Shown here: piece by piece, positions 1 to 64,000 of the stretch | How the letters are laid out: every line of letters begins with the position of its first letter | How positions within the stretch are numbered: the first letter of the stretch is position 1 | The notes under the pieces: generated by a model | Seen by the model: the letters and a program-made list of their open reading frames with translations, nothing else | Databases searched by the model: none | Told to the model about the DNA's origin: nothing | Made by a program: the position numbers and the translations under genes | From: Isurus oxyrinchus | Lineage: Eukaryota | Direction of reading: 5' to 3' | Assembly (NCBI GenBank): GCA_026770705.1 | Contig: JANJGN010000026.1 | Span: 32,302,001 to 32,366,000 of the forward strand | DNA: 64,000 nt

Positions 1-585
1 GCTTTATAAGGCTCTGGTCAGACCACATTTAGAATATTGTGAGCAATTTGGGGCCCCATATTTCAGGAAGGATGTGCTGGCCCTGAAGAGGGTGCAGAGG
101 AGGTTCACGAGAATGATCCCAGGAATGAAAGGCTTAACATATGAGGAACATTGGAGGACTCTGGGTCTATATTCGATGGAGTTTAGAAAGATGAGAGGGG
201 ATCTGATTGAAACTTACAGAATACTGAAAGGCCTGGATCGAGTGGATGTGGGGAAGATGTTGCCATTAGTAGGAGGGACTAGGACCCGAGGGCACAGCCT
301 CAGAGTAACCTTTTAGAACAGAGATGAGGAGAAACTTCTTTAGCCAGAGAGTGGTGAATCTATGGAATTCATTGCCACACAAGGCTATGGAGGCCAGGTC
401 ATTGAGTGTATTTAAGAACGAGATAGATAGGTTCTTGATTGGTAAGGGGATCAAAGGTTACAGGGAGAAGGCGGGAGAATGGGGTTGAGAAACTTATCAG
501 CCATGATTGAATGGCGGCGCAGACGCGATGGGCCAAATGGTTTAATTTCTGCTCCTATGTCTTATAACCTTATCGTCTTATGTCC
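1..585 (+). mobile_element. CR1-clade LINE, 3' end of ORF2 plus 3' UTR/tail
   Basis: ORF 74..316 (VQRRFTRMIPGMKGLTYEE..LGLYSMEFRKMRGDLIETYRILKG..TRGHSL) is the typical CR1 ORF2 C-terminus; ends in a CTTATG-type repeated tail. Confidence 0.9.
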
Positions 586-724
586 CTGCATTACACTAGG
601 TGATGTCTAACCACATCGAACCCGTGCTGTACCTGCCCTGGGAGTATTTAATATGGCAATGGAGAGGGAGCTTTAAATTCTGTGCCTACCTCCATGCTGC
701 ATCTGCCCTGGGAGTGTTTTATGG

Positions 725-1200
725 GACAGTAGACCCCGTGTCAATATTGCACTCGACCATGACCCTGTCCCTGCTTATATTACACAGACCAGATCCTGTC
801 TCATTTTATATTACACTAGACGCTGTCTCAGTTTGCATTACAGTAGACCCTGTCACAGTTTATATTCCGCTCGCCATGTCTCTGTTTATATTATACTCGA
901 CATGTCTCTGTTTATACAGCACGTGACACTGTCTCTGTTTATACCACACTAGACTCTGTCTTTGTTTGTATTACATTAGGCTCTCTCCCTGTTTATATCG
1001 CACTTGATATGTTTCTGTTTATATTACACTGGACATGTCTCTGTTTATATTATACTAGACATGTCTCTCTTTATAATACACTAGACCCTGTCTCATATTC
1101 ATCTAGACCTGACTCTGTATTGAAGTAGGTGTTGCCTCAGTTCTGCACTAGATCATCTTTGTATCTAAATTACATTAGACCCTGCCTCAATTATTACTGC
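725..1200 (+). repeat. Degenerate ~26-27 bp minisatellite (consensus ~TACACTAGACCCTGTCTCTGTTTATAT)
   Basis: Recurring ACACTAGAC..TGTCTCTGTTTATAT units; reverse-strand relics near 1490-1580, 3570-3790 and 4500-4680. Confidence 0.8.
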
Positions 1201-2134
1201 ACTGCACAATGTGGAGATTGGTTGGGGTGGAAATAGTAAAGGTAAAACAGCAAGATGGTGGGAACAGTAATAATGCAAAAATTCTTTAGAGAACAATTAG
1301 CATGGGTGCCTTTTCCGATGTTGTGACTTGTTCTGCCTGCATCCCACATTTATGTTCATAAACTACAGATCTCTCTTATCTTGCAGCTGTTTAAATTAAA
1401 GCATTTAACTCCTATTTCCAGGGCCTAGTGTGATGAAGTAAGGGAATATACTAATGCATTATAAACAGAAAACAATTACATAAATAACTCAGACAGGGTC
1501 TAGTGTTACAGAAACAGAGACATGGACTAGAGCAGTAACAATGAATCAGGCCCAGCATAATATGAGCAGAGACATGGCGAAGTGCAACAATATTGACACC
1601 CAAGTCCTGAAGTCCCACAGAACCAGATAAGATATGGGTGGAGATACGTCTTGGTGATTTCCACTTATTGCCCTCACTCAGCTGATGAACATGTACTCCT
1701 TCATTTTTAGCACTGCTTGGAAGAAACACTGAAGGTAGCAAGGGCAATGAATGTGCCGTGGATTTGCAAAGTCAATTACCATTTGACAGGACCTCTAGTG
1801 ACCAAGCTGGATGAGTCTTGAATGATGTGTCTGCCAGACTGGACCTGCCACAGATTGTGATAGGAAAACTTTACCTGATCTCCGGCCCGTCACACTATTA
1901 ATATAGGTAGAGTGACACGTGCGCTGTCCTTGCAGAAACCAAGGCTGCTGTTCACATTGAGCACATTCTCCATTGTGTTCTGGGGCACTGTCACTGTGCT
2001 AAACGGGATACATTCAGAACAGATCTAGCAGCTCAAAACTTGGCATTTACAAGATGCTGGTGGCCATCAGCAGCAGATTAATTGCATTCAATCACATCCT
2101 GTAATCTCATGGACCAGAATATCCCTCACTCACA

Positions 2135-2830
2135 CCTTGGTGTGCCTGTCCACAGATCCATGAAGGTAGCAGGGAAGGGAGATAAGGTTGTTAAGAAGGC
2201 ATATGGGGTACATGCTTTTATTAGCCGAGGTGTAACATACCAGAGCAGGGAGGTTATGTTGGAACTGCATAAAATACTGCTTAGGCCGCAGCTGGAGTTC
2301 TGCGTGCAGTTACCAAACTATAGGAAGGATGTGATTTCACTGGAGAAGGTGCAGAAGAGATTTGCCAGGATGCTGCCTTGGCCGGAGGATCTGAGCTATG
2401 AGGAAATGTTGAATAGGCTGGCGTTGTTTGGTTTGGAGCAGGGAAGGTTGAGAATGGACCTGATAGGGGTGTGGAAGGCTATAAGGGGCATAGATGGAGT
2501 GGATAGCAAGGCACTTATTTCCCTTAGTAAAAGGGTCAATAACCAGGGTGCACAGATTTAAAGTAAGAGGTAGAAGGCTAAGAGGGGATTTGAGGATAAT
2601 ATTTTTCACCCAGAGGGTGGTGGGAGCCTGGAACACACTGCCTGAAAGGGTGGTTGAGTCAGAAATTCTCGTAACATTTTAGAAGTATTCAGATATTCAC
2701 GCATATTACTGTAGCCTCTAGGGCTAAGGCCAAGCACTAGACAATGGGATTAGTGTCGGCAGATCTTTGTTGACCTGCGGGGACACGGTGGGCCAATTGG
2801 CCTCCTTCTGTGGAGTAAACATCTACAAGT
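2135..2830 (+). mobile_element. CR1 LINE 3' fragment
   Basis: ORF 2082..2561 (LGVPVHRSMK..KVVKKAYG..LRPQLEFCVQ..LEKVQKRFARM) and following FFTQRVVGAWNTLPE. Confidence 0.9.
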
Positions 2831-2859
2831 CTCTGAGCCTAACGTCCAGGCTGGGGACA

Positions 2860-3365
2860 ATGAGGAATGTAGAACCACAGGTCAGAAGCAACACCAGGCA
2901 TACCTGAAAATGATGAACCAAAGTGTGAAGCAAGAACACCGTAAATAATGGACAACAGATCAAAACGGTCCCCTTGCCTCTCATTGTCTACTCTTGACCA
3001 TCAATAAAGTGATTGAAGATGTCGCCGATCTGCTCACCAAGGCTCAGACTGGATCCACCCGGATCAGTCAGCTTCAAAGCTCATTGTAAACTTAGTCTGA
3101 ACATGAAAAAGAGAGCTAACTCCCGGCGATAATGTACGAGTGTTTTAGCAATTTGTGTCAAAGTAGAGTTTGACTGAGTGCATCATAAAGAAGCCTTGAA
3201 AGGAGTCACCGCAATGGGAATCAGGAGAAGGCTCTCCACTGATTGGAGTCACACCGAGCACACATGAAGATGTTGTGGTTGTTGGAGACCAATCATCTCA
3301 GCGCCAGGACATCATTCCAGGAGTCCGTCAGAGAAATGTCCTTAGCCCAACCATCTTGACTTACA
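2860..3365 (+). mobile_element. Degenerate CR1-like LINE (second family) RT fragment
   Basis: Similar to the 40045-41430 and 54385-55940 copies (..GTTGTTGGAGACCAATCATCTCAG..CAGGAGT..CTTAGCCCAACCATCTT). Confidence 0.6.
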
Positions 3366-3427
3366 ATATTGTCTCTCCATCTCACAGACACATGGCGTAA
3401 TGCAGCTATAATTTAAACAGGAGCACA

Positions 3428-3566
3428 GATAAAAGTAAAATACAGCGGATGCTGGAAATCTGAAATTAAAACAGAAAATGCTGGAAAAACACCGCAGGTC
3501 TGACAGCATCTGTGGAGAGAGAAACAGAGTTAAATTTTCGAGTCAGTATGACTCTTCTTCAGAGGC
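3428..3566 (-). mobile_element. Short Penelope-like/non-autonomous element with hammerhead-like core
   Basis: Minus strand reads CTGAAGA-A-GAGTC-ATACT-GACTC-GAAA followed by the CAGATGCTGTCAGACCTGC..TTTTTCCAGCATTTTCTG tail shared with the other copies. Confidence 0.6.
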
Positions 3567-3809
3567 ATAGTCTAGTGTCGTAGTTACAATGACCTGGTCT
3601 GGTATAATATATATATTGTCAAGATCTAATATGATATAAATGGAAACAGGGTCCAGTGCAATACAAACGGAAAAGGCTTCTAGTGGAATATTAATGAGTA
3701 ATGGTCTATTTTGATACAAACAGAGGTTTGATCTAGTACAATGGAAATGAGGTAGTGCCGAGTGCATTCATAATCGAAACAGAATCCTGTATAACATGGG
3801 AGAGATGAT

Positions 3810-4370
3810 CGTACAGTGGGGACCTCACTGGATTAGAAACTCAGAGATTAGTAACCGACACCTTTGCTCCGGGGATAGGGGTTTGAATCCCGTTATGGGT
3901 CCCGCATGTAAAATTTAAATTCAATTAATAAATCTGGAATTGAAAGCTCGTCTCAATAATGGTGACCAAGAAACTAAAATCGATCATCTTAAGCATCTAT
4001 CTGGTTCACTGATGTCCTTTAGGGAAGGAAATCTGCCGTCCTTACCTCGTCTGGCCTACAATATTTTTGTTCATGAGAACGGGGATAACATTGGCTCGGC
4101 CAGCATTTATTGACATCGCTAATTTCCCTTGAGAACACTGTGGCTCATTAGGCTATGTAAGTGTGAACCAAATTGTTGTGGATCTGGAGTCATATATAGT
4201 CCAGACCAGGTGAAGTTAGTGAGCCAGATGGGCTTTTATGACAATGGTTTCATGGTCATCATTAGACTTTTGATTTCAAATTTCACCATCTGCCGTGGTG
4301 GGATTCAAACCCAGATCCCAAGCCATTTAATAGCCCAGTGAGGATACCACTACACTACCGCCTCCCATAC
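3810..4370. mobile_element. Two tRNA-derived SINE fragments, opposite orientations
   Basis: GGTTTGAATCCC B-box, CATCTGGTTCACTGATGTCCTTTAGGGAAGGAAATCTG body shared with 8128-8490 and 62297-62650; second copy inverted. Confidence 0.7.
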
Positions 4371-5099
4371 ATATAACTCCAGACCCACAATTTTGTGGAG
4401 CTCTATTCTTCAGTTATTTGTTTAATTGTCGATGACCATTAATGACTGGATGCGACAGGACTGCAGAGTAGATCCGATCTGTTGGATGTGGGATCTTCGA
4501 GACCGTGGTAGACAAATATTGGTATTGACAGGTGTAGTATTAATTGAAACAGGGCGCAGTGAAATATAAACAAGAGGTAGTGTTTAGTCCAACATATGTA
4601 TAGATGGAGACCAAGTTAAAAAGACAGGGACAGGGTGCAGTGCAATGTTAATTGAGACAATACATGTTTCATATCATGTGTCCGTCGAGATTTCAAGTCC
4701 ATCTGCTGGCCAAACTCTGCAATTGCAGCTACTGTGAAAATATCGCTGTCAGGTCTGATCTTTGATATTATTGTATCAAGAATCCACTTCACCAGATTTC
4801 GTACCACATTGCCTTCTGCGGGGGCTGTCAAAATTTAGCAAAATACAACTAATTGCAGATAAAAGTGGTTAATTACCGCATGTTAAGATCAGCACCAGAG
4901 CAAAGTGGCTCAATTCCTGGTGGTACATCTCTGTTCATCTTGATTAAAGGGAGTGATGTTGACCAGGGCGCTGTACAGACACCATGGGAACTTTAATGTC
5001 CACCTCAACAAACATAGTGTTGTGGGGAGTTTCATGATACTAAAAACAGTTAGGGTCATTTAATTCGATAGTTAAGTGTTACAGAGAATCCCAGGGAGT

Positions 5100-6500
5100 C
5101 CAAATGGGTTTTTAAGTTGAAGTACAAGATGCCACCTTGATCTGTGTGTGTTTGAGGGAGAGGGAGAGAGAGAGGGAGGAGCACATCATATTGTTTGCAT
5201 TTAACTTTCACGAAGATCCTGGACAACCTTCCATCTATAAAAGGCCCCAGACACACAATGGAAACAAATCCATTTCAGATGTGCTGGTGGCTGAGGAGGC
5301 CAATTGTTGTGAGGCAGGTTCTGCCAGAAGTGCTGCTCATGAAGCTACAAAGTGGCGTTGTGGGTTTCTTTTTTCAGCGCTAGCCTCGATTGCTAAGCTG
5401 CTGTAGCCGCTGGTCATCGCGGTGGTTCATCACCAGACAGAAAATCATTGTGTATTTGACAAACTTCAATCCTACGGATGTTCCCAAGCCACAAAACCGC
5501 CTCTGCATGATCAATTCTGCCGCCTTGGGAGCTGTTCCTTTGACAGTACCACTGCATTCGTGACTTTATCCTGCCAGTACATACCCATAATGCACAGAAG
5601 GCAGTGAAGATGGAAATTGTGGAGCTTCTTTTCTTAATAGCTGTAAGTTGTTCATGTTTCATCGCCACACAGCAATGTGCTAAGGACACAGGCCTTACAA
5701 ACCACCAGCTTGTACCTAAGTGCCAATTTGATGTTATTCTAGAGACGTTTCATGAGTCAGCCAAACGTGGCAGCTGCTTTCCCCATTCGGGTATCAAGCT
5801 CTGAAGCAAGGAACAGGCTGCCTGTCATCGTGGAACCCAGGGGGCTGATTTTTTTTCCATGCGGGTGGTATTTAGTGTGACCAATGGTGGAACTGCAACC
5901 CCTTGCCCAAGACCACGGTTTTCTTCATGTTTATAATCAGGGAGAACAAGGGACAAGCATAGAAGAGTCAGTTCATGAGTCTTTGTGGATAAGTTTCCGT
6001 TTTGATGATGGAGTTATCAGCATAGAGGTATTCTCTGATCAGGACTCAATGTGTTTTTGTCTTCGCTTTCAGTCTTATAGATTGCAGAGCTTGCAGTCTG
6101 ACTGAGTGTGTAAGTCGACTCCTTCTATATCCGATTCCTTCTATATCGACAGGGAAGGCAAAGATCAAAAGCATGGAGAAAAAGATGCCAAAAAGATTGG
6201 GGCTAGGACACAGGTCTGTTTCACTCCATTCTTCACTCCTAATCTGTCGGAAGTGGAATCATCAATCTGTACTGTACAATACATGTTATCATGGAAGAAG
6301 TGAATGAAACTGAGGAGCTTAGCCGAACATCCAATTTTCCCCAAAACTTTGTCGATTCCTGTTCTGCTGATGGCATCGAACATATGGAGCAGATCATGTC
6401 CAGAGTATGCCTTCCAACACAAGTACCACACTGTGCTTCGGCCTGCAAGTAGATGAAGTCTTTAAAGTATGACCCAAGCAAAGGCTTTCCCCGTGACTCT
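5100..6500 (-). mobile_element. RTE-clade LINE remnant (reverse transcriptase)
   Basis: Minus-strand translation FDAISRTG..LGKIGCSAKLLSFI..FHDNM..VQID..VKNGVKQTCVLAPIF, typical of RTE RT; frameshifted. Confidence 0.75.
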
Positions 6501-6649
6501 ATGAATGAGATATACCTGTAGTTATTGAAGTCACATCTTTGGCTTTGTTTCCAGCAAGTGTGATGATTTTTGCATTATGCATCTTCCGTGATCTCCTGAA
6601 TGGATCGTGTCTTTCAGCAAAGAAGGAGAAGGTCATAAAGGCTGAGAAA

Positions 6650-7272
6650 AATAAGTAAACACCACTTATTATCAATTCACCACGACAGGAAATAATTATA
6701 TTCACGAATTCACACCAATTCACAAAGATAAATAGTTATATTCACCAATTATCATCAATGCACGAAGGTGAAACATCATATTCACCAATTATCATAAATT
6801 TGCAAAGATAAATAATCATATTCACCAATTATCATCAACCCACAAAGATAAATAATTATAATCACCAATTATCATCAGTTTGCAAAGATGAATAGTTATA
6901 TTGACCAATTATCATCAGTTCGAAAAGGTAAATAGTTATATTCACCAATTATCATCAACCCATAAAGATAAATAATTATAATCACCAATTATCATAAATT
7001 CACAAAGGTAAATTATTATATTCACCAATTATCATCAATTACCAAAGATAAATAACTAGATTCACCAATTATCATCAATGCACGAAGGTAAATAATCATA
7101 TTCACCAATTATCATCAACCCACAAAGGTAAGTAATTATAATCATCAATTATCATAAATTCACAAAGATAAATTATTATATTTACCAATTATCAGCAATT
7201 CACAAAGGTAATTAGTTATATTCACGAGTTATCATCAATTCACAAAGATGAATAATTAGATTAACCAATTGT
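6650..7272 (+). repeat. 40-bp AT-rich minisatellite, ~15 copies
   Basis: Unit TTCACCAATTATCATCAATTCACAAAGATAAATAATTATA repeated with a 40-bp period. Confidence 0.95.
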
Positions 7273-8127
7273 TTTCAGCAATATAGTTCATATAAAGTGT
7301 AATCGCGGTTTATTTAACATTGATTGAGGTCATATTGACCATTCTGTCAGCAAGGAATCACATCTGTCCCAGAATTCAGTGGGAAATGGAATTAAATCAG
7401 ACCGAGGGTAATAAGCAGCTACCCAGCAGCTTCTGCACTTTACTAATAAGTAATCACCTCATCATCACACAGAAATTCCTGATATATAACTGGAGCCTTT
7501 GAGGATTTGTAAAGTGATGGTATTAAAAAAAATCTACCTGGACCTGACGTTAAGGCAATATATATATACATTAACTCCAGATTTGTTATTTCCCTCGTTT
7601 GGGAGGTAATGGAACATTCGTGGCTCTCCGGTGAGTTTCACACAATTTCTGTTCCCACAGTAATAATGTTTAGCCTGCTACCTTCACTAATTTGGCTGAG
7701 GTTATGTTGAATGTTTTGTTGTACATGAAAGGACCACATGTTCCAAAGATTACAATCCACCTCCCTAAACAGAATTATGTACCCGCTTTCTGTCTTAAAG
7801 ATGATGTTTGTCCATCAGCAGAGCAGAATCATCAGTACCGCAGAGACATCTCCAGCCTCCTCTTGGACACATTTACCTTGATAGTTCCCGATAGCCCGGA
7901 AAATCTGGAAGGACTGAAAGTATTAGACTGACACAAATTAAATACAGGACCTGCTTCAAAGTATGAAGTAGTCAAGCAGAAAGTTGAGAATGGAGAACAA
8001 CATCTTTCAGGCGCAGCTATCGATGCATCGATCAATCCATTCATTAATTCCTTTATCAAAATAGTCAGGCTTCAAACTTTCATTCATTCCTGCATCACCG
8101 CAGCCAACCCTCCTTTCTTTGGCAGAC

Positions 8128-8490
8128 GGGGTTGTTGTAGTAATGTCATTGGACTAGTAATCCAGAGACTAAAGAGATTCTTCTGTGGACACGAATTCAA
8201 ATCCCACCATGGCAAGGAGTGGAATTTAAATTCAATAACAAATCTGAGATTGAAAACTGGTCCCAGTGAAGGGAGCCATGAAACTGTAATCGATTGTGGG
8301 GAATAAACTCATCTGGTTCACAAATGCCCTTTAGATAAAGAATTCTGCCACCCTACACGTGATTCCAGATCCACAGCAACATGGTCGACTCTAACTGCCT
8401 TCTGAAATGACCCAGCAAGGCACTCAGTTCAAGTGCAATTAGGGACAGGGAACAAATGCCTTACCAGCGACTTTCACATCCCGTGAAAGA
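8128..8490 (+). mobile_element. tRNA-derived SINE with CR1-like LINE tail
   Basis: Head ..GGACTAGTAATCCAGAG..TTCAAATCCCACCATGGCA, tail ..CAAATGCC..CCAGCGAC..CACATCCCGTGAA. Confidence 0.75.
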
Positions 8491-9384
8491 GTAATGGGGC
8501 AAAAAATCACGCAAACATATATGCTTATCCATTACAAAATGTGTCCTCTCCCTAAGTCCCCTCTGCTAGTATGTCTGTATTTCTTTCTATCCATTCATCT
8601 ATCCATCACAATATTATGTTGGAGAGATCCTCCAATGAGCCATTGATGCCAACAAGGTGTCAGAGAAGCCGGATAACTTTCCTTTCCTGGGAGACTGGAA
8701 CAGTTCATATAGGTTCACAACTTAAAAAATAGAACTGACTCCAGTGTTGTTGCTGGGTAGATTTGTTATAAATAGGACTTGTTGACAATGTTAAGGGTTT
8801 GAAGTTGGCTTGCAGCCAAGCGGCTAGTACTGAGGAAACAGATCTTTCATTTACTGCACAAACCCCCAGGTGCTTCCTGTAAATAACATTGGACATTCGA
8901 GCGTCCCTGACTGCAGCCGGCTGGCTTGCTGCCAAATACTGTGTGGGGCAGATTAGCCTGGATATGAATGAACAAAATGGGATTTAGCCATTCAAAAATA
9001 AATATTTCGGCCGCACATGAAATGTGCATTTTAAATGGTATTTCAACCAAGGAAATATTTGAATGAATGCCGTGTTCACTACGAGATTACGCACGATCAG
9101 GAAATAGTAAGTTGACTATATACTATTTAATTTATATTACTTCTAAGTAAAGGGCATCCCAGTTATTAAAGCCTGTTTATTAATAACTTCATGGAGTGCG
9201 AGAGAGCGATTTTGATGGTCCCAAACCCACAATCTAATGCGATGACTGGAATGGCAAAAAATTAAAAGAAAATCATGGAATTGCTTTGAACCCGCAGGAA
9301 TTCCTTGAATACTCTCCGCATTGTACACCTCATTTAACCTGAGGGGTCTCTTAAACCTGATTAGCACCGTGAACTGTCCACAGA

Positions 9385-9470
9385 ACCATAGAACCATAGA
9401 ACATTACAGCACAGAAAACAGGCCATTCGGCCCTTCTAGTCTGTGCCGAAATATTATTCCGCTTGTCCAG
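9385..9470 (-). mobile_element. CR1 3' tail fragment
   Basis: AACCATAGAACCATAGAA..ACAGGCCATTCGGCCC, reverse complement of a CR1 terminus. Confidence 0.7.
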
Positions 9471-10370
9471 TTTAATTTTTGATGATTTCGATTATATAAC
9501 AGACCCTCTCATAGCTCCCTATGAGTGGAGAAATGACCAGTTCATGACCTCTTTCAGTGGAAAATAAAGCATTTATTCTTGTGATATTGTGTAATATGCC
9601 GCAAAGCCCTGATACGCTGCATTCCCAATACTAGTGAATGGCAGACAGCCGGTATCCAAGTAAATTACCAACAATGATTTGGATGCTGAAAGATAACTTT
9701 GCTGATTTCCGTGTCCGTTCTGATTCATTAATTTCTGTGTGTCAAAAGTTGTAAATTTTATGTTTCTCCGTCAACTCACTGTTTGATTATCAGGCAGGTT
9801 GGCTTCTTTTACCGCTAATTTTCACATGGCTGTCTTAGGGTCAGGAGCAGTTCGACAAATGCAAGGAGAGACGTTGTATAATGTGAGAAGATTCTTCTTA
9901 TCTCCGGACCCAAATTGTGCAGCAATAGCCACCCACACAGTAAATAGAATCACTTTGTTCATCCCCGCATTTAGTTACATAAATCAATATCAATTCCCAT
10001 GACTGATGAAACTTAATTACTGTAAGGAGATAGAGACCCGGAGTCGCTGCAAAACAGACTGACAGTCCCTTTATTCCTTGATGATGTAATTTATTTTTTT
10101 AGGTTCAACCCCTTGTGAAATAGTGTAGAAATAAATGGGCTTAATTTTCAATGGAATTAGTTTTTTTTATTAACAGATGTTCAACTGAAATTTCACTATT
10201 AGAATCTCGGGAGACATTACAGTGAATCCATTCAGCCATACAGATAAAATGTCCACTTTTAACAATAACCTGTTGTAAATATCTGAGTCCATTCTGTTGG
10301 GGATATGGAAGGGAGGGCGTGGATCCAGTCGCCGCCGCCACCAGGGTATTAACAGGCGGCGCCTGGAAAC

Positions 10371-10397
10371 CCGCCCCCTTCTGCCGGGTATTTAAAT
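10371..10397 (+). promoter_or_regulatory. Putative VH promoter: GC box plus TATA-like element
   Basis: CCGCCC at 10371-10376 and TATTTAAAT at 10389-10397, ~80-90 nt upstream of the leader ATGs. Confidence 0.6.
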
Positions 10398-10475
10398 GCC
10401 GCTCACTGGGATCGGAATCCAACAGTCCGGCAGCTGGTTTGTTCACTGAGTTGTGTACAGAACCATTTTCCCCAA

Positions 10476-10533
10476 ATGACCAGAAGGATGAGGTCGGCGA
10501 TTTCTCTCAGTTTGTTGCTGACTTCCTTATCCC
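10476..10533 (+). CDS. IGHV: Ig heavy-chain leader exon (MTRR)MRSAISLSLLLTSLS
   Basis: In-frame ATGs at 10476 and 10488, hydrophobic signal peptide, phase-1 donor C|GTGAGT at 10533/10534. Confidence 0.92.
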
Positions 10534-10660
10534 GTGAGTAGTTTTATTGTCCAAGTCTCTCACTGTTACTTTCTCAGTGTTAGCCTCTCTCTGGAATGTG
10601 ACAGGGTCAGGAATCATTTCACCAGGATTAATCCTCGGGGTTTTTGATATGTTTTTACAG

Positions 10661-10966
10661 GTGTCCAGTCGGATGTTGTGTTCACTCAGCCAGAGGCACA
10701 GACAGGGCGTCCCGGAGGCTCCCTGAGACTGACCTGTGAAACCAGTGGGATCACGCTTAGTAAAACTTACATGTACTGGGTCCGACAGGTTCCCGAAAAC
10801 GGACTGGAGTGTCTTCTTGAGTACTATAGCTAGTCAAGCTATACCTACGCCCCAGCAATTAAGAATCGATTTACGGCGTCCAAAGACACTTCAACGAACA
10901 TCTTCTCCTTGGACATGACGAACCTGAAGATTGAAGACACCGCCATCTATTACTGTGCAAGAGACA
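10661..10966 (+). pseudogene. IGHV: IgM-type VH exon with in-frame stop
   Basis: Acceptor TTTTTACAG; translates [100 protein letters not shown]; both Cys and the FR2 Trp present; TAG at 10831-10833. Confidence 0.95.
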
Positions 10967-11005
10967 CACAGCGAGAGGAACCAGGGCTGGACCCGAACAA
11001 GAACA
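10967..11005 (+). other. VH recombination signal sequence, 23-bp spacer
   Basis: Heptamer CACAGCG 10967-10973, 23-nt spacer, nonamer ACAAGAACA 10997-11005. Confidence 0.93.
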
Positions 11006-11364
11006 GTTCGAGAGGAACTCAGCAACTTCCATCATAACCTGACGGTCAGTGCTTGATTTAACTGTAATGATCCGAACCAGACAATGAACCGCTTCTGACA
11101 AAAGTACAACAGCAAATTTAGTAAAACCTAACAAACCAATCGATATAATGAGCTGAGCTTTTGGCTGTGTTTAATTTATATTTACTGTTAACAGCTTCCA
11201 TAAATACAGACCTGGATATAATGCTCATGTTGCTATGTCTAATACTTGGAGCGTGTCTCCTTTCGTTTCCTTTAGTAAATTGTTGCATTAGTTCTAAATT
11301 AGATCAGAAGTAAACGTCTATTTGAAGTGAATAATGAGTGACCTATTGAACAGAGAGTGGGTGC

Positions 11365-11392
11365 AGTTTTAGTGCTGGTGTATTTCACAGTG
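11365..11392 (-). other. 12-bp-spacer RSS 5' of D
   Basis: Nonamer AGTTTTAGT 11365-11373, 12-nt spacer GCTGGTGTATTT, heptamer CACAGTG 11386-11392; ~360 bp after the V RSS, a normal shark V-D1 distance. Confidence 0.88.
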
Positions 11393-11455
11393 CGGGCACA
11401 AGTGCTCTCGATCGCGACTACTGGGGACAAGGGACCATGGTGACAGTGACTGCAC
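11393..11455 (+). CDS. IGHJ: Germline-joined D(D)-JH segment (GTSALDR-DYWGQGTMVTVTA)
   Basis: WGQG motif, phase-1 donor C|GTAAG at 11455/11456; only 23 nt between the D heptamer and the JH core, with no J-RSS or inter-D RSS. Confidence 0.9.
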
Positions 11456-12158
11456 GTAAGAAACATACATTTATTTAGTAACTGCTTTCCTTGAATTTTT
11501 GTTTTATAATGTCTATTTTGATAATTAATTCCTTCAGTGAAACGTGAGTTTGGTGGATTCTGTATTGAGATTTTTTAATACAGACGAGATAATTCATTCA
11601 CACAGACACAAACGCCAGTCTATTGATGAAATCATTGTTCAAACGCACTTTTTAAAGGACATATCCACCAACAGTTGTCCCTATCACATGATGACCCGAC
11701 AAACACACTAAGCAATATTCTTACTGAGAAAGTAATTTAAGTTACAGACGTGCCAAACCTTCCCACAACAAATAAACAAATAAGATGGGAACTCACATCC
11801 GAGCTTTTAAACTCAACATTCACAGTTTCCAAATAAGTAGCTATGAACCTCTATCGAAATCCACCATAATAGTCTCTAATAATAGATCGTACAAAATTGT
11901 TCGAAAATGAACTGACACTAAAGAAAATTTCCCATACCTTCCGACATGGGCTGCTCACGGAATGTCAAGGAACGACTGCTGTGGTAATAGTTACAGAGAT
12001 AGGTTGCTAAATGTCACGAACTTAACAATAGACATACATTAAAAATTAAATTAGAGATTACATTAATAGCTTAAGAAAGAAAAGTGAATACAAAAGAGCA
12101 GTAAGAAATCCTGGATTAATAAACAATCTAATTTATTTCGGGCGCTATACCCACGTAG

Positions 12159-12286
12159 ATTGCACAGATCGCATCTGGATTGAAGGTTCTGACGATGATA
12201 ACGGCAACATCTGGACAACCGCTTCCACATTCATCATCCTGTTCTTCCTGAGCATGTGCTACAGCACTGCCGTTACTCTGGTGAAG
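12159..12286 (+). CDS. Ig heavy-chain transmembrane exon TM1 (IgM-like)
   Basis: AG|AT phase-1 start; [42 protein letters not shown]; donor AAG|GTAA; open frame with the conserved Ig TM motif [14 protein letters not shown]..YS.AVTL. Confidence 0.92.
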
Positions 12287-12424
12287 GTAAAAAGATTCAA
12301 TCTGCTCACACTTCAAACTGACAGAAGCGGTTTGAAAAGTCTGTCAATGTTACAATGATTAAAACCCTAACATAAATGTCCCAGATCCTAAACATCTGCT
12401 TCATTATTTTATCTCCTTTTACAG

Positions 12425-12433
12425 ATCGAATGA
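12425..12433 (+). CDS. Ig TM2 exon (I-E-stop) followed by 3' UTR
   Basis: Strong polypyrimidine acceptor ATCTCCTTTTACAG|ATC GAA TGA, 138 nt after TM1. Confidence 0.75.
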   Translation: ME

Positions 12434-12836
12434 TCGGTTGAATTTTGGACACTAGATTTTCGTCAGCTCTTTATTGAGATCTCTGCATTACGAATTTAAA
12501 ATATGTCCTCTTGGTGACTCTCTATGTAAAATACCTTCAGCTTTTGATTCCGAATTTGTGACTAAGGCAATCATGAGGGTATTTCTGATTTACTGTTTGA
12601 AATGTGAGAGATAATTATGACTGTACTGTAACGGTTGCTTATAATTTCCCTGTAGTTTCAATTATCTGTAACTTTCGTCATTCCTCATTCACAATTATTC
12701 CCTTCCCTTTATGTTGAGCCCCTGTTTTCTCTTCCTGGTGCCTGTTACAGTTGTACATACAGATGGCAGCTCAGAGCGACTGTGTTCCGTTCTCAAAGTG
12801 GCTCACAGTCGTTACATTCACTTCAGTTCACTTTAA

Positions 12837-12879
12837 AATAAAATTTGTCTGTAAAATGTTCTCTGAAATTGTCAATAAA
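12837..12879 (+). terminator. Candidate polyadenylation signals for the membrane Ig transcript
   Basis: AATAAA at 12837-12842 and 12874-12879. Confidence 0.55.
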
Positions 12880-13294
12880 TCTTGAATGTGAAACGAGCTA
12901 TGACTTTGCTGAACTCCTTTCTCCCAAACCGAGAGACGCTCCCAGACAGGAATTTTTCACCAGTCCTGTCTGGGATGTGTTTGAACCCAAGGCCCTTCGG
13001 AGAAAGAGTCACTGCGCCACCCAGCGGCCCATCCGTGTAAAGAGATCTTTATCTTAGCTTTTTTATGGCAAACTCCAGAGGCAGAATGATTACACAGCGA
13101 GGAGAACCTCGTGATTTCACTCAATCTCTGGCCTGTCACAGTCACATGTCAGGTAATTGTAAACAGAAGGGATCTGCTTCTTCGGAGGCCGATGCAGGAC
13201 AGTATATGGAGGAAGAAAGTTTCCGTTACACTGTCTCATCAAACAGCCCCAGGGTCGGTGCAACAGATGTTCGATACAGAGTAAAGCTTTTTTT

Positions 13295-13775
13295 TCTCGT
13301 TATTCTTTCATGGGATGGGGTGTCACTGGCAAGGCCAGCATTTGTTTCTCATACTAATTGCCCTTGAACTGTTTGGCTTTCTCGGCCATTTCAGAAGGCC
13401 ATTAAGAATCAACTACATTACTGTGAGTCCGGAGTAACATATAGGCCAAGCCGGGTAAAGGTGGCAGATTTTCTTCCCTAAGGAAATTAGTGGTGTAGAT
13501 GGATCTTAAATGACAATCGATGATAGTTGCCATAGTTACCATTTCCGAGTGCAGCTTTAAATTTCAGATTTTATTAATTGAATTCACATTCCAGCAGCTG
13601 CCATGTTGGGAATTGAACCCAAGTCCCCAAAGCATTATCTTGGGCTCTCTCTCCCTTGTCCAATTAAACACTCATAACGCAGAGACGTCACAATCCACCT
13701 TCCCGAGGGCAATTCGGGATGAGTAACAAATGCTGGTCCAGCCAGCCACGCCCACATCCCATGAATGAATAATTA
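13295..13775. mobile_element. SINE (minus strand) plus short tail fragment (plus strand)
   Basis: Reverse complement of the SINE at 62297-62650; GCCAGCCACGCCCACATCCCATGAATGAATAA tail. Confidence 0.7.
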
Positions 13776-14129
13776 AACGCATATATAACGCAGACAGAAC
13801 ACTTGACACAGACCATCATGATTCCTGGAGACTGGGGCCAATCTGACACAGGCACATCACCGAGCAATAATCCTGCAAATGATTATCAAAGTTTTGCGTT
13901 TATCAGGAACACCAGAGAGCACAAATCGTGGAAATTCCCAGGCACTGCGCCCTGCCTGACGCAACATGCAAGCATAATTCATGAGAATTGTTCCCAGAGA
14001 ATGGTATCCATCTGACACAGAGACTCCAGCCTCACAGTTTATGTAAGCACACAATCAGACACTTTCTGTCCCGTTCTGGAGATCCCAACACTCCGATTTC
14101 TGTTCTGCAGACGCTGACAGTCTGAACAT

Positions 14130-14400
14130 ACATCTGTACATACGAACTGGGAGCAGCCGCTGGCCCCTCTGGTTTGCTCCACCATTTAACAAGATCATGG
14201 CAAATCTGATTGTAATCTCAGCTCCGCATTTCCACCGAACCCCATAACCTTTGATCCTGTCTCAAAAATACTCAAACACTCTGCTTGCGCCGTTTTTGAC
14301 AGAGTTCCAAAGACTGATGACCGTCTCAGAGAAAATAAATCCTCATCTCTGTCGTGAATGGGGGGACCCCTTATTTTTAAACAGTGACTGCAGTTAACAG
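14130..14400 (-). mobile_element. CR1 3' end fragment
   Basis: Reverse CR1 tail (CATACGAACTGGGAGCAG..CCATTTAACAAGATCATGG) and HCLKIRG.. Confidence 0.7.
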
Positions 14401-14474
14401 TAAACTCTACTTCCACCTTTTCTGTTCTAGTCATCAACCCTGTTTCTCAGTCTCATATTTCGATTCTGAACTTT

Positions 14475-14720
14475 CTCCCTGATCAGCTCCACTTTCTTTG
14501 ATACCATCCTCTGGATCTCTCTGAAGATCATCCCAGGGATTCACTCTCCCTGCTCCATTCCCCCTGATACCATCCTCCTGAACTCACTGAACATCACCCC
14601 AAAGATCCTCTTTCCCTGCTCCATTCCCTCTGATACCACACCGCCCCCCCCCCTAACACCCCCCCCCCCCCCCCCCCCACCCCACGGCCTGCGAACTCAC
14701 TGAACATCACCCTGGGAAGT
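14475..14720 (+). repeat. ~66-bp tandem repeat (3 copies) interrupted by a poly-C tract
   Basis: CCCTGCTCCATTCCC..TGATACCATCCTC..GAACTCACTGAACATCACCC recurs; C-run at 14641-14683. Confidence 0.7.
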
Positions 14721-15867
14721 TCGCTCCACCTCCTCAGAGATTCCTTCAGACCCTCCCGGTCACGGGAATATCAGCAGAGATTTCTGTTCAGGCGCCAATA
14801 TCTTCTAACATTTTCCTTCTGATGCAGTGCCAGTTTTCCTTTAACACACCCTTTGTGAGGCAGCAGTCCAGAATAGATTTTAAATTTAAGTAGCAAGCAA
14901 GCAAGTTTACCGCAGCACCTACTCGACAGTGGAATTCCAAAGGCAATCCTCCACCTTTGGTTGCTGGACACAGCAGGCATCTGCTAAAGTGGATGGAGGC
15001 TTCCCCAGCGTTGTTTTAGACAGTCCTCTTGGGTTTTACATGGCCCACCAACATAGCCTTCCATTCCTCTTCATGTATGTTCCTCTATCTTCCATCATTC
15101 TATGTGCCTTTCAAAATTTACTTTTCCCATGATATAAAAATGTTTCATGTTGCAAATATGGCCAGTACCTTTAGGAAAATAAATACACTGCTTGGCCTTG
15201 CATACTGTACATACTAAGACCTCATCCATGTTTACTCAATAGCATTTAAAATACCTTTTTCCTCTAATTTCTTTTGATAATTTCAAACTTTCAGTCTATC
15301 TGACTCTAATTCAATTAAATTACACAGACAGAACCATCTATACACACACTCAGAAACCTACTTTACAATACACCACAATAATATAATGAAAAGATCTGTC
15401 AGTTTCACGAGACTACTGAACAGTCTGCTCTGTAAGTTTGGTCAACGATGGAGTCCTTGAGAGATGCCAGGTGGAATTCTGTCTGTGAAATATCAGCTCT
15501 AACTGAAAATATTGGTGATTATTGTTGGGTTGTCATTATGGCAGATTAATATGTTTTTATTGTGTTGATTTAATTGTTATTGTAACTGTTGCCCTTCTGT
15601 ACAGTTCGTGCTATATTGATTCCGAAATTATTCGACTCAGTTTTCTTACATTCCCAACTCAGAAATGCAATACATGTCCAGTTGCATAAAATAGATGGAC
15701 TTCACTTTAATTAGTCCACAGTTAGTAATGTTTGCTTGTTGATTTCATGAGAATGAAGCCTTGCCATCTCCCTAATCATCAGATGATGGCATCAGTCAAA
15801 ATTGGTTACAACCAATGACGATTACTATATTGTTATGGATGGTTAATTGGTATTTTGAATCAATTGA

Positions 15868-16265
15868 TTGTGTGCATCTGTCTGTCTGCACGTCTGTTCC
15901 TGTGTGTCTGGCTGTGTGTGTATCAATGTGTCTGTCTGTGTGTCAGTGTGTGCGCTTGTCTGTTTCTATGTGTGTGTCTGTCTGTGCGTGTGTGTCTGTG
16001 TGTCTGTGCCTTTGTGTTTGTGTGTGATCGTGTGTGTATGTACGTGTGTGTGCCTACCTCTGCCTTTGTGTGTGTGTTTGCCTGTGCATATTGTCTGTGT
16101 GCCTGTGTCTTTGTGTTTGTGGGGTCTGTGTGTGTGCATGTGTGTCTGTGTGTGTTTGTGTGTGTGTTTCTGTGTTTGTGTTTGTGTATGTGTTGGCCTG
16201 TCTGTTTTGTTTGTTTTTGTGTTTTGCATGTGTTTGTGCGTGTGGATGTGTTTGTGTATGTGTGG
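15868..16265 (+). repeat. Imperfect (TG)n microsatellite
   Basis: ~400 bp of GT-dinucleotide-rich sequence; source of the CV/HT-rich pseudo-ORFs. Confidence 0.95.
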
Positions 16266-16929
16266 ACCGAGATAGTCGGGGATTATAACAATTTGGATAT
16301 TTTAGCGAACCTTTTTATATCAGAAGACTGAACTCTTTAATTCAGGTAAGATACCAGTTATATAGTATCCACAAATGAAATGGAGCTTCATATGGTGTAA
16401 TGGTGTCCTCCAGTTCTATTAATACATTCAGAGAATGAATTTCTATTCGCTGCTTTGAATCGTAGATTTCTCAGGAATTTGGTGTACTACGCAGTTGAAT
16501 TATTTTTATTCTCGTTTTATTTGAAATTAATATTTATATGACTGTTTGTGTGGGAACTTACCGGATAACAGCAGGGCTGACAACGTTTGGGGAACATTTC
16601 CATCAGATCAAGGAACACAACCCGGAACTGTGTCAGCAATGGGAGGGTGAGGAAGAGACTTTGGCCGTTGTTGGGTGATGTCAAACCACCAACTTTTCTG
16701 CTAATGTCAGAACGCACTCACCATTTATGCCACAAAGATGGGGTACAGCAAAGGAATCAAGGGCTTTAGGGATCGGCCGGGAAATTGGTGTTGAGGCCCA
16801 GGATCCGCCGTGATCTTATGAAGTAACTGAGCAGGCTCGACGTGCCTTTTGGCAGGCTCCTGGTCGGATTTCTTATGTTCTCAATCACTGCTGATACCAG
16901 TCAAGACTATGACGTGCTTATAGCATTGT

Positions 16930-17012
16930 GGTAGTGTGGCCAAGTGGCCTAAGACACTGAGCTTCAGTTCCAGTCTCTATACGTGACATGATTTCGAATT
17001 CCGTCACTACCA
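16930..17012 (+). pseudogene. tRNA-Leu-like pseudogene
   Basis: GGTAGTGTGGCCAAGTGGCCTAAG..TCCAGTCTC..TTCGAATTCCGTCACTACCA aligns to vertebrate tRNA-Leu(AAG/TAG) bodies; stems mispaired. Confidence 0.75.
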
Positions 17013-17290
17013 GGTTATCATTTTGCGGACTTCATGCAAATCACTTCCGGCGGAGGGGAGGCTGCTAAAATTAATAACAGGAAAGTGAGCGGTGTTTCCG
17101 ATTAGTCGGAATTCAAATGAGAGGAAATGTGAATATAAATTACAGAGCGACTGGGAAAAGGCCAGCACAGTGAGACTAGTTGGGTTGCCCTTCCAGAAAG
17201 CCGACAGGAAAATGACGGGCCGAATGACCTCCTTCTCTTCTGTAACCATTCTGTGATTTTATATGACCCCTCTTGGCGAGCGCGCAGGTC

Positions 17291-17357
17291 TGCAGGTGAA
17301 AGCGGAGTGGTTAAGGTGATGGATTCTTCCAACCCAGGGTCCCATTCTGATGACTAC
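17291..17357 (+). pseudogene. Highly degenerate tRNA-Ser remnant
   Basis: GAGTGGTTAAGGTGATGGA.. and ..GACTACA match tRNA-Ser 5' and 3' ends. Confidence 0.45.
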
Positions 17358-18589
17358 ACTTCTCCAAATTCTTGATTTTATCTGTGTCTACAGATACAGG
17401 GCTAATTATCTGTTCAGTAGAATAAAAGACAGAGCCAAACACTTTGGCTTTTTCCTATTTCCGTTCATCTACAAGCATTTACGGAATTTACTGCCGGATT
17501 TGTGAAAACAAAACTGAGCAAATTGGGTGATGTCTTTGTTTTCTGAGTGTTTGTCCCTGGGCCTCTGTCACTCTCGGTTTCATATATATGTGTGTGTTCC
17601 TCTGTGTGTGTCAATGCGCTTCAGTTCCCCACTTTTACTAATCAAAACCTTATTTATATTAGTTGGGTAGCTTCATGTTAAAATCGGACAAAGAAAATAG
17701 AGCAGCTTTAAAACATGCAAGAAAGGAATTCCTGCTCTATTCGTTTTTGAGTGGATACTGCTCAGCGTCTAAGTGCCCGTGTGTTACAAATTGGGGAATA
17801 ATTGACATTCAGACTGAGCAACATTAAAACAGACAGAAACCGAGTCCTTGTTGTCGAGGAGTTAAGGCAATGGACACACCGAGAGAATGAATTTGGAAAG
17901 ACAAAAAGTCCAAACTGAAATCCCTCAAGCCTTCGGAACAGTGTCTACTCCGGTCATACCTCAGAAGGAACAGGAAAATAAAAGTTCAATCACAAATGTT
18001 ATAATCATCTGGAAAGGCTGAACAGCCTGAAGTTCTTTACTCTAGAAAATGGAAGGCTGAATGCTGGCCTTATATAAATGGAATACTTTGTCCCTGTTTT
18101 GTCAAGGATCCTGATCATACAAATCTGATCATACAAATCATGAAAAGTTTAGAAACATAGGATGAAATGTTTACATTGAGGTGTCGTTCTTAAGATCAAA
18201 TTTTGTCATTTGCTGGATCAGCATTTTTGTCGAACTGTCTCTCTGTGTCATTAAATTACAACACTGACTACACTTCAAAAGCATTCCATCGGCTGTACAG
18301 CACTTTCTGTTGTACTGAGTTTGTGAAAGGCTCTGTTTAAATGTAAGTCTTTTATTCTCTTCTTCTTTTCCATCTTTCAATCTAAGTTAGCGATCATATG
18401 GAATGGTGAAGTGTATCTGTTCCTTTCAGTGTCTAACCAACTCTCTGTCCCTATCTGTCTCTCTTTGTCTCCGTATAACTGCGTTCACCATCACAGTTTC
18501 TCTGTCTCTGTCTAGGTCTCCTTTCCTCTTTGCAAAGTGTGAACTTCTGAGGCAGTTTGAGAGTGTTCATGGTGAGAGTCTGTTTTCCC

Positions 18590-18900
18590 CCTGGTCGGAG
18601 CGCCTAGAACTGGGCTCAACTTCTGCGGATAATGTGACAGCCATTTAGGACTGAGATGAGGAGACATTTCTTCACTCAAAGGGTTATGAATCTTTGGAGT
18701 ACTGTAACCCAGATATCTACAGATCCTAAGTCGTTGAGTACATTGAAGGTTAAGATGGATAGATTTTTGGATTCTAAGGCAATAAAGGGATATCAGGATG
18801 GTGTAGAAAATTGGTTTTGAGGCTGGGGATCCGCTATGATCTAAACAAATGGCGGAGCATGTTCAAGGTGCCTGAAGGCCGCTTCCTGCTCTTTTCTTTA
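18590..18900 (+). mobile_element. CR1 3' fragment
   Basis: CCATTTAGGACTGAGATGAGGAGACATTTCTTCACTCAAAGGGTT.. through tail. Confidence 0.75.
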
Positions 18901-18950
18901 CTGTCTATATTTCAATGGAAATACCAGCTAAGGTAAAAAGCACCCACTAT

Positions 18951-19032
18951 GTTATTGTGGCCGAGCGGTCTAACATGCTGTGTCAAAATCTTTACTTCTA
19001 TTGAGGCCTTGGCTCGAATCCTACTGTTCTAA
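18951..19032 (+). pseudogene. tRNA-Leu-like pseudogene
   Basis: TGGCCGAGCGGTCTAA A-box, long variable arm, GGCTCGAATCCTACT B-box. Confidence 0.65.
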
Positions 19033-19280
19033 TAAGCTGTTATTTGCGCCATGTCACAAAATATTTAGACGGGGAAGCTTCAGTTGGAGTGAAGTGTGTG
19101 GTGTTTTATTTTGTTGGGAAGAATAAGGAGAGACAATACAAATATGAATTTCTGTGGGGGAAACGGAGCCTGTGTGGAATCAGTTGATTCACTTTTCCAG
19201 AGAGATGGCACGAATCCGACGGGGTGAAAGCCCTCCTGCTCTGCAGTAACCACCTATTATTTTATACAACTGATGCCAGC

Positions 19281-19362
19281 GTAGTTGTAGCCAAGTGGTT
19301 AAGGAGATGGATTCAAAATCCATTGGATTCTTCCCACGTAGGTTTGAATCCTGCCGACTACA
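19281..19362 (+). pseudogene. tRNA-Ser pseudogene (82 nt; anticodon loop now TTCAAAA)
   Basis: Colinear with vertebrate tRNA-Ser GTAGTCGTGGCCGAGTGGTTAAGGCGATGGA..AATCCATTGG..AGGTTCGAATCCTGCCGACTACG; many CpG>TpG/CpA changes including the B-box. Confidence 0.85.
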
Positions 19363-19429
19363 TTTCTTCATTATCCCTGATTTTAACTGGAATAAAGTAT
19401 TGGTAAATTGGAGAAAATAAACTCTGCCG

Positions 19430-19695
19430 CGTTTTCCTATATCTGTTCATCTGCCACATATCAAGGGGCGTGGACATCTCAGAAGGTTTTGTGGTTCTGG
19501 GAGACGAAAGCGAAAGAGAGGGGCAAGGACATGGAGGGATTTGGAAACAAGCAGAATTTTAAGCTAAAGATAATATTTGTCCAGGAGTCAGTGTAGGTCA
19601 GAAAGCACAGGGGTGATAGGGGAATGGGACTTGCTGCAAGTTCAGACACGGGCAGCAGAGTTTTGAATGACCTCAAGTTTACAAAGGGTAGAATG
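19430..19695 (-). mobile_element. L2 LINE fragment
   Basis: Matches the L2 3' region at 48850-49070. Confidence 0.65.
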
Positions 19696-20074
19696 TCCAT
19701 TCACATTCCAGAACTCACATCCTGGTGGATCAGCGCTGCCGTGTTTCCAAGGTCAATACTGACCCTTATCAGGTGTCATTCTCTGAACTATACACAGTGC
19801 TCCAGTAAAAGCAGCCCCATTCCCATCCATATTCTGCCTTGTATCAACATTGTTGTAGCCACTGCTTTGCATCCGATCACAGCCTTTCTCTTTTATTCTT
19901 TTACTTTCCAGCCCGACATCTACATTTGTTATTAACCTGTTGCACATGTGACATTTTCATTTCTGATGCGAAGCTTCAGTTTCAACTTCACTGATTCGGG
20001 CAGAGCTGTAACGCATTTTCTGTTTTCAGTCAGTATCTTAATCAAGTCCTTTTAATAAGAGAATTAAGCGGCTA

Positions 20075-20146
20075 GCTTCTGATCGGGATGCAAACCCAGG
20101 CCGCAGCGGTGAGATCGCCGAATCCTAACCACTGGATTACCAAGGA
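20075..20146 (-). pseudogene. tRNA-Glu(CTC) pseudogene
   Basis: Reverse complement TCCTTGGTAATCCAGTGGTTAGGATTCGGCGATCTCACCGCTGCGGCCTGGGTTTGCATCCCGATCAGAAGC vs canonical Glu-CTC; T-loop and acceptor stem mutated. Confidence 0.85.
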
Positions 20147-20934
20147 AGCTGCTCGCTGCCCTTGCATCTCGGGATATCGACGCAGCTTTTGCCATTTTCT
20201 TCATTCTGGACCATTTTCCCGAGGATGAAGTTTCTCCGACAAAATGTCATGTTGAGATAGGGCAGAAATTATTTCTTCAGCCAATGAAAACCAACGTTGC
20301 TATTGGCTGGAACATGAAATCGACAGTGTGATGAAATAGTCCCTAAGCTGTGAATTCCAAAATTCAATTTCTAAAACCCACCAACCTAAGCACCGCGGCT
20401 CCTGTGAAACTGACAAGGCAACGCACGGCTGATATTCATCACTAAAAGCAACTGACAGACATCAATTCTTCACTTCCACGTCACATTTTTTAACTCGTAT
20501 TCTCCATCGCAGACATTTCCAGTTCAAAAAGATACAAAAGGAATCTTCCCAATCTGCTTTTTCTCTCTGAACCTTTTTAATATGAAGTAGCAAAACTAAA
20601 GTGAATTTAGTTGTAAAGCGTGAAGTGAATGCGATGGTAAAAATTCGTTCACCTGCTTGTGGAACTGAGCCGCATTGATACATTCCGGATCCTAACCACT
20701 CACTGTGCAACATAAATCTGTACGCTTTGTTTCCTGTTGCCTCTCTTCTCTGACCAAAATGAATCACTTCACACTTCCTTACATTAAATTTCAGATGCCA
20801 CTTGTCCGTCCAAATGGATTTGTTTAAGAGCCCGAAAGGGAAACCGACTCAAACTGGAAATGGAAGCGTGAGAATAAAAGAAGAGAAGTGACGGGTTTTG
20901 TACATCCCGGAGTAAAGAGACGCCAGGATCAGAA

Positions 20935-21056
20935 TAAATCAAAATATTGCGGATGTTGCAAATCTGAAACAAAATCAGAAAATGCTGGAAAAACTCAGCC
21001 AATTTGTCAGCAGCTGTGGAGAAAGAAACAGAGTTAACGTTTCGAGTCCGTATGAA
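20935..21056 (-). mobile_element. Truncated copy of the Penelope-like short element
   Basis: ..AATGCTGGAAAAACTCAG..GAGTTAACGTTTCGAGTCCGTATGA. Confidence 0.65.
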
Positions 21057-21296
21057 GAAGAGTAATTGGGACTGATTGGAATGCGCTTGGCAAAAAGCTG
21101 CCATAAACACGATGGGCCGAATTGTCTCCTCACGTGCTGTACCATTTTATGGCGACATTGTTAAATCAGTCTGTCTCCAGCATTCCTAATGATAGCAGCT
21201 GAATTCCATTTCTTCAAAACAAAATCCCAATGTGCTGCTGCATGGCCGCGCAGGTTACCGTTTCAGTCAAGCCCATTGAAGATTCGGCAGTGCAGG

Positions 21297-21358
21297 GTTT
21301 CTCTAGCGTCGTGGCCCGAACACGCAAATAGTCTCCCGGTTCGAAACGCGGGAAAATG
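21297..21358 (+). pseudogene. tRNA-Val remnant with internal deletion
   Basis: GTTTCTCTAGCGTCGTGG..AACACGC..CCCGGTTCGAAAC. Confidence 0.55.
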
Positions 21359-21804
21359 TTACCGAAATCCGCTCGTTTAAGTGCACTTTCGTATTAGGAC
21401 GACGTGACAATTGGTCTTCTCGAAATGCTAAAGTACATCCCACAATAAAACAAAAGTGACATTTTATCGCACCCGATGCAGTAAATGTTGTAAAACACTT
21501 TCCACTATCACTCAACAGACATATTAATAGTTCGTTCAGTTAGCATAATAAATGAATTGCTGTAGGTTAACTCGTCGTCTCAAAGATGAATAACAGTAAT
21601 GTGTGCTCCTAAAGACAGACGAAAGCGATACTGTAATTGAAACAAAGGAAATAGCAGACACGCTACATCATCACTTTGTATCGGTCTTCAGCAAAGGAAG
21701 AGGAAAAACTGCCAGGGTGCGATAAAATGTCCGAGGAAACAGATGCTCAGTGCAGGCATGGTGAAATCCCTCCTTTCTTCTTCTGTCTGAACGGGATTTA
21801 GGCG

Positions 21805-22082
21805 TCAGAATGTAAAAGATGCCATGAACCTATTTGAAAGAAGAGCAGGGGGGTTCTCCTTCCTTCCTGGTCAATGTTTATCCCTCAATCAACGTCACAA
21901 AGACACATTATCCGCTCATTATGACGTTGCTATTTGTGGGAGTATGCTGAGCGGTGATTGGCTGCCGTCTTTCCGACATTACAACAATGACGATACTTCA
22001 CAATGTCCTTCATTGACTGGAAAGCGATTTGAAACGTCCGCTGGTCGGGAAAGGTGCTATATAAATGCAAGCCTATCTTTAT
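21805..22082 (+). mobile_element. DeuSINE (SacSINE1/AmnSINE1-related) with L2-type tail
   Basis: TTGCTATTTGTGGGA..TTGGCTGCCG..ACATTACAACA..AAAGGTGCTATATAAATGCAAG, the Deu-domain/tail signature; further relics at 18255-18365, 48430-48580 and 59720-59940. Confidence 0.75.
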
Positions 22083-22282
22083 TTAATTATCATAAACCCC
22101 AGTCCTCTGGTGACTGATCCTCGAGAGTGGGAACAGTTTCTCCCGAACTGCTCTATCAAACCGCCCGCCGCCGATCCCTTCCTCAGCCCAATAATTTTAA
22201 ACAGCACCATGAAAACTCAAAACAAAAACAGAATTACCTGGAAAAACTCAGCAGGTCTGGCAGCATCGGCGGAGAAGAAAAG

Positions 22283-22321
22283 AGTTGACGTTTCGAGTCC
22301 TCATGACCCTTCGACAGAACT
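22283..22321 (-). ncRNA. Minimal type-I hammerhead ribozyme-like motif within a Penelope-like element (22215-22325)
   Basis: Minus strand AGTT-CTGTCGA-A-GGGTC-ATGAG-GACTC-GAAAC-GTC-AACT: stem I AGTT/AACT, stem II GGGTC/GACTC, palindromic ACGT stem III, GUC triplet; A6 is replaced by U. Confidence 0.5.
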
Positions 22322-34518: not shown

Positions 34519-35819
34519 CTGTAGAGGTTGGATTCTGCATTTTTTGCTGCTGCTAATCATATTCAGGATTGAATTCTTTCATTCTGACATTTGGGTCTGT
34601 TTCTGCAGATTTTAATGGACTGCTGTTTAATATTTTGGATAAATGTCGAATAGAATGTCAAGCTTTGTTTTAAACACATTATTGTAGATTTTTGTCTTTC
34701 CCTCCTGAGTGTTTAACATCACCTGGCTGGGGCTCAGAAAGGACAATCTGGGGGAGGATCTTACGGATGGAACAGAACTTCAGCCTGGACACAGTCCTTC
34801 AGGGTCACACTGAGGGGGACAAATGGCACTTTGGTCTTTCTCATCTTTCTTCACTGACAACAAAACCCACATGTGGATTAATCCTGAGGTGTGTAAGAAA
34901 TGTGCCACAGCCACTTCTGTGCAGTACATACAGTCTAAAAATGACCAAGGTCAGGCTACGAGGAGTCCAAGTCCATATAGAAAAGTGGATGGAAAAATAC
35001 AAACTCGCTGCAAATCTAACCCTCTGATTTCTGGTTTGTAACCATCGTGGTTCAAACCTCCTAGGCACAACTGTGGTTGTTCTGCCTGAGTCAGGCAGAC
35101 TGGAAACGTACTGTTAAATCAGAGATTGATGTAAAACTTGCTGTTAAATCAGAGATTGATGTAAAACTGTGCTCTGTTCCTGACTGAAACTTAAACACCA
35201 GGATTACGTTTCCAGTTTAAAAGTGACTGTGATTATTCTGTGAAGTTTTAAAGATGTTCTAGTGACAATTCTGAATCTACCACCTTAAGCCAACATCAAC
35301 AACAACTTGTATTGATATAGCACCTTTTACATAGTAAAATGCAGTTAAATATATAGTTTAAAGCATGTACTAAAATAACACATGGAGGAGTTCACAGGAT
35401 CCTGTTAAATGCTGGGACAATGATACAACAAACATTTGATTTCCAGATAATGAAGAACCTGCAGCATGTTTCCAGGAATTCCCTGTTTTATTCATGTGTG
35501 CATTTTGGTTCCAAGGATTTTGTTGCAGTCTGCTCAGTATTAACTGCATCAGGTCCTTGTGTCCTTGTTCAGTCTGCAACAGAATTAAAGATTTAATGAA
35601 CTGTGGTACAAAGTTTTGTTGATTGGGAATTCTTATCAGTGATTTACTGTAATTCTGCTCCTAAATTTTAAAATTGGAGTTTCATTTTCTGGGTCCAAAT
35701 CATTTACGTAAGTTGTGAATAACAGGGATCCCAGCATTGCTCCCTGTGGAACACCACTTCTCACCTTTTACCAGTCTGAGTAGCAACTCTTAACCTCCTC
35801 TCTCTGTTTTCTATTTTGT

Positions 35820-36200
35820 CACCTGCTTGCTTTCCATAACAGTGTGTACAATCTACAAGGTGACCAAGTAATTCACCAAGGCTCCTTCAACAACACCTTT
35901 CAAACCCACGACCACTACCTTCTGGAAGGACAAGGGCAGCAGTTTGTGGGAACACCACCACCTGGAAGTTCCCCTCCAAGTCACTCATCAACCTGACCTG
36001 GAAATATATCACCGTTCCTTCACTGTCACTGGGTCAAAATCCTGGAACTCCCTCCCTAATAGCACTGTGGGTGCACCTACACCACAGGGACTGCAGTAGT
36101 TCAAGAAAGCAGCTCACCACCAGCTTCTCAAGGGCAACGAGGGATGGGCAATAAATGCTGGCCCAGCCAGCGAAGCCCACGTCATGTGAATGAAAAATAT
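35820..36200 (+). mobile_element. CR1-like LINE (second family) 3' end
   Basis: Ends GGGATGGGCAATAAATGCTGGCCCAGCCAGCGAAGCCCAC. Confidence 0.8.
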
Positions 36201-37094
36201 CAGGTGGTGTGGAGGGAAGGGCCAGACAGCAGAATGGATGGAAAGGTGGCTACAACACCAAAATCAGAGGGTTAGATTTACAGGGAGTTTGTAGCCATCT
36301 TTCCATCCATTTTGCTGTGTGGCCTGACCTTCACCCAGACCATCAATATAAAGGGAATTAGCATCATCTGTAATGCCAGCAGGAAAGTAGAGGCTGCAAT
36401 GAGCCAAGGATATTGTCCTGTATTGTGTAAGAACTCCCATCAGGGTTTATCACCCATGGTGATCATAGACCACTCAATATCTATTGACCACAACTTTTTG
36501 TTGCTGCTTCTGTCCAAGGTGTTGTTCATTATAAATTTAAGGTTCAGAGAAAGTGGTGGCATCAGATGGTCAAAACTGCTCGCAGTCCCTGGAGCTTAAT
36601 GTTTACATGAATTTCTATAACATTTTGATCCTGACAGATGCTAATACTTTATCCCCAGTCTCAGTCAGTCAGGTTGGCTGGTGTGAGGCAAAACCTTGTC
36701 CACCTGATTGGGAGGAAGTGTACCTGTGTGGTTTTGTGTATGTGTGGCTGTCTTTGTGTGTGTATGTGTGTGTGTCTGTGTTGGGTGGTGGGGGTGGGGG
36801 AGAGGGGGGTGTGGTGGTGAGATGGCGGTGTTGCTGTCAGTGTGTGTGTAAAACCAGGCACCTGTGCAACCACCAGGTCCCACTTCCTTTATAGCAACAT
36901 GAAGAGTTTTTTTCCCACAACCCTTCCTTTTGCTTCACTATTATCTTCAGATAGTTCACAAATTCCTTGTATACAACATCCTCCAACACACCTGTGGTCT
37001 CCATTTTAAATGCTTCCATTGGCCTTTCCAACAGATAGCAATGGGATTGCTGCTACCATAGGATTCAGTTCTGAAATACTGTCATTCTGATGTT

Positions 37095-38060
37095 TTTTTA
37101 TTCCTTCACGGGATGTGGGCTTCGCTGACTGGGCCAGCATTTATTACCTATCACTAATTGCCCTTGAGAAGGTGGTGGTGAGCTGCCATCTGGAACTGTT
37201 GCTGTCCACGTGGTGCAGGTACGCCCACAGTGCTGTTAGGGAGGGAGTTCCAGGATTTTGACACAGCGATAGTGAAGGAATGGCAATATATTTCCAACTA
37301 TGGTGAGTGACTTGGAGGGGAACTTCGAAGTGGTGCTGTTCCCATCTACCTATTTGTCCTTCTAGTTGGTAGTAGTCATAGGTTTTAAAGGTGCTGTCTA
37401 AGGAACTTTGGTGAATTCCTGATGTGCATCTTGTAGATGGGACACATTGCTGCTACTGTGCATCGGTGACAGAGGGAGTGAACGTTTGTGGATGTGATGC
37501 CAATCAAGTGGGCTGCTTTGTCCTGGATGGTGTCAAGTTCCTTGAGTGTTGTGGGAGCTGCACTCATCCAGGCGAGGGGGGAGTCTTTCATCACACTCCT
37601 GACTGGTGCCTGTAGATGGTGGACAGGCTTTGGAGAGTCAGGAGGTGAGTTATTTGCCATAGGATTCCCAGCCTCTGACCTGTTCTTGTATCCACAGTAT
37701 ATGGCTAGTCCAGTTCAGTTTCTGGTCAATGCTAACACCCAGGATGTTGATAGTGGGAGATTCAATGATTTAATGCCGTTGAACATCTAGGGGTGATGGT
37801 TAGATTCTCTCTTTTTGTATATGGTCATTGTCTGGCACTTGTGTGGTGCAAATGTTACTTGCCACTTGTCAGCTCAAGACTGGATATTGTCCAGGACTTG
37901 CTGCATTTGGACATGGACTACCTCAGTATTTGAGAGATTGCAAATGGTGCTCAACATTGTACAATCATCAGCGAACATCCCCACTTCTGATCTTATGATG
38001 GAAGGAAGGTCTTTGATGAAGCAGCTGAAGATGGTTGGGGTGAGGACACTACCCTGAGGT
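37095..38060 (-). mobile_element. CR1-like LINE (second family) RT 3' part
   Basis: QGSVLTPTIFSCFIKDLPSIIRSEVGMFADDCTM (RT motifs B/C). Confidence 0.9.
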
Positions 38061-38514
38061 TTAAGGCTTCCTGGAGTAAGACACTGATCCAGATCTTCCC
38101 ACCTAACACTAATCCAGAGCCCCATCTGAGTTCCTGATTTTAATACGATTGTCCCATCTGCTTGGCATCCTTTCATATATGAGAGATGATGGGAATGCAG
38201 CCTCAGGAGCTTGGTGAGGTCAGATGAGATGGTCTGCTGCCTTTCATCTGATGTCTGAACAATCTGATTCTAGGAAGACAAATTCTGTCAAAAGTAAATA
38301 TTCCTTACTCATGTTGTGGGTTGATATCAGTTGACACCCTGTTTGCAGGGATGGTGTCTGTTGTGGAGATTGTGAAGTCACATGTTGCGGTGGTGGTGAA
38401 CTCCTGCTCACAGCTGGCGTTGGTAGTTGCATCAATTGTCATCTAGAGTTTCCCACTCATCATGATTAATGTTGAGGGCTTTCATGTCTCATTTCTGAAG
38501 CTTTGAATATGATT

Positions 38515-38835
38515 GGCTGGGTGGTGCAGTGGTTAGTGCTGCTGCTTCGCAGCTCCAGAGACCTGGTTTTGACCCTGATCTTAAGTGTCTGTCTGTGTGG
38601 AGTTTGCATGTTTTCCTTGTATCTCTGTATGTTTCTGCTGGGTGCTCTGTTTTCCTACCACCCTCCAAAGATGCGTTCGTTAGGTGGATTGGTGACAGTA
38701 AATTGTCCCCTATTGTGTGTGTGCCGTGATGGACTGGCATCCTGTCTTGGGGGTACCCTACCTAGTGCCTGTTGGGATAGGCTCCTACTTCCTGCAACAA
38801 TGAATTGGATGAAGTGGTTCTGAAAGAGTGATTGT
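38515..38835 (+). mobile_element. V-SINE (tRNA head, V domain, L2-type tail)
   Basis: GGTGGTGCAGTGGTTAG A-box; TGTGTGGAGTTTGCATGTT..GGGTGCTCTGTTTTCC..CCAAAGA V domain; tail GATGGACTGGC..GGGATAGGCTCC. Confidence 0.85.
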
Positions 38836-39229
38836 CCAATAGAGAAAACATATTTGACCTCTGTCAACCTGATTCAGCACATAATTACAGACTACAGGAG
38901 ATTGTCTTTGAGGTCAGTTTTTCCTTTACAGTTTCTGTTGTTCTGAATGATGACAGCATGAACCTTCTCCCTAATCTGTCCTAACCATTCTGCCTGTTCA
39001 TTTATTGAAATCCTTATTCTAATAATGACATTCCCTGTATGCCCAGTTATTCCTTTAAGTCAGCCGTTAGATTGTGTGTCCATTGTTTCATCATATTCCC
39101 AGATATCACTAACAAATGTTGAAATGTTTGCCCCACACCCACAGGGTTTCATCTGTTTAAAGGCACAGACAGAAAGGTCCAGTTTTCACCTGGAGTTTGA
39201 GACAAATCAGCTTTCAAAATGATGCGGAG

Positions 39230-39640
39230 TTTCAGCCAATGAGGGAGACCGGGCTCAGCCCCGCCCCTCATTCACTCCGATTGGTTGGAGGACCAGCAGC
39301 ATCCGTTCATGTCCTCCAGCCTCGCCCCCTCTCTTTAATTGGCCCGAAACTGCGTTCAATCACTCACCGGGCAGTGTGATCTGGAGCATGCGCAGTGGGG
39401 GTGATGTCCATGGATAGACGTTTGTCTCATCTGCAGGCGGGAAGGAAGCGGACAAGCGGAGGCAGCGTTAGGGGCAGTGGGTGGGAGGGGAGGCTTCCCA
39501 AATACCCAGTGGAGGCCGCAAACATGAAAAAAGAAGTTAACTGTCCCGATTTTGCACCAATAGTGAGGGCTTTTTTTTGCAAAATCCGGCCACCGTCTTG
39601 AGCGGGTCAATGTGCAGCAGGGCGCATGCGCCGTCATCCC
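39230..39640 (+). promoter_or_regulatory. CpG-rich promoter of zinc-finger gene B
   Basis: GC boxes, CCAAT/ATTGG boxes, GCATGCGCA and perfect NRF1-type palindrome GGCGCATGCGCC (39621-39632). Confidence 0.7.
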
Positions 39641-40044
39641 TGTCCCTGTCAGCAGGAGGAGAGAATATTGTGAATTGTCATCCAGACTCGAAACGTTAAT
39701 TGTTCCTCTCCGCAGAGGCTGTCAGACCTGCTGAGTTTTTGCAGGTATTTTTGTTTTTGTTGTGAATTTCTATCCTGGACTGGCAGTGATGGATTTTGGA
39801 AACTCCTTTTGCAAGGGGTTAAAGCGGGGTGTGGAGACAGAAAACTCAAATCGAATATAACAATAAGATCTGACAGAGTCACTTGATTCATTACGACCTG
39901 GATATTATTGGCTTTTGAGTTTAAGCATTGAGTTCCAGGTCATAACCACTCATTGTGTAAAAACATTAGTCCTCACATTCTCCTGTATCTCCTCCCAAAA
40001 GCTTCAATCTGGGTCCAGTAATCATTTTGCGATCAGCTAACTTT

Positions 40045-41430
40045 TTTTATTCAATCATGGGATTTTGGCATCACTGACTAGGCCAGTTTTTATTGCCCAT
40101 CTCTAATTGCATTTGAGAAGGTGGTGGTGAGCTGCCTTCTTCAACTGCTGCAGTCCGTGTGGTGCAGGTACACCCACAGTGCTGTTCGGGAGGGAATTCC
40201 AGGATTTTGACCCTGTGACAGTGAAGGAACGGCGATATATTTCCAAGTCAAGATGGTGAATGACTTGGAAGGGAACTTACAGGTGGTGGTGTTCCAATTT
40301 ATCTGCTGCCCTTGATGGTAGTGGTCGTGGGTTTTGAAAGTGCTGTCCAAGGACCCTTGGTGAGTTTCTGCTGTGCACCTTGTAGATGGAACATGCTGCT
40401 GTTAGTGTGCATCGGTGGTGGAGTGAGTGAATGTTTGGGATGTGGTTCCAATTAAGAGCACTGTTTTGTCCTGGGTGCTGTCGAGCTTCTTGAGTGTTGT
40501 GGGAGCTGCACTCATCCAGGCAAGTAGGGAGCATTCCACCACACTCCTGACTTGTGCAGTGTAGATGGGGGACAGGCTTTGGGGCATCAGGAGGTGAGTT
40601 CCTCGCTGCAGGATTCCTAACCTCTTACCTGCTTTCGTAGCCACAGTATTTATATGGCTAGTCCAGTAAGTTTCTGGTCAATGGTAACCCCCAGGATGTT
40701 GATAGTGGGAGATTCAGTGATGGTGATGCCATTGAATGTCAATGGACAATGGTTAGATTCTGTCTTGTTGCAGATGGTCATTTGCTTGGCACTTGTGTGG
40801 TGCAAATGTTACTTGCCACTTGTCAGCCCAAGCCTGGATATTGTCCAGGTCTTGCTGCATTTGGACTTGGACTGCTTCAGTATCTAAGGAGCCATGAATG
40901 GTGCTGAACATTGTGCAATCATCAGCGAGCATCCTCACTTCTGATCTTATGATGGAAGGGAGGTCAGTGATGAAACAGCTGAAGATGGTTGTGCTGAGAA
41001 CACTATGCTGAGGAACTCCAGCAGTGATGTCCTGGAGTTGTGATGACTGACCTCTAACAACCACAACCATCTTCCTATGTGCTAGGTATGACTCCAACCA
41101 GCGAAGAGTTTTCCACCTGGTTCCCATTGACTCCAGTTTTGCTCGGGCTCCTTGATGCCACACTCAGTCAAATGTGGCCTTGATGTTAAGTGCAGTCACT
41201 GTCACCTCACCGTGGGAGTTCAGTGTTTTGTCAATGTTTGACCAAGGCTGTTATGAGGTCGGGAGCTGAGTGAACTTGGCGGAACCCAAACTGGGTGTCA
41301 GTGAGCAGGTTATTCCTGAGCAAATGCAGCTTCATAGCTCTATTGATGATCCCTTCCATTACTTCACTGATGACTGAGAGTAGACCGATGAGGCAGTAAT
41401 TGGCTGGGATGGATTTGTCCAGCTTTTCCT
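40045..41430 (-). mobile_element. CR1-like LINE (second family) RT region
   Basis: WLESYLAHRKMVVVV..ITAGVPQHSVL..MLADDCTM; QFGFRQVHSAPDLI. Confidence 0.9.
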
Positions 41431-43192
41431 GTATTTTTTGTTTCATACTGTTGAAGAGAGGGGGTGAAGCAAAATAGGGGTAGTCGAAGCTTAGGAGCAA
41501 TTTGACAAAGATATCTGATACAGGACAAAGACATTGATTGTATTACATACAAAGGCAGATGTTAACAGTGGCATCAAGGTCAGTTAGCAGAATGTGTTAA
41601 TTGCAGAACAGTGGTTAGCGCTCTCTGAAAACAAAACATGAGAATTAGGTACAGACTGGCTCTTTCTGAGGGAGGGCATTGGGAAATAAAGAATTATCAA
41701 AGTGGACCAGTGAACCTTTGTTTCAATCCCTCTAGAACAAGTAAGTCCTTGCTTAGGTAACGAGACCAAGACTGCAAACACTACTCCAGGTGAGGCCTCA
41801 TCACTGCTCTGAATAATTGTAGTAATTCTTCTTTACTCTGATACTTAATTGCCTATGCACTTAGGAAATACTAGTATGATCAGGCAGTCAACATGGTTTT
41901 ATCAAAGCAAAATTGTGCTTCAAAAGTATATTAGCTTTCTTGAGCATGTGACTGACAGGATGGATAAAGGGCAACCAGTAGATGTCATATACTTGGATTT
42001 CCATAAGGCATTCGACAAAAGGCTGCAGAAATTCCCTTATCAATGACTCCAGGAGCCCAGTGCACCAAATAGGATGGGGTTGTGCTCTGAGCATTCTCGT
42101 ACCAGCTGGTGGAGATGGGCTGCTGTGGAAAAGGTGGCTCAGGAGACCGTAGGAGATTGTGGGAGGAATTGGAGCTGTGCATTGGCCGGGAAGCTTCAGA
42201 AACATCTGGCCTAGGCCTGAGACCCACAATCGCATGTTTGCAACTTTGGGGCTTTATCCCAGGGACAGGCCCAAGTTAGCAGCCACCATTGTAGTTTAGC
42301 AAATGGCAGAGGATATACACAGCCACCTTGGTGTGGGAATGGAGAGTGAGAGGGTCTTTGTGGTCCCAGTGACCAGGAGAGAAAATGTTTGACTCATTAA
42401 TTTTGTTCTCATTCTGCATTCAGGGGCTGGAGAATTGAACACAGCCAGAGTAGAGGCAGAAAAGGGAACGCAGGAAAGATATGGTGGCAGTGGCGCTGAA
42501 ATCCAATCCAATCATACTGGGAGGAGGGAGAATGTGTGCTGTGGGTGTACCTACAGCATATGGACTACAGCCGTTCAAGAAGACAGTTCACCGCCACCTT
42601 CTCAGGGGCAGTTGGGGATGGGTAATAAATGCTGGCCTAGCCAGTGATACCCACATCCCATGAACGAATAAAAAAAAAATGTACCAACCTGTATGGGACG
42701 AGGATTTACTTTGAGAGCTGTGTCTGCCAATTGGAGAACAAGAGAGGAAAAGATGTTCCATAGGAAATGAGATTTTCTGTTCTGAATTTCCATCCTGTAG
42801 TTAGAGTGATTGATGACTTGTGTAATCTCCTTTAACAGGGAATAAGAACAGGAGGATTTGCGGACAGGAAACTCAAACCAAACTTCACATTGAGATCTGA
42901 CTCAATTCCTCAGGACTGGAATATCATCGACCTTTGAATGTGGAAGGAGAAATGTCTGTTCTGTCTGTGGTAAAAGATTTCAAACATCATTGTGACTGGA
43001 AAAGCACCGAGATACACACACACTTGAGTGAGAGTGTTCCAGTGAACTGACTGTGGAAAGAGCCTTAACCAGTTACACAATCTGAAAAAACATCACACGA
43101 TTCACAGCGGGGAGAAACTGTACACGTGTTCTGTGTGTGGACAAGATTTCAACTAATCATCCAACCTGGAGAGACCCAGTGACACCTGCAGC

Positions 43193-43669
43193 ATGGAGAA
43201 ACCGTGGAAATGTGGGGACTGTGGGAAGAGATTCAGTTGTCCATCCCACCTAGAAACTCATCGACGCACTCACACTGGGGAGAGACCATTCATCTGTTCC
43301 GTGTGTGGGAAGGGATTTACTCAGCCATCCAGCCTCATGTCACACCAGCGAATTCACACTGAGGAGAAACCTTTTAAATGTTCTGACTGTGGAAGAAGCT
43401 TTAGGAGCTCCGGCTGTTTAATTCAACATCAGGGACTTCACACAGGGGAGAGACCATTCACCTGCTCCACGTGTGGGAAGAGATTCAGCCATCCATCCAC
43501 CCTGCAGAGACACCACCAAGTTCACACTGGGGAGAGGCCATTCCTCTGCTCCAAGTGTGGGAAGGGATTCACTCAGTCATCCCACCTGCTGAGACACCAG
43601 CAAGTCCATAAGTCACTTTTGGAGTTTGATTCTGCTGATATTGCTGCTGATAATCACATCCAGGACTGA
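43193..43669 (+). CDS. C2H2 zinc-finger protein B, 5 intact fingers (exon from acceptor at 42839; upstream fingers decayed)
   Basis: 158-aa ORF with five CxxC..HxxxH units and TGERPF/TEEKPF linkers. Confidence 0.75.
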   Translation: MEKPWKCGDCGKRFSCPSHLETHRRTHTGERPFICSVCGKGFTQPSSLMSHQRIHTEEKPFKCSDCGRSFRSSGCLIQHQGLHTGERPFTCSTCGKRFSHPSTLQRHHQVHTGERPFLCSKCGKGFTQSSHLLRHQQVHKSLLEFDSADIAADNHIQD

Positions 43670-43794
43670 ACCCTGTTCATTCTGACAGAATTCTTGCTTC
43701 CTGAACTGGGGTTTGGTGTCCAATGAGTCACCTTTGTGTGTGCCAAGCCCTTGATTTCTCCAGGATAAGAGGAAAGTCATTGAGCTCCTGTTAC

Positions 43795-45555
43795 TGGCTG
43801 CTCTGGTTTTGGAACTTGATGGGATAGAAAGCTGACAAACCCCCGGATCTCACTGCCTACATTCAAAGATTCGGAAAGAGGTGGTTGCACCGATATTGGA
43901 TGCACTGCTTGTGATTTTCCAAAATTCCCTAGATTCTGGAATGGCACCAATGGACTGGATGGTGGAAAATGTAATCCCAATATTCAAGAAAAGCAGGATA
44001 GAGGATACGGGGAAACACAGGCCATTTAGCTGGACATCAGTCATCAAGAAAGCACTGGAATCTATTATGAAGGAAGTGGTAACATTGCACTTAGAAAAGG
44101 ACAATTTCATTAGACAAAGTGAACATGGTTTGATGAAAGGGGAACCGTGTTTGATAAAGCTGATAGAATTTGTTGAGGATGTAACTCACCGGTTAGATAA
44201 AGCGGAACCAGGGAATATAGTTTGATTGAACCTTCAAAAGTCATTTGATAAGGTGCTACATAAAACATTGTTGCACAAGATCAAGGCTCATAGAGTTGGG
44301 GGTAGAATAATAGCATGGATAAAGGATTAGTTAAAGGTCAGAACACAAAGATTAGGAATAAACATATCATGTTCTGGTCAGCGGGCTGTTATTCTGTAAC
44401 AGCACGAGCAGTGTGACTGGGGCTTCACGTATTTGCAGTCTATATTCAGGACTTATTTCAAGGAGGACCGAGTCCCAATGTGTTCAAGTTTGCTGATCAT
44501 ATCAAGTTAGGTGGATAAATAAGCTGTGAGGAGGACATAAGAAGTCTGCAAAGGGACATGGACAGGTTGAATAAATAGGCAAGAAGATGGCAGATTGAGT
44601 ATAATATGGGAAAATGTGAGGTTATTTACTTGAGTAAGAAGCAGAGAGAAATTGAATATTTCTTGAATGGCGAGAAACTAAATGTTGTTGTTCAGAGAGA
44701 TTTGAATTTCCTTGTCCAAGAAGCAAAGGAAGTGAACATACAGGTGCAGCAAGCAATTAGAAAATAAATGAGATGTTAGTGTTGATTCCAAGAGGATTGG
44801 AGTACAAGAGTAAGGAAGTCTTGCTACAATTGTCCAGGGCTCTAGTAATACCACATCTGGAGCACTGTTTATAGTTTTGACCTCCTTACCTAATGAAGGA
44901 TTCACTTCCTTTGGAGGGATTGTAATGAATGTTCAGTAAATTGATTCCTGGGGTGATGGGGCTGTGCAATGATGAGAGATTGAGTAGACTGAGCCTATAC
45001 TCTCTATAGTTTAATGGAAGGCTCTGAGAATGCTCACTAGATTGATCCCTGGGATGACGGGGCTGTGCTATGATGAGAGATTGAATAGACTGGGACTGTA
45101 CTCTGCCATTTAATGAAAGGTTCTGAGATTGTTCATTAGATTGATTCCTGGGGCGATGGGATGTGCTATGATGAGAGATTGAGTAGACTGGACTATACTC
45201 TCTGCAGTTTAATGGAAGATTCTGAGAGGCTGTTTCCCAGGCTTGAGAGTCTACAGCCAGGAGGCATCATCTCCGGCCTTTCAGACTGAAATGAGAAATA
45301 ACTTCCTTCACTCAGAGGGTTGTCAATCTTTGGAATTCCCTACTCCAGATGATTGTGGATGCTCACTTGTTCACTGTGTTAAGAGACTGAGATCGACCGG
45401 TTTTTGGACTCGAAGGAAATCAAGGGGTTATGAGGTTTGAGTGGGAAAGTCGAGAGGATTGAGAAAGTTGAGATTGAGGATCAGCCATGATCTGATTAAA
45501 TGTCAGAGCAGGTTTTAGAGTCTGTATGATTTACTTCAGCTCTTATTTCTTACGT
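43795..45555 (+). mobile_element. CR1 LINE ORF2 (RT) to 3' tail, degenerate
   Basis: ILDALLVIFQNSLDSG..DW..NVIPIFKK..RP..TSVI; FAD motif; CR1 tail. Confidence 0.9.
44941..45230 (+). repeat. ~100-bp internal triplication inside CR1
   Basis: TTGATTCCTGGGG..GATGAGAGATTGAGTAGACTG..TTTAATGGAAG starts at ~44941, 45042 and 45141. Confidence 0.85.
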
Positions 45556-45639
45556 TTTCCTTTCTAATTCTGGATTATTTCACTTCTCAGACATTTGGTT
45601 ACTGTCATGCTCACATCCCAGCTCCCCATACCTTCCAGA

Positions 45640-46110
45640 GGTTCTCCATCATGCTGGGCTCAACAGCAAGGAGACCACCCTCCAGAATATTCCAGTTGGA
45701 TGGCCAGGCCATGTCCCCCACATGGATAATGACAGAATTCCCAAGCAGATTGTCAATGGGGAACTGTCTCAGAGTAAACAACATCAAGGTGGTCAGTACA
45801 AACGGTACAAGGACACCCTAAAAAAGAGCCTTACAAACTTGTGTATTGCAGACCACCTCTCTGGGGAAAACACTGCAGCCGATCAGCCCAAGTGGAGGCA
45901 AACACTGAAATTTGGTTCAGCATGTTTCAAGGACCATCTACGGCAGACTCACAACATCCGATGTGCCCAGAGGAAGACCAGAGGTGGAGCAGCTACAGAA
46001 GTTCCTCCAGCACCAACAACAACAACATGAACTGTCAGTTCTGTGGGCATCCATGTCGATCCCACATCGGACTCTTTAGTCATGAGAGGAGCCACAGAAA
46101 ACAATGGAAT
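45640..46110 (+). mobile_element. RTE-clade LINE 3' fragment
   Basis: RIPKQIVNGEL..GGQYKRYKDTLKKSL and C-terminal CQFCGHPCRSHIGLFSHERSH. Confidence 0.85.
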
Positions 46111-46979
46111 CATTTACAGCTAGGACACACTCGAACAGCGAGGCATCTACCACAACATTACCCGTGTTCCCCGGATCAGGAAACTATACTCTGTCTGTAT
46201 GATTGCAGTGCTGTTAATAAAGTCAGGAAAAGACAATCTGATGTTGTGAGCTTGATTATCTGGTGTCTGAAACCACAAGATTCAACATTTAGAGTCAACA
46301 AGATGAACAAGGAAACGCATCACGGCCCAATTCTCCAGCTCGATATTCACAGGAGAAAGTCTGTTATCCAACACCTCGAGTGGACAGAACAGAGAAAGAT
46401 CCCAACTGTAAGAAACAGTCAAATTATTTGTAAATATATTTGAAATGCTGACAGGTTCCAACAGTCAGTTTCCATTACATTGAAGTCAATGGAAGATGAG
46501 AGAGCGGTTATTCTAGAATTATAAAGAACACTAGTTAGATCACAGCTAGAGGACTGAGTACAGTTCTAGTCAGGGGCCCAGATAGAGTGGAAAGGAAGAA
46601 CCTATTTCATTAACAGAGATGTCAATGACCAGGTGGCAGATTTTTAAAATCATTGGTGGAAGGATTAACGGGGAGTTGAGGAATGTTTTCACCCAGAGGT
46701 TGATGAGGGTCTAGAACTCACAGTCTGAAAGGGTGATAGAGGCAGAAAAACTCACATTTAAAAAGTACTCCAAAATGCACTGGAGGTGTAGTTGTAACCT
46801 ACAGAGCTATGGATCAGGAGCTTGAAAGTGGGATTAGACTGGAAAGATCATTTTCAGGTGGCACAGACATGTTGGGCTGAATGGCCTCCTCTGTGCTGTA
46901 AATTTCTATGATTCTGTGATGACAAGTGGTCCTCATGTTTTTATCCAAGACAGGCCTCAGCCCAGTCATTTGCTCCACA

Positions 46980-47781
46980 TGTTGATGTGATGGTTCGAGC
47001 TAAGAGGTGTGTTCTGGAATCTGTGGTCAGAGGTTGTAATTATTGAGACAGACCCGAATTGAAGAGGGAAACTGAGAAAGGAACTGATTCTCCCACTTGT
47101 TAAGGAAACTAGACTGAACCTGGTTAAAATCATATAAAAGGACACAGAGGGCCCTCAGAGCTCAGTAGTAGATGATGTTCAGTGGTGCTGTACAGGCAGG
47201 CTGAAGAAGATGGAGACTTGATACAGAAGCTGAGAATAAGAACAGTTGCTGCAGCTGTTTCTGTTACTTGGTGGATCGACACCATCCAGACCGTTGTAAG
47301 CAGAGTTGAGTTGGTTCCACAGATGTGTGTCATTTTTGGTGAAGACCATGCCCATGGAACTCAGGTTGGTTGTGCGCTGCTGTTGGCTGGAGATCAGGCT
47401 ACATCCTAGATAAGAGGAGCTGAAATTCCTTGTGAGGAAGACAGTGTTCTGAGTTGTGACTAAGACTGATGACATATAAGTGAGACGCACTGCCAAGTCA
47501 AATCATAAGACCTGTCTTAATTGTATCTGCCATTTAATGTGTAATTTATCATTTATAATTGACTATGATTTGCCTTTTAATTTATGTTGACTTTGTGTTT
47601 TAGAGTATAGATGATTATCTAAGAAAGTGTTCAGTGTTTGCTTTGCTTGACTCTCGTACAGTAAAAATTCTTCTGTTTAAATTATGGGATCTTGAGTCTT
47701 CGTTCTTTCCATAAATAACTGAGATTTCAGATTTCTTCTATTTTGAATAACAAGTTACTGGTCTCTCCCGAGATTATGGCA
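46980..47781 (+). mobile_element. Possible solo LTR
   Basis: TGT..CA termini candidates, TATAAAA near 47132, AT-rich U5-like end; no TSD confirmed. Confidence 0.3.
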
Positions 47782-48589
47782 GGTGCAAGGTATCAGGAAT
47801 AAAATCTAAATGTCAGTAAGCAGTGATATGATTTATCTGTATCTAGTTCAATGTGCATACCTTTTGCTGAATGGGGCCCTCGCCCAGTGCTCAGAATTGA
47901 ACACAATATTTGAGCTGAGGATTAATCAGGGATTTATAAAGATTCAGGATAACTTCCTTGTTTTTGTACTCCATGCCTCCATTAATAAACTGAGGATCCC
48001 ATCAGCATTTTTTAAAACAGCTTGATCAACTTGCCTTATCACAATGAAAGAAGCGTGTCCATTCACCCCCAGTATTGTGTTGCTACACACTCTGTTTCAA
48101 ATTGTACTATTTAGTTTAAGCTGCATTTCCTCATTCTTCTTTCCAAAATGCATCTCTGACTGTGAATCACTTTAGGATGTTCTGAGGATGTGAAAGGTGT
48201 TAACTGAACACAAGAATTTTCTTTCTCTTTTACAGCTGATTTAAAGTTGTAGATTTTTCTCCAAAGATTATATATGGATAAATTAACTATTTTACTACAC
48301 AAACAACTTCAGCGAGTCAGTGAATTAAGAGTAAAGATCCCAGACTGCGGTTCTTCAAGGTACACTGCAGACCCAACAGCTCAATCAGCTCCACGCTCAG
48401 CTCAGATCTCAATAATCCCACATACTGTCCACAGGGGAGTTCTCCTGGTGCAGTGGGACCAACATTCATGCTTTAACTGACACCAAAAAACTGGATCAAT
48501 CGGTCACTGTTTTTGTTGTCGATTGCTGTTTGTGGAATCTGACCACGTGCAAACTGGCTATTGTGAAACAGTAACAAATTGTATTTATA

Positions 48590-50070
48590 TAACATGGTTA
48601 ATGTAATAAAACATCCCAAAGTGCTTTGGGGGAGTTATCATAAAGAAAAAATTAACATTGAGTCACATTGGTCTTTATTTGAACAGATGTCCAAAAGCTG
48701 ATTAGAGAAGCAGATTTTAACAAGCATCTTTAATCAGGACAGAGAGCTAGAGGGGTAGAGAGGTTTAAGTAGGGAATTTCAGAGTTTCATGCATGGGCAC
48801 AGGCACCATTGGGGGAGTAATTAAAATCAGGGATGTTGAAGAGGCCAGAATGAGAAGGGTGCAGATATCTCACAGGATGTGAGAAACTGGAGATTACAGA
48901 GATAGGGAGGGAAGGGCAATGGAGGAATTTGGAAACAAGGATGTAAATTTTAAAGTCAAGGCATTGCTTGACCAAAAGCCAATGTAGGTCAGTGAGCACA
49001 GAGGTGATGGGTGAATGAGACATGGTCTGAGAAAGCACGTGGGCAGCAGAGTTTTGAATAATCTCACATTTCCGTGTTGCGGCAGGGTGAACGTGAGAGG
49101 CTGATCAGAAATGTATTGGAATCATCTAGTCTAAAGGTAACACGGACATAGGTGAGGGTTTCAGCAGCAGATGAGCTGGGGTGGGGTGAAGACAGGAGCT
49201 GTTATGGAGATTGAAATATCTGGTATTAGTGATGGCGTGGATATGTGATCTGTAGCTCATCTTAGGGTCAGATATGAGACTAAGATTGTGAACAGTGTGG
49301 TTCAGCCTCAGACAGTTCCCAGGGAGAGGGATGGATTCGGGAGTTTGGGAACGGAATTTGTAGTGGTGACTGAAGACAATGGCTTTGGTCTTCCCAATTT
49401 TTATTTGGAGGAAATTTCTACTCATCCAGTGCTGGATGTCGGATAAGCAGTTTGATAAGCAGTGGAGGAATGGTGGTGAGGTAGAGCTGGGCGTTGTCAG
49501 CGTACATGTGAAAACTAACACGGTGCTTTTGGATGATGTCGCCTAGTGGCAGCTTGTAGATGAGAAATAGGAGGGGCCAAGGATAGATCCTTGGGGAACA
49601 CCAACTTCAAGGACTTTGGAGAGGAAAGGGAGATTGGAGATAGGGTAGTAATATTTGCAAAGTCAGTGGTGTCAAAGGTTTCTTTGGGGTGGATGATGAG
49701 AGTGAATTTAAAGGGGAGAGGGATAGTATCAGAAGAGAGACAGAGCCATTAACAATATCAGATAATGTAGTGAAGTTGGGTGATCAGTGCTTTAAGTGGG
49801 GAAAGAGTAAAGGGAGAAGGCAGGTCTCATGGACAAGGTGAGCAATGAGGGGGTATGATGGGAGGTAGCAGGGAAACTGGAGAAAGATGTGAGTTCAGAC
49901 AAGGGGGGAAGTTTAAAGACAGAATGACCCAGTGGGCTAATGAAAGGGAGGGAAGCAGCTGATCAGATTGTCTCAAACTTAGTGACAAAGAAACTCCATG
50001 AGGACCTAACACTTGTTGGAGGTGTGGATGGAGGAGACGGGGGAGAGGGAGAGCACTTCAAAAGGAACTA
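48590..50070 (-). mobile_element. L2-clade LINE remnant
   Basis: [26 protein letters not shown] and ITSVLTDLHWL..DFKI, typical L2 RT C-terminal motifs. Confidence 0.85.
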
Positions 50071-50233
50071 ACTTGTTTCAGAGATACTAAAAAGACATGA
50101 CACAGTGTGGTTATCACAAAGAAAACAAACTTGATCTTTGTCCAGAATATTAGCCTCTATAACTAGGGTGGAGTCTATTAACAGACCCAATGAACATAGT
50201 TCAGTCCTCGATGTGATTAATAGCAAAATCCAA

Positions 50234-51282
50234 TCACTGTTGTAACTTGTGAGCTCGCTGGTGTCTCAGCAGGTTAGATGATTGAGTAAATCCCTTTCCA
50301 TAATCGGAGCAGGTGAATGGCCTCTCCCCGGTGTGAACTCGCTGGTGTCTCAGCAGGTTGGATGACTGAGTGAATTTCTTCCCACAATTGGAGCAGATGA
50401 ACAGCCTCACCCCACTGTGAACCCTCACTGGTGTCTAAGCAATGCAGATGACTCAGTGAAACACTTCCCACACTCAGAGCAGGTGAATGGCCTCTCCCAA
50501 GTGTGAACTCACTGGTGTCTCAGCAGGGTGTATGACTGAGTGAATTCCTCTCCGCACTCAGAGCAGGTGAACGGCCTCTCTCCAGTGTGAGTGCGCTGGT
50601 GTACAGCAAGGTGAGATGATCGTCTGAACCCAGTCCCATAGTTACAGCACCTGAACGGTCTCTCATCAGTGTGAACTTGTTGATGGTACATCAGTTCCTG
50701 AGAACTTTTATAATACTTCCCGCAGTCCAGACATTTAAAAGGTCTGTCATCGGTGTGAACTCTTTGGTGTGTCATCAGGTTGGAAGAATTAATGAATCCC
50801 TTCCCACACACAGAGCAGGTGAACGGTCTCTCCTTAGTGTGAACTCGATGGTGTGTCCGCAGGGTGTATGAGTGAGTGAATCCCTTCCCACACACAGAGC
50901 AGGTGAACGGTCTCTCCCTAGTGTGAACTCGATGGTGTGTTCGCAGAGTGGATGACTGAGCGAATCCCAATCCACATACAGAGCAGGTGAAAGGCCTCTC
51001 CCCAGTGTGAACTCGCTGGTGTGTCAGCAGAGTAGATGACTTAGTGAACCCCATTCCACATACAGAGCAGGTGAATGGCCTCTCTCCAGTGTGTACTTGC
51101 TGATGAGTTTCCAGTTCTGATGGGTAATTAAATCCCTTCCCACAATCGCCATATTTCCACGGTTTCTCCCTGTTGTGACTGCATATATGTTTTGACAGGC
51201 CAGATGATTGGTTGAAGCTTTGACCAAACACAGAACACATGTACACTTTCTCCCCACTGTGAATGGTGCTTGTTCCTTCCAT
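50234..51282 (-). pseudogene. C2H2 zinc-finger gene C, decaying (~12 finger units, 5 intact in the main ORF)
   Basis: ATG at 51282; C>Y/F substitutions; CGA>TGA stop at 50509-50511, second stop and frameshift before the last two fingers. Confidence 0.85.
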
Positions 51283-51804
51283 GTTCAAATTCTGATGATA
51301 CTTATGATAAATTGGGCAACTCCATCAAATCCTGGTGTGATGTTTGGAAAATCCTCACTTTCTAATACCCTGTCAAATCGATTGAAAACAGGGAAAAAAA
51401 GAGTGAGAAAGAACCCACAAAAACACAAAGGCAGGTTGTGAAATTGAGCTGAATGAATCTGGTAATTTGTGAGGCCAGCATCAGGAAAAAGTGACCATGA
51501 AAACTGCTGGATTGTCATCAAAACCCAAGTGGTTCATTAATGTCCTTCAGGGAAGAGAAGGGTGGGTGTGGACCTACACACAACTCTGGCCTCTATGGGA
51601 GGGATGAAAGGGAGAAAGAGGTGGGAGAGCCAGGAAGTGAAGGAAAGAGATTCTTTATATCGACAACTTGACCAGAAATACAGAACCTCCTAAACCCTCA
51701 ACCTCCACCTCCTAGAAGGACCAGAGTAGCAGGGGACCAGGGTAGCAGGTGTATGTAAACACCATCACCTCCAAGTTCCCCTCCAAGTCACAGACCGTCC
51801 TGAC

Positions 51805-53530
51805 TTGTCTGACATCCTGTACCGGATGAACAGAAACTTCCTCCGTTTAAATATTGGGAAGATTAAAGCCATTGTCTTCAGTCCCCATTACAAACTCCAC
51901 TCTCTAATCAAGGACTCCATCCCTCTCCCTGGCAACTGTCTGAGACTGAATCAGACTGTTCACAACCATGGAGTCATCTTTAAAACCGAGTCGAGCTTTC
52001 AGCTACATACCTGTTACATCCCTAAGACCGTCTGTTTCCTCCTTGTAAACATCGCCCGACTTCACCCTAGTCTCAGCTTATCTACTGCTAAAATTCTCAA
52101 CCATTCATTTGTTATATCGAGAGTTAACAATCCTAACGCACTCCCAGCCGGCCTCCCACATTCATCCTCTCTGTAATCTTGAGGTCATCCAAAACTCTGC
52201 TACCCATGGTCTTATTCGCACCAAGTCTTGTTCACCCATCACCTCTGCCTTTTTTAAAAATTCTTTTACAGGATGTTGGTGTCACTGGCTAGGGCAGCAT
52301 TTATCACCCATTCCTAATTGCCCTTGAGAAGGCGGTGGGGAGCTGCAGCTCTTGTTGCTGTCCATGTGGTGCAGGTACACCCACGGTGCTGTTAGGAAGG
52401 GAGTTCCAGCATTTTGACCCAGTGACAGTGAAGGAACACCAATCTATTTTCAAGTCAGGATGGCGAGTGACTTGGAGGAGTACTTCCAGCTGGTGGTGTT
52501 CCCATCTATCTGCTGTCCTTGTCCCTGTAGATGGTAGTGGTCATGGGTTTGGAAGATGCTGTCAAAGAAGCCTTGGTCAGTTGCTGAAGAGCACCTTGTA
52601 GATGGTACACACTGCTGCTGCTGTGCATCAGTGCTGGAGGGAGTGAATGATTAAGTGATTGGAGTGCCAGTTAAGTAAGATGCTTTGTCCTGGATGGCAT
52701 TGAGCTTTGAATGTTGTTGGAGTTGCTCTCATCCAGGCAACTGGATAATCCAATATTCCATCACATTCCTGACTTGTACCTTGTAGACGGTGAATCGGCT
52801 TTGGTGAGTCAGGAGGCGAGTTACTCTCCACAGAATTCCCAGCCTCTGACCTGCCCTTGTAGCTCCGGTATTTATATGGCTGGCCCAGTTCAGTTTCTGG
52901 TCAATGGTAACCCCCAGGATATTGATAATAGGGGATTCAACGATGATGATGCCACTGAATGTCACAAGGAGATTGTCAGCTTCATGCTTGTTAGTGATGG
53001 TCATTGCCTCACACTTGTGAGGCATGAGTGTTCACCCTTTGACCCTGTGCTCACTAACCTACAAAGGCTCCTGGTTAAGAAACTCCAAAATTTTAAATTT
53101 CCCATCCTTGCTTTCAAATCCCTTCAGGATGACTGCTCGCCATAACTCTGTAACCATGGTGACTGCCAGCCCTAACTCTACAATCATGGTGACTGCCCGC
53201 CATAACTCTGTAATCTCCTCCAACCTCACAAACTTTCCAGATATCTGTGCTTCCTCTAATTCTGATATCCTGAGCTCTCATGATTTTAATTGTTCCATCT
53301 TTGGCGACCACATCTTCAGCTGTGAAGACCATAAGCTGTGGGATTTCCTCCCTAAACCCCTCCACTTCTCAACCTCACATTCCTCCTTTAAGAATCACCT
53401 TAAAACCTTCCTCTTTGACCAAGCCTTTGGCCATCTGCCCTCATATCTCCTTATATGTCAAATGTTGCTTTATAAGACTTGTGAAACAACTTGGAAAGGT
53501 CTATTACATGAATAGCACCATATAAATACA
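51805..53530. mobile_element. L2 fragment (+) interrupted by a CR1-like LINE (-; ~52255-53020)
   Basis: L2 ORF 51805..52176 resumes at ~53025 (TGTTCACCC.. duplicated at the junctions). Confidence 0.8.
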
Positions 53531-53899
53531 AATTGTTCTTGATATCTCGGTTCCTTTCTCATCGTTGTAACTCCTTACCTCACATAATTGTGGGAGCATC
53601 TTCACCACATGGACTGCAGCGGTTCTAGGTCAAACATCATCTTCTCCACAGATAACTGGGGATGGGTAATATCTGCTGTTGGTCTTATTCGTGAAAAGGC
53701 AGGGGAGTGGGACTAGCTGATTTGCACCTGCAGAGAGACAGCACAGACAGGACGGGCTGAATGGCCTCTGTCTGTATTGTAACTCTTTCGAGTTCTGCCT
53801 GTATTGTAACCATTCAATGAATCAATGATAAACAACGAAACTGGAGACCAGGGACCAACCTCTGGAACCAATGCCCAAGCTGATACAAACCGGTTCTTC

Positions 53900-54240
53900 A
53901 GTGATCTGGGAGCTGCGGGGAAGGGGACCGGTCAGTTTATTTCCGGGGTTTGCAGTTTACACAACATGTTTCCGGAGCCTCTCCGTCCACCCGCCGGATC
54001 CATAACTCCCTCCGCCCCGCCATCTCCCCCTTTACCCATTGTGGACCCGTCTCCCCATTACCCGCACTGCGCATGCTCCAGTCACAGCCTGGCCCCGCCT
54101 TTTCATTCATTCCGATTGGTTGGAGGGCCGGCCGCCCTCCCTGGGTCCTACAATCCCGCCCCCTCTTCCTATTGGTCCGGAGCTGCCGTCAATCACCTGG
54201 GCATTGTGACGTTTTCAAATGCTAAGAGCGGCCACAGACT
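53900..54240 (-). promoter_or_regulatory. CpG-rich promoter, probably of zinc-finger gene C
   Basis: Homologous to 39250-39400: CCCCGCC..CATTCA.TCCGATTGGTTGGAGG..CGCCCCCTCT..ATTGG..CAATCAC; CTGCGCATGC NRF1-like site. Confidence 0.65.
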
Positions 54241-54384
54241 CAGCCTGACTTACTGATTCTTGGCAGCATTTTCTGTTTGGGAATTAGAGCTAGAGATGGA
54301 TGGTCAGTTCCCCTCTGTCCGGGGGGATTCACACTCATTTCCCCAGTGCAGTGATTATCACTTTTATTTTGACCCAGCGACATG

Positions 54385-55940
54385 AGTGACTTGGAGGGGA
54401 ACTTCCAGGTGGCAAAAGCAAAATACTGTGGATGCTGGAAATCTGAAACAAAAACAGGAAATGCTGGAAAAAACTCAGCAGGTCTAAGAGCATCTATAGA
54501 GAGAATAAACACACAATTAATGCTTCGAGTCTGTATGACTCTCCTTCCAGGTGATGGTGTTCCCATATGTCTGCTGCACTTGTCCTTCTAGATGGGAGTA
54601 GTCATTGGTTTGGAAAGTGCTGTCAAAGGCGCCTTGGTGAATTCCTGCAGTGCTTCTTGGAGATACACGGCTGATACTGTGCGTCAGTGGCTAGAGGGGC
54701 GGAAAGTTCTGGAGCACCAAGTCTTCAGTACTATTGCCAGAATTTTGTCAGGGCCCATAGCCTTTGCAGTATCCAGTGCCTTCAGCCACTTCTTGACAGC
54801 ACTTGAAGTGAATTCAATTGGCTGAAGACTGGCATCTGTGATGGTGGGGACCTCCAAAGGAGCCCGAGATGGATCATCCACTCGGCACCTCTGGCTGAAG
54901 ATTGTAGAAAATGTTTCAGCCTTATCTTTTGCACTGATGTGCGAAGCTCCTCCATCATTGAGGATGGGAATATTTGTGAAGCCTCCTCCTCCAGTAAGTT
55001 GTTTAATTGTCCACAACCATTCATGATTGGATGCGGCAGGACAGCAGAGCTTGGATCTGGTCCGTTGGTTGTGGGATTGCTCAGCCCTGTCTATCACTTG
55101 CTGCTTATACTGTTTGGCACACAAGTAGTCCTGTGTTATAGCTTCAAAAGGTTGAAATCTTATCTTTAGGTATGCCTGGTGTTGCTCCTGGCATGCCCTC
55201 CTGCATTCTCCATTGAACCAGTATTGGTCCCCTGGCTTGATGGTTATAGTAGAGTGGGGGATTTGCCAGGCCATGGGGCTACAGATTGTTTTCGAGTGCA
55301 ATTCTGATGCTGCTGATGGCCCACAGTGCCTCATGGATGCCCAGTCTTGAGTTGCTAGATCTTTTCGAAATCTATCCCATTTAGCACGGTGGTAGTGCCA
55401 CCGTGGAGGGTCTCATCAATGTGAAGGTGGGACTTTTTCTCCATGAGGTCTGTGTGGCGGTCACTCGTACTGATACTGTCATGGACAGTTGCATCTGTGA
55501 CAGGCAGGTTGATGAGGATGAGGTCAAGTATGTTCTTCCCTCTTCTTGGTTCCCTCACTACCTGCCGCAGACTCAGTGTAGCAGCTATGTCAGTTAGGTC
55601 TCGGTCAGCTCAGTCAGTAGTGGTACTACTGAGACATTCGTAGTGATGGACGCTAAAGTCCCTCACCTAGAGTACATTCTGCGCCCTTGCCACCCTCAGT
55701 GCTTCCTCCAAGTGATGTTCAACATGGAGGAGCACTGATTCATCAGCTGAGGGACGGCAGTACGTGGTAATCAGCAGGTTTTCTTGCCCATGTTTGACCT
55801 AATGCCATGAGACTTCCTGGGGTCTGGAGTCGATGTAGAGGGCTCTCAGGGCAACTCCCTCTTGGCTGTATACCACTGTGCTGCCACCTCTGCAGGGCCT
55901 GTCCTTCCGTCGGACAGGACACACCCAGGGATGGTGATGT
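54385..55940 (-). mobile_element. CR1-like LINE (second family), endonuclease-tether region; Penelope-like short element inserted at 54414-54548
   Basis: REPRRGKNILDLIL..SDRH (APE end), PGDQYWFNGECRRA..KAMGPDKI. Confidence 0.85.
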
Positions 55941-56679
55941 CAGGTGGGGGTGGAGAAGCAGGCAGGGAGAAGTATCAAATAAAGTACAAACCTGAGAGTT
56001 GAACAGGGGTTAATGGGACACCGACTGGAGTGGATGTGGAGCTGGGTGGAGCAGACCAGGTGATCACAATTGGGGGAGGGGCCGGTGACTGATATGTGCT
56101 CCAACTAATAGGGAGAGGGTGGGCGAAACTGGAGGACAGATTGGGGGGTGGGTCCTCTAACCAATGGTGGTGCAGCAGGGGGCAGGATGTGGTGTAGAAC
56201 TCAGGTGCACTGATGCAGATTGTGAGGCGCTGTCCCCGGTGAGAGCAGCTGAGGCAGTGCAGAGCTGGGACTGGAAACTGGAGCTGTTCTGGGACAGGGG
56301 GCAGAGGGGGAGGGGCATCACAGGCAAAAATAATACAATAACTAAAATGTTTATATATTATTTATTAATTATAGATATATATAAAAGTGTAAGTCGATAA
56401 ACTTTTAAGAGAATGTGGAACAACAGCACCCTGACCAAGAACCAAACTGAGTCTGCCAAGCCCACGTCCTCAGCACATTCCTCGACAGTGGTGAGACCTG
56501 CACAGCATACGTTGGGCAGGAGAAAAGGCTGAACAGTTTCCACCTTCACCATCTCAACATGTTTCCTCAGCACCTCCCAGTCATCAACTTGGAGGCCCTG
56601 GCACACACTAATTCCATCAACAGCCGCTCATTACAAAGTAAAAGTGCTGGGTCTCTGGATTACCAGTTCAGTGATACTA

Positions 56680-59600
56680 TGCCACCGCCTCCTCATGAGC
56701 CATTTATAAGCTGGACTGATGTTAAGCACACTCAGGATTGTGCAGCAAGTGCTGGCCAATCATGGAATCATATCTCAGAGTACTAGATCAAGGCAGGTTA
56801 ATGTGGAGCTGGAGAATTGCTGCAGGAGGGCTTCAGATTCATGGGGCATCAACACCAGTTCTGAGGAATGAGGCACCTGTTCAAGATGGATGGATTGCAC
56901 TTCAGCAGAGGTGTGACTCGGGCCCTTGTGCGTAGGTTTACTAGTGCAATGGGGGAAGGTTCAAATTACTTTTACAGGGTGAAGGACAAAATCATTGTTC
57001 CTTCCACTGGGGTCACTTAAAGAAACATTTCCCCAATTATTTAGTTTACTTTTCAATAGTTGTTACATTGAAGTCTGGTGTCAATTACACCAGAAAATGG
57101 AAATGACACACAACATGTCCCTGATATTCAGGACAGCCTAACAGTTCTCCCTCCCCACTCTCTGTATTATTATTTTATGGAAGCTGGACAGATTCCCACA
57201 CATGCCATTGGGCATTTTGCAATTGGATTCATTCATCCTGGTTTTGTCTGGCTCTGTCTTACTCTTTACTTCATGCTCTGTGACGGTTCCCGTGTATTTG
57301 GTTCCCGGCTGCAGGCAGCACCTAGTTTAGCTTTATTCGGTGCATCTGTGGTCTGTGATGTCACGTTCATAAAGCTTTTTTCACGCAGAGAAAACCATCC
57401 CAAGGTGTTTGGTAATGTGTAACAAATGGGAGAGGATTAATTTATGAACTCAGAGTAAAGGAGCCTCTAGGTAGCAGCAAACATAACATGATTGTATTTC
57501 GTATTTGGTTTGTCGGAGACAAGAGTGTGTCTAAGACAAGTGTTTTAAACTTCAATAAAGGCAATTACAAGGGTATGAAGATGGGCTGGTGAAAGTGAAC
57601 TGGGAAATTAGGTTAAGGGTAGGTCAGTAGAAATACAGCAGCAGACATTTAAGGAGATGTTTCATAGCGAAGGTAAATTCCGGTGAGAAAGAAAGACTTT
57701 CGGAGAAGTATGTGCTGTCCATGGCTAACTAAAGAAGTTAAAGATAACAAATTGGAAAAAAAAGCTTACAATCTGCGAAGATTAGTAGCAGGTCATAAGG
57801 TCATACAAAATTTAAAAAGCAGCAAACAATGACTGAGAAAATGAGGGAGAAATTAGATTCTGAGAAGAATAACAGTAAGAGTTTCTACAAGTATTGAAAA
57901 AGGAAAAGAGTAACTAAAATGAGTGCTGGTCCTCTAGGGAGTGAGTCTGGAGAATTAATAATGGAAAATAAGGAAATGGCGCAAGTGTTGAACAAATTTT
58001 GTGTCTGTCTTCATTGCGAAAGAGACAACTAACATCCTAAGAATACTTGTAAATCAAGAGGTGAAAGGGAGGGAGGAACTTAAAATCACCAGGGAAAGGG
58101 GACTGAGAACACTATTAGAACAAAAGGCTGACAAGTTCACAGTACCTGATGGACTTCATCCTAGGGTCTTAAAAGAAGTGGCTGTGGAGATATTAGATGC
58201 ACTTGATATAATTTTCCAAAATTCCTTTGATTCTGGAAAGGTCCCATCTGATTGGAAAATAGCAAGTGCAACTCCTCCAATCAAGATTGGAGTGAGACAG
58301 AAAGCAGGAAAAGATAGACCAGTTAGCTTAACATCTGTCATGGGGAATAAAATCTAGGATCTATTATTAAGGAGGTTATAGCAAGGCACTTAGAAAATCT
58401 TAATGACATCAGGCAGAGTCAGCACAGTTTTGTAAAAGGGAAATCGTGTTTGGCTAATTAGAGTTCTTTGAGGAAGTAACAAACAACAAGAATAAAGGGG
58501 AACCTGTAGCTGTGATGTACTTGGATTTCTAACTGGCATTTGATAAGGTGCCACATCAAAGGTTATTACGCAAAATAAGAGTTCATGGTGAGGGGGTAAC
58601 ATGAGCATGGTCAGAGGATTAGTTATCTAACAGGAAGCAGAAAGAAGGGATAAATGGGTCATTTCTGGGTTGGCAAGATGTAACTATTGGAGCATCACTG
58701 GGATCAATGTTAGGGTCTCAACTATTTACAATCTATATCAATGACTTGGATGAAGGGACTGAATATTTGGTTGCTAAATTTGTTGATGACGTAGGTAGGA
58801 AAGTAAGTAGTGAAGAGGACATAAGGAGTCTGCAAAGGGATGTAGATAGGTTAAGTGAGCAGGAAAAAAATTGGCAGATGGAGTACAATGTGGGAAAATG
58901 TGAACTTGTCCACTTTGGCAGGAAGAATAGAAAAGCAGCATATTATTTAAATGGAGAGAGATTTCAGAACTCCACAGTACAGTGGGATCTGGGTGTCCTA
59001 ATATATGAATCACAAAGTCAGTACGCAGGTACAGCAAGTGATTAGGAAGACAAATGGAATGTTATCATTTATTCAAGGGGAATGGAATCGAAAAGTAGGG
59101 ATGTTTTGCTGTAGTTTACAGGATGTTGGTGAGACCACATCAGGAGTACAGTTTACAGTTTTGGTCTCCTTGCTAAAGAAAGAATATAATTGCATTCAGA
59201 GAAGTTCAGAGGAGGTGCACTGGACTGATTCCTGGGATGAAGGTGTCTTATAAGGAAAAGTTGGATAGGTTGTACCTGTATTCTTTGGCTTGAGGAGAAT
59301 CAGAAGTCTTATTGAAATATATCACATCTTGAGGGGATTGAACGGAGTGGATACTGAAAGGATGTTTCCCCTTATGGGAGAGAGTCTATGACAAGAACTA
59401 GGGGCACAGTTTAAAAATAAGGGTTTTCCATTTAAGGAAACAAGGAGGGTTGTTAGTCTCTGCAGCTCTCTTGCCCAGAGAGCAGTGGAGGTTGGGTTAT
59501 TGAATATTTTTAAGGATGAATTGGACAGATTCTTGATTGACAAGGAAGTCAAGCGGTATCACGTGTCAGCAAGAAAGTAGAGTTAAGGCTACAATCAGAT

Positions 59601-59680
59601 CAACTCTGAGTTTATCAAATGGCAGAGCAGGCTCAAGAGGCCCAATGGCCTACTCCAGCTCCTAATTCATATGTTTGTAC
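56680..59680 (+). mobile_element. Degenerate long CR1 LINE (ORF1 end, ORF2 RT, 3' tail)
   Basis: PDGLHPRVLKEVA..PSDWKIA..RPVSLTSV; LGSQLFTIYINDL..KFVDD; CR1 tail near 59670. Confidence 0.88.
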
Positions 59681-59939
59681 GTTTCACAGGAGCGATGACC
59701 ACAGGCCACATAAAGAGATATTAAGGTGCTAAACTGAGGGCCTATCCAACATCTCAGGTGATGTAAAATAGGAAAAGAGGAGCAGGAGTAGGCCATTCAG
59801 CCCCTTTAGCTTTCTCTGCCATTCAACTAGATCATGACTAATTATAGCAGGGAATTCTTCCCGGTATCCTGGCCAATATTTTACTCCCAACCAATCTCAC
59901 TAAAAGCAGATCATCTCTGGTCATTATCAGATTGCTGTT

Positions 59940-60295
59940 GAGGAAGTGAGAGACCTTGGAGTGTATGTCCACAGGTCCTTGAAGGTGGTAGGACAGGTGG
60001 ACAAGGTGGTGAAGAAAGCATATGGAATGCTTTCCTTTATTGGGCAAGGTATTGAATACAAAAGCAGGGATGTAATTATGGAGCTGTATACAATGCTGGT
60101 TAAGCCACAGCTGGGATTCTGTGTACTGTTCCGGTCACCACATTACAGGAAGGACATAATTGCTCTGGAGAGAATGCAGAGGAGATTTATAAGAATGTTG
60201 TAAGGGCTTGAAAATTGCAGCTATGAGGAGAGATTGGATAGGCTAGGGTTGTTTTCCTTGGAACAGAGGAGACAAAGAGGTGACCTATTTGAGGG
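59940..60295 (+). mobile_element. CR1 fragment
   Basis: RDLGVYVHRSLKV..KVVKKAYGMLSFI..LERMQRRFIRM. Confidence 0.85.
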
Positions 60296-60836
60296 TTAAC
60301 GCACAGACAGACCCTCCATCTCCACAACCCTCTCCTCTAATTCTGGCCCCCTGTGCATCCCCCATTTCAATCACTGCACCATTGGTGGTCGTGCCGAGAA
60401 GCTCTAGAATAGACTACAGGGCATGATGGGAGAAGGGAGAGAAACTGGAGAAAGGTGTGAGTTCAGGGCTCGGGTAAGAAGGAACTTTGAAGATAGTTTG
60501 GTCCAGTGCACTAGTTTAAGGGGGGGAAACAGCAGAGGCAGCTGATTGGATTGTTTCAATCTTAGTGACAAGGAAATTCCATGATCTCTTCATACTTGTT
60601 GGAAGGTGAGGATGAGGGAGACGGGGAGTGGGAGAAGCCTTCAAAAGTAATTAACTTGTGTTAGAAATATTAGAAAGATTCAACACAATGTTTTCAACAC
60701 AAAGCTGATTTATTTTGAATTTTATCTAAAATATTAGCCCATGTAACTGTGTTGGAAATTATTAACATCAGTAGAAACAGACCCAATGAATACTGTTCAG
60801 TCCTCTGTAATTACCAACAAAATCCAATCACTCTAG

Positions 60837-61958
60837 TTACTTGTGAATTCGCTGGTGTCTCATCAGGTTGGATGACTGTGTGAATCTCTTTCCACACTTG
60901 GGGCAGATGAATGGTCTCTCCCCAGTGTGAACTCGCTGATGTGTCAGTAGGGTGGATGACTGAGTGAATCCCTTCCCACAGTTGGGACAGGTGAACGGCT
61001 TCTCCCCGGTGTGAACTCGCTGGTGTACAGTGAGATCAGATGATGTCTTGAACCCAGTCCCACAGTGAGAGCACCTGAATGGTCTCTCGTCAGTGTGAAT
61101 ACGTTGATGGCGCATCAATTCCCCAGAACTTTTAAAACAGTTTCCGCAGTCCAGGCATTTAAAAGGTCTCTTATCAGTGTGAACACGCTGATGGGACATC
61201 AGCTCCCTGCAATTTTTATAGCACTTTCTGCATTCTGGGCAGTTGAAAGGTCTCTTATCAGTGTGAACACTCTGGTGATTCAGCAGGGTGGATAACTGAG
61301 TGAATCCCTTCCCACAGTCAGAGCAGGTGAAAGGTTTCTCTCCAGTGTGGACTCGCTGGTGTGTCAGCAGGTTGGATGACTGAGCGAATCCCTTCCCACA
61401 GTCAGAGCAAGTGAATGGCCTCTCCCCGGTGTGAACTCGCTGGTGCTCAGTGAGTTGAGATGACTGTCTGAATCCAGACCCACAATGAAAGCACCTGAAT
61501 GGTCTCTCGTCCGTGTGAACACGTTGATGGAGCATCAGGTCCCGGGAACTTTTAAAGCACTTCCCACAGTCTGAGCATTTAAAAGGTCTCTCGTCAGTGT
61601 GAACTCGCTGGTGTGTCAGCAAGTCAGATGATCGAGCGAATCCTTTTCCACACTTGGAGCAAGTAAATGGTCTCTCCCCAGTGTGAACTCGCTGGTGTCT
61701 CAGCAGGTTAGATGACTGAGCAAATCCCTTCCCACAGTCAGAGCAGGTGAATGGTCTCTCACCTCTGTGAACTCGCTGGTGTCTCAGCAGACTGGATGAC
61801 TGAGTGAATCCCTTCCCACATACGGAGCAGGTGAATGGCCTTTCTCCAGTGTGACTGCGTCGATGAGTTTCCAGATCAGATGGAAATCTGAATCCCTCCT
61901 CACAGTCTCCACATTTCCACAGTTTCTCTCCGATGTGAACGGTGCTTTTTCCTTCCAT
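60837..61958 (-). CDS. Intact C2H2 zinc-finger protein D, 13 tandem fingers (373 aa from first ATG)
   Basis: All 13 CxxC-x12-HxxxH units intact with TGERPF/TDERPF linkers; splice acceptor TTTCACAG at 62057-62064; frame is open from the acceptor. Confidence 0.92.
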
Positions 61959-62296
61959 GTTCAAAATCCGATGATATTCAGGTTTCAATAACTTGGGCGA
62001 CTGTCTCAGATTCTGATGCGATGTTTGGTTTGAGTTTCCTGACTGAAAAATTCTCCCTGTGAAATTGATTTAAAACAGAAAAAAGGGAGTGAGAGAGAAC
62101 CCACAGAAACACAAAGGCAGGTTGTGAAATTGAACTTAATGATTCTGGTAATTTTGGGGGCCAGAACTAGGAAAAAATTACCATGAAAGTTGTTGGATTT
62201 TTTGTAAAAACCCAACTGGTTCATTAATGTCCTTCAGGGAAGGGAACCTGCCTCCAGTCTGGGCTCCACAAGACTCTGGCCTCTATGAGAACACTA

Positions 62297-62650
62297 GGGG
62301 AAGGCGGTGACATAGTGGTTTTGTCACTGGACTGGTAATCCAGCGACCCAGGTAATGCTCTGAGGATCCGGGTTTGAATGCTACCACGGCAGATGGTGAA
62401 ATTTGAATTGAATAAAAATCTGGAATTAAAAGTCTAATAATGACCATGAAACCATTGTTGTTTGTCATAAAAACCCATCTGGTTCACTAATGCCCTTTAG
62501 GGAAGGAAATCTGCTTTCTTTGCCTGGTCTGGCCTATATGTGACTCCACACTCACAATGCAGTTGACTCCTAAATGCCCTCTGAACAAAGGATGGGCAAT
62601 AAGTGCTAGGCGAGCCAATGACACCCACATCCAATGAATAAAGAAAAAGA
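62297..62650 (+). mobile_element. Full-length tRNA-derived SINE sharing its 3' tail with the second CR1-like LINE family
   Basis: A/B boxes (GGTGACATAGTGG; GGGTTTGAATG), tail GGATGGGCAATAAGTGCT..CCCACATCC..AATAAAGAAAAA. Confidence 0.85.
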
Positions 62651-63099
62651 AATAGGAGCAGGAGTACACCATAAGCCTCAATGAGCCTGCTCCGCCATTC
62701 AACATGATTGTGGTTGATCTTGGTCTTTAACACCACTTTCCCACATGCTCCCCATTTCCCTCGAATACCTAAGAAACCAAAAATCTCTCCATCTCAGCCT
62801 TAAATATATTTAAAGATGGAACATCCAGAGCCCTCCTGGATGGAGAATTCTATGTGACGAGAAAAAGAGAGAGAGAAGTGGGAGAGACACAGAGAGAAAG
62901 AATGAGAGAAATAGGATAGAGAAAGAATGAGAGAAATAGAAGAACACAGGAGAGACAGAAGAGAGACGGGGGCATTTTAGAGACTGACAACTGAACCACA
63001 ATTTGATAGAATCTCCCAAACCCTCAACCCCCACCATCTAGAAGGACCAGCATAGCAGGTGTATGTGAACACCATCACCTCCAACTCACACACTGTTCT

Positions 63100-64000
63100 G
63101 ACTTGTCTGATATCCAGGACTGGATGAGCAGAAAGTTCCTTCATTCAAATATTGGGAAGATGAAAGTCATTGTCTTCAGTCCCCAATACAAACTTCACTC
63201 CCTAGCCAATGGCTCCATCCCTCTCCCTGACAACTCTCTGAGGACGAAACAAACTGTTCAAAGCTGTGGTGAAATATTTCACCCCAAGATGAGCTTCCAA
63301 CCACATATCCACATCATTATCAAGACCGCCTGTTTCCACCTCAGTAACATCACCCGACTCCACTCTAGTCTCAGCTCATCTGAAACTGCCATCCATTCCT
63401 TTGTTATTTCTAGGCTGAACTCTGGCTGGAGGTTCTAGATTCAAGGGACACAGTCTCAGAATAAGGGGCAGGCTATATGGAACTGAGGTGAGGAGGAATT
63501 TCTTCACTCAGAGGATGGTGCATCTTTGGAATTCTCTGCCCCACAGGGCTGTGGAGGCTTAGTTGTTGAGAATGTTCAATACTGAGATCGATAGATTACT
63601 ACATATAAAAAACATTGGGAATTATGGGATAGTGCCAGAAAATGGTGTTGAAGTAGAAGATCAGCCGTGATCTCATTGAATGGCATAAGGGCTCCAAGGG
63701 CTGAATGGTCTATTGCTGCTCTTATTTCTTATGTCCTTCCTAATGCACTTCCGGCCGGTTTCCCACATTCAACCTCCCAATAATCTTTAGGTCATCCAAA
63801 ACACTGCTGCCCGTATAATTACTCGCACCCAGTCTTATTCACCCATCACCCCTGTGCTCACTGACCTATGAAAGTTCCTGTTTAAGAAGCACCAACATTT
63901 TAAATTTCTCATCCTTGTTTTCAGGTCCCTCCATGGTCTCACCCCTCCCTATCTCTGTAATCTCCTCCAGCCTCACAACCCACCCAGGTCTCTGCACTCT
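63100..64000 (+). mobile_element. L2 fragment interrupted by a CR1 3' end (~63425-63735)
   Basis: SDIQDWMSRKFLHSNIGKMKVIVF; paralogous to 51805-53100. Confidence 0.8.

What the first reader, a model, noticed from the sequence alone, without database searches (positions are those of the whole stretch)
10476..12879. Constant-domain-less Ig heavy-chain gene: L-VH-(D)J spliced straight to TM exons
Seen: the JH donor (11455) is only 703 nt from a TM1 exon (12159), followed by TM2 and polyA signals. The intervening DNA is AT-rich with no recognisable C1-set exon or secretory tail. Both junctions are phase 1, so J>TM1 splicing is in frame (..[52 protein letters not shown]). Established: shark IgM clusters normally have a multi-kb J-C intron, CH1-CH4, a secretory tail and then TM exons; CH1 mediates BiP retention and light-chain pairing. 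Inference: this layout encodes a membrane-only, single-V-domain rearranging receptor on a short Cys-containing stalk with the CD79-association TM motif. This copy's V is dead, so it is either a deletion-derived relic or a decayed member of an undescribed C-less receptor family. The intact TM frame, splice sites and RSSs are compatible with either a recent loss or a family.
Basis: partly seen in the sequence, partly recalled or inferred. Interest (0 to 1): 0.9.

Follow-up and report, generated by a model that had tools for sequence, protein, structure and literature searches.

The report
Transcribed shark IgM gene lacking constant exons
A catshark antibody heavy-chain gene has lost all four constant-region exons, yet it is still transcribed and spliced from its J segment straight to the membrane anchor; it is probably a surviving relic, but it is cheap to test as a possible constant-less receptor.

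Summary
The layout is real and sits at the stated coordinates: leader, VH with a 23-RSS, a 12-RSS-flanked (D)J, a 703-nt intron, IgM-type TM1 and TM2, then poly(A) signals. Shark Cmu proteins used as probes hit only V, J and TM1 anywhere in the 64 kb. There are no Ns in the window.

It is not a misassembly. Independent contigs from a second individual's RNA and from a second, about 2% diverged organism's DNA tile J, intron and TM1.

An RNA run of the same organism covers only the stretch from promoter to poly(A) site. It shows spliced L-V and TM1-TM2 junctions. One contig ends exactly at the J donor and continues with the first 12 letters of TM1.

The V stop codon (TAG 10831-10833) reads TCG (Ser) in every other data set laid, so it looks private to the reference haplotype.

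The TM exons, the "IE" tail and the "MTRRMR" leader match a normal catshark IgM subfamily. The in-frame J-TM1 join follows automatically from the phase-1 rule for Ig exons.

I found no sign of a multi-copy family, of rearranged V-J transcripts or of purifying selection.

Best reading (about 0.6): an old internal deletion of Cmu1-4 in one IgM minilocus that is still transcriptionally alive. A functional V-stalk-TM receptor stays open (about 0.12-0.15). First-stage notes of this scan list other orphan IgH TM exons in this genome; I did not check them.

The parts
10389..10396 (+). TATA-like box (TATTTAAA), about 80 nt upstream of the ATG; no exact Ig octamer nearby
   Evidence: The RNA run X5 has no contigs upstream of 10428.
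10476..10533 (+). Leader exon (MTRRMRSAISLSLLLTSLS), phase-1 donor GTGAGT
   Evidence: The same MTRRMR leader occurs in S. torazame IgM model P0023. An L-V splice (10533 to 10661, GT..AG) is seen in RNA contigs of X5 and X20; these may include paralogues.
10661..10966 (+). VH exon, IgM type; Cys22, Trp36 and YYCAR present; FR2 reads GLEC instead of GLEW
   Evidence: V-set, both halves. tblastn gives 70% identity to bamboo-shark P0006 V, E 1.7e-36. Locus-specific RNA contigs cover 10716-10874 and 10845-10925.
10831..10833 (+). In-frame TAG in CDR2 of the reference sequence; reads TCG (Ser) in X1 (DNA, same organism), X5 (RNA, same organism) and X7 (DNA, second organism)
   Evidence: table 3, place 10832 A>C, other_depth = all_depth in all three runs.
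10967..11005 (+). V 23-RSS: heptamer CACAGCG, 23-nt spacer, nonamer ACAAGAACA (7/9)
11006..11364 (+). V-to-J intersegment, 37% GC, no D element and no further heptamer
   Evidence: Transcribed in germline form: X5 contig 10979-11455.
11365..11392 (+). J-side 12-RSS: nonamer AGTTTTAGT (7/9), 12-nt spacer, heptamer CACAGTG
11393..11455 (+). 63-nt JH-type coding segment (..GTSALDRDYWGQGTMVTVTA + C), long enough to be a germline-joined DJ; donor GTAAGA
   Evidence: The only exact WGQGT match in the window. An X5 contig ends at 11455 and continues with ATTGCACAGATC, which is 12159-12170 (table 7).
11456..12158 (+). J-TM1 intron, 703 nt, 34% GC, closed in all six frames, no C1-set or secretory-tail remnant; holds a high-copy repeat of about 43 nt at 11768-11811
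   Evidence: X5 contig 11426-12153 and X7 contig 11782-12212 tile it.
12159..12286 (+). IgM-type TM1 exon: (H)[42 protein letters not shown]
   Evidence: (E 1e-16 to S. torazame Cmu membrane forms).
12425..12433 (+). TM2 coding part (IE, stop), the same tail as S. torazame P0022 and P0023
   Evidence: TM1-TM2 splice in X5 RNA contig (joint 12284 to 12423, cut +2).
12434..12895 (+). 3' UTR with AATAAA at 12837 and 12874
   Evidence: The X5 contig reaches 12812, and there is no X5 depth beyond bin 12775-12885.

Best explanation
This is one IgM heavy-chain minilocus of a catshark that lost Cmu1-Cmu4 and the secretory tail. The loss was most likely a single internal deletion between the J-Cmu1 intron and the Cmu4-TM1 intron. 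The D segments are also gone or were joined to J in the germline.

Every Ig exon boundary is phase 1, so the J donor now splices in frame to TM1. The promoter, splice sites and poly(A) site still work. The unrearranged locus is transcribed from about the V promoter to the poly(A) signals and is spliced L-V, J-TM1 and TM1-TM2.

The layout also stands in the DNA of a second, about 2% diverged organism. So the deletion most likely predates their split, but no contig of that organism was shown crossing the J donor, and the species names are coded.

Shown:
- the layout and the absence of C exons;
- the contiguity of J, intron and TM1;
- transcription confined to the unit, and the three splice junctions;
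- the stop codon being absent from the other haplotypes sampled.

Inferred:
- the deletion origin;
- that the locus has no receptor function and persists as a neutral, still-active relic, with a loss-of-function allele segregating.
For: - No CH exon in 64 kb with four shark Cmu probes, and no Ns.
- Canonical shark clusters have J 6.3-6.8 kb from Cmu1 and segments about 400 bp apart (PMC2435157). Here V to J is about 420 bp and J to TM1 is 703 nt.
- The leader, TM1 and IE tail match normal S. torazame IgM models that do carry Cmu exons. The ancestor was therefore an ordinary cluster.
- Contigs of X5 (11426-12153) and X7 (11782-12212) tile J, intron and TM1.
- X5 depth is zero in the flanks 10000-10332 and 12886-13300 but present across the unit. 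L-V and TM1-TM2 joints have GT..AG ends. The loose end at 11455 equals the first 12 nt of TM1, a 4^-12 match by chance.
- For 'no function': the reference carries a TAG that other haplotypes lack. Divergence from organism B is about 1.9% in the V exon (4/215) against about 2.2% in non-coding parts (49/2215). RSS quality is only moderate. No variant copies of the intron appear in the DNA runs.
- Pseudogene IgM clusters are known in sharks (PMC2435157), and first-stage notes list other orphan IgH TM exons in this genome (unchecked).
Against: - Apart from the reference's TAG, every element is intact: leader, V framework, both RSSs, all six splice sites, the TM core motif and the poly(A) signals. 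No frameshift is listed in coding exons of organism B, against 8 indels in about 2.7 kb of non-coding sequence.
- This copy carries changes that could suit a chain without partners: W47C in the VH/VL interface and a new Cys in the membrane-proximal stalk.
- In X5, locus-specific V contigs (66-76) and the 3' UTR contig (78) are deeper than the V-J intersegment (30) and the intron (32), with no fixed joint. Diverse V-J rearrangements would give this pattern. The tool warns that contig depth cannot rank parts of a gene, so this is only a hint.
- The breakpoints of the supposed deletion could not be mapped.
Confidence: 0.6

Rival explanations
1. Functional constant-less receptor. After RAG-mediated V-to-(D)J joining, the locus encodes a type-I membrane protein of about 185 aa: a single VH domain, a 17-aa acidic Cys-containing stalk and the mu TM helix. 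It would reach the surface without a light chain, because there is no CH1 and so no BiP retention. It would signal through CD79, for example as an innate-like or developmental (pre-BCR-like) receptor.
For: - J-TM1 and TM1-TM2 splicing in RNA, and transcription confined to the unit.
- The layout also stands in a second organism's DNA.
- The stop codon is absent from three other data sets.
- A 23/12 RSS pair allows a direct V-J join.
- The TM core [23 protein letters not shown] is intact.
- W47C and the stalk Cys are derived in this copy.
- V and 3'UTR contigs are deeper than the intersegment and intron (weak).
Against: - No rearranged V-J contig or joint in RNA.
- A null allele is present in the reference.
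- V-exon divergence is about the same as neutral.
- Single locus with no paralogue found.
- No such protein in 1.8 billion representatives or in the length-matched search.
- No literature precedent.
- Intactness over about 1% divergence per lineage is expected by chance in roughly one lineage in three.
Confidence: 0.14
2. The locus itself is silent. The J-TM1 junction contig would come from aberrant skipping of Cmu1-4 in transcripts of a canonical IgM cluster, or from an unseen close paralogue.
For: - V, J and TM1 exons are shared at 93% identity or more with many paralogues; depths in DNA runs are several-fold above single copy in the V and TM1 bins.
- The junction contig has only 12 letters beyond J.
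- X5 contigs differ from the window by about 1%.
Against: - X5 contigs cover the locus-specific intersegment (10979-11455), the intron (11426-12153) and the 3'UTR (12423-12812), which are single-copy in the DNA runs. Nothing covers the flanks.
- The junction contig matches through base 11455 (C, giving His). The canonical exon upstream of TM1 ends in G, giving Asp, as the X20 loose end shows.
- The contig breaks at 11455/11426 are what a splice branch at this donor would produce in a k=31 graph; this is my inference.
- X1 DNA shows only the window's letters at the places where X5 differs (11378, 11585, 11593, 11799). X5 is therefore an allele, not a fixed paralogue.
Confidence: 0.05
3. Assembly artefact: the Cmu exons were collapsed or dropped between J and TM1.
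For: Ig clusters are repetitive and often misassembled. No single laid contig spans the whole stretch.
Against: - No Ns in the window.
- An independent RNA contig of another individual runs 11426-12153, and a DNA contig of a second organism runs 11782-12212. All 30 bins are covered in that organism.
- A spliced J-TM1 junction and a retained 703-nt intron are both seen.
Confidence: 0.02
4. The V and (D)J segments are kept as donors for TCR-delta/alpha trans-rearrangement or for gene conversion of other clusters, and the TM exons are mere passengers. IgH clusters lie near the TCR alpha/delta locus in elasmobranchs.
For: [quoted passage not shown]
- First-stage notes place V genes 21-29 kb upstream and an IgM cluster linked to TCR-type V segments 495 kb downstream (unchecked).
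Against: - The transcripts seen use the local J donor and the local TM exons.
- No TCR-type segment is in the 64-kb window.
- Nothing in the data shows joining to another locus.
Confidence: 0.04

Closest known systems
Canonical cartilaginous-fish IgM minilocus (VH-D1-D2-JH-Cmu1-4-TM1-TM2)
   Same: Split leader, IgM-type VH with 23-RSS, JH with 12-RSS, spacing of about 400 bp, mu-type TM1/TM2 and poly(A). The leader and tail are of the same subfamily as S. torazame P0022 and P0023.
   Different: No D1 or D2, no Cmu1-4, no secretory tail. J to TM1 is 703 nt, against a J-Cmu1 intron of 6.3-6.8 kb followed by four C exons.
Pseudogene and partial IgM clusters of sharks (nurse shark Groups 6-8, G2C)
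   Same: A member of the multi-cluster family carrying a disabling lesion. The reference allele has a stop in V.
   Different: Here the lesion is a clean removal of all C exons with every other signal intact. The locus is transcribed and spliced, and the V stop is not fixed. As far as the searched literature goes, no C-less, TM-retaining cluster is described.
IgM1gj (germline-joined nurse shark IgM lacking one C domain) and the bamboo-shark gene model P0006 (V-DJ-Cmu1-TM)
   Same: Shark IgM genes with germline joining and a reduced set of constant domains.
   Different: Those keep at least one C domain, and IgM1gj is secreted. This locus keeps none and can only give a membrane form. P0006 is an unverified gene model.
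Truncated mu chains in mammals (D-mu protein, heavy-chain-disease and engineered V/CH1-less mu)
   Same: Heavy chains lacking CH1 escape the need for a light chain and can signal through CD79. This is the mechanistic model for what a V-TM chain might do (my own knowledge, not tested here).
   Different: Those retain Cmu2-4 and arise somatically or by engineering. This is a germline gene without any C domain.
Teleost membrane IgM (TM1 spliced to Cmu3, skipping Cmu4)
   Same: Shows that the mu TM exons tolerate being spliced to a different upstream phase-1 exon.
   Different: Teleosts still keep three C domains, and the exon is skipped by splicing, not deleted.
IgNAR and camelid heavy-chain-only antibodies
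   Same: A single V domain acting without a light chain; substitution at the VH/VL interface (W47 in VHH, W47C here).
   Different: They have several C domains and secreted forms. This V is an ordinary IgM-type VH.

Membership tests
Shark IgM heavy-chain minilocus | Split leader plus IgM-type VH exon ending in YYCAR with a 23-RSS | tested here: met
Shark IgM heavy-chain minilocus | Two D segments flanked by RSSs between V and J | tested here: not met
   The only heptamers in 10955-11400 are those of the V RSS and the J RSS. The 63-nt J coding part may hold germline-joined D remnants; this is an inference.
Shark IgM heavy-chain minilocus | JH (..WGQGTMVTVT.) with a 12-RSS and a phase-1 donor | tested here: met
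Shark IgM heavy-chain minilocus | Four C1-set Cmu exons and a secretory tail downstream of J | tested here: not met
   tblastn of P0001, P0021-23 and P0026 against the whole window gives no CH hit. The intron is closed in all frames.
Shark IgM heavy-chain minilocus | mu-type TM1/TM2 exons with the conserved TM core | tested here: met
   76-80% identity to S. torazame mu TM, E 1e-16. The IE tail is shared. An X20 contig shows the canonical ..NRTVDKSS|D splice into a paralogous TM1.
Pseudogene (non-functional Ig cluster) | Fixed disabling mutation in coding sequence or signals | tested here: inconclusive
   TAG at 10831-10833 in the window, but TCG in X1, X5 and X7. All splice sites, RSSs and poly(A) signals are present. 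Loss of the C exons is disabling for an antibody, but not necessarily for a membrane protein.
Pseudogene (non-functional Ig cluster) | Neutral evolution (exon divergence equal to intron divergence) | tested here: inconclusive
   V exon 4/215 against non-coding 49/2215 differences to organism B. The numbers are too small, and the letters of most differences were not listed.
Rearranging antigen receptor gene (functional) | Somatic V-(D)-J joints in lymphocyte DNA or RNA | not testable with these tools
   Logan contigs do not keep diverse junctions. No V-J joint in X5. The one V-J joint (X7, 28 nt between) is in DNA, out of frame, and cannot be assigned to this locus.
Germline-joined Ig genes of cartilaginous fish | Adjacent segments fused in germline DNA with loss of the RSSs between them | tested here: inconclusive
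   V and J are not joined. D-J joining is suggested only by the missing D segments and the long J coding part.
TCR-associated Ig-like V / IgHV used by TCR delta | VH-like segment placed to rearrange to TCR D/J and splice to a TCR C | tested here: not met
   The J is JH-type and is spliced to mu TM1 in RNA. No TCR segment was found in the window.

The most novel reading that the evidence does not exclude
A germline-encoded, RAG-rearranging, membrane-only antigen receptor made of one VH domain on a short Cys-bearing stalk and the mu transmembrane helix. It would have no constant domain and no light chain. It would be kept in at least two catsharks and would signal through CD79, for example as an autonomous developmental or innate-like B-cell receptor.
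Probability: 0.12. Interest if true: 0.9.

Novelty: new variant of a known kind. Interest (0 to 1): 0.55.

Why it matters
If it is only a relic, it is still a useful natural experiment. It is a shark IgH minilocus without any C exon that keeps promoter activity, germline transcription and correct splicing. That places the control elements of the cluster outside the Cmu1-4 interval. It also shows how easily phase-1 exon architecture makes new domain combinations.

If rearranged V-J-TM messages exist and are selected for frame, it would be the first antigen-receptor chain without a constant domain. That would bear on what the minimal BCR is, on light-chain-independent signalling and on H-chain exclusion among shark miniloci.

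The question is now directly testable: a unique 3'UTR (12434-12812), a unique intron and a leader primer are enough.

Tried and rejected
The deletion breakpoints therefore could not be mapped. No other collection on hand holds shark genomic DNA.
- Looking for annotated or predicted V-J-TM proteins. The HMMER search of the TM1 exon against 1.84 billion representatives gave 20 hits, all ordinary mu/IgH membrane forms, fragments or fused models. A length-matched search with the TM part of P0006 (152-483 aa) gave only 4 known Cmu proteins. Both blanks are weak evidence.
- Literature: four full-text searches found no description of a C-less IgH cluster or of J-to-TM1 splicing in cartilaginous fish. 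The library lacks most subscription journals.
- The search of earlier findings by relatives gave nothing.
- A second copy in the window: none. The locus and intron match only themselves, and there is a single exact YYC and a single exact WGQGT motif.
No structure or complex prediction was run, because neither would separate relic from receptor.
- Rejected readings:
  - "The IE tail and acidic stalk are decay or novelty": both are normal for the subfamily.
  - "The in-frame join is evidence of design": it is automatic.
  - "Depth shows rearranged mRNA": the tool warns against ranking parts of a gene by contig depth.
Full report
**What is in the sequence**

The region reads as a compact immunoglobulin heavy-chain transcription unit.

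- A TATA-like box lies at 10389.
- The leader exon is 10476-10533 (MTRRMRSAISLSLLLTSLS, donor GTGAGT).
- A 127-nt intron follows.
- The VH exon is 10661-10966. It has Cys22, WVRQ and YYCAR. Its two halves match consecutive parts of Pfam V-set.
- The V carries a 23-RSS (CACAGCG-23-ACAAGAACA).
- The 359-nt intersegment holds no D element.
- A 12-RSS (AGTTTTAGT-12-CACAGTG) precedes a 63-nt JH-type segment ending ..DYWGQGTMVTVTA with donor GTAAGA at 11456.
- The intron is 703 nt, has 34% GC and is closed in all six frames.
- TM1 is 12159-12286 and TM2 is 12425-12433 (IE, stop).
- AATAAA stands at 12837 and 12874.

The V has an in-frame TAG at 10831-10833.

**No constant exon, and no gap**

I took the TM1 exon through all 1.84 billion representative proteins. 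The best hits are shark IgM membrane forms. With those as probes I ran tblastn on the whole window. The probes were bamboo-shark P0001 and, from a second search, three Scyliorhinus torazame Cmu proteins and one more.

- Only V (E 1.7e-36), J and TM1 (E about 1e-16) hit.
- Nothing else falls below E 0.05.
- The window has no Ns.
- The locus and its intron match nothing else in the window.

In nurse shark, segments lie about 400 bp apart and J is 6.3-6.8 kb from Cmu1 (PMC2435157). Here the V-J spacing is normal, but the J-C intron and four C exons are replaced by 703 nt.

**It descends from an ordinary IgM cluster**

Several features might look odd but are subfamily traits.

- S. torazame P0022 and P0023 end in ..VTLVKIE, as this gene does.
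- P0023 starts MTRRMRWAISLSLLLTFLS.
- The TM core [23 protein letters not shown] is intact.
- A contig of run X20 shows the normal splice ..NRTVDKSS|D into a paralogous TM1. The TM1 acceptor is therefore the usual Cmu4 partner, and it is phase 1.

J donors are phase 1 too, so removing whole C exons must leave J-TM1 in frame. The in-frame join is no sign of design.

Three Cys replacements are particular to this copy:

- W47C in FR2 (GLEC for GLEW);
- Ser to Cys in the stalk (CTD for STD);
- SMCYS in the helix, where relatives have S or F.

**Reads: the assembly holds**

I laid Logan contigs of four runs on 10000-13300.

- X1 (DNA, organism A) matches with zero differences over several contigs, so the window is from organism A.
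- X7 (DNA, organism B, about 2% diverged) covers all 30 bins. One of its contigs, 11782-12212, crosses from the intron into TM1.
- X5 (organism A, another haplotype, about 1% different) has a contig 11426-12153 running from J through the intron.

Together these leave no room for hidden C exons. The layout most likely predates the split of the two organisms, but no contig of organism B was shown crossing the J donor.

The species names are coded.

**Reads: it is transcribed and spliced as predicted**

X5 is RNA. It has GT..AG joints for L-V (10533 to 10661) and for TM1-TM2 (12286 to 12425 after the stated +2 shift). The latter sits in a 423-nt contig that runs on through 390 nt of this locus's 3'UTR.

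X5 has no depth in 10000-10332 or in 12886-13300. It covers the V exon, the intersegment (contig 10979-11455), the intron and the 3'UTR. The signal is therefore not DNA carry-over, and its limits match the promoter and the poly(A) signals.

One X5 contig ends exactly at 11455 and continues ATTGCACAGATC, the first 12 letters of TM1. The chance of such a match is about 6e-8. Its last matched base is the C that makes His, not the G of canonical upstream exons. The neighbouring contigs break at 11455 and restart at 11426. That is what a splice branch in a k=31 graph would give; this is my inference.

The germline intersegment is also transcribed, as is known for unrearranged shark clusters (PMC2435157).

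**The stop codon is not fixed**

At 10832 all contigs of X1, X5 and X7 read C, giving TCG (Ser). The X5 contig 10716-10874 is otherwise identical to the window. It overlaps a contig that carries the window's private C at 10895, so it belongs to this locus.

The TAG is therefore a derived allele of the reference haplotype, or a consensus error.

**Relic or receptor?**

For a relic:

- a null allele is segregating;
- V-exon divergence to organism B (4/215) is about equal to non-coding divergence (49/2215);
- the RSSs are only moderate;
- the intron has no variant copies in the DNA runs, and there is no second copy in the window;
- no V-J-TM protein turned up in two protein searches;
- no paper describes such a gene;
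- partial clusters are known in sharks, and first-stage notes report other orphan IgH TM exons in this genome (unchecked).

For a receptor:

- every signal is intact;
- no coding indel is listed in organism B, against eight non-coding ones;
- W47C and a stalk Cys are what a partnerless, dimerising chain might need;
- in X5, the V and 3'UTR contigs are about twice as deep as the intersegment and intron, without a fixed joint.

None of these reaches significance. By my rough estimate, intactness over about 1% divergence per lineage is expected by chance in about a third of lineages. The tool also warns that contig depth cannot rank parts of a gene.

I put about 0.6 on a transcriptionally alive deletion relic and about 0.12-0.15 on a functional V-stalk-TM receptor.

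**Limits**

- The reads tool allowed one call and gave contigs, not raw reads. Junction counts, strand, transcription start and rearranged junctions could not be seen.

Noticed in passing
window 10956-11414 (contig of run X7, organism B DNA): One DNA contig joins the V end (10956) to J (11414) with 28 other letters between (TCATGGCAGCCTAATGCATACTGGGGTG). This is a germline-joined VDJ somewhere in organism B. Read in the V frame it holds a TAA and puts J out of frame, so it is probably a germline-joined pseudogene. It cannot be assigned to this locus.
   Followed up: partly
protein P0006 (Chiloscyllium punctatum GCC37862.1): A bamboo-shark gene model reads leader-V-DJ-Cmu1 and then goes directly to mu TM1/TM2, without Cmu2-4. 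It is either another truncated IgM cluster or a modelling artefact. Its DNA could not be fetched.
   Followed up: partly
protein P0023 (Scyliorhinus torazame scyTo_0019762): This model has the same MTRRMR leader and KIE tail as the window gene. It jumps from the end of Cmu3 into the last third of Cmu4. Internal losses may be frequent in this IgM subfamily, or the model may be broken.
   Followed up: no
window 11768-11811: A stretch of about 43 nt inside the J-TM1 intron is high-copy in both DNA runs. Depth is 1500-3900 against about 200 for its neighbours, with loose ends on both sides. It is probably a fragment of an interspersed repeat.
   Followed up: no
window 33787-34268, 43193-43669, 50509-51288 (-), 60837-61988 (-): Four open frames with tandem C2H2 zinc fingers (TGERPF linkers). 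The Ig mini-gene sits beside a zinc-finger gene cluster interspersed with reverse-transcriptase fragments (for example 40753-41163, 58001-59045).
   Followed up: no
window 15855-16331: A TG/TGC-rich low-complexity tract that reads as a long Cys/Val-rich pseudo-ORF. It coincides with a strong swing in GC skew at 14-18 kb.
   Followed up: no
run X19 (coral metatranscriptome): A coral metatranscriptome run holds about 8% of the sampled words of this shark locus. This is likely cross-sample carry-over or a shared repeat.
   Followed up: no
window 11365-11385 (J-side RSS) in run X5: The X5 haplotype has a 1-nt deletion at 11371 in the nonamer and G>T at 11378 in the spacer. The J RSS is therefore polymorphic between individuals.
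   Followed up: no

Follow-up and report, generated by a model that had tools for sequence, protein, structure and literature searches.

The 64,000-nt stretch of DNA analysed here (the window) carries an immunoglobulin heavy-chain cluster of the IgM class in which everything from D1 to the start of J is replaced by a 23-nt insert, and V has stayed unjoined. The joint is inherited, not somatic. We give somewhat better than even credence to an irregular RAG cut-and-rejoin in the germ line as its origin, in a family of which all four copies are broken or without constant exons; the action of RAG in germ cells is a point that we infer from the borders of the joint and from sister events in the same genome.

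Organization of the joined cluster

Relative to 40 unjoined clusters, 791–815 nt are missing at the window joint, and the D1 3′ RSS, the D2 RSSs and the J RSS are gone, as an earlier note on this DNA had stated. That note also described the V 23-RSS as kept, which is correct (Table 1), and D as keeping its 5′ 12-RSS, which is correct for the signal only: the 12-RSS opposed to that of V is present, but no D is retained and the 5′ end of D1 is absent. The left border of the joint is exactly the edge of the 12-RSS heptamer, and the V(23)/(12)J pair that remains at the locus is 12/23-compatible, in agreement with the earlier picture of an unjoined V facing a joint with one end at an RSS border. 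The GC-rich junction next to a 5′-trimmed JH is likewise as described: the insert has a GC content of 65% against 37% in the V-D interval, and J has lost the first 8 of the 14 nt before its Trp codon, those 14 nt being present in 40/40 unjoined clusters. The palindromes CGATCG and TCGCGA reported in the junction do occur in the window copy, but the second is absent from the outgroup copy L004. Overlooked earlier were an in-frame TAG in the window V at 10831–10833 and, with RSS quality judged against the paralogue consensus, one heptamer change and one nonamer change in the window 12-RSS, in which the CAC is kept.

Two leader codons of the window copy (10476–10500) are in the paralogue state, unlike those of the other three family copies, a mismatch possibly due to gene conversion or an assembly mosaic. 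Downstream of the cluster the window contains exons of C2H2 zinc-finger arrays at 33646–34245 (+), 50509–51324 (-) and 60837–62069 (-).

Table 1. Features of the joined cluster, in window coordinates, and location of the two loci with an inverted D2-J interval.
Feature	Position	Strand	Description
Leader exon	10476..10533	+	Open, GT donor; leader-V splicing seen in contigs, probably from paralogues
VH exon, IgM-cluster class	10661..10966	+	Pfam V-set matched on sister copy L002
V 23-RSS	10967..11005	+	Identical to consensus of 48 paralogues
V-D1 intervening DNA	11006..11364	+	Collinear with unjoined paralogues, 84% over leader-V-interval
Former D1 5′ 12-RSS	11365..11392	-	Opposed to V 23-RSS, now facing J
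Junction insert CGGGCACAAGTGCTCTCGATCGC	11393..11415	+	23 nt, without D1 5′ end
JH	11416..11455	+	5′ end trimmed by 8 nt, GT donor intact
Deletion scar	11577..11600	.	CH1-CH4 and secretory tail removed
IgM membrane exon TM1	12159..12286	+	Open, splice phase fits J
TM2 coding part	12425..12433	+	Two residues and stop
Inverted D2-J interval, L050	L050:1860-2300		Genome G000, contig C26 near 36.125 Mb
Inverted D2-J interval, L069	L069:1880-2320		Contig C152 near 0.303 Mb

Genome-wide census and class of the cluster

Of 132 candidates found when the species' own genome (4.98 Gb) was searched, 40 were scored and yielded 42 matches, 4 of which span the joint. As a pattern, the core of the insert occurs without mismatch at exactly four places, of which three lie on contig C26 and the fourth on C152. 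With 63 genome matches to a J pattern and one more locus from the own-genome search, 64 loci were classified; this census rests on the exact J pattern, and alleles on unplaced contigs may be counted twice in it. A second VH class, which we take to be IgW-like, is carried by 11/64 loci. Among the first-class loci, 40/53 are unjoined, with the layout V(23)-(12)D1(22)-(12)D2(12)-(23)J and a D1 3′ spacer of 22/23; the remainder comprises the 4 copies of this family, 3 V-DD-J, 3 V-D-DJ, 1 VDD-J and 2 loci with an inverted D2-J interval. One second-class (IgW-like) cluster, L042 (C20 near 77.087 Mb), has a single D between V and J and degenerate signals.

Four C exons with a mu-like secretory tail, followed by TM1 and TM2, were found in two paralogues and, in broken form, in L004. 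CH4 and the tail of a paralogue match mu chains over residues 5–128, and the cluster class is therefore IgM.

Inheritance of the joint

In a tree of V plus the V-D interval (52 rows, leaving out the 11 second-class loci and the V-joined L073), the four joint-bearing copies, L001–L004, form one clade (100/100) with a stem of 0.097. They differ from one another by 0.3–3.1% (L001 and L002 by 0.27%), the nearest loci outside the family are 11.8–13.0% away with no close unjoined relative, and in two of the four the insert itself contains point changes. A somatic clone could not produce a clade of four copies diverged to this extent, and the joint is thus germ-line, as the earlier note had claimed. 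In run X2, a DNA run that may be the source sample of the assembly, a contig bridges 11308–11444 with 0 differences. A contig of run X3, another sample from another study, also bridges the joint and has variants of its own; that X1 and X3 are RNA runs is judged solely from their splice joints and somatic junctions. In organism B the V-D interval and the J intron are present, and none of the contigs listed bridges the joint. A somatic clone or an assembly artefact could appeal to the small distance between L001 and L002 and to unplaced contigs, some of which repeat clusters of C26 nearly letter for letter. Set against the divergence within the family, the altered insert and the bridging contigs of two samples, such an origin is refuted for the joint.

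Nature of the joint

At the 58 non-family loci the bases after the D1 5′ heptamer are ATAC (44), TTAC (12), ATAT (1) or CTCT (1), so that D1 starts with one of the first three in 57/58, across both VH classes, and with CGGG in none; the family copies read CGGG or CAGG. The 5′ end of D is kept in 6/6 of the joined loci that have a 5′ RSS before the joined D (L028, L030, L043, L046, L052 and L067). An uncut 5′ RSS would keep the 5′ end of D, which is missing here, and the window joint is therefore not a plain D-to-J joint; the earlier proposal of a D-to-J coding joint whose D retains its 5′ RSS does not stand. A full heptamer directly before bases that are not those of the D1 5′ end corresponds to a signal end joined to a processed coding end, and the heptamer border of the 12-RSS has likely been opened and resealed, as an open-and-shut or a hybrid joint. 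Open-and-shut joints are defined in PMC2193590 and non-standard RAG joints in PMC2193153, in the portions of both papers available to us. Plain indels on the family stem number 4 in 761 columns (about 1 per 190), which makes it unlikely that a deletion would by chance begin at precisely the heptamer.

Remnants of D1 or D2 coding sequence were sought in the insert on either strand, and the longest matches are 3–5 nt (shuffle frequency 0.35–1.0); the alignment to unjoined clusters that the earlier note had envisaged for assigning such remnants thus ends at chance level. The nine other joined loci have 0–2 added nt, which can be read as P nucleotides, several with microhomology, and germ-line light-chain joints show 'little evidence of TdT activity' according to the available part of PMC2193156. 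The long N addition assumed earlier is out of line with both, and an N region of 23 nt next to an RSS left uncut does not describe this joint.

These observations bear on the possibility that the window holds ordinary germ-line D1-(D2)-J coding joints with N/P additions, next to a D1 5′ RSS that was never cut and with D1 itself diverged or eroded. Such joints would account for the GC-rich insert and its short palindromes; somatic junctions of run X1 have 18–40 letters between V and J (12 listed), a somatic V-DDJ intermediate is described for nurse shark in the accessible portion of PMC2435157, and V-D-DJ and V-DD-J germ-line forms are present in this genome. However, the loss of a D1 5′ end that is so uniform elsewhere, a D remnant not above chance and the 0–2 nt added in the other germ-line joints make this a rather improbable origin.

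The explanation that we prefer is an irregular rejoining of ends after two germ-line RAG cuts, one at the D1 5′ signal and the other at J. In a first step the cut at the D1 5′ RSS would have been resealed with the signal end placed onto a trimmed D1 3′ stub, as an open-and-shut joint; in a second, the trimmed J would have been joined, at a shared 3-nt word, to this stub, which still carried part of its 3′ heptamer and spacer. Alternatively, and more simply, a single step could have led to the same end state, with the 12-RSS attached to J by a hybrid joint that took up a long insert. Since both signals point the same way, a hybrid joint should here be a deletion by the standard mechanism. By either route J gained a 12-RSS, and V(23) and (12)J would in principle be able to recombine a single time. 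The four copies descend from one ancestor, and three of them lost the C exons later. In favour of RAG, what has gone is precisely the set of signals and intervals that RAG takes out, with the V RSS untouched, and nine other loci of the genome have clean joints at RSS borders. Against it, the stem is long and has no close unjoined relative, the insert is GC-rich like N additions, and locus L066 has a microhomology deletion of ordinary look across the D2 5′ border.

Origin of the insert

When the insert is aligned to the deleted DNA, the best match begins in the D1 3′ end in 12/12 local tests, although the significance varies (p 0.003–0.083 against the first 45 nt; 0.025–0.49 against the whole interval on both strands); in a semi-global test p is 0.007 for the window and 0.046 for L004. 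The path runs from the D1 3′ end through the D1 3′ heptamer into the spacer and ends in register at the 3-nt word shared with J. Over its roughly 24 nt it requires 2 indels and 3–5 substitutions, whereas a divergence of 13% predicts about 3 changes. A tailored motif test (shuffle frequency 0.0005) was chosen after the match was seen and is hence not counted. The resemblance is weak and suggests, as a lead and not as proof, that the insert comes from the D1 3′ stub plus the start of heptamer and spacer.

This in-register alignment to the D1 3′ end, its heptamer and the spacer is also what ordinary decay without RAG would leave, if one plain deletion took the D1 5′ end and another, with a 3-nt microhomology at its ends, removed the DNA between the spacer of the D1 3′ RSS and J. 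Every copy is damaged, the family also has a large plain deletion of C exons, and the microhomology deletion over the D2 5′ border in L066 is of this kind. Decay is nevertheless unlikely in our judgement: one border is exactly the heptamer edge in a lineage with so few stem indels, the loss equals what RAG removes beside an intact V RSS, and clean RSS-border joints occur at the nine other loci.

The junction may alternatively hold P nucleotides on an untrimmed J of the TCGC type, as in L050; this requires an extra 4-nt deletion in J, L004 differs at that place, and the family is not sister to L050, L064 and L069. Capture of DNA from elsewhere was rejected, a 19-nt pattern from the insert having matched only the 4 copies and one further locus with 1 mismatch, whose 111 flanking bases are unrelated; a control pattern also gave 1. 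Matches to an inverted D1 or D2 inside the insert are at chance level, and re-creation of the heptamer by microhomology fusion with D1 requires a reversion in the outgroup L004 and is not favoured.

In unjoined clusters such as L072 the D1 3′ RSS has a 22-nt spacer with a head-to-head heptamer-like palindrome that resembles a signal joint and lies 10 nt before the nonamer; this cryptic heptamer in the D1 3′ spacer is a possible, putative cut site.

Other joined or irregular loci

In L050 and L069 the D2-J interval of 395 nt is inverted relative to L064, with 99% identity; D2 has gained a 23-RSS and J a 12-RSS, and both joints have 2-nt palindromic additions. L064, which is unjoined and about 98% identical to L050 and L069, represents the parent-like state. 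The resulting order, with an open V, is V(23)-(12)D1(22)-(12)D2(23)-(12)J, in which neighbouring pairs are all 12/23-compatible. This is a germ-line inversion with two reciprocal hybrid joints, cleaner than the window joint and arguably more interesting, and non-standard joining in the germ line has thus taken place in this genome. The two loci may be alleles.

Among the remaining loci, L046 (C26 near 32.919 Mb) is a V-D-DJ form in which the first five D1 bases are changed at the 5′ heptamer border, possibly a second open-and-shut scar. L052 and L067 are V-D-DJ forms joined by microhomology; in L067 the D2 5′ heptamer border shows a single additional T, which may be a P nucleotide or an assembly error. 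L028, L030 and L043 are three separate V-DD-J forms and L073 is VDD-J, with 0–2 added nucleotides. In L066 the microhomology deletion removed the 5′ end of D2 and two heptamer bases; its relatives L027 and L029 have a mutated heptamer.

Coding capacity and transcripts

The deletion of CH1-CH4 and the secretory tail, which the earlier note had overlooked, is common to L001–L003 and amounts to about 17.9 kb relative to L004 and about 14.7 kb relative to an unjoined paralogue; when five paralogue exons were searched for in the window, only TM1 matched. In L004 the C region is kept, but CH1, CH2 and CH4 have frameshifts and the AG of the V acceptor is changed to AT. The window stop codon alone could be an error or a private allele: the X2 and X3 contigs, possibly merged from more than one copy, read C at position 10832 and do not show the stop. 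No copy (0/4) combines an open V and its splice sites with intact C exons, and with the window stop, the loss of C exons in three copies and the frameshifts and dead acceptor of L004, none of the four is able to make IgM. All four copies also have Cys for the FR2 Trp, a change overlooked earlier (Trp in 59/60 other loci), and in each the nonamer or heptamer of the 12-RSS is changed, whereas it is unchanged in 43/48 paralogues. The family is probably dead as an antibody gene, that is, a pseudogene family. The peptide GTSALDRDY read across the junction by the earlier note is indeed in frame, but its claim that half of CDR3 is hard-wired concerns a pseudogene without product in the window, and in none of the copies do a usable V and intact C exons occur together.

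In L002 and L003 the leader, V, J, TM1 and TM2 are all open. One contig of X3, a run guessed to be RNA, covers 10979–11455 and continues with the first 12 letters of the family TM1, and unrearranged transcripts thus appear to splice J to TM1. Somatic VDJ joints abound in run X1, and some of its contigs cover the V-D interval and the deletion scar. Changes within the family comprise 12 synonymous and 11 non-synonymous ones, giving a pS of 0.095 and a pN of 0.026 (p 0.002; pN/pS 0.28), a hint of constraint that speaks against a pure pseudogene; pN is, however, not significantly below the value for non-coding DNA (0.043, p 0.13).

If L002 and L003 were working receptors, V would recombine once onto the 12-RSS and a single V domain would sit on a short stalk without constant domains. 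Germ-line RAG would then have reduced an IgM cluster with three recombination steps to a V(23)/(12)J gene with one, before the constant exons were deleted. The V-J-TM1-TM2 product, with its half-fixed CDR3, would be a minimal antigen receptor of a new kind, born from an irregular joint. The open frames and compatible splice phase, the 12 family-specific TM1 letters after J in the X3 contig, the perfect V RSS with a 12-RSS that keeps CAC, and the pN/pS ratio all point in this direction. However, none of the 15 joints listed, out of 43, ends at 11393 as a V-to-insert joint would, and the TM1-spliced contig still holds the unrearranged V-D interval. The FR2 Trp is lost, all 4 copies show erosion of the 12-RSS, a stop interrupts V in the window, and at p<0.05 pN cannot be told from non-coding DNA. 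We consider a working receptor very unlikely; most likely the locus yields sterile J-to-TM1 transcripts and no antibody chain.

Comparison with known systems

The germ-line-joined IgH forms of cartilaginous fish named in the available text of PMC5192425, PMC4279169 and PMC2193153 are VD-J, VD-DJ and VDJ, and the V(23)/(12)J end state is not among the forms in that text; the available part of PMC12227049 contributes no further form. The window cluster resembles them in being an IgM minicluster of V-D1-D2-J-C origin that underwent a germ-line change at RSS borders, followed by duplication, but differs in that V is unjoined, D is not recognisable and the retained 12-RSS border has seemingly been cut. 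In the literature searched, outside of which most subscription papers lie, no report was found of a germ-line V-DDJ or V(23)/(12)J form or of a shark IgM without C exons. Germ-line joining itself has long been known; the V(23)/(12)J outcome by deletion is a new form of it.

The somatic V-DDJ intermediate of nurse shark, as given in the accessible portion of PMC2435157, has the same map: V with its RSS, the V-D interval, a 12-RSS, a short junction and J. Its somatic coding joints should, by their mechanism, keep the D1 5′ end, whereas the window joint is inherited and lacks it. Nurse shark IgM1gj, to judge from the available parts of PMC5192425 and PMC4279169, is likewise a germ-line-altered IgM cluster that has lost constant sequence; however, it is fully joined, lacks CH2 only and is an abundant protein, whereas in the window family all C exons are gone or broken and the family is known from genes and contigs.

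The value of the window joint is evolutionary, the window copy being a pseudogene. With the D level removed and a 12-RSS passed to J, it illustrates from nature a path by which a heavy-chain V-D-D-J cluster could be reduced to V-J. Mammalian lambda and TCR alpha have the V(23)/(12)J arrangement. The L050 and L069 loci, beside the parent-like L064, are a clean second case of inversion. Germ-line RSS swapping has been proposed as a route by which antigen-receptor loci changed their 12/23 layout, with one documented shark case in the available part of PMC2193153: the horned shark IgH hybrid joint with an inverted D1-D2 interval (Kokubu 1988, as described there). As far as that description goes, the horned shark joint and the window joint are alike in that an RSS was swapped onto another coding end in the germ line; the former is a reciprocal inversion, of which L050 and L069 are the close counterpart for the D2-J interval, whereas the window joint is a deletion with a 23-nt insert.
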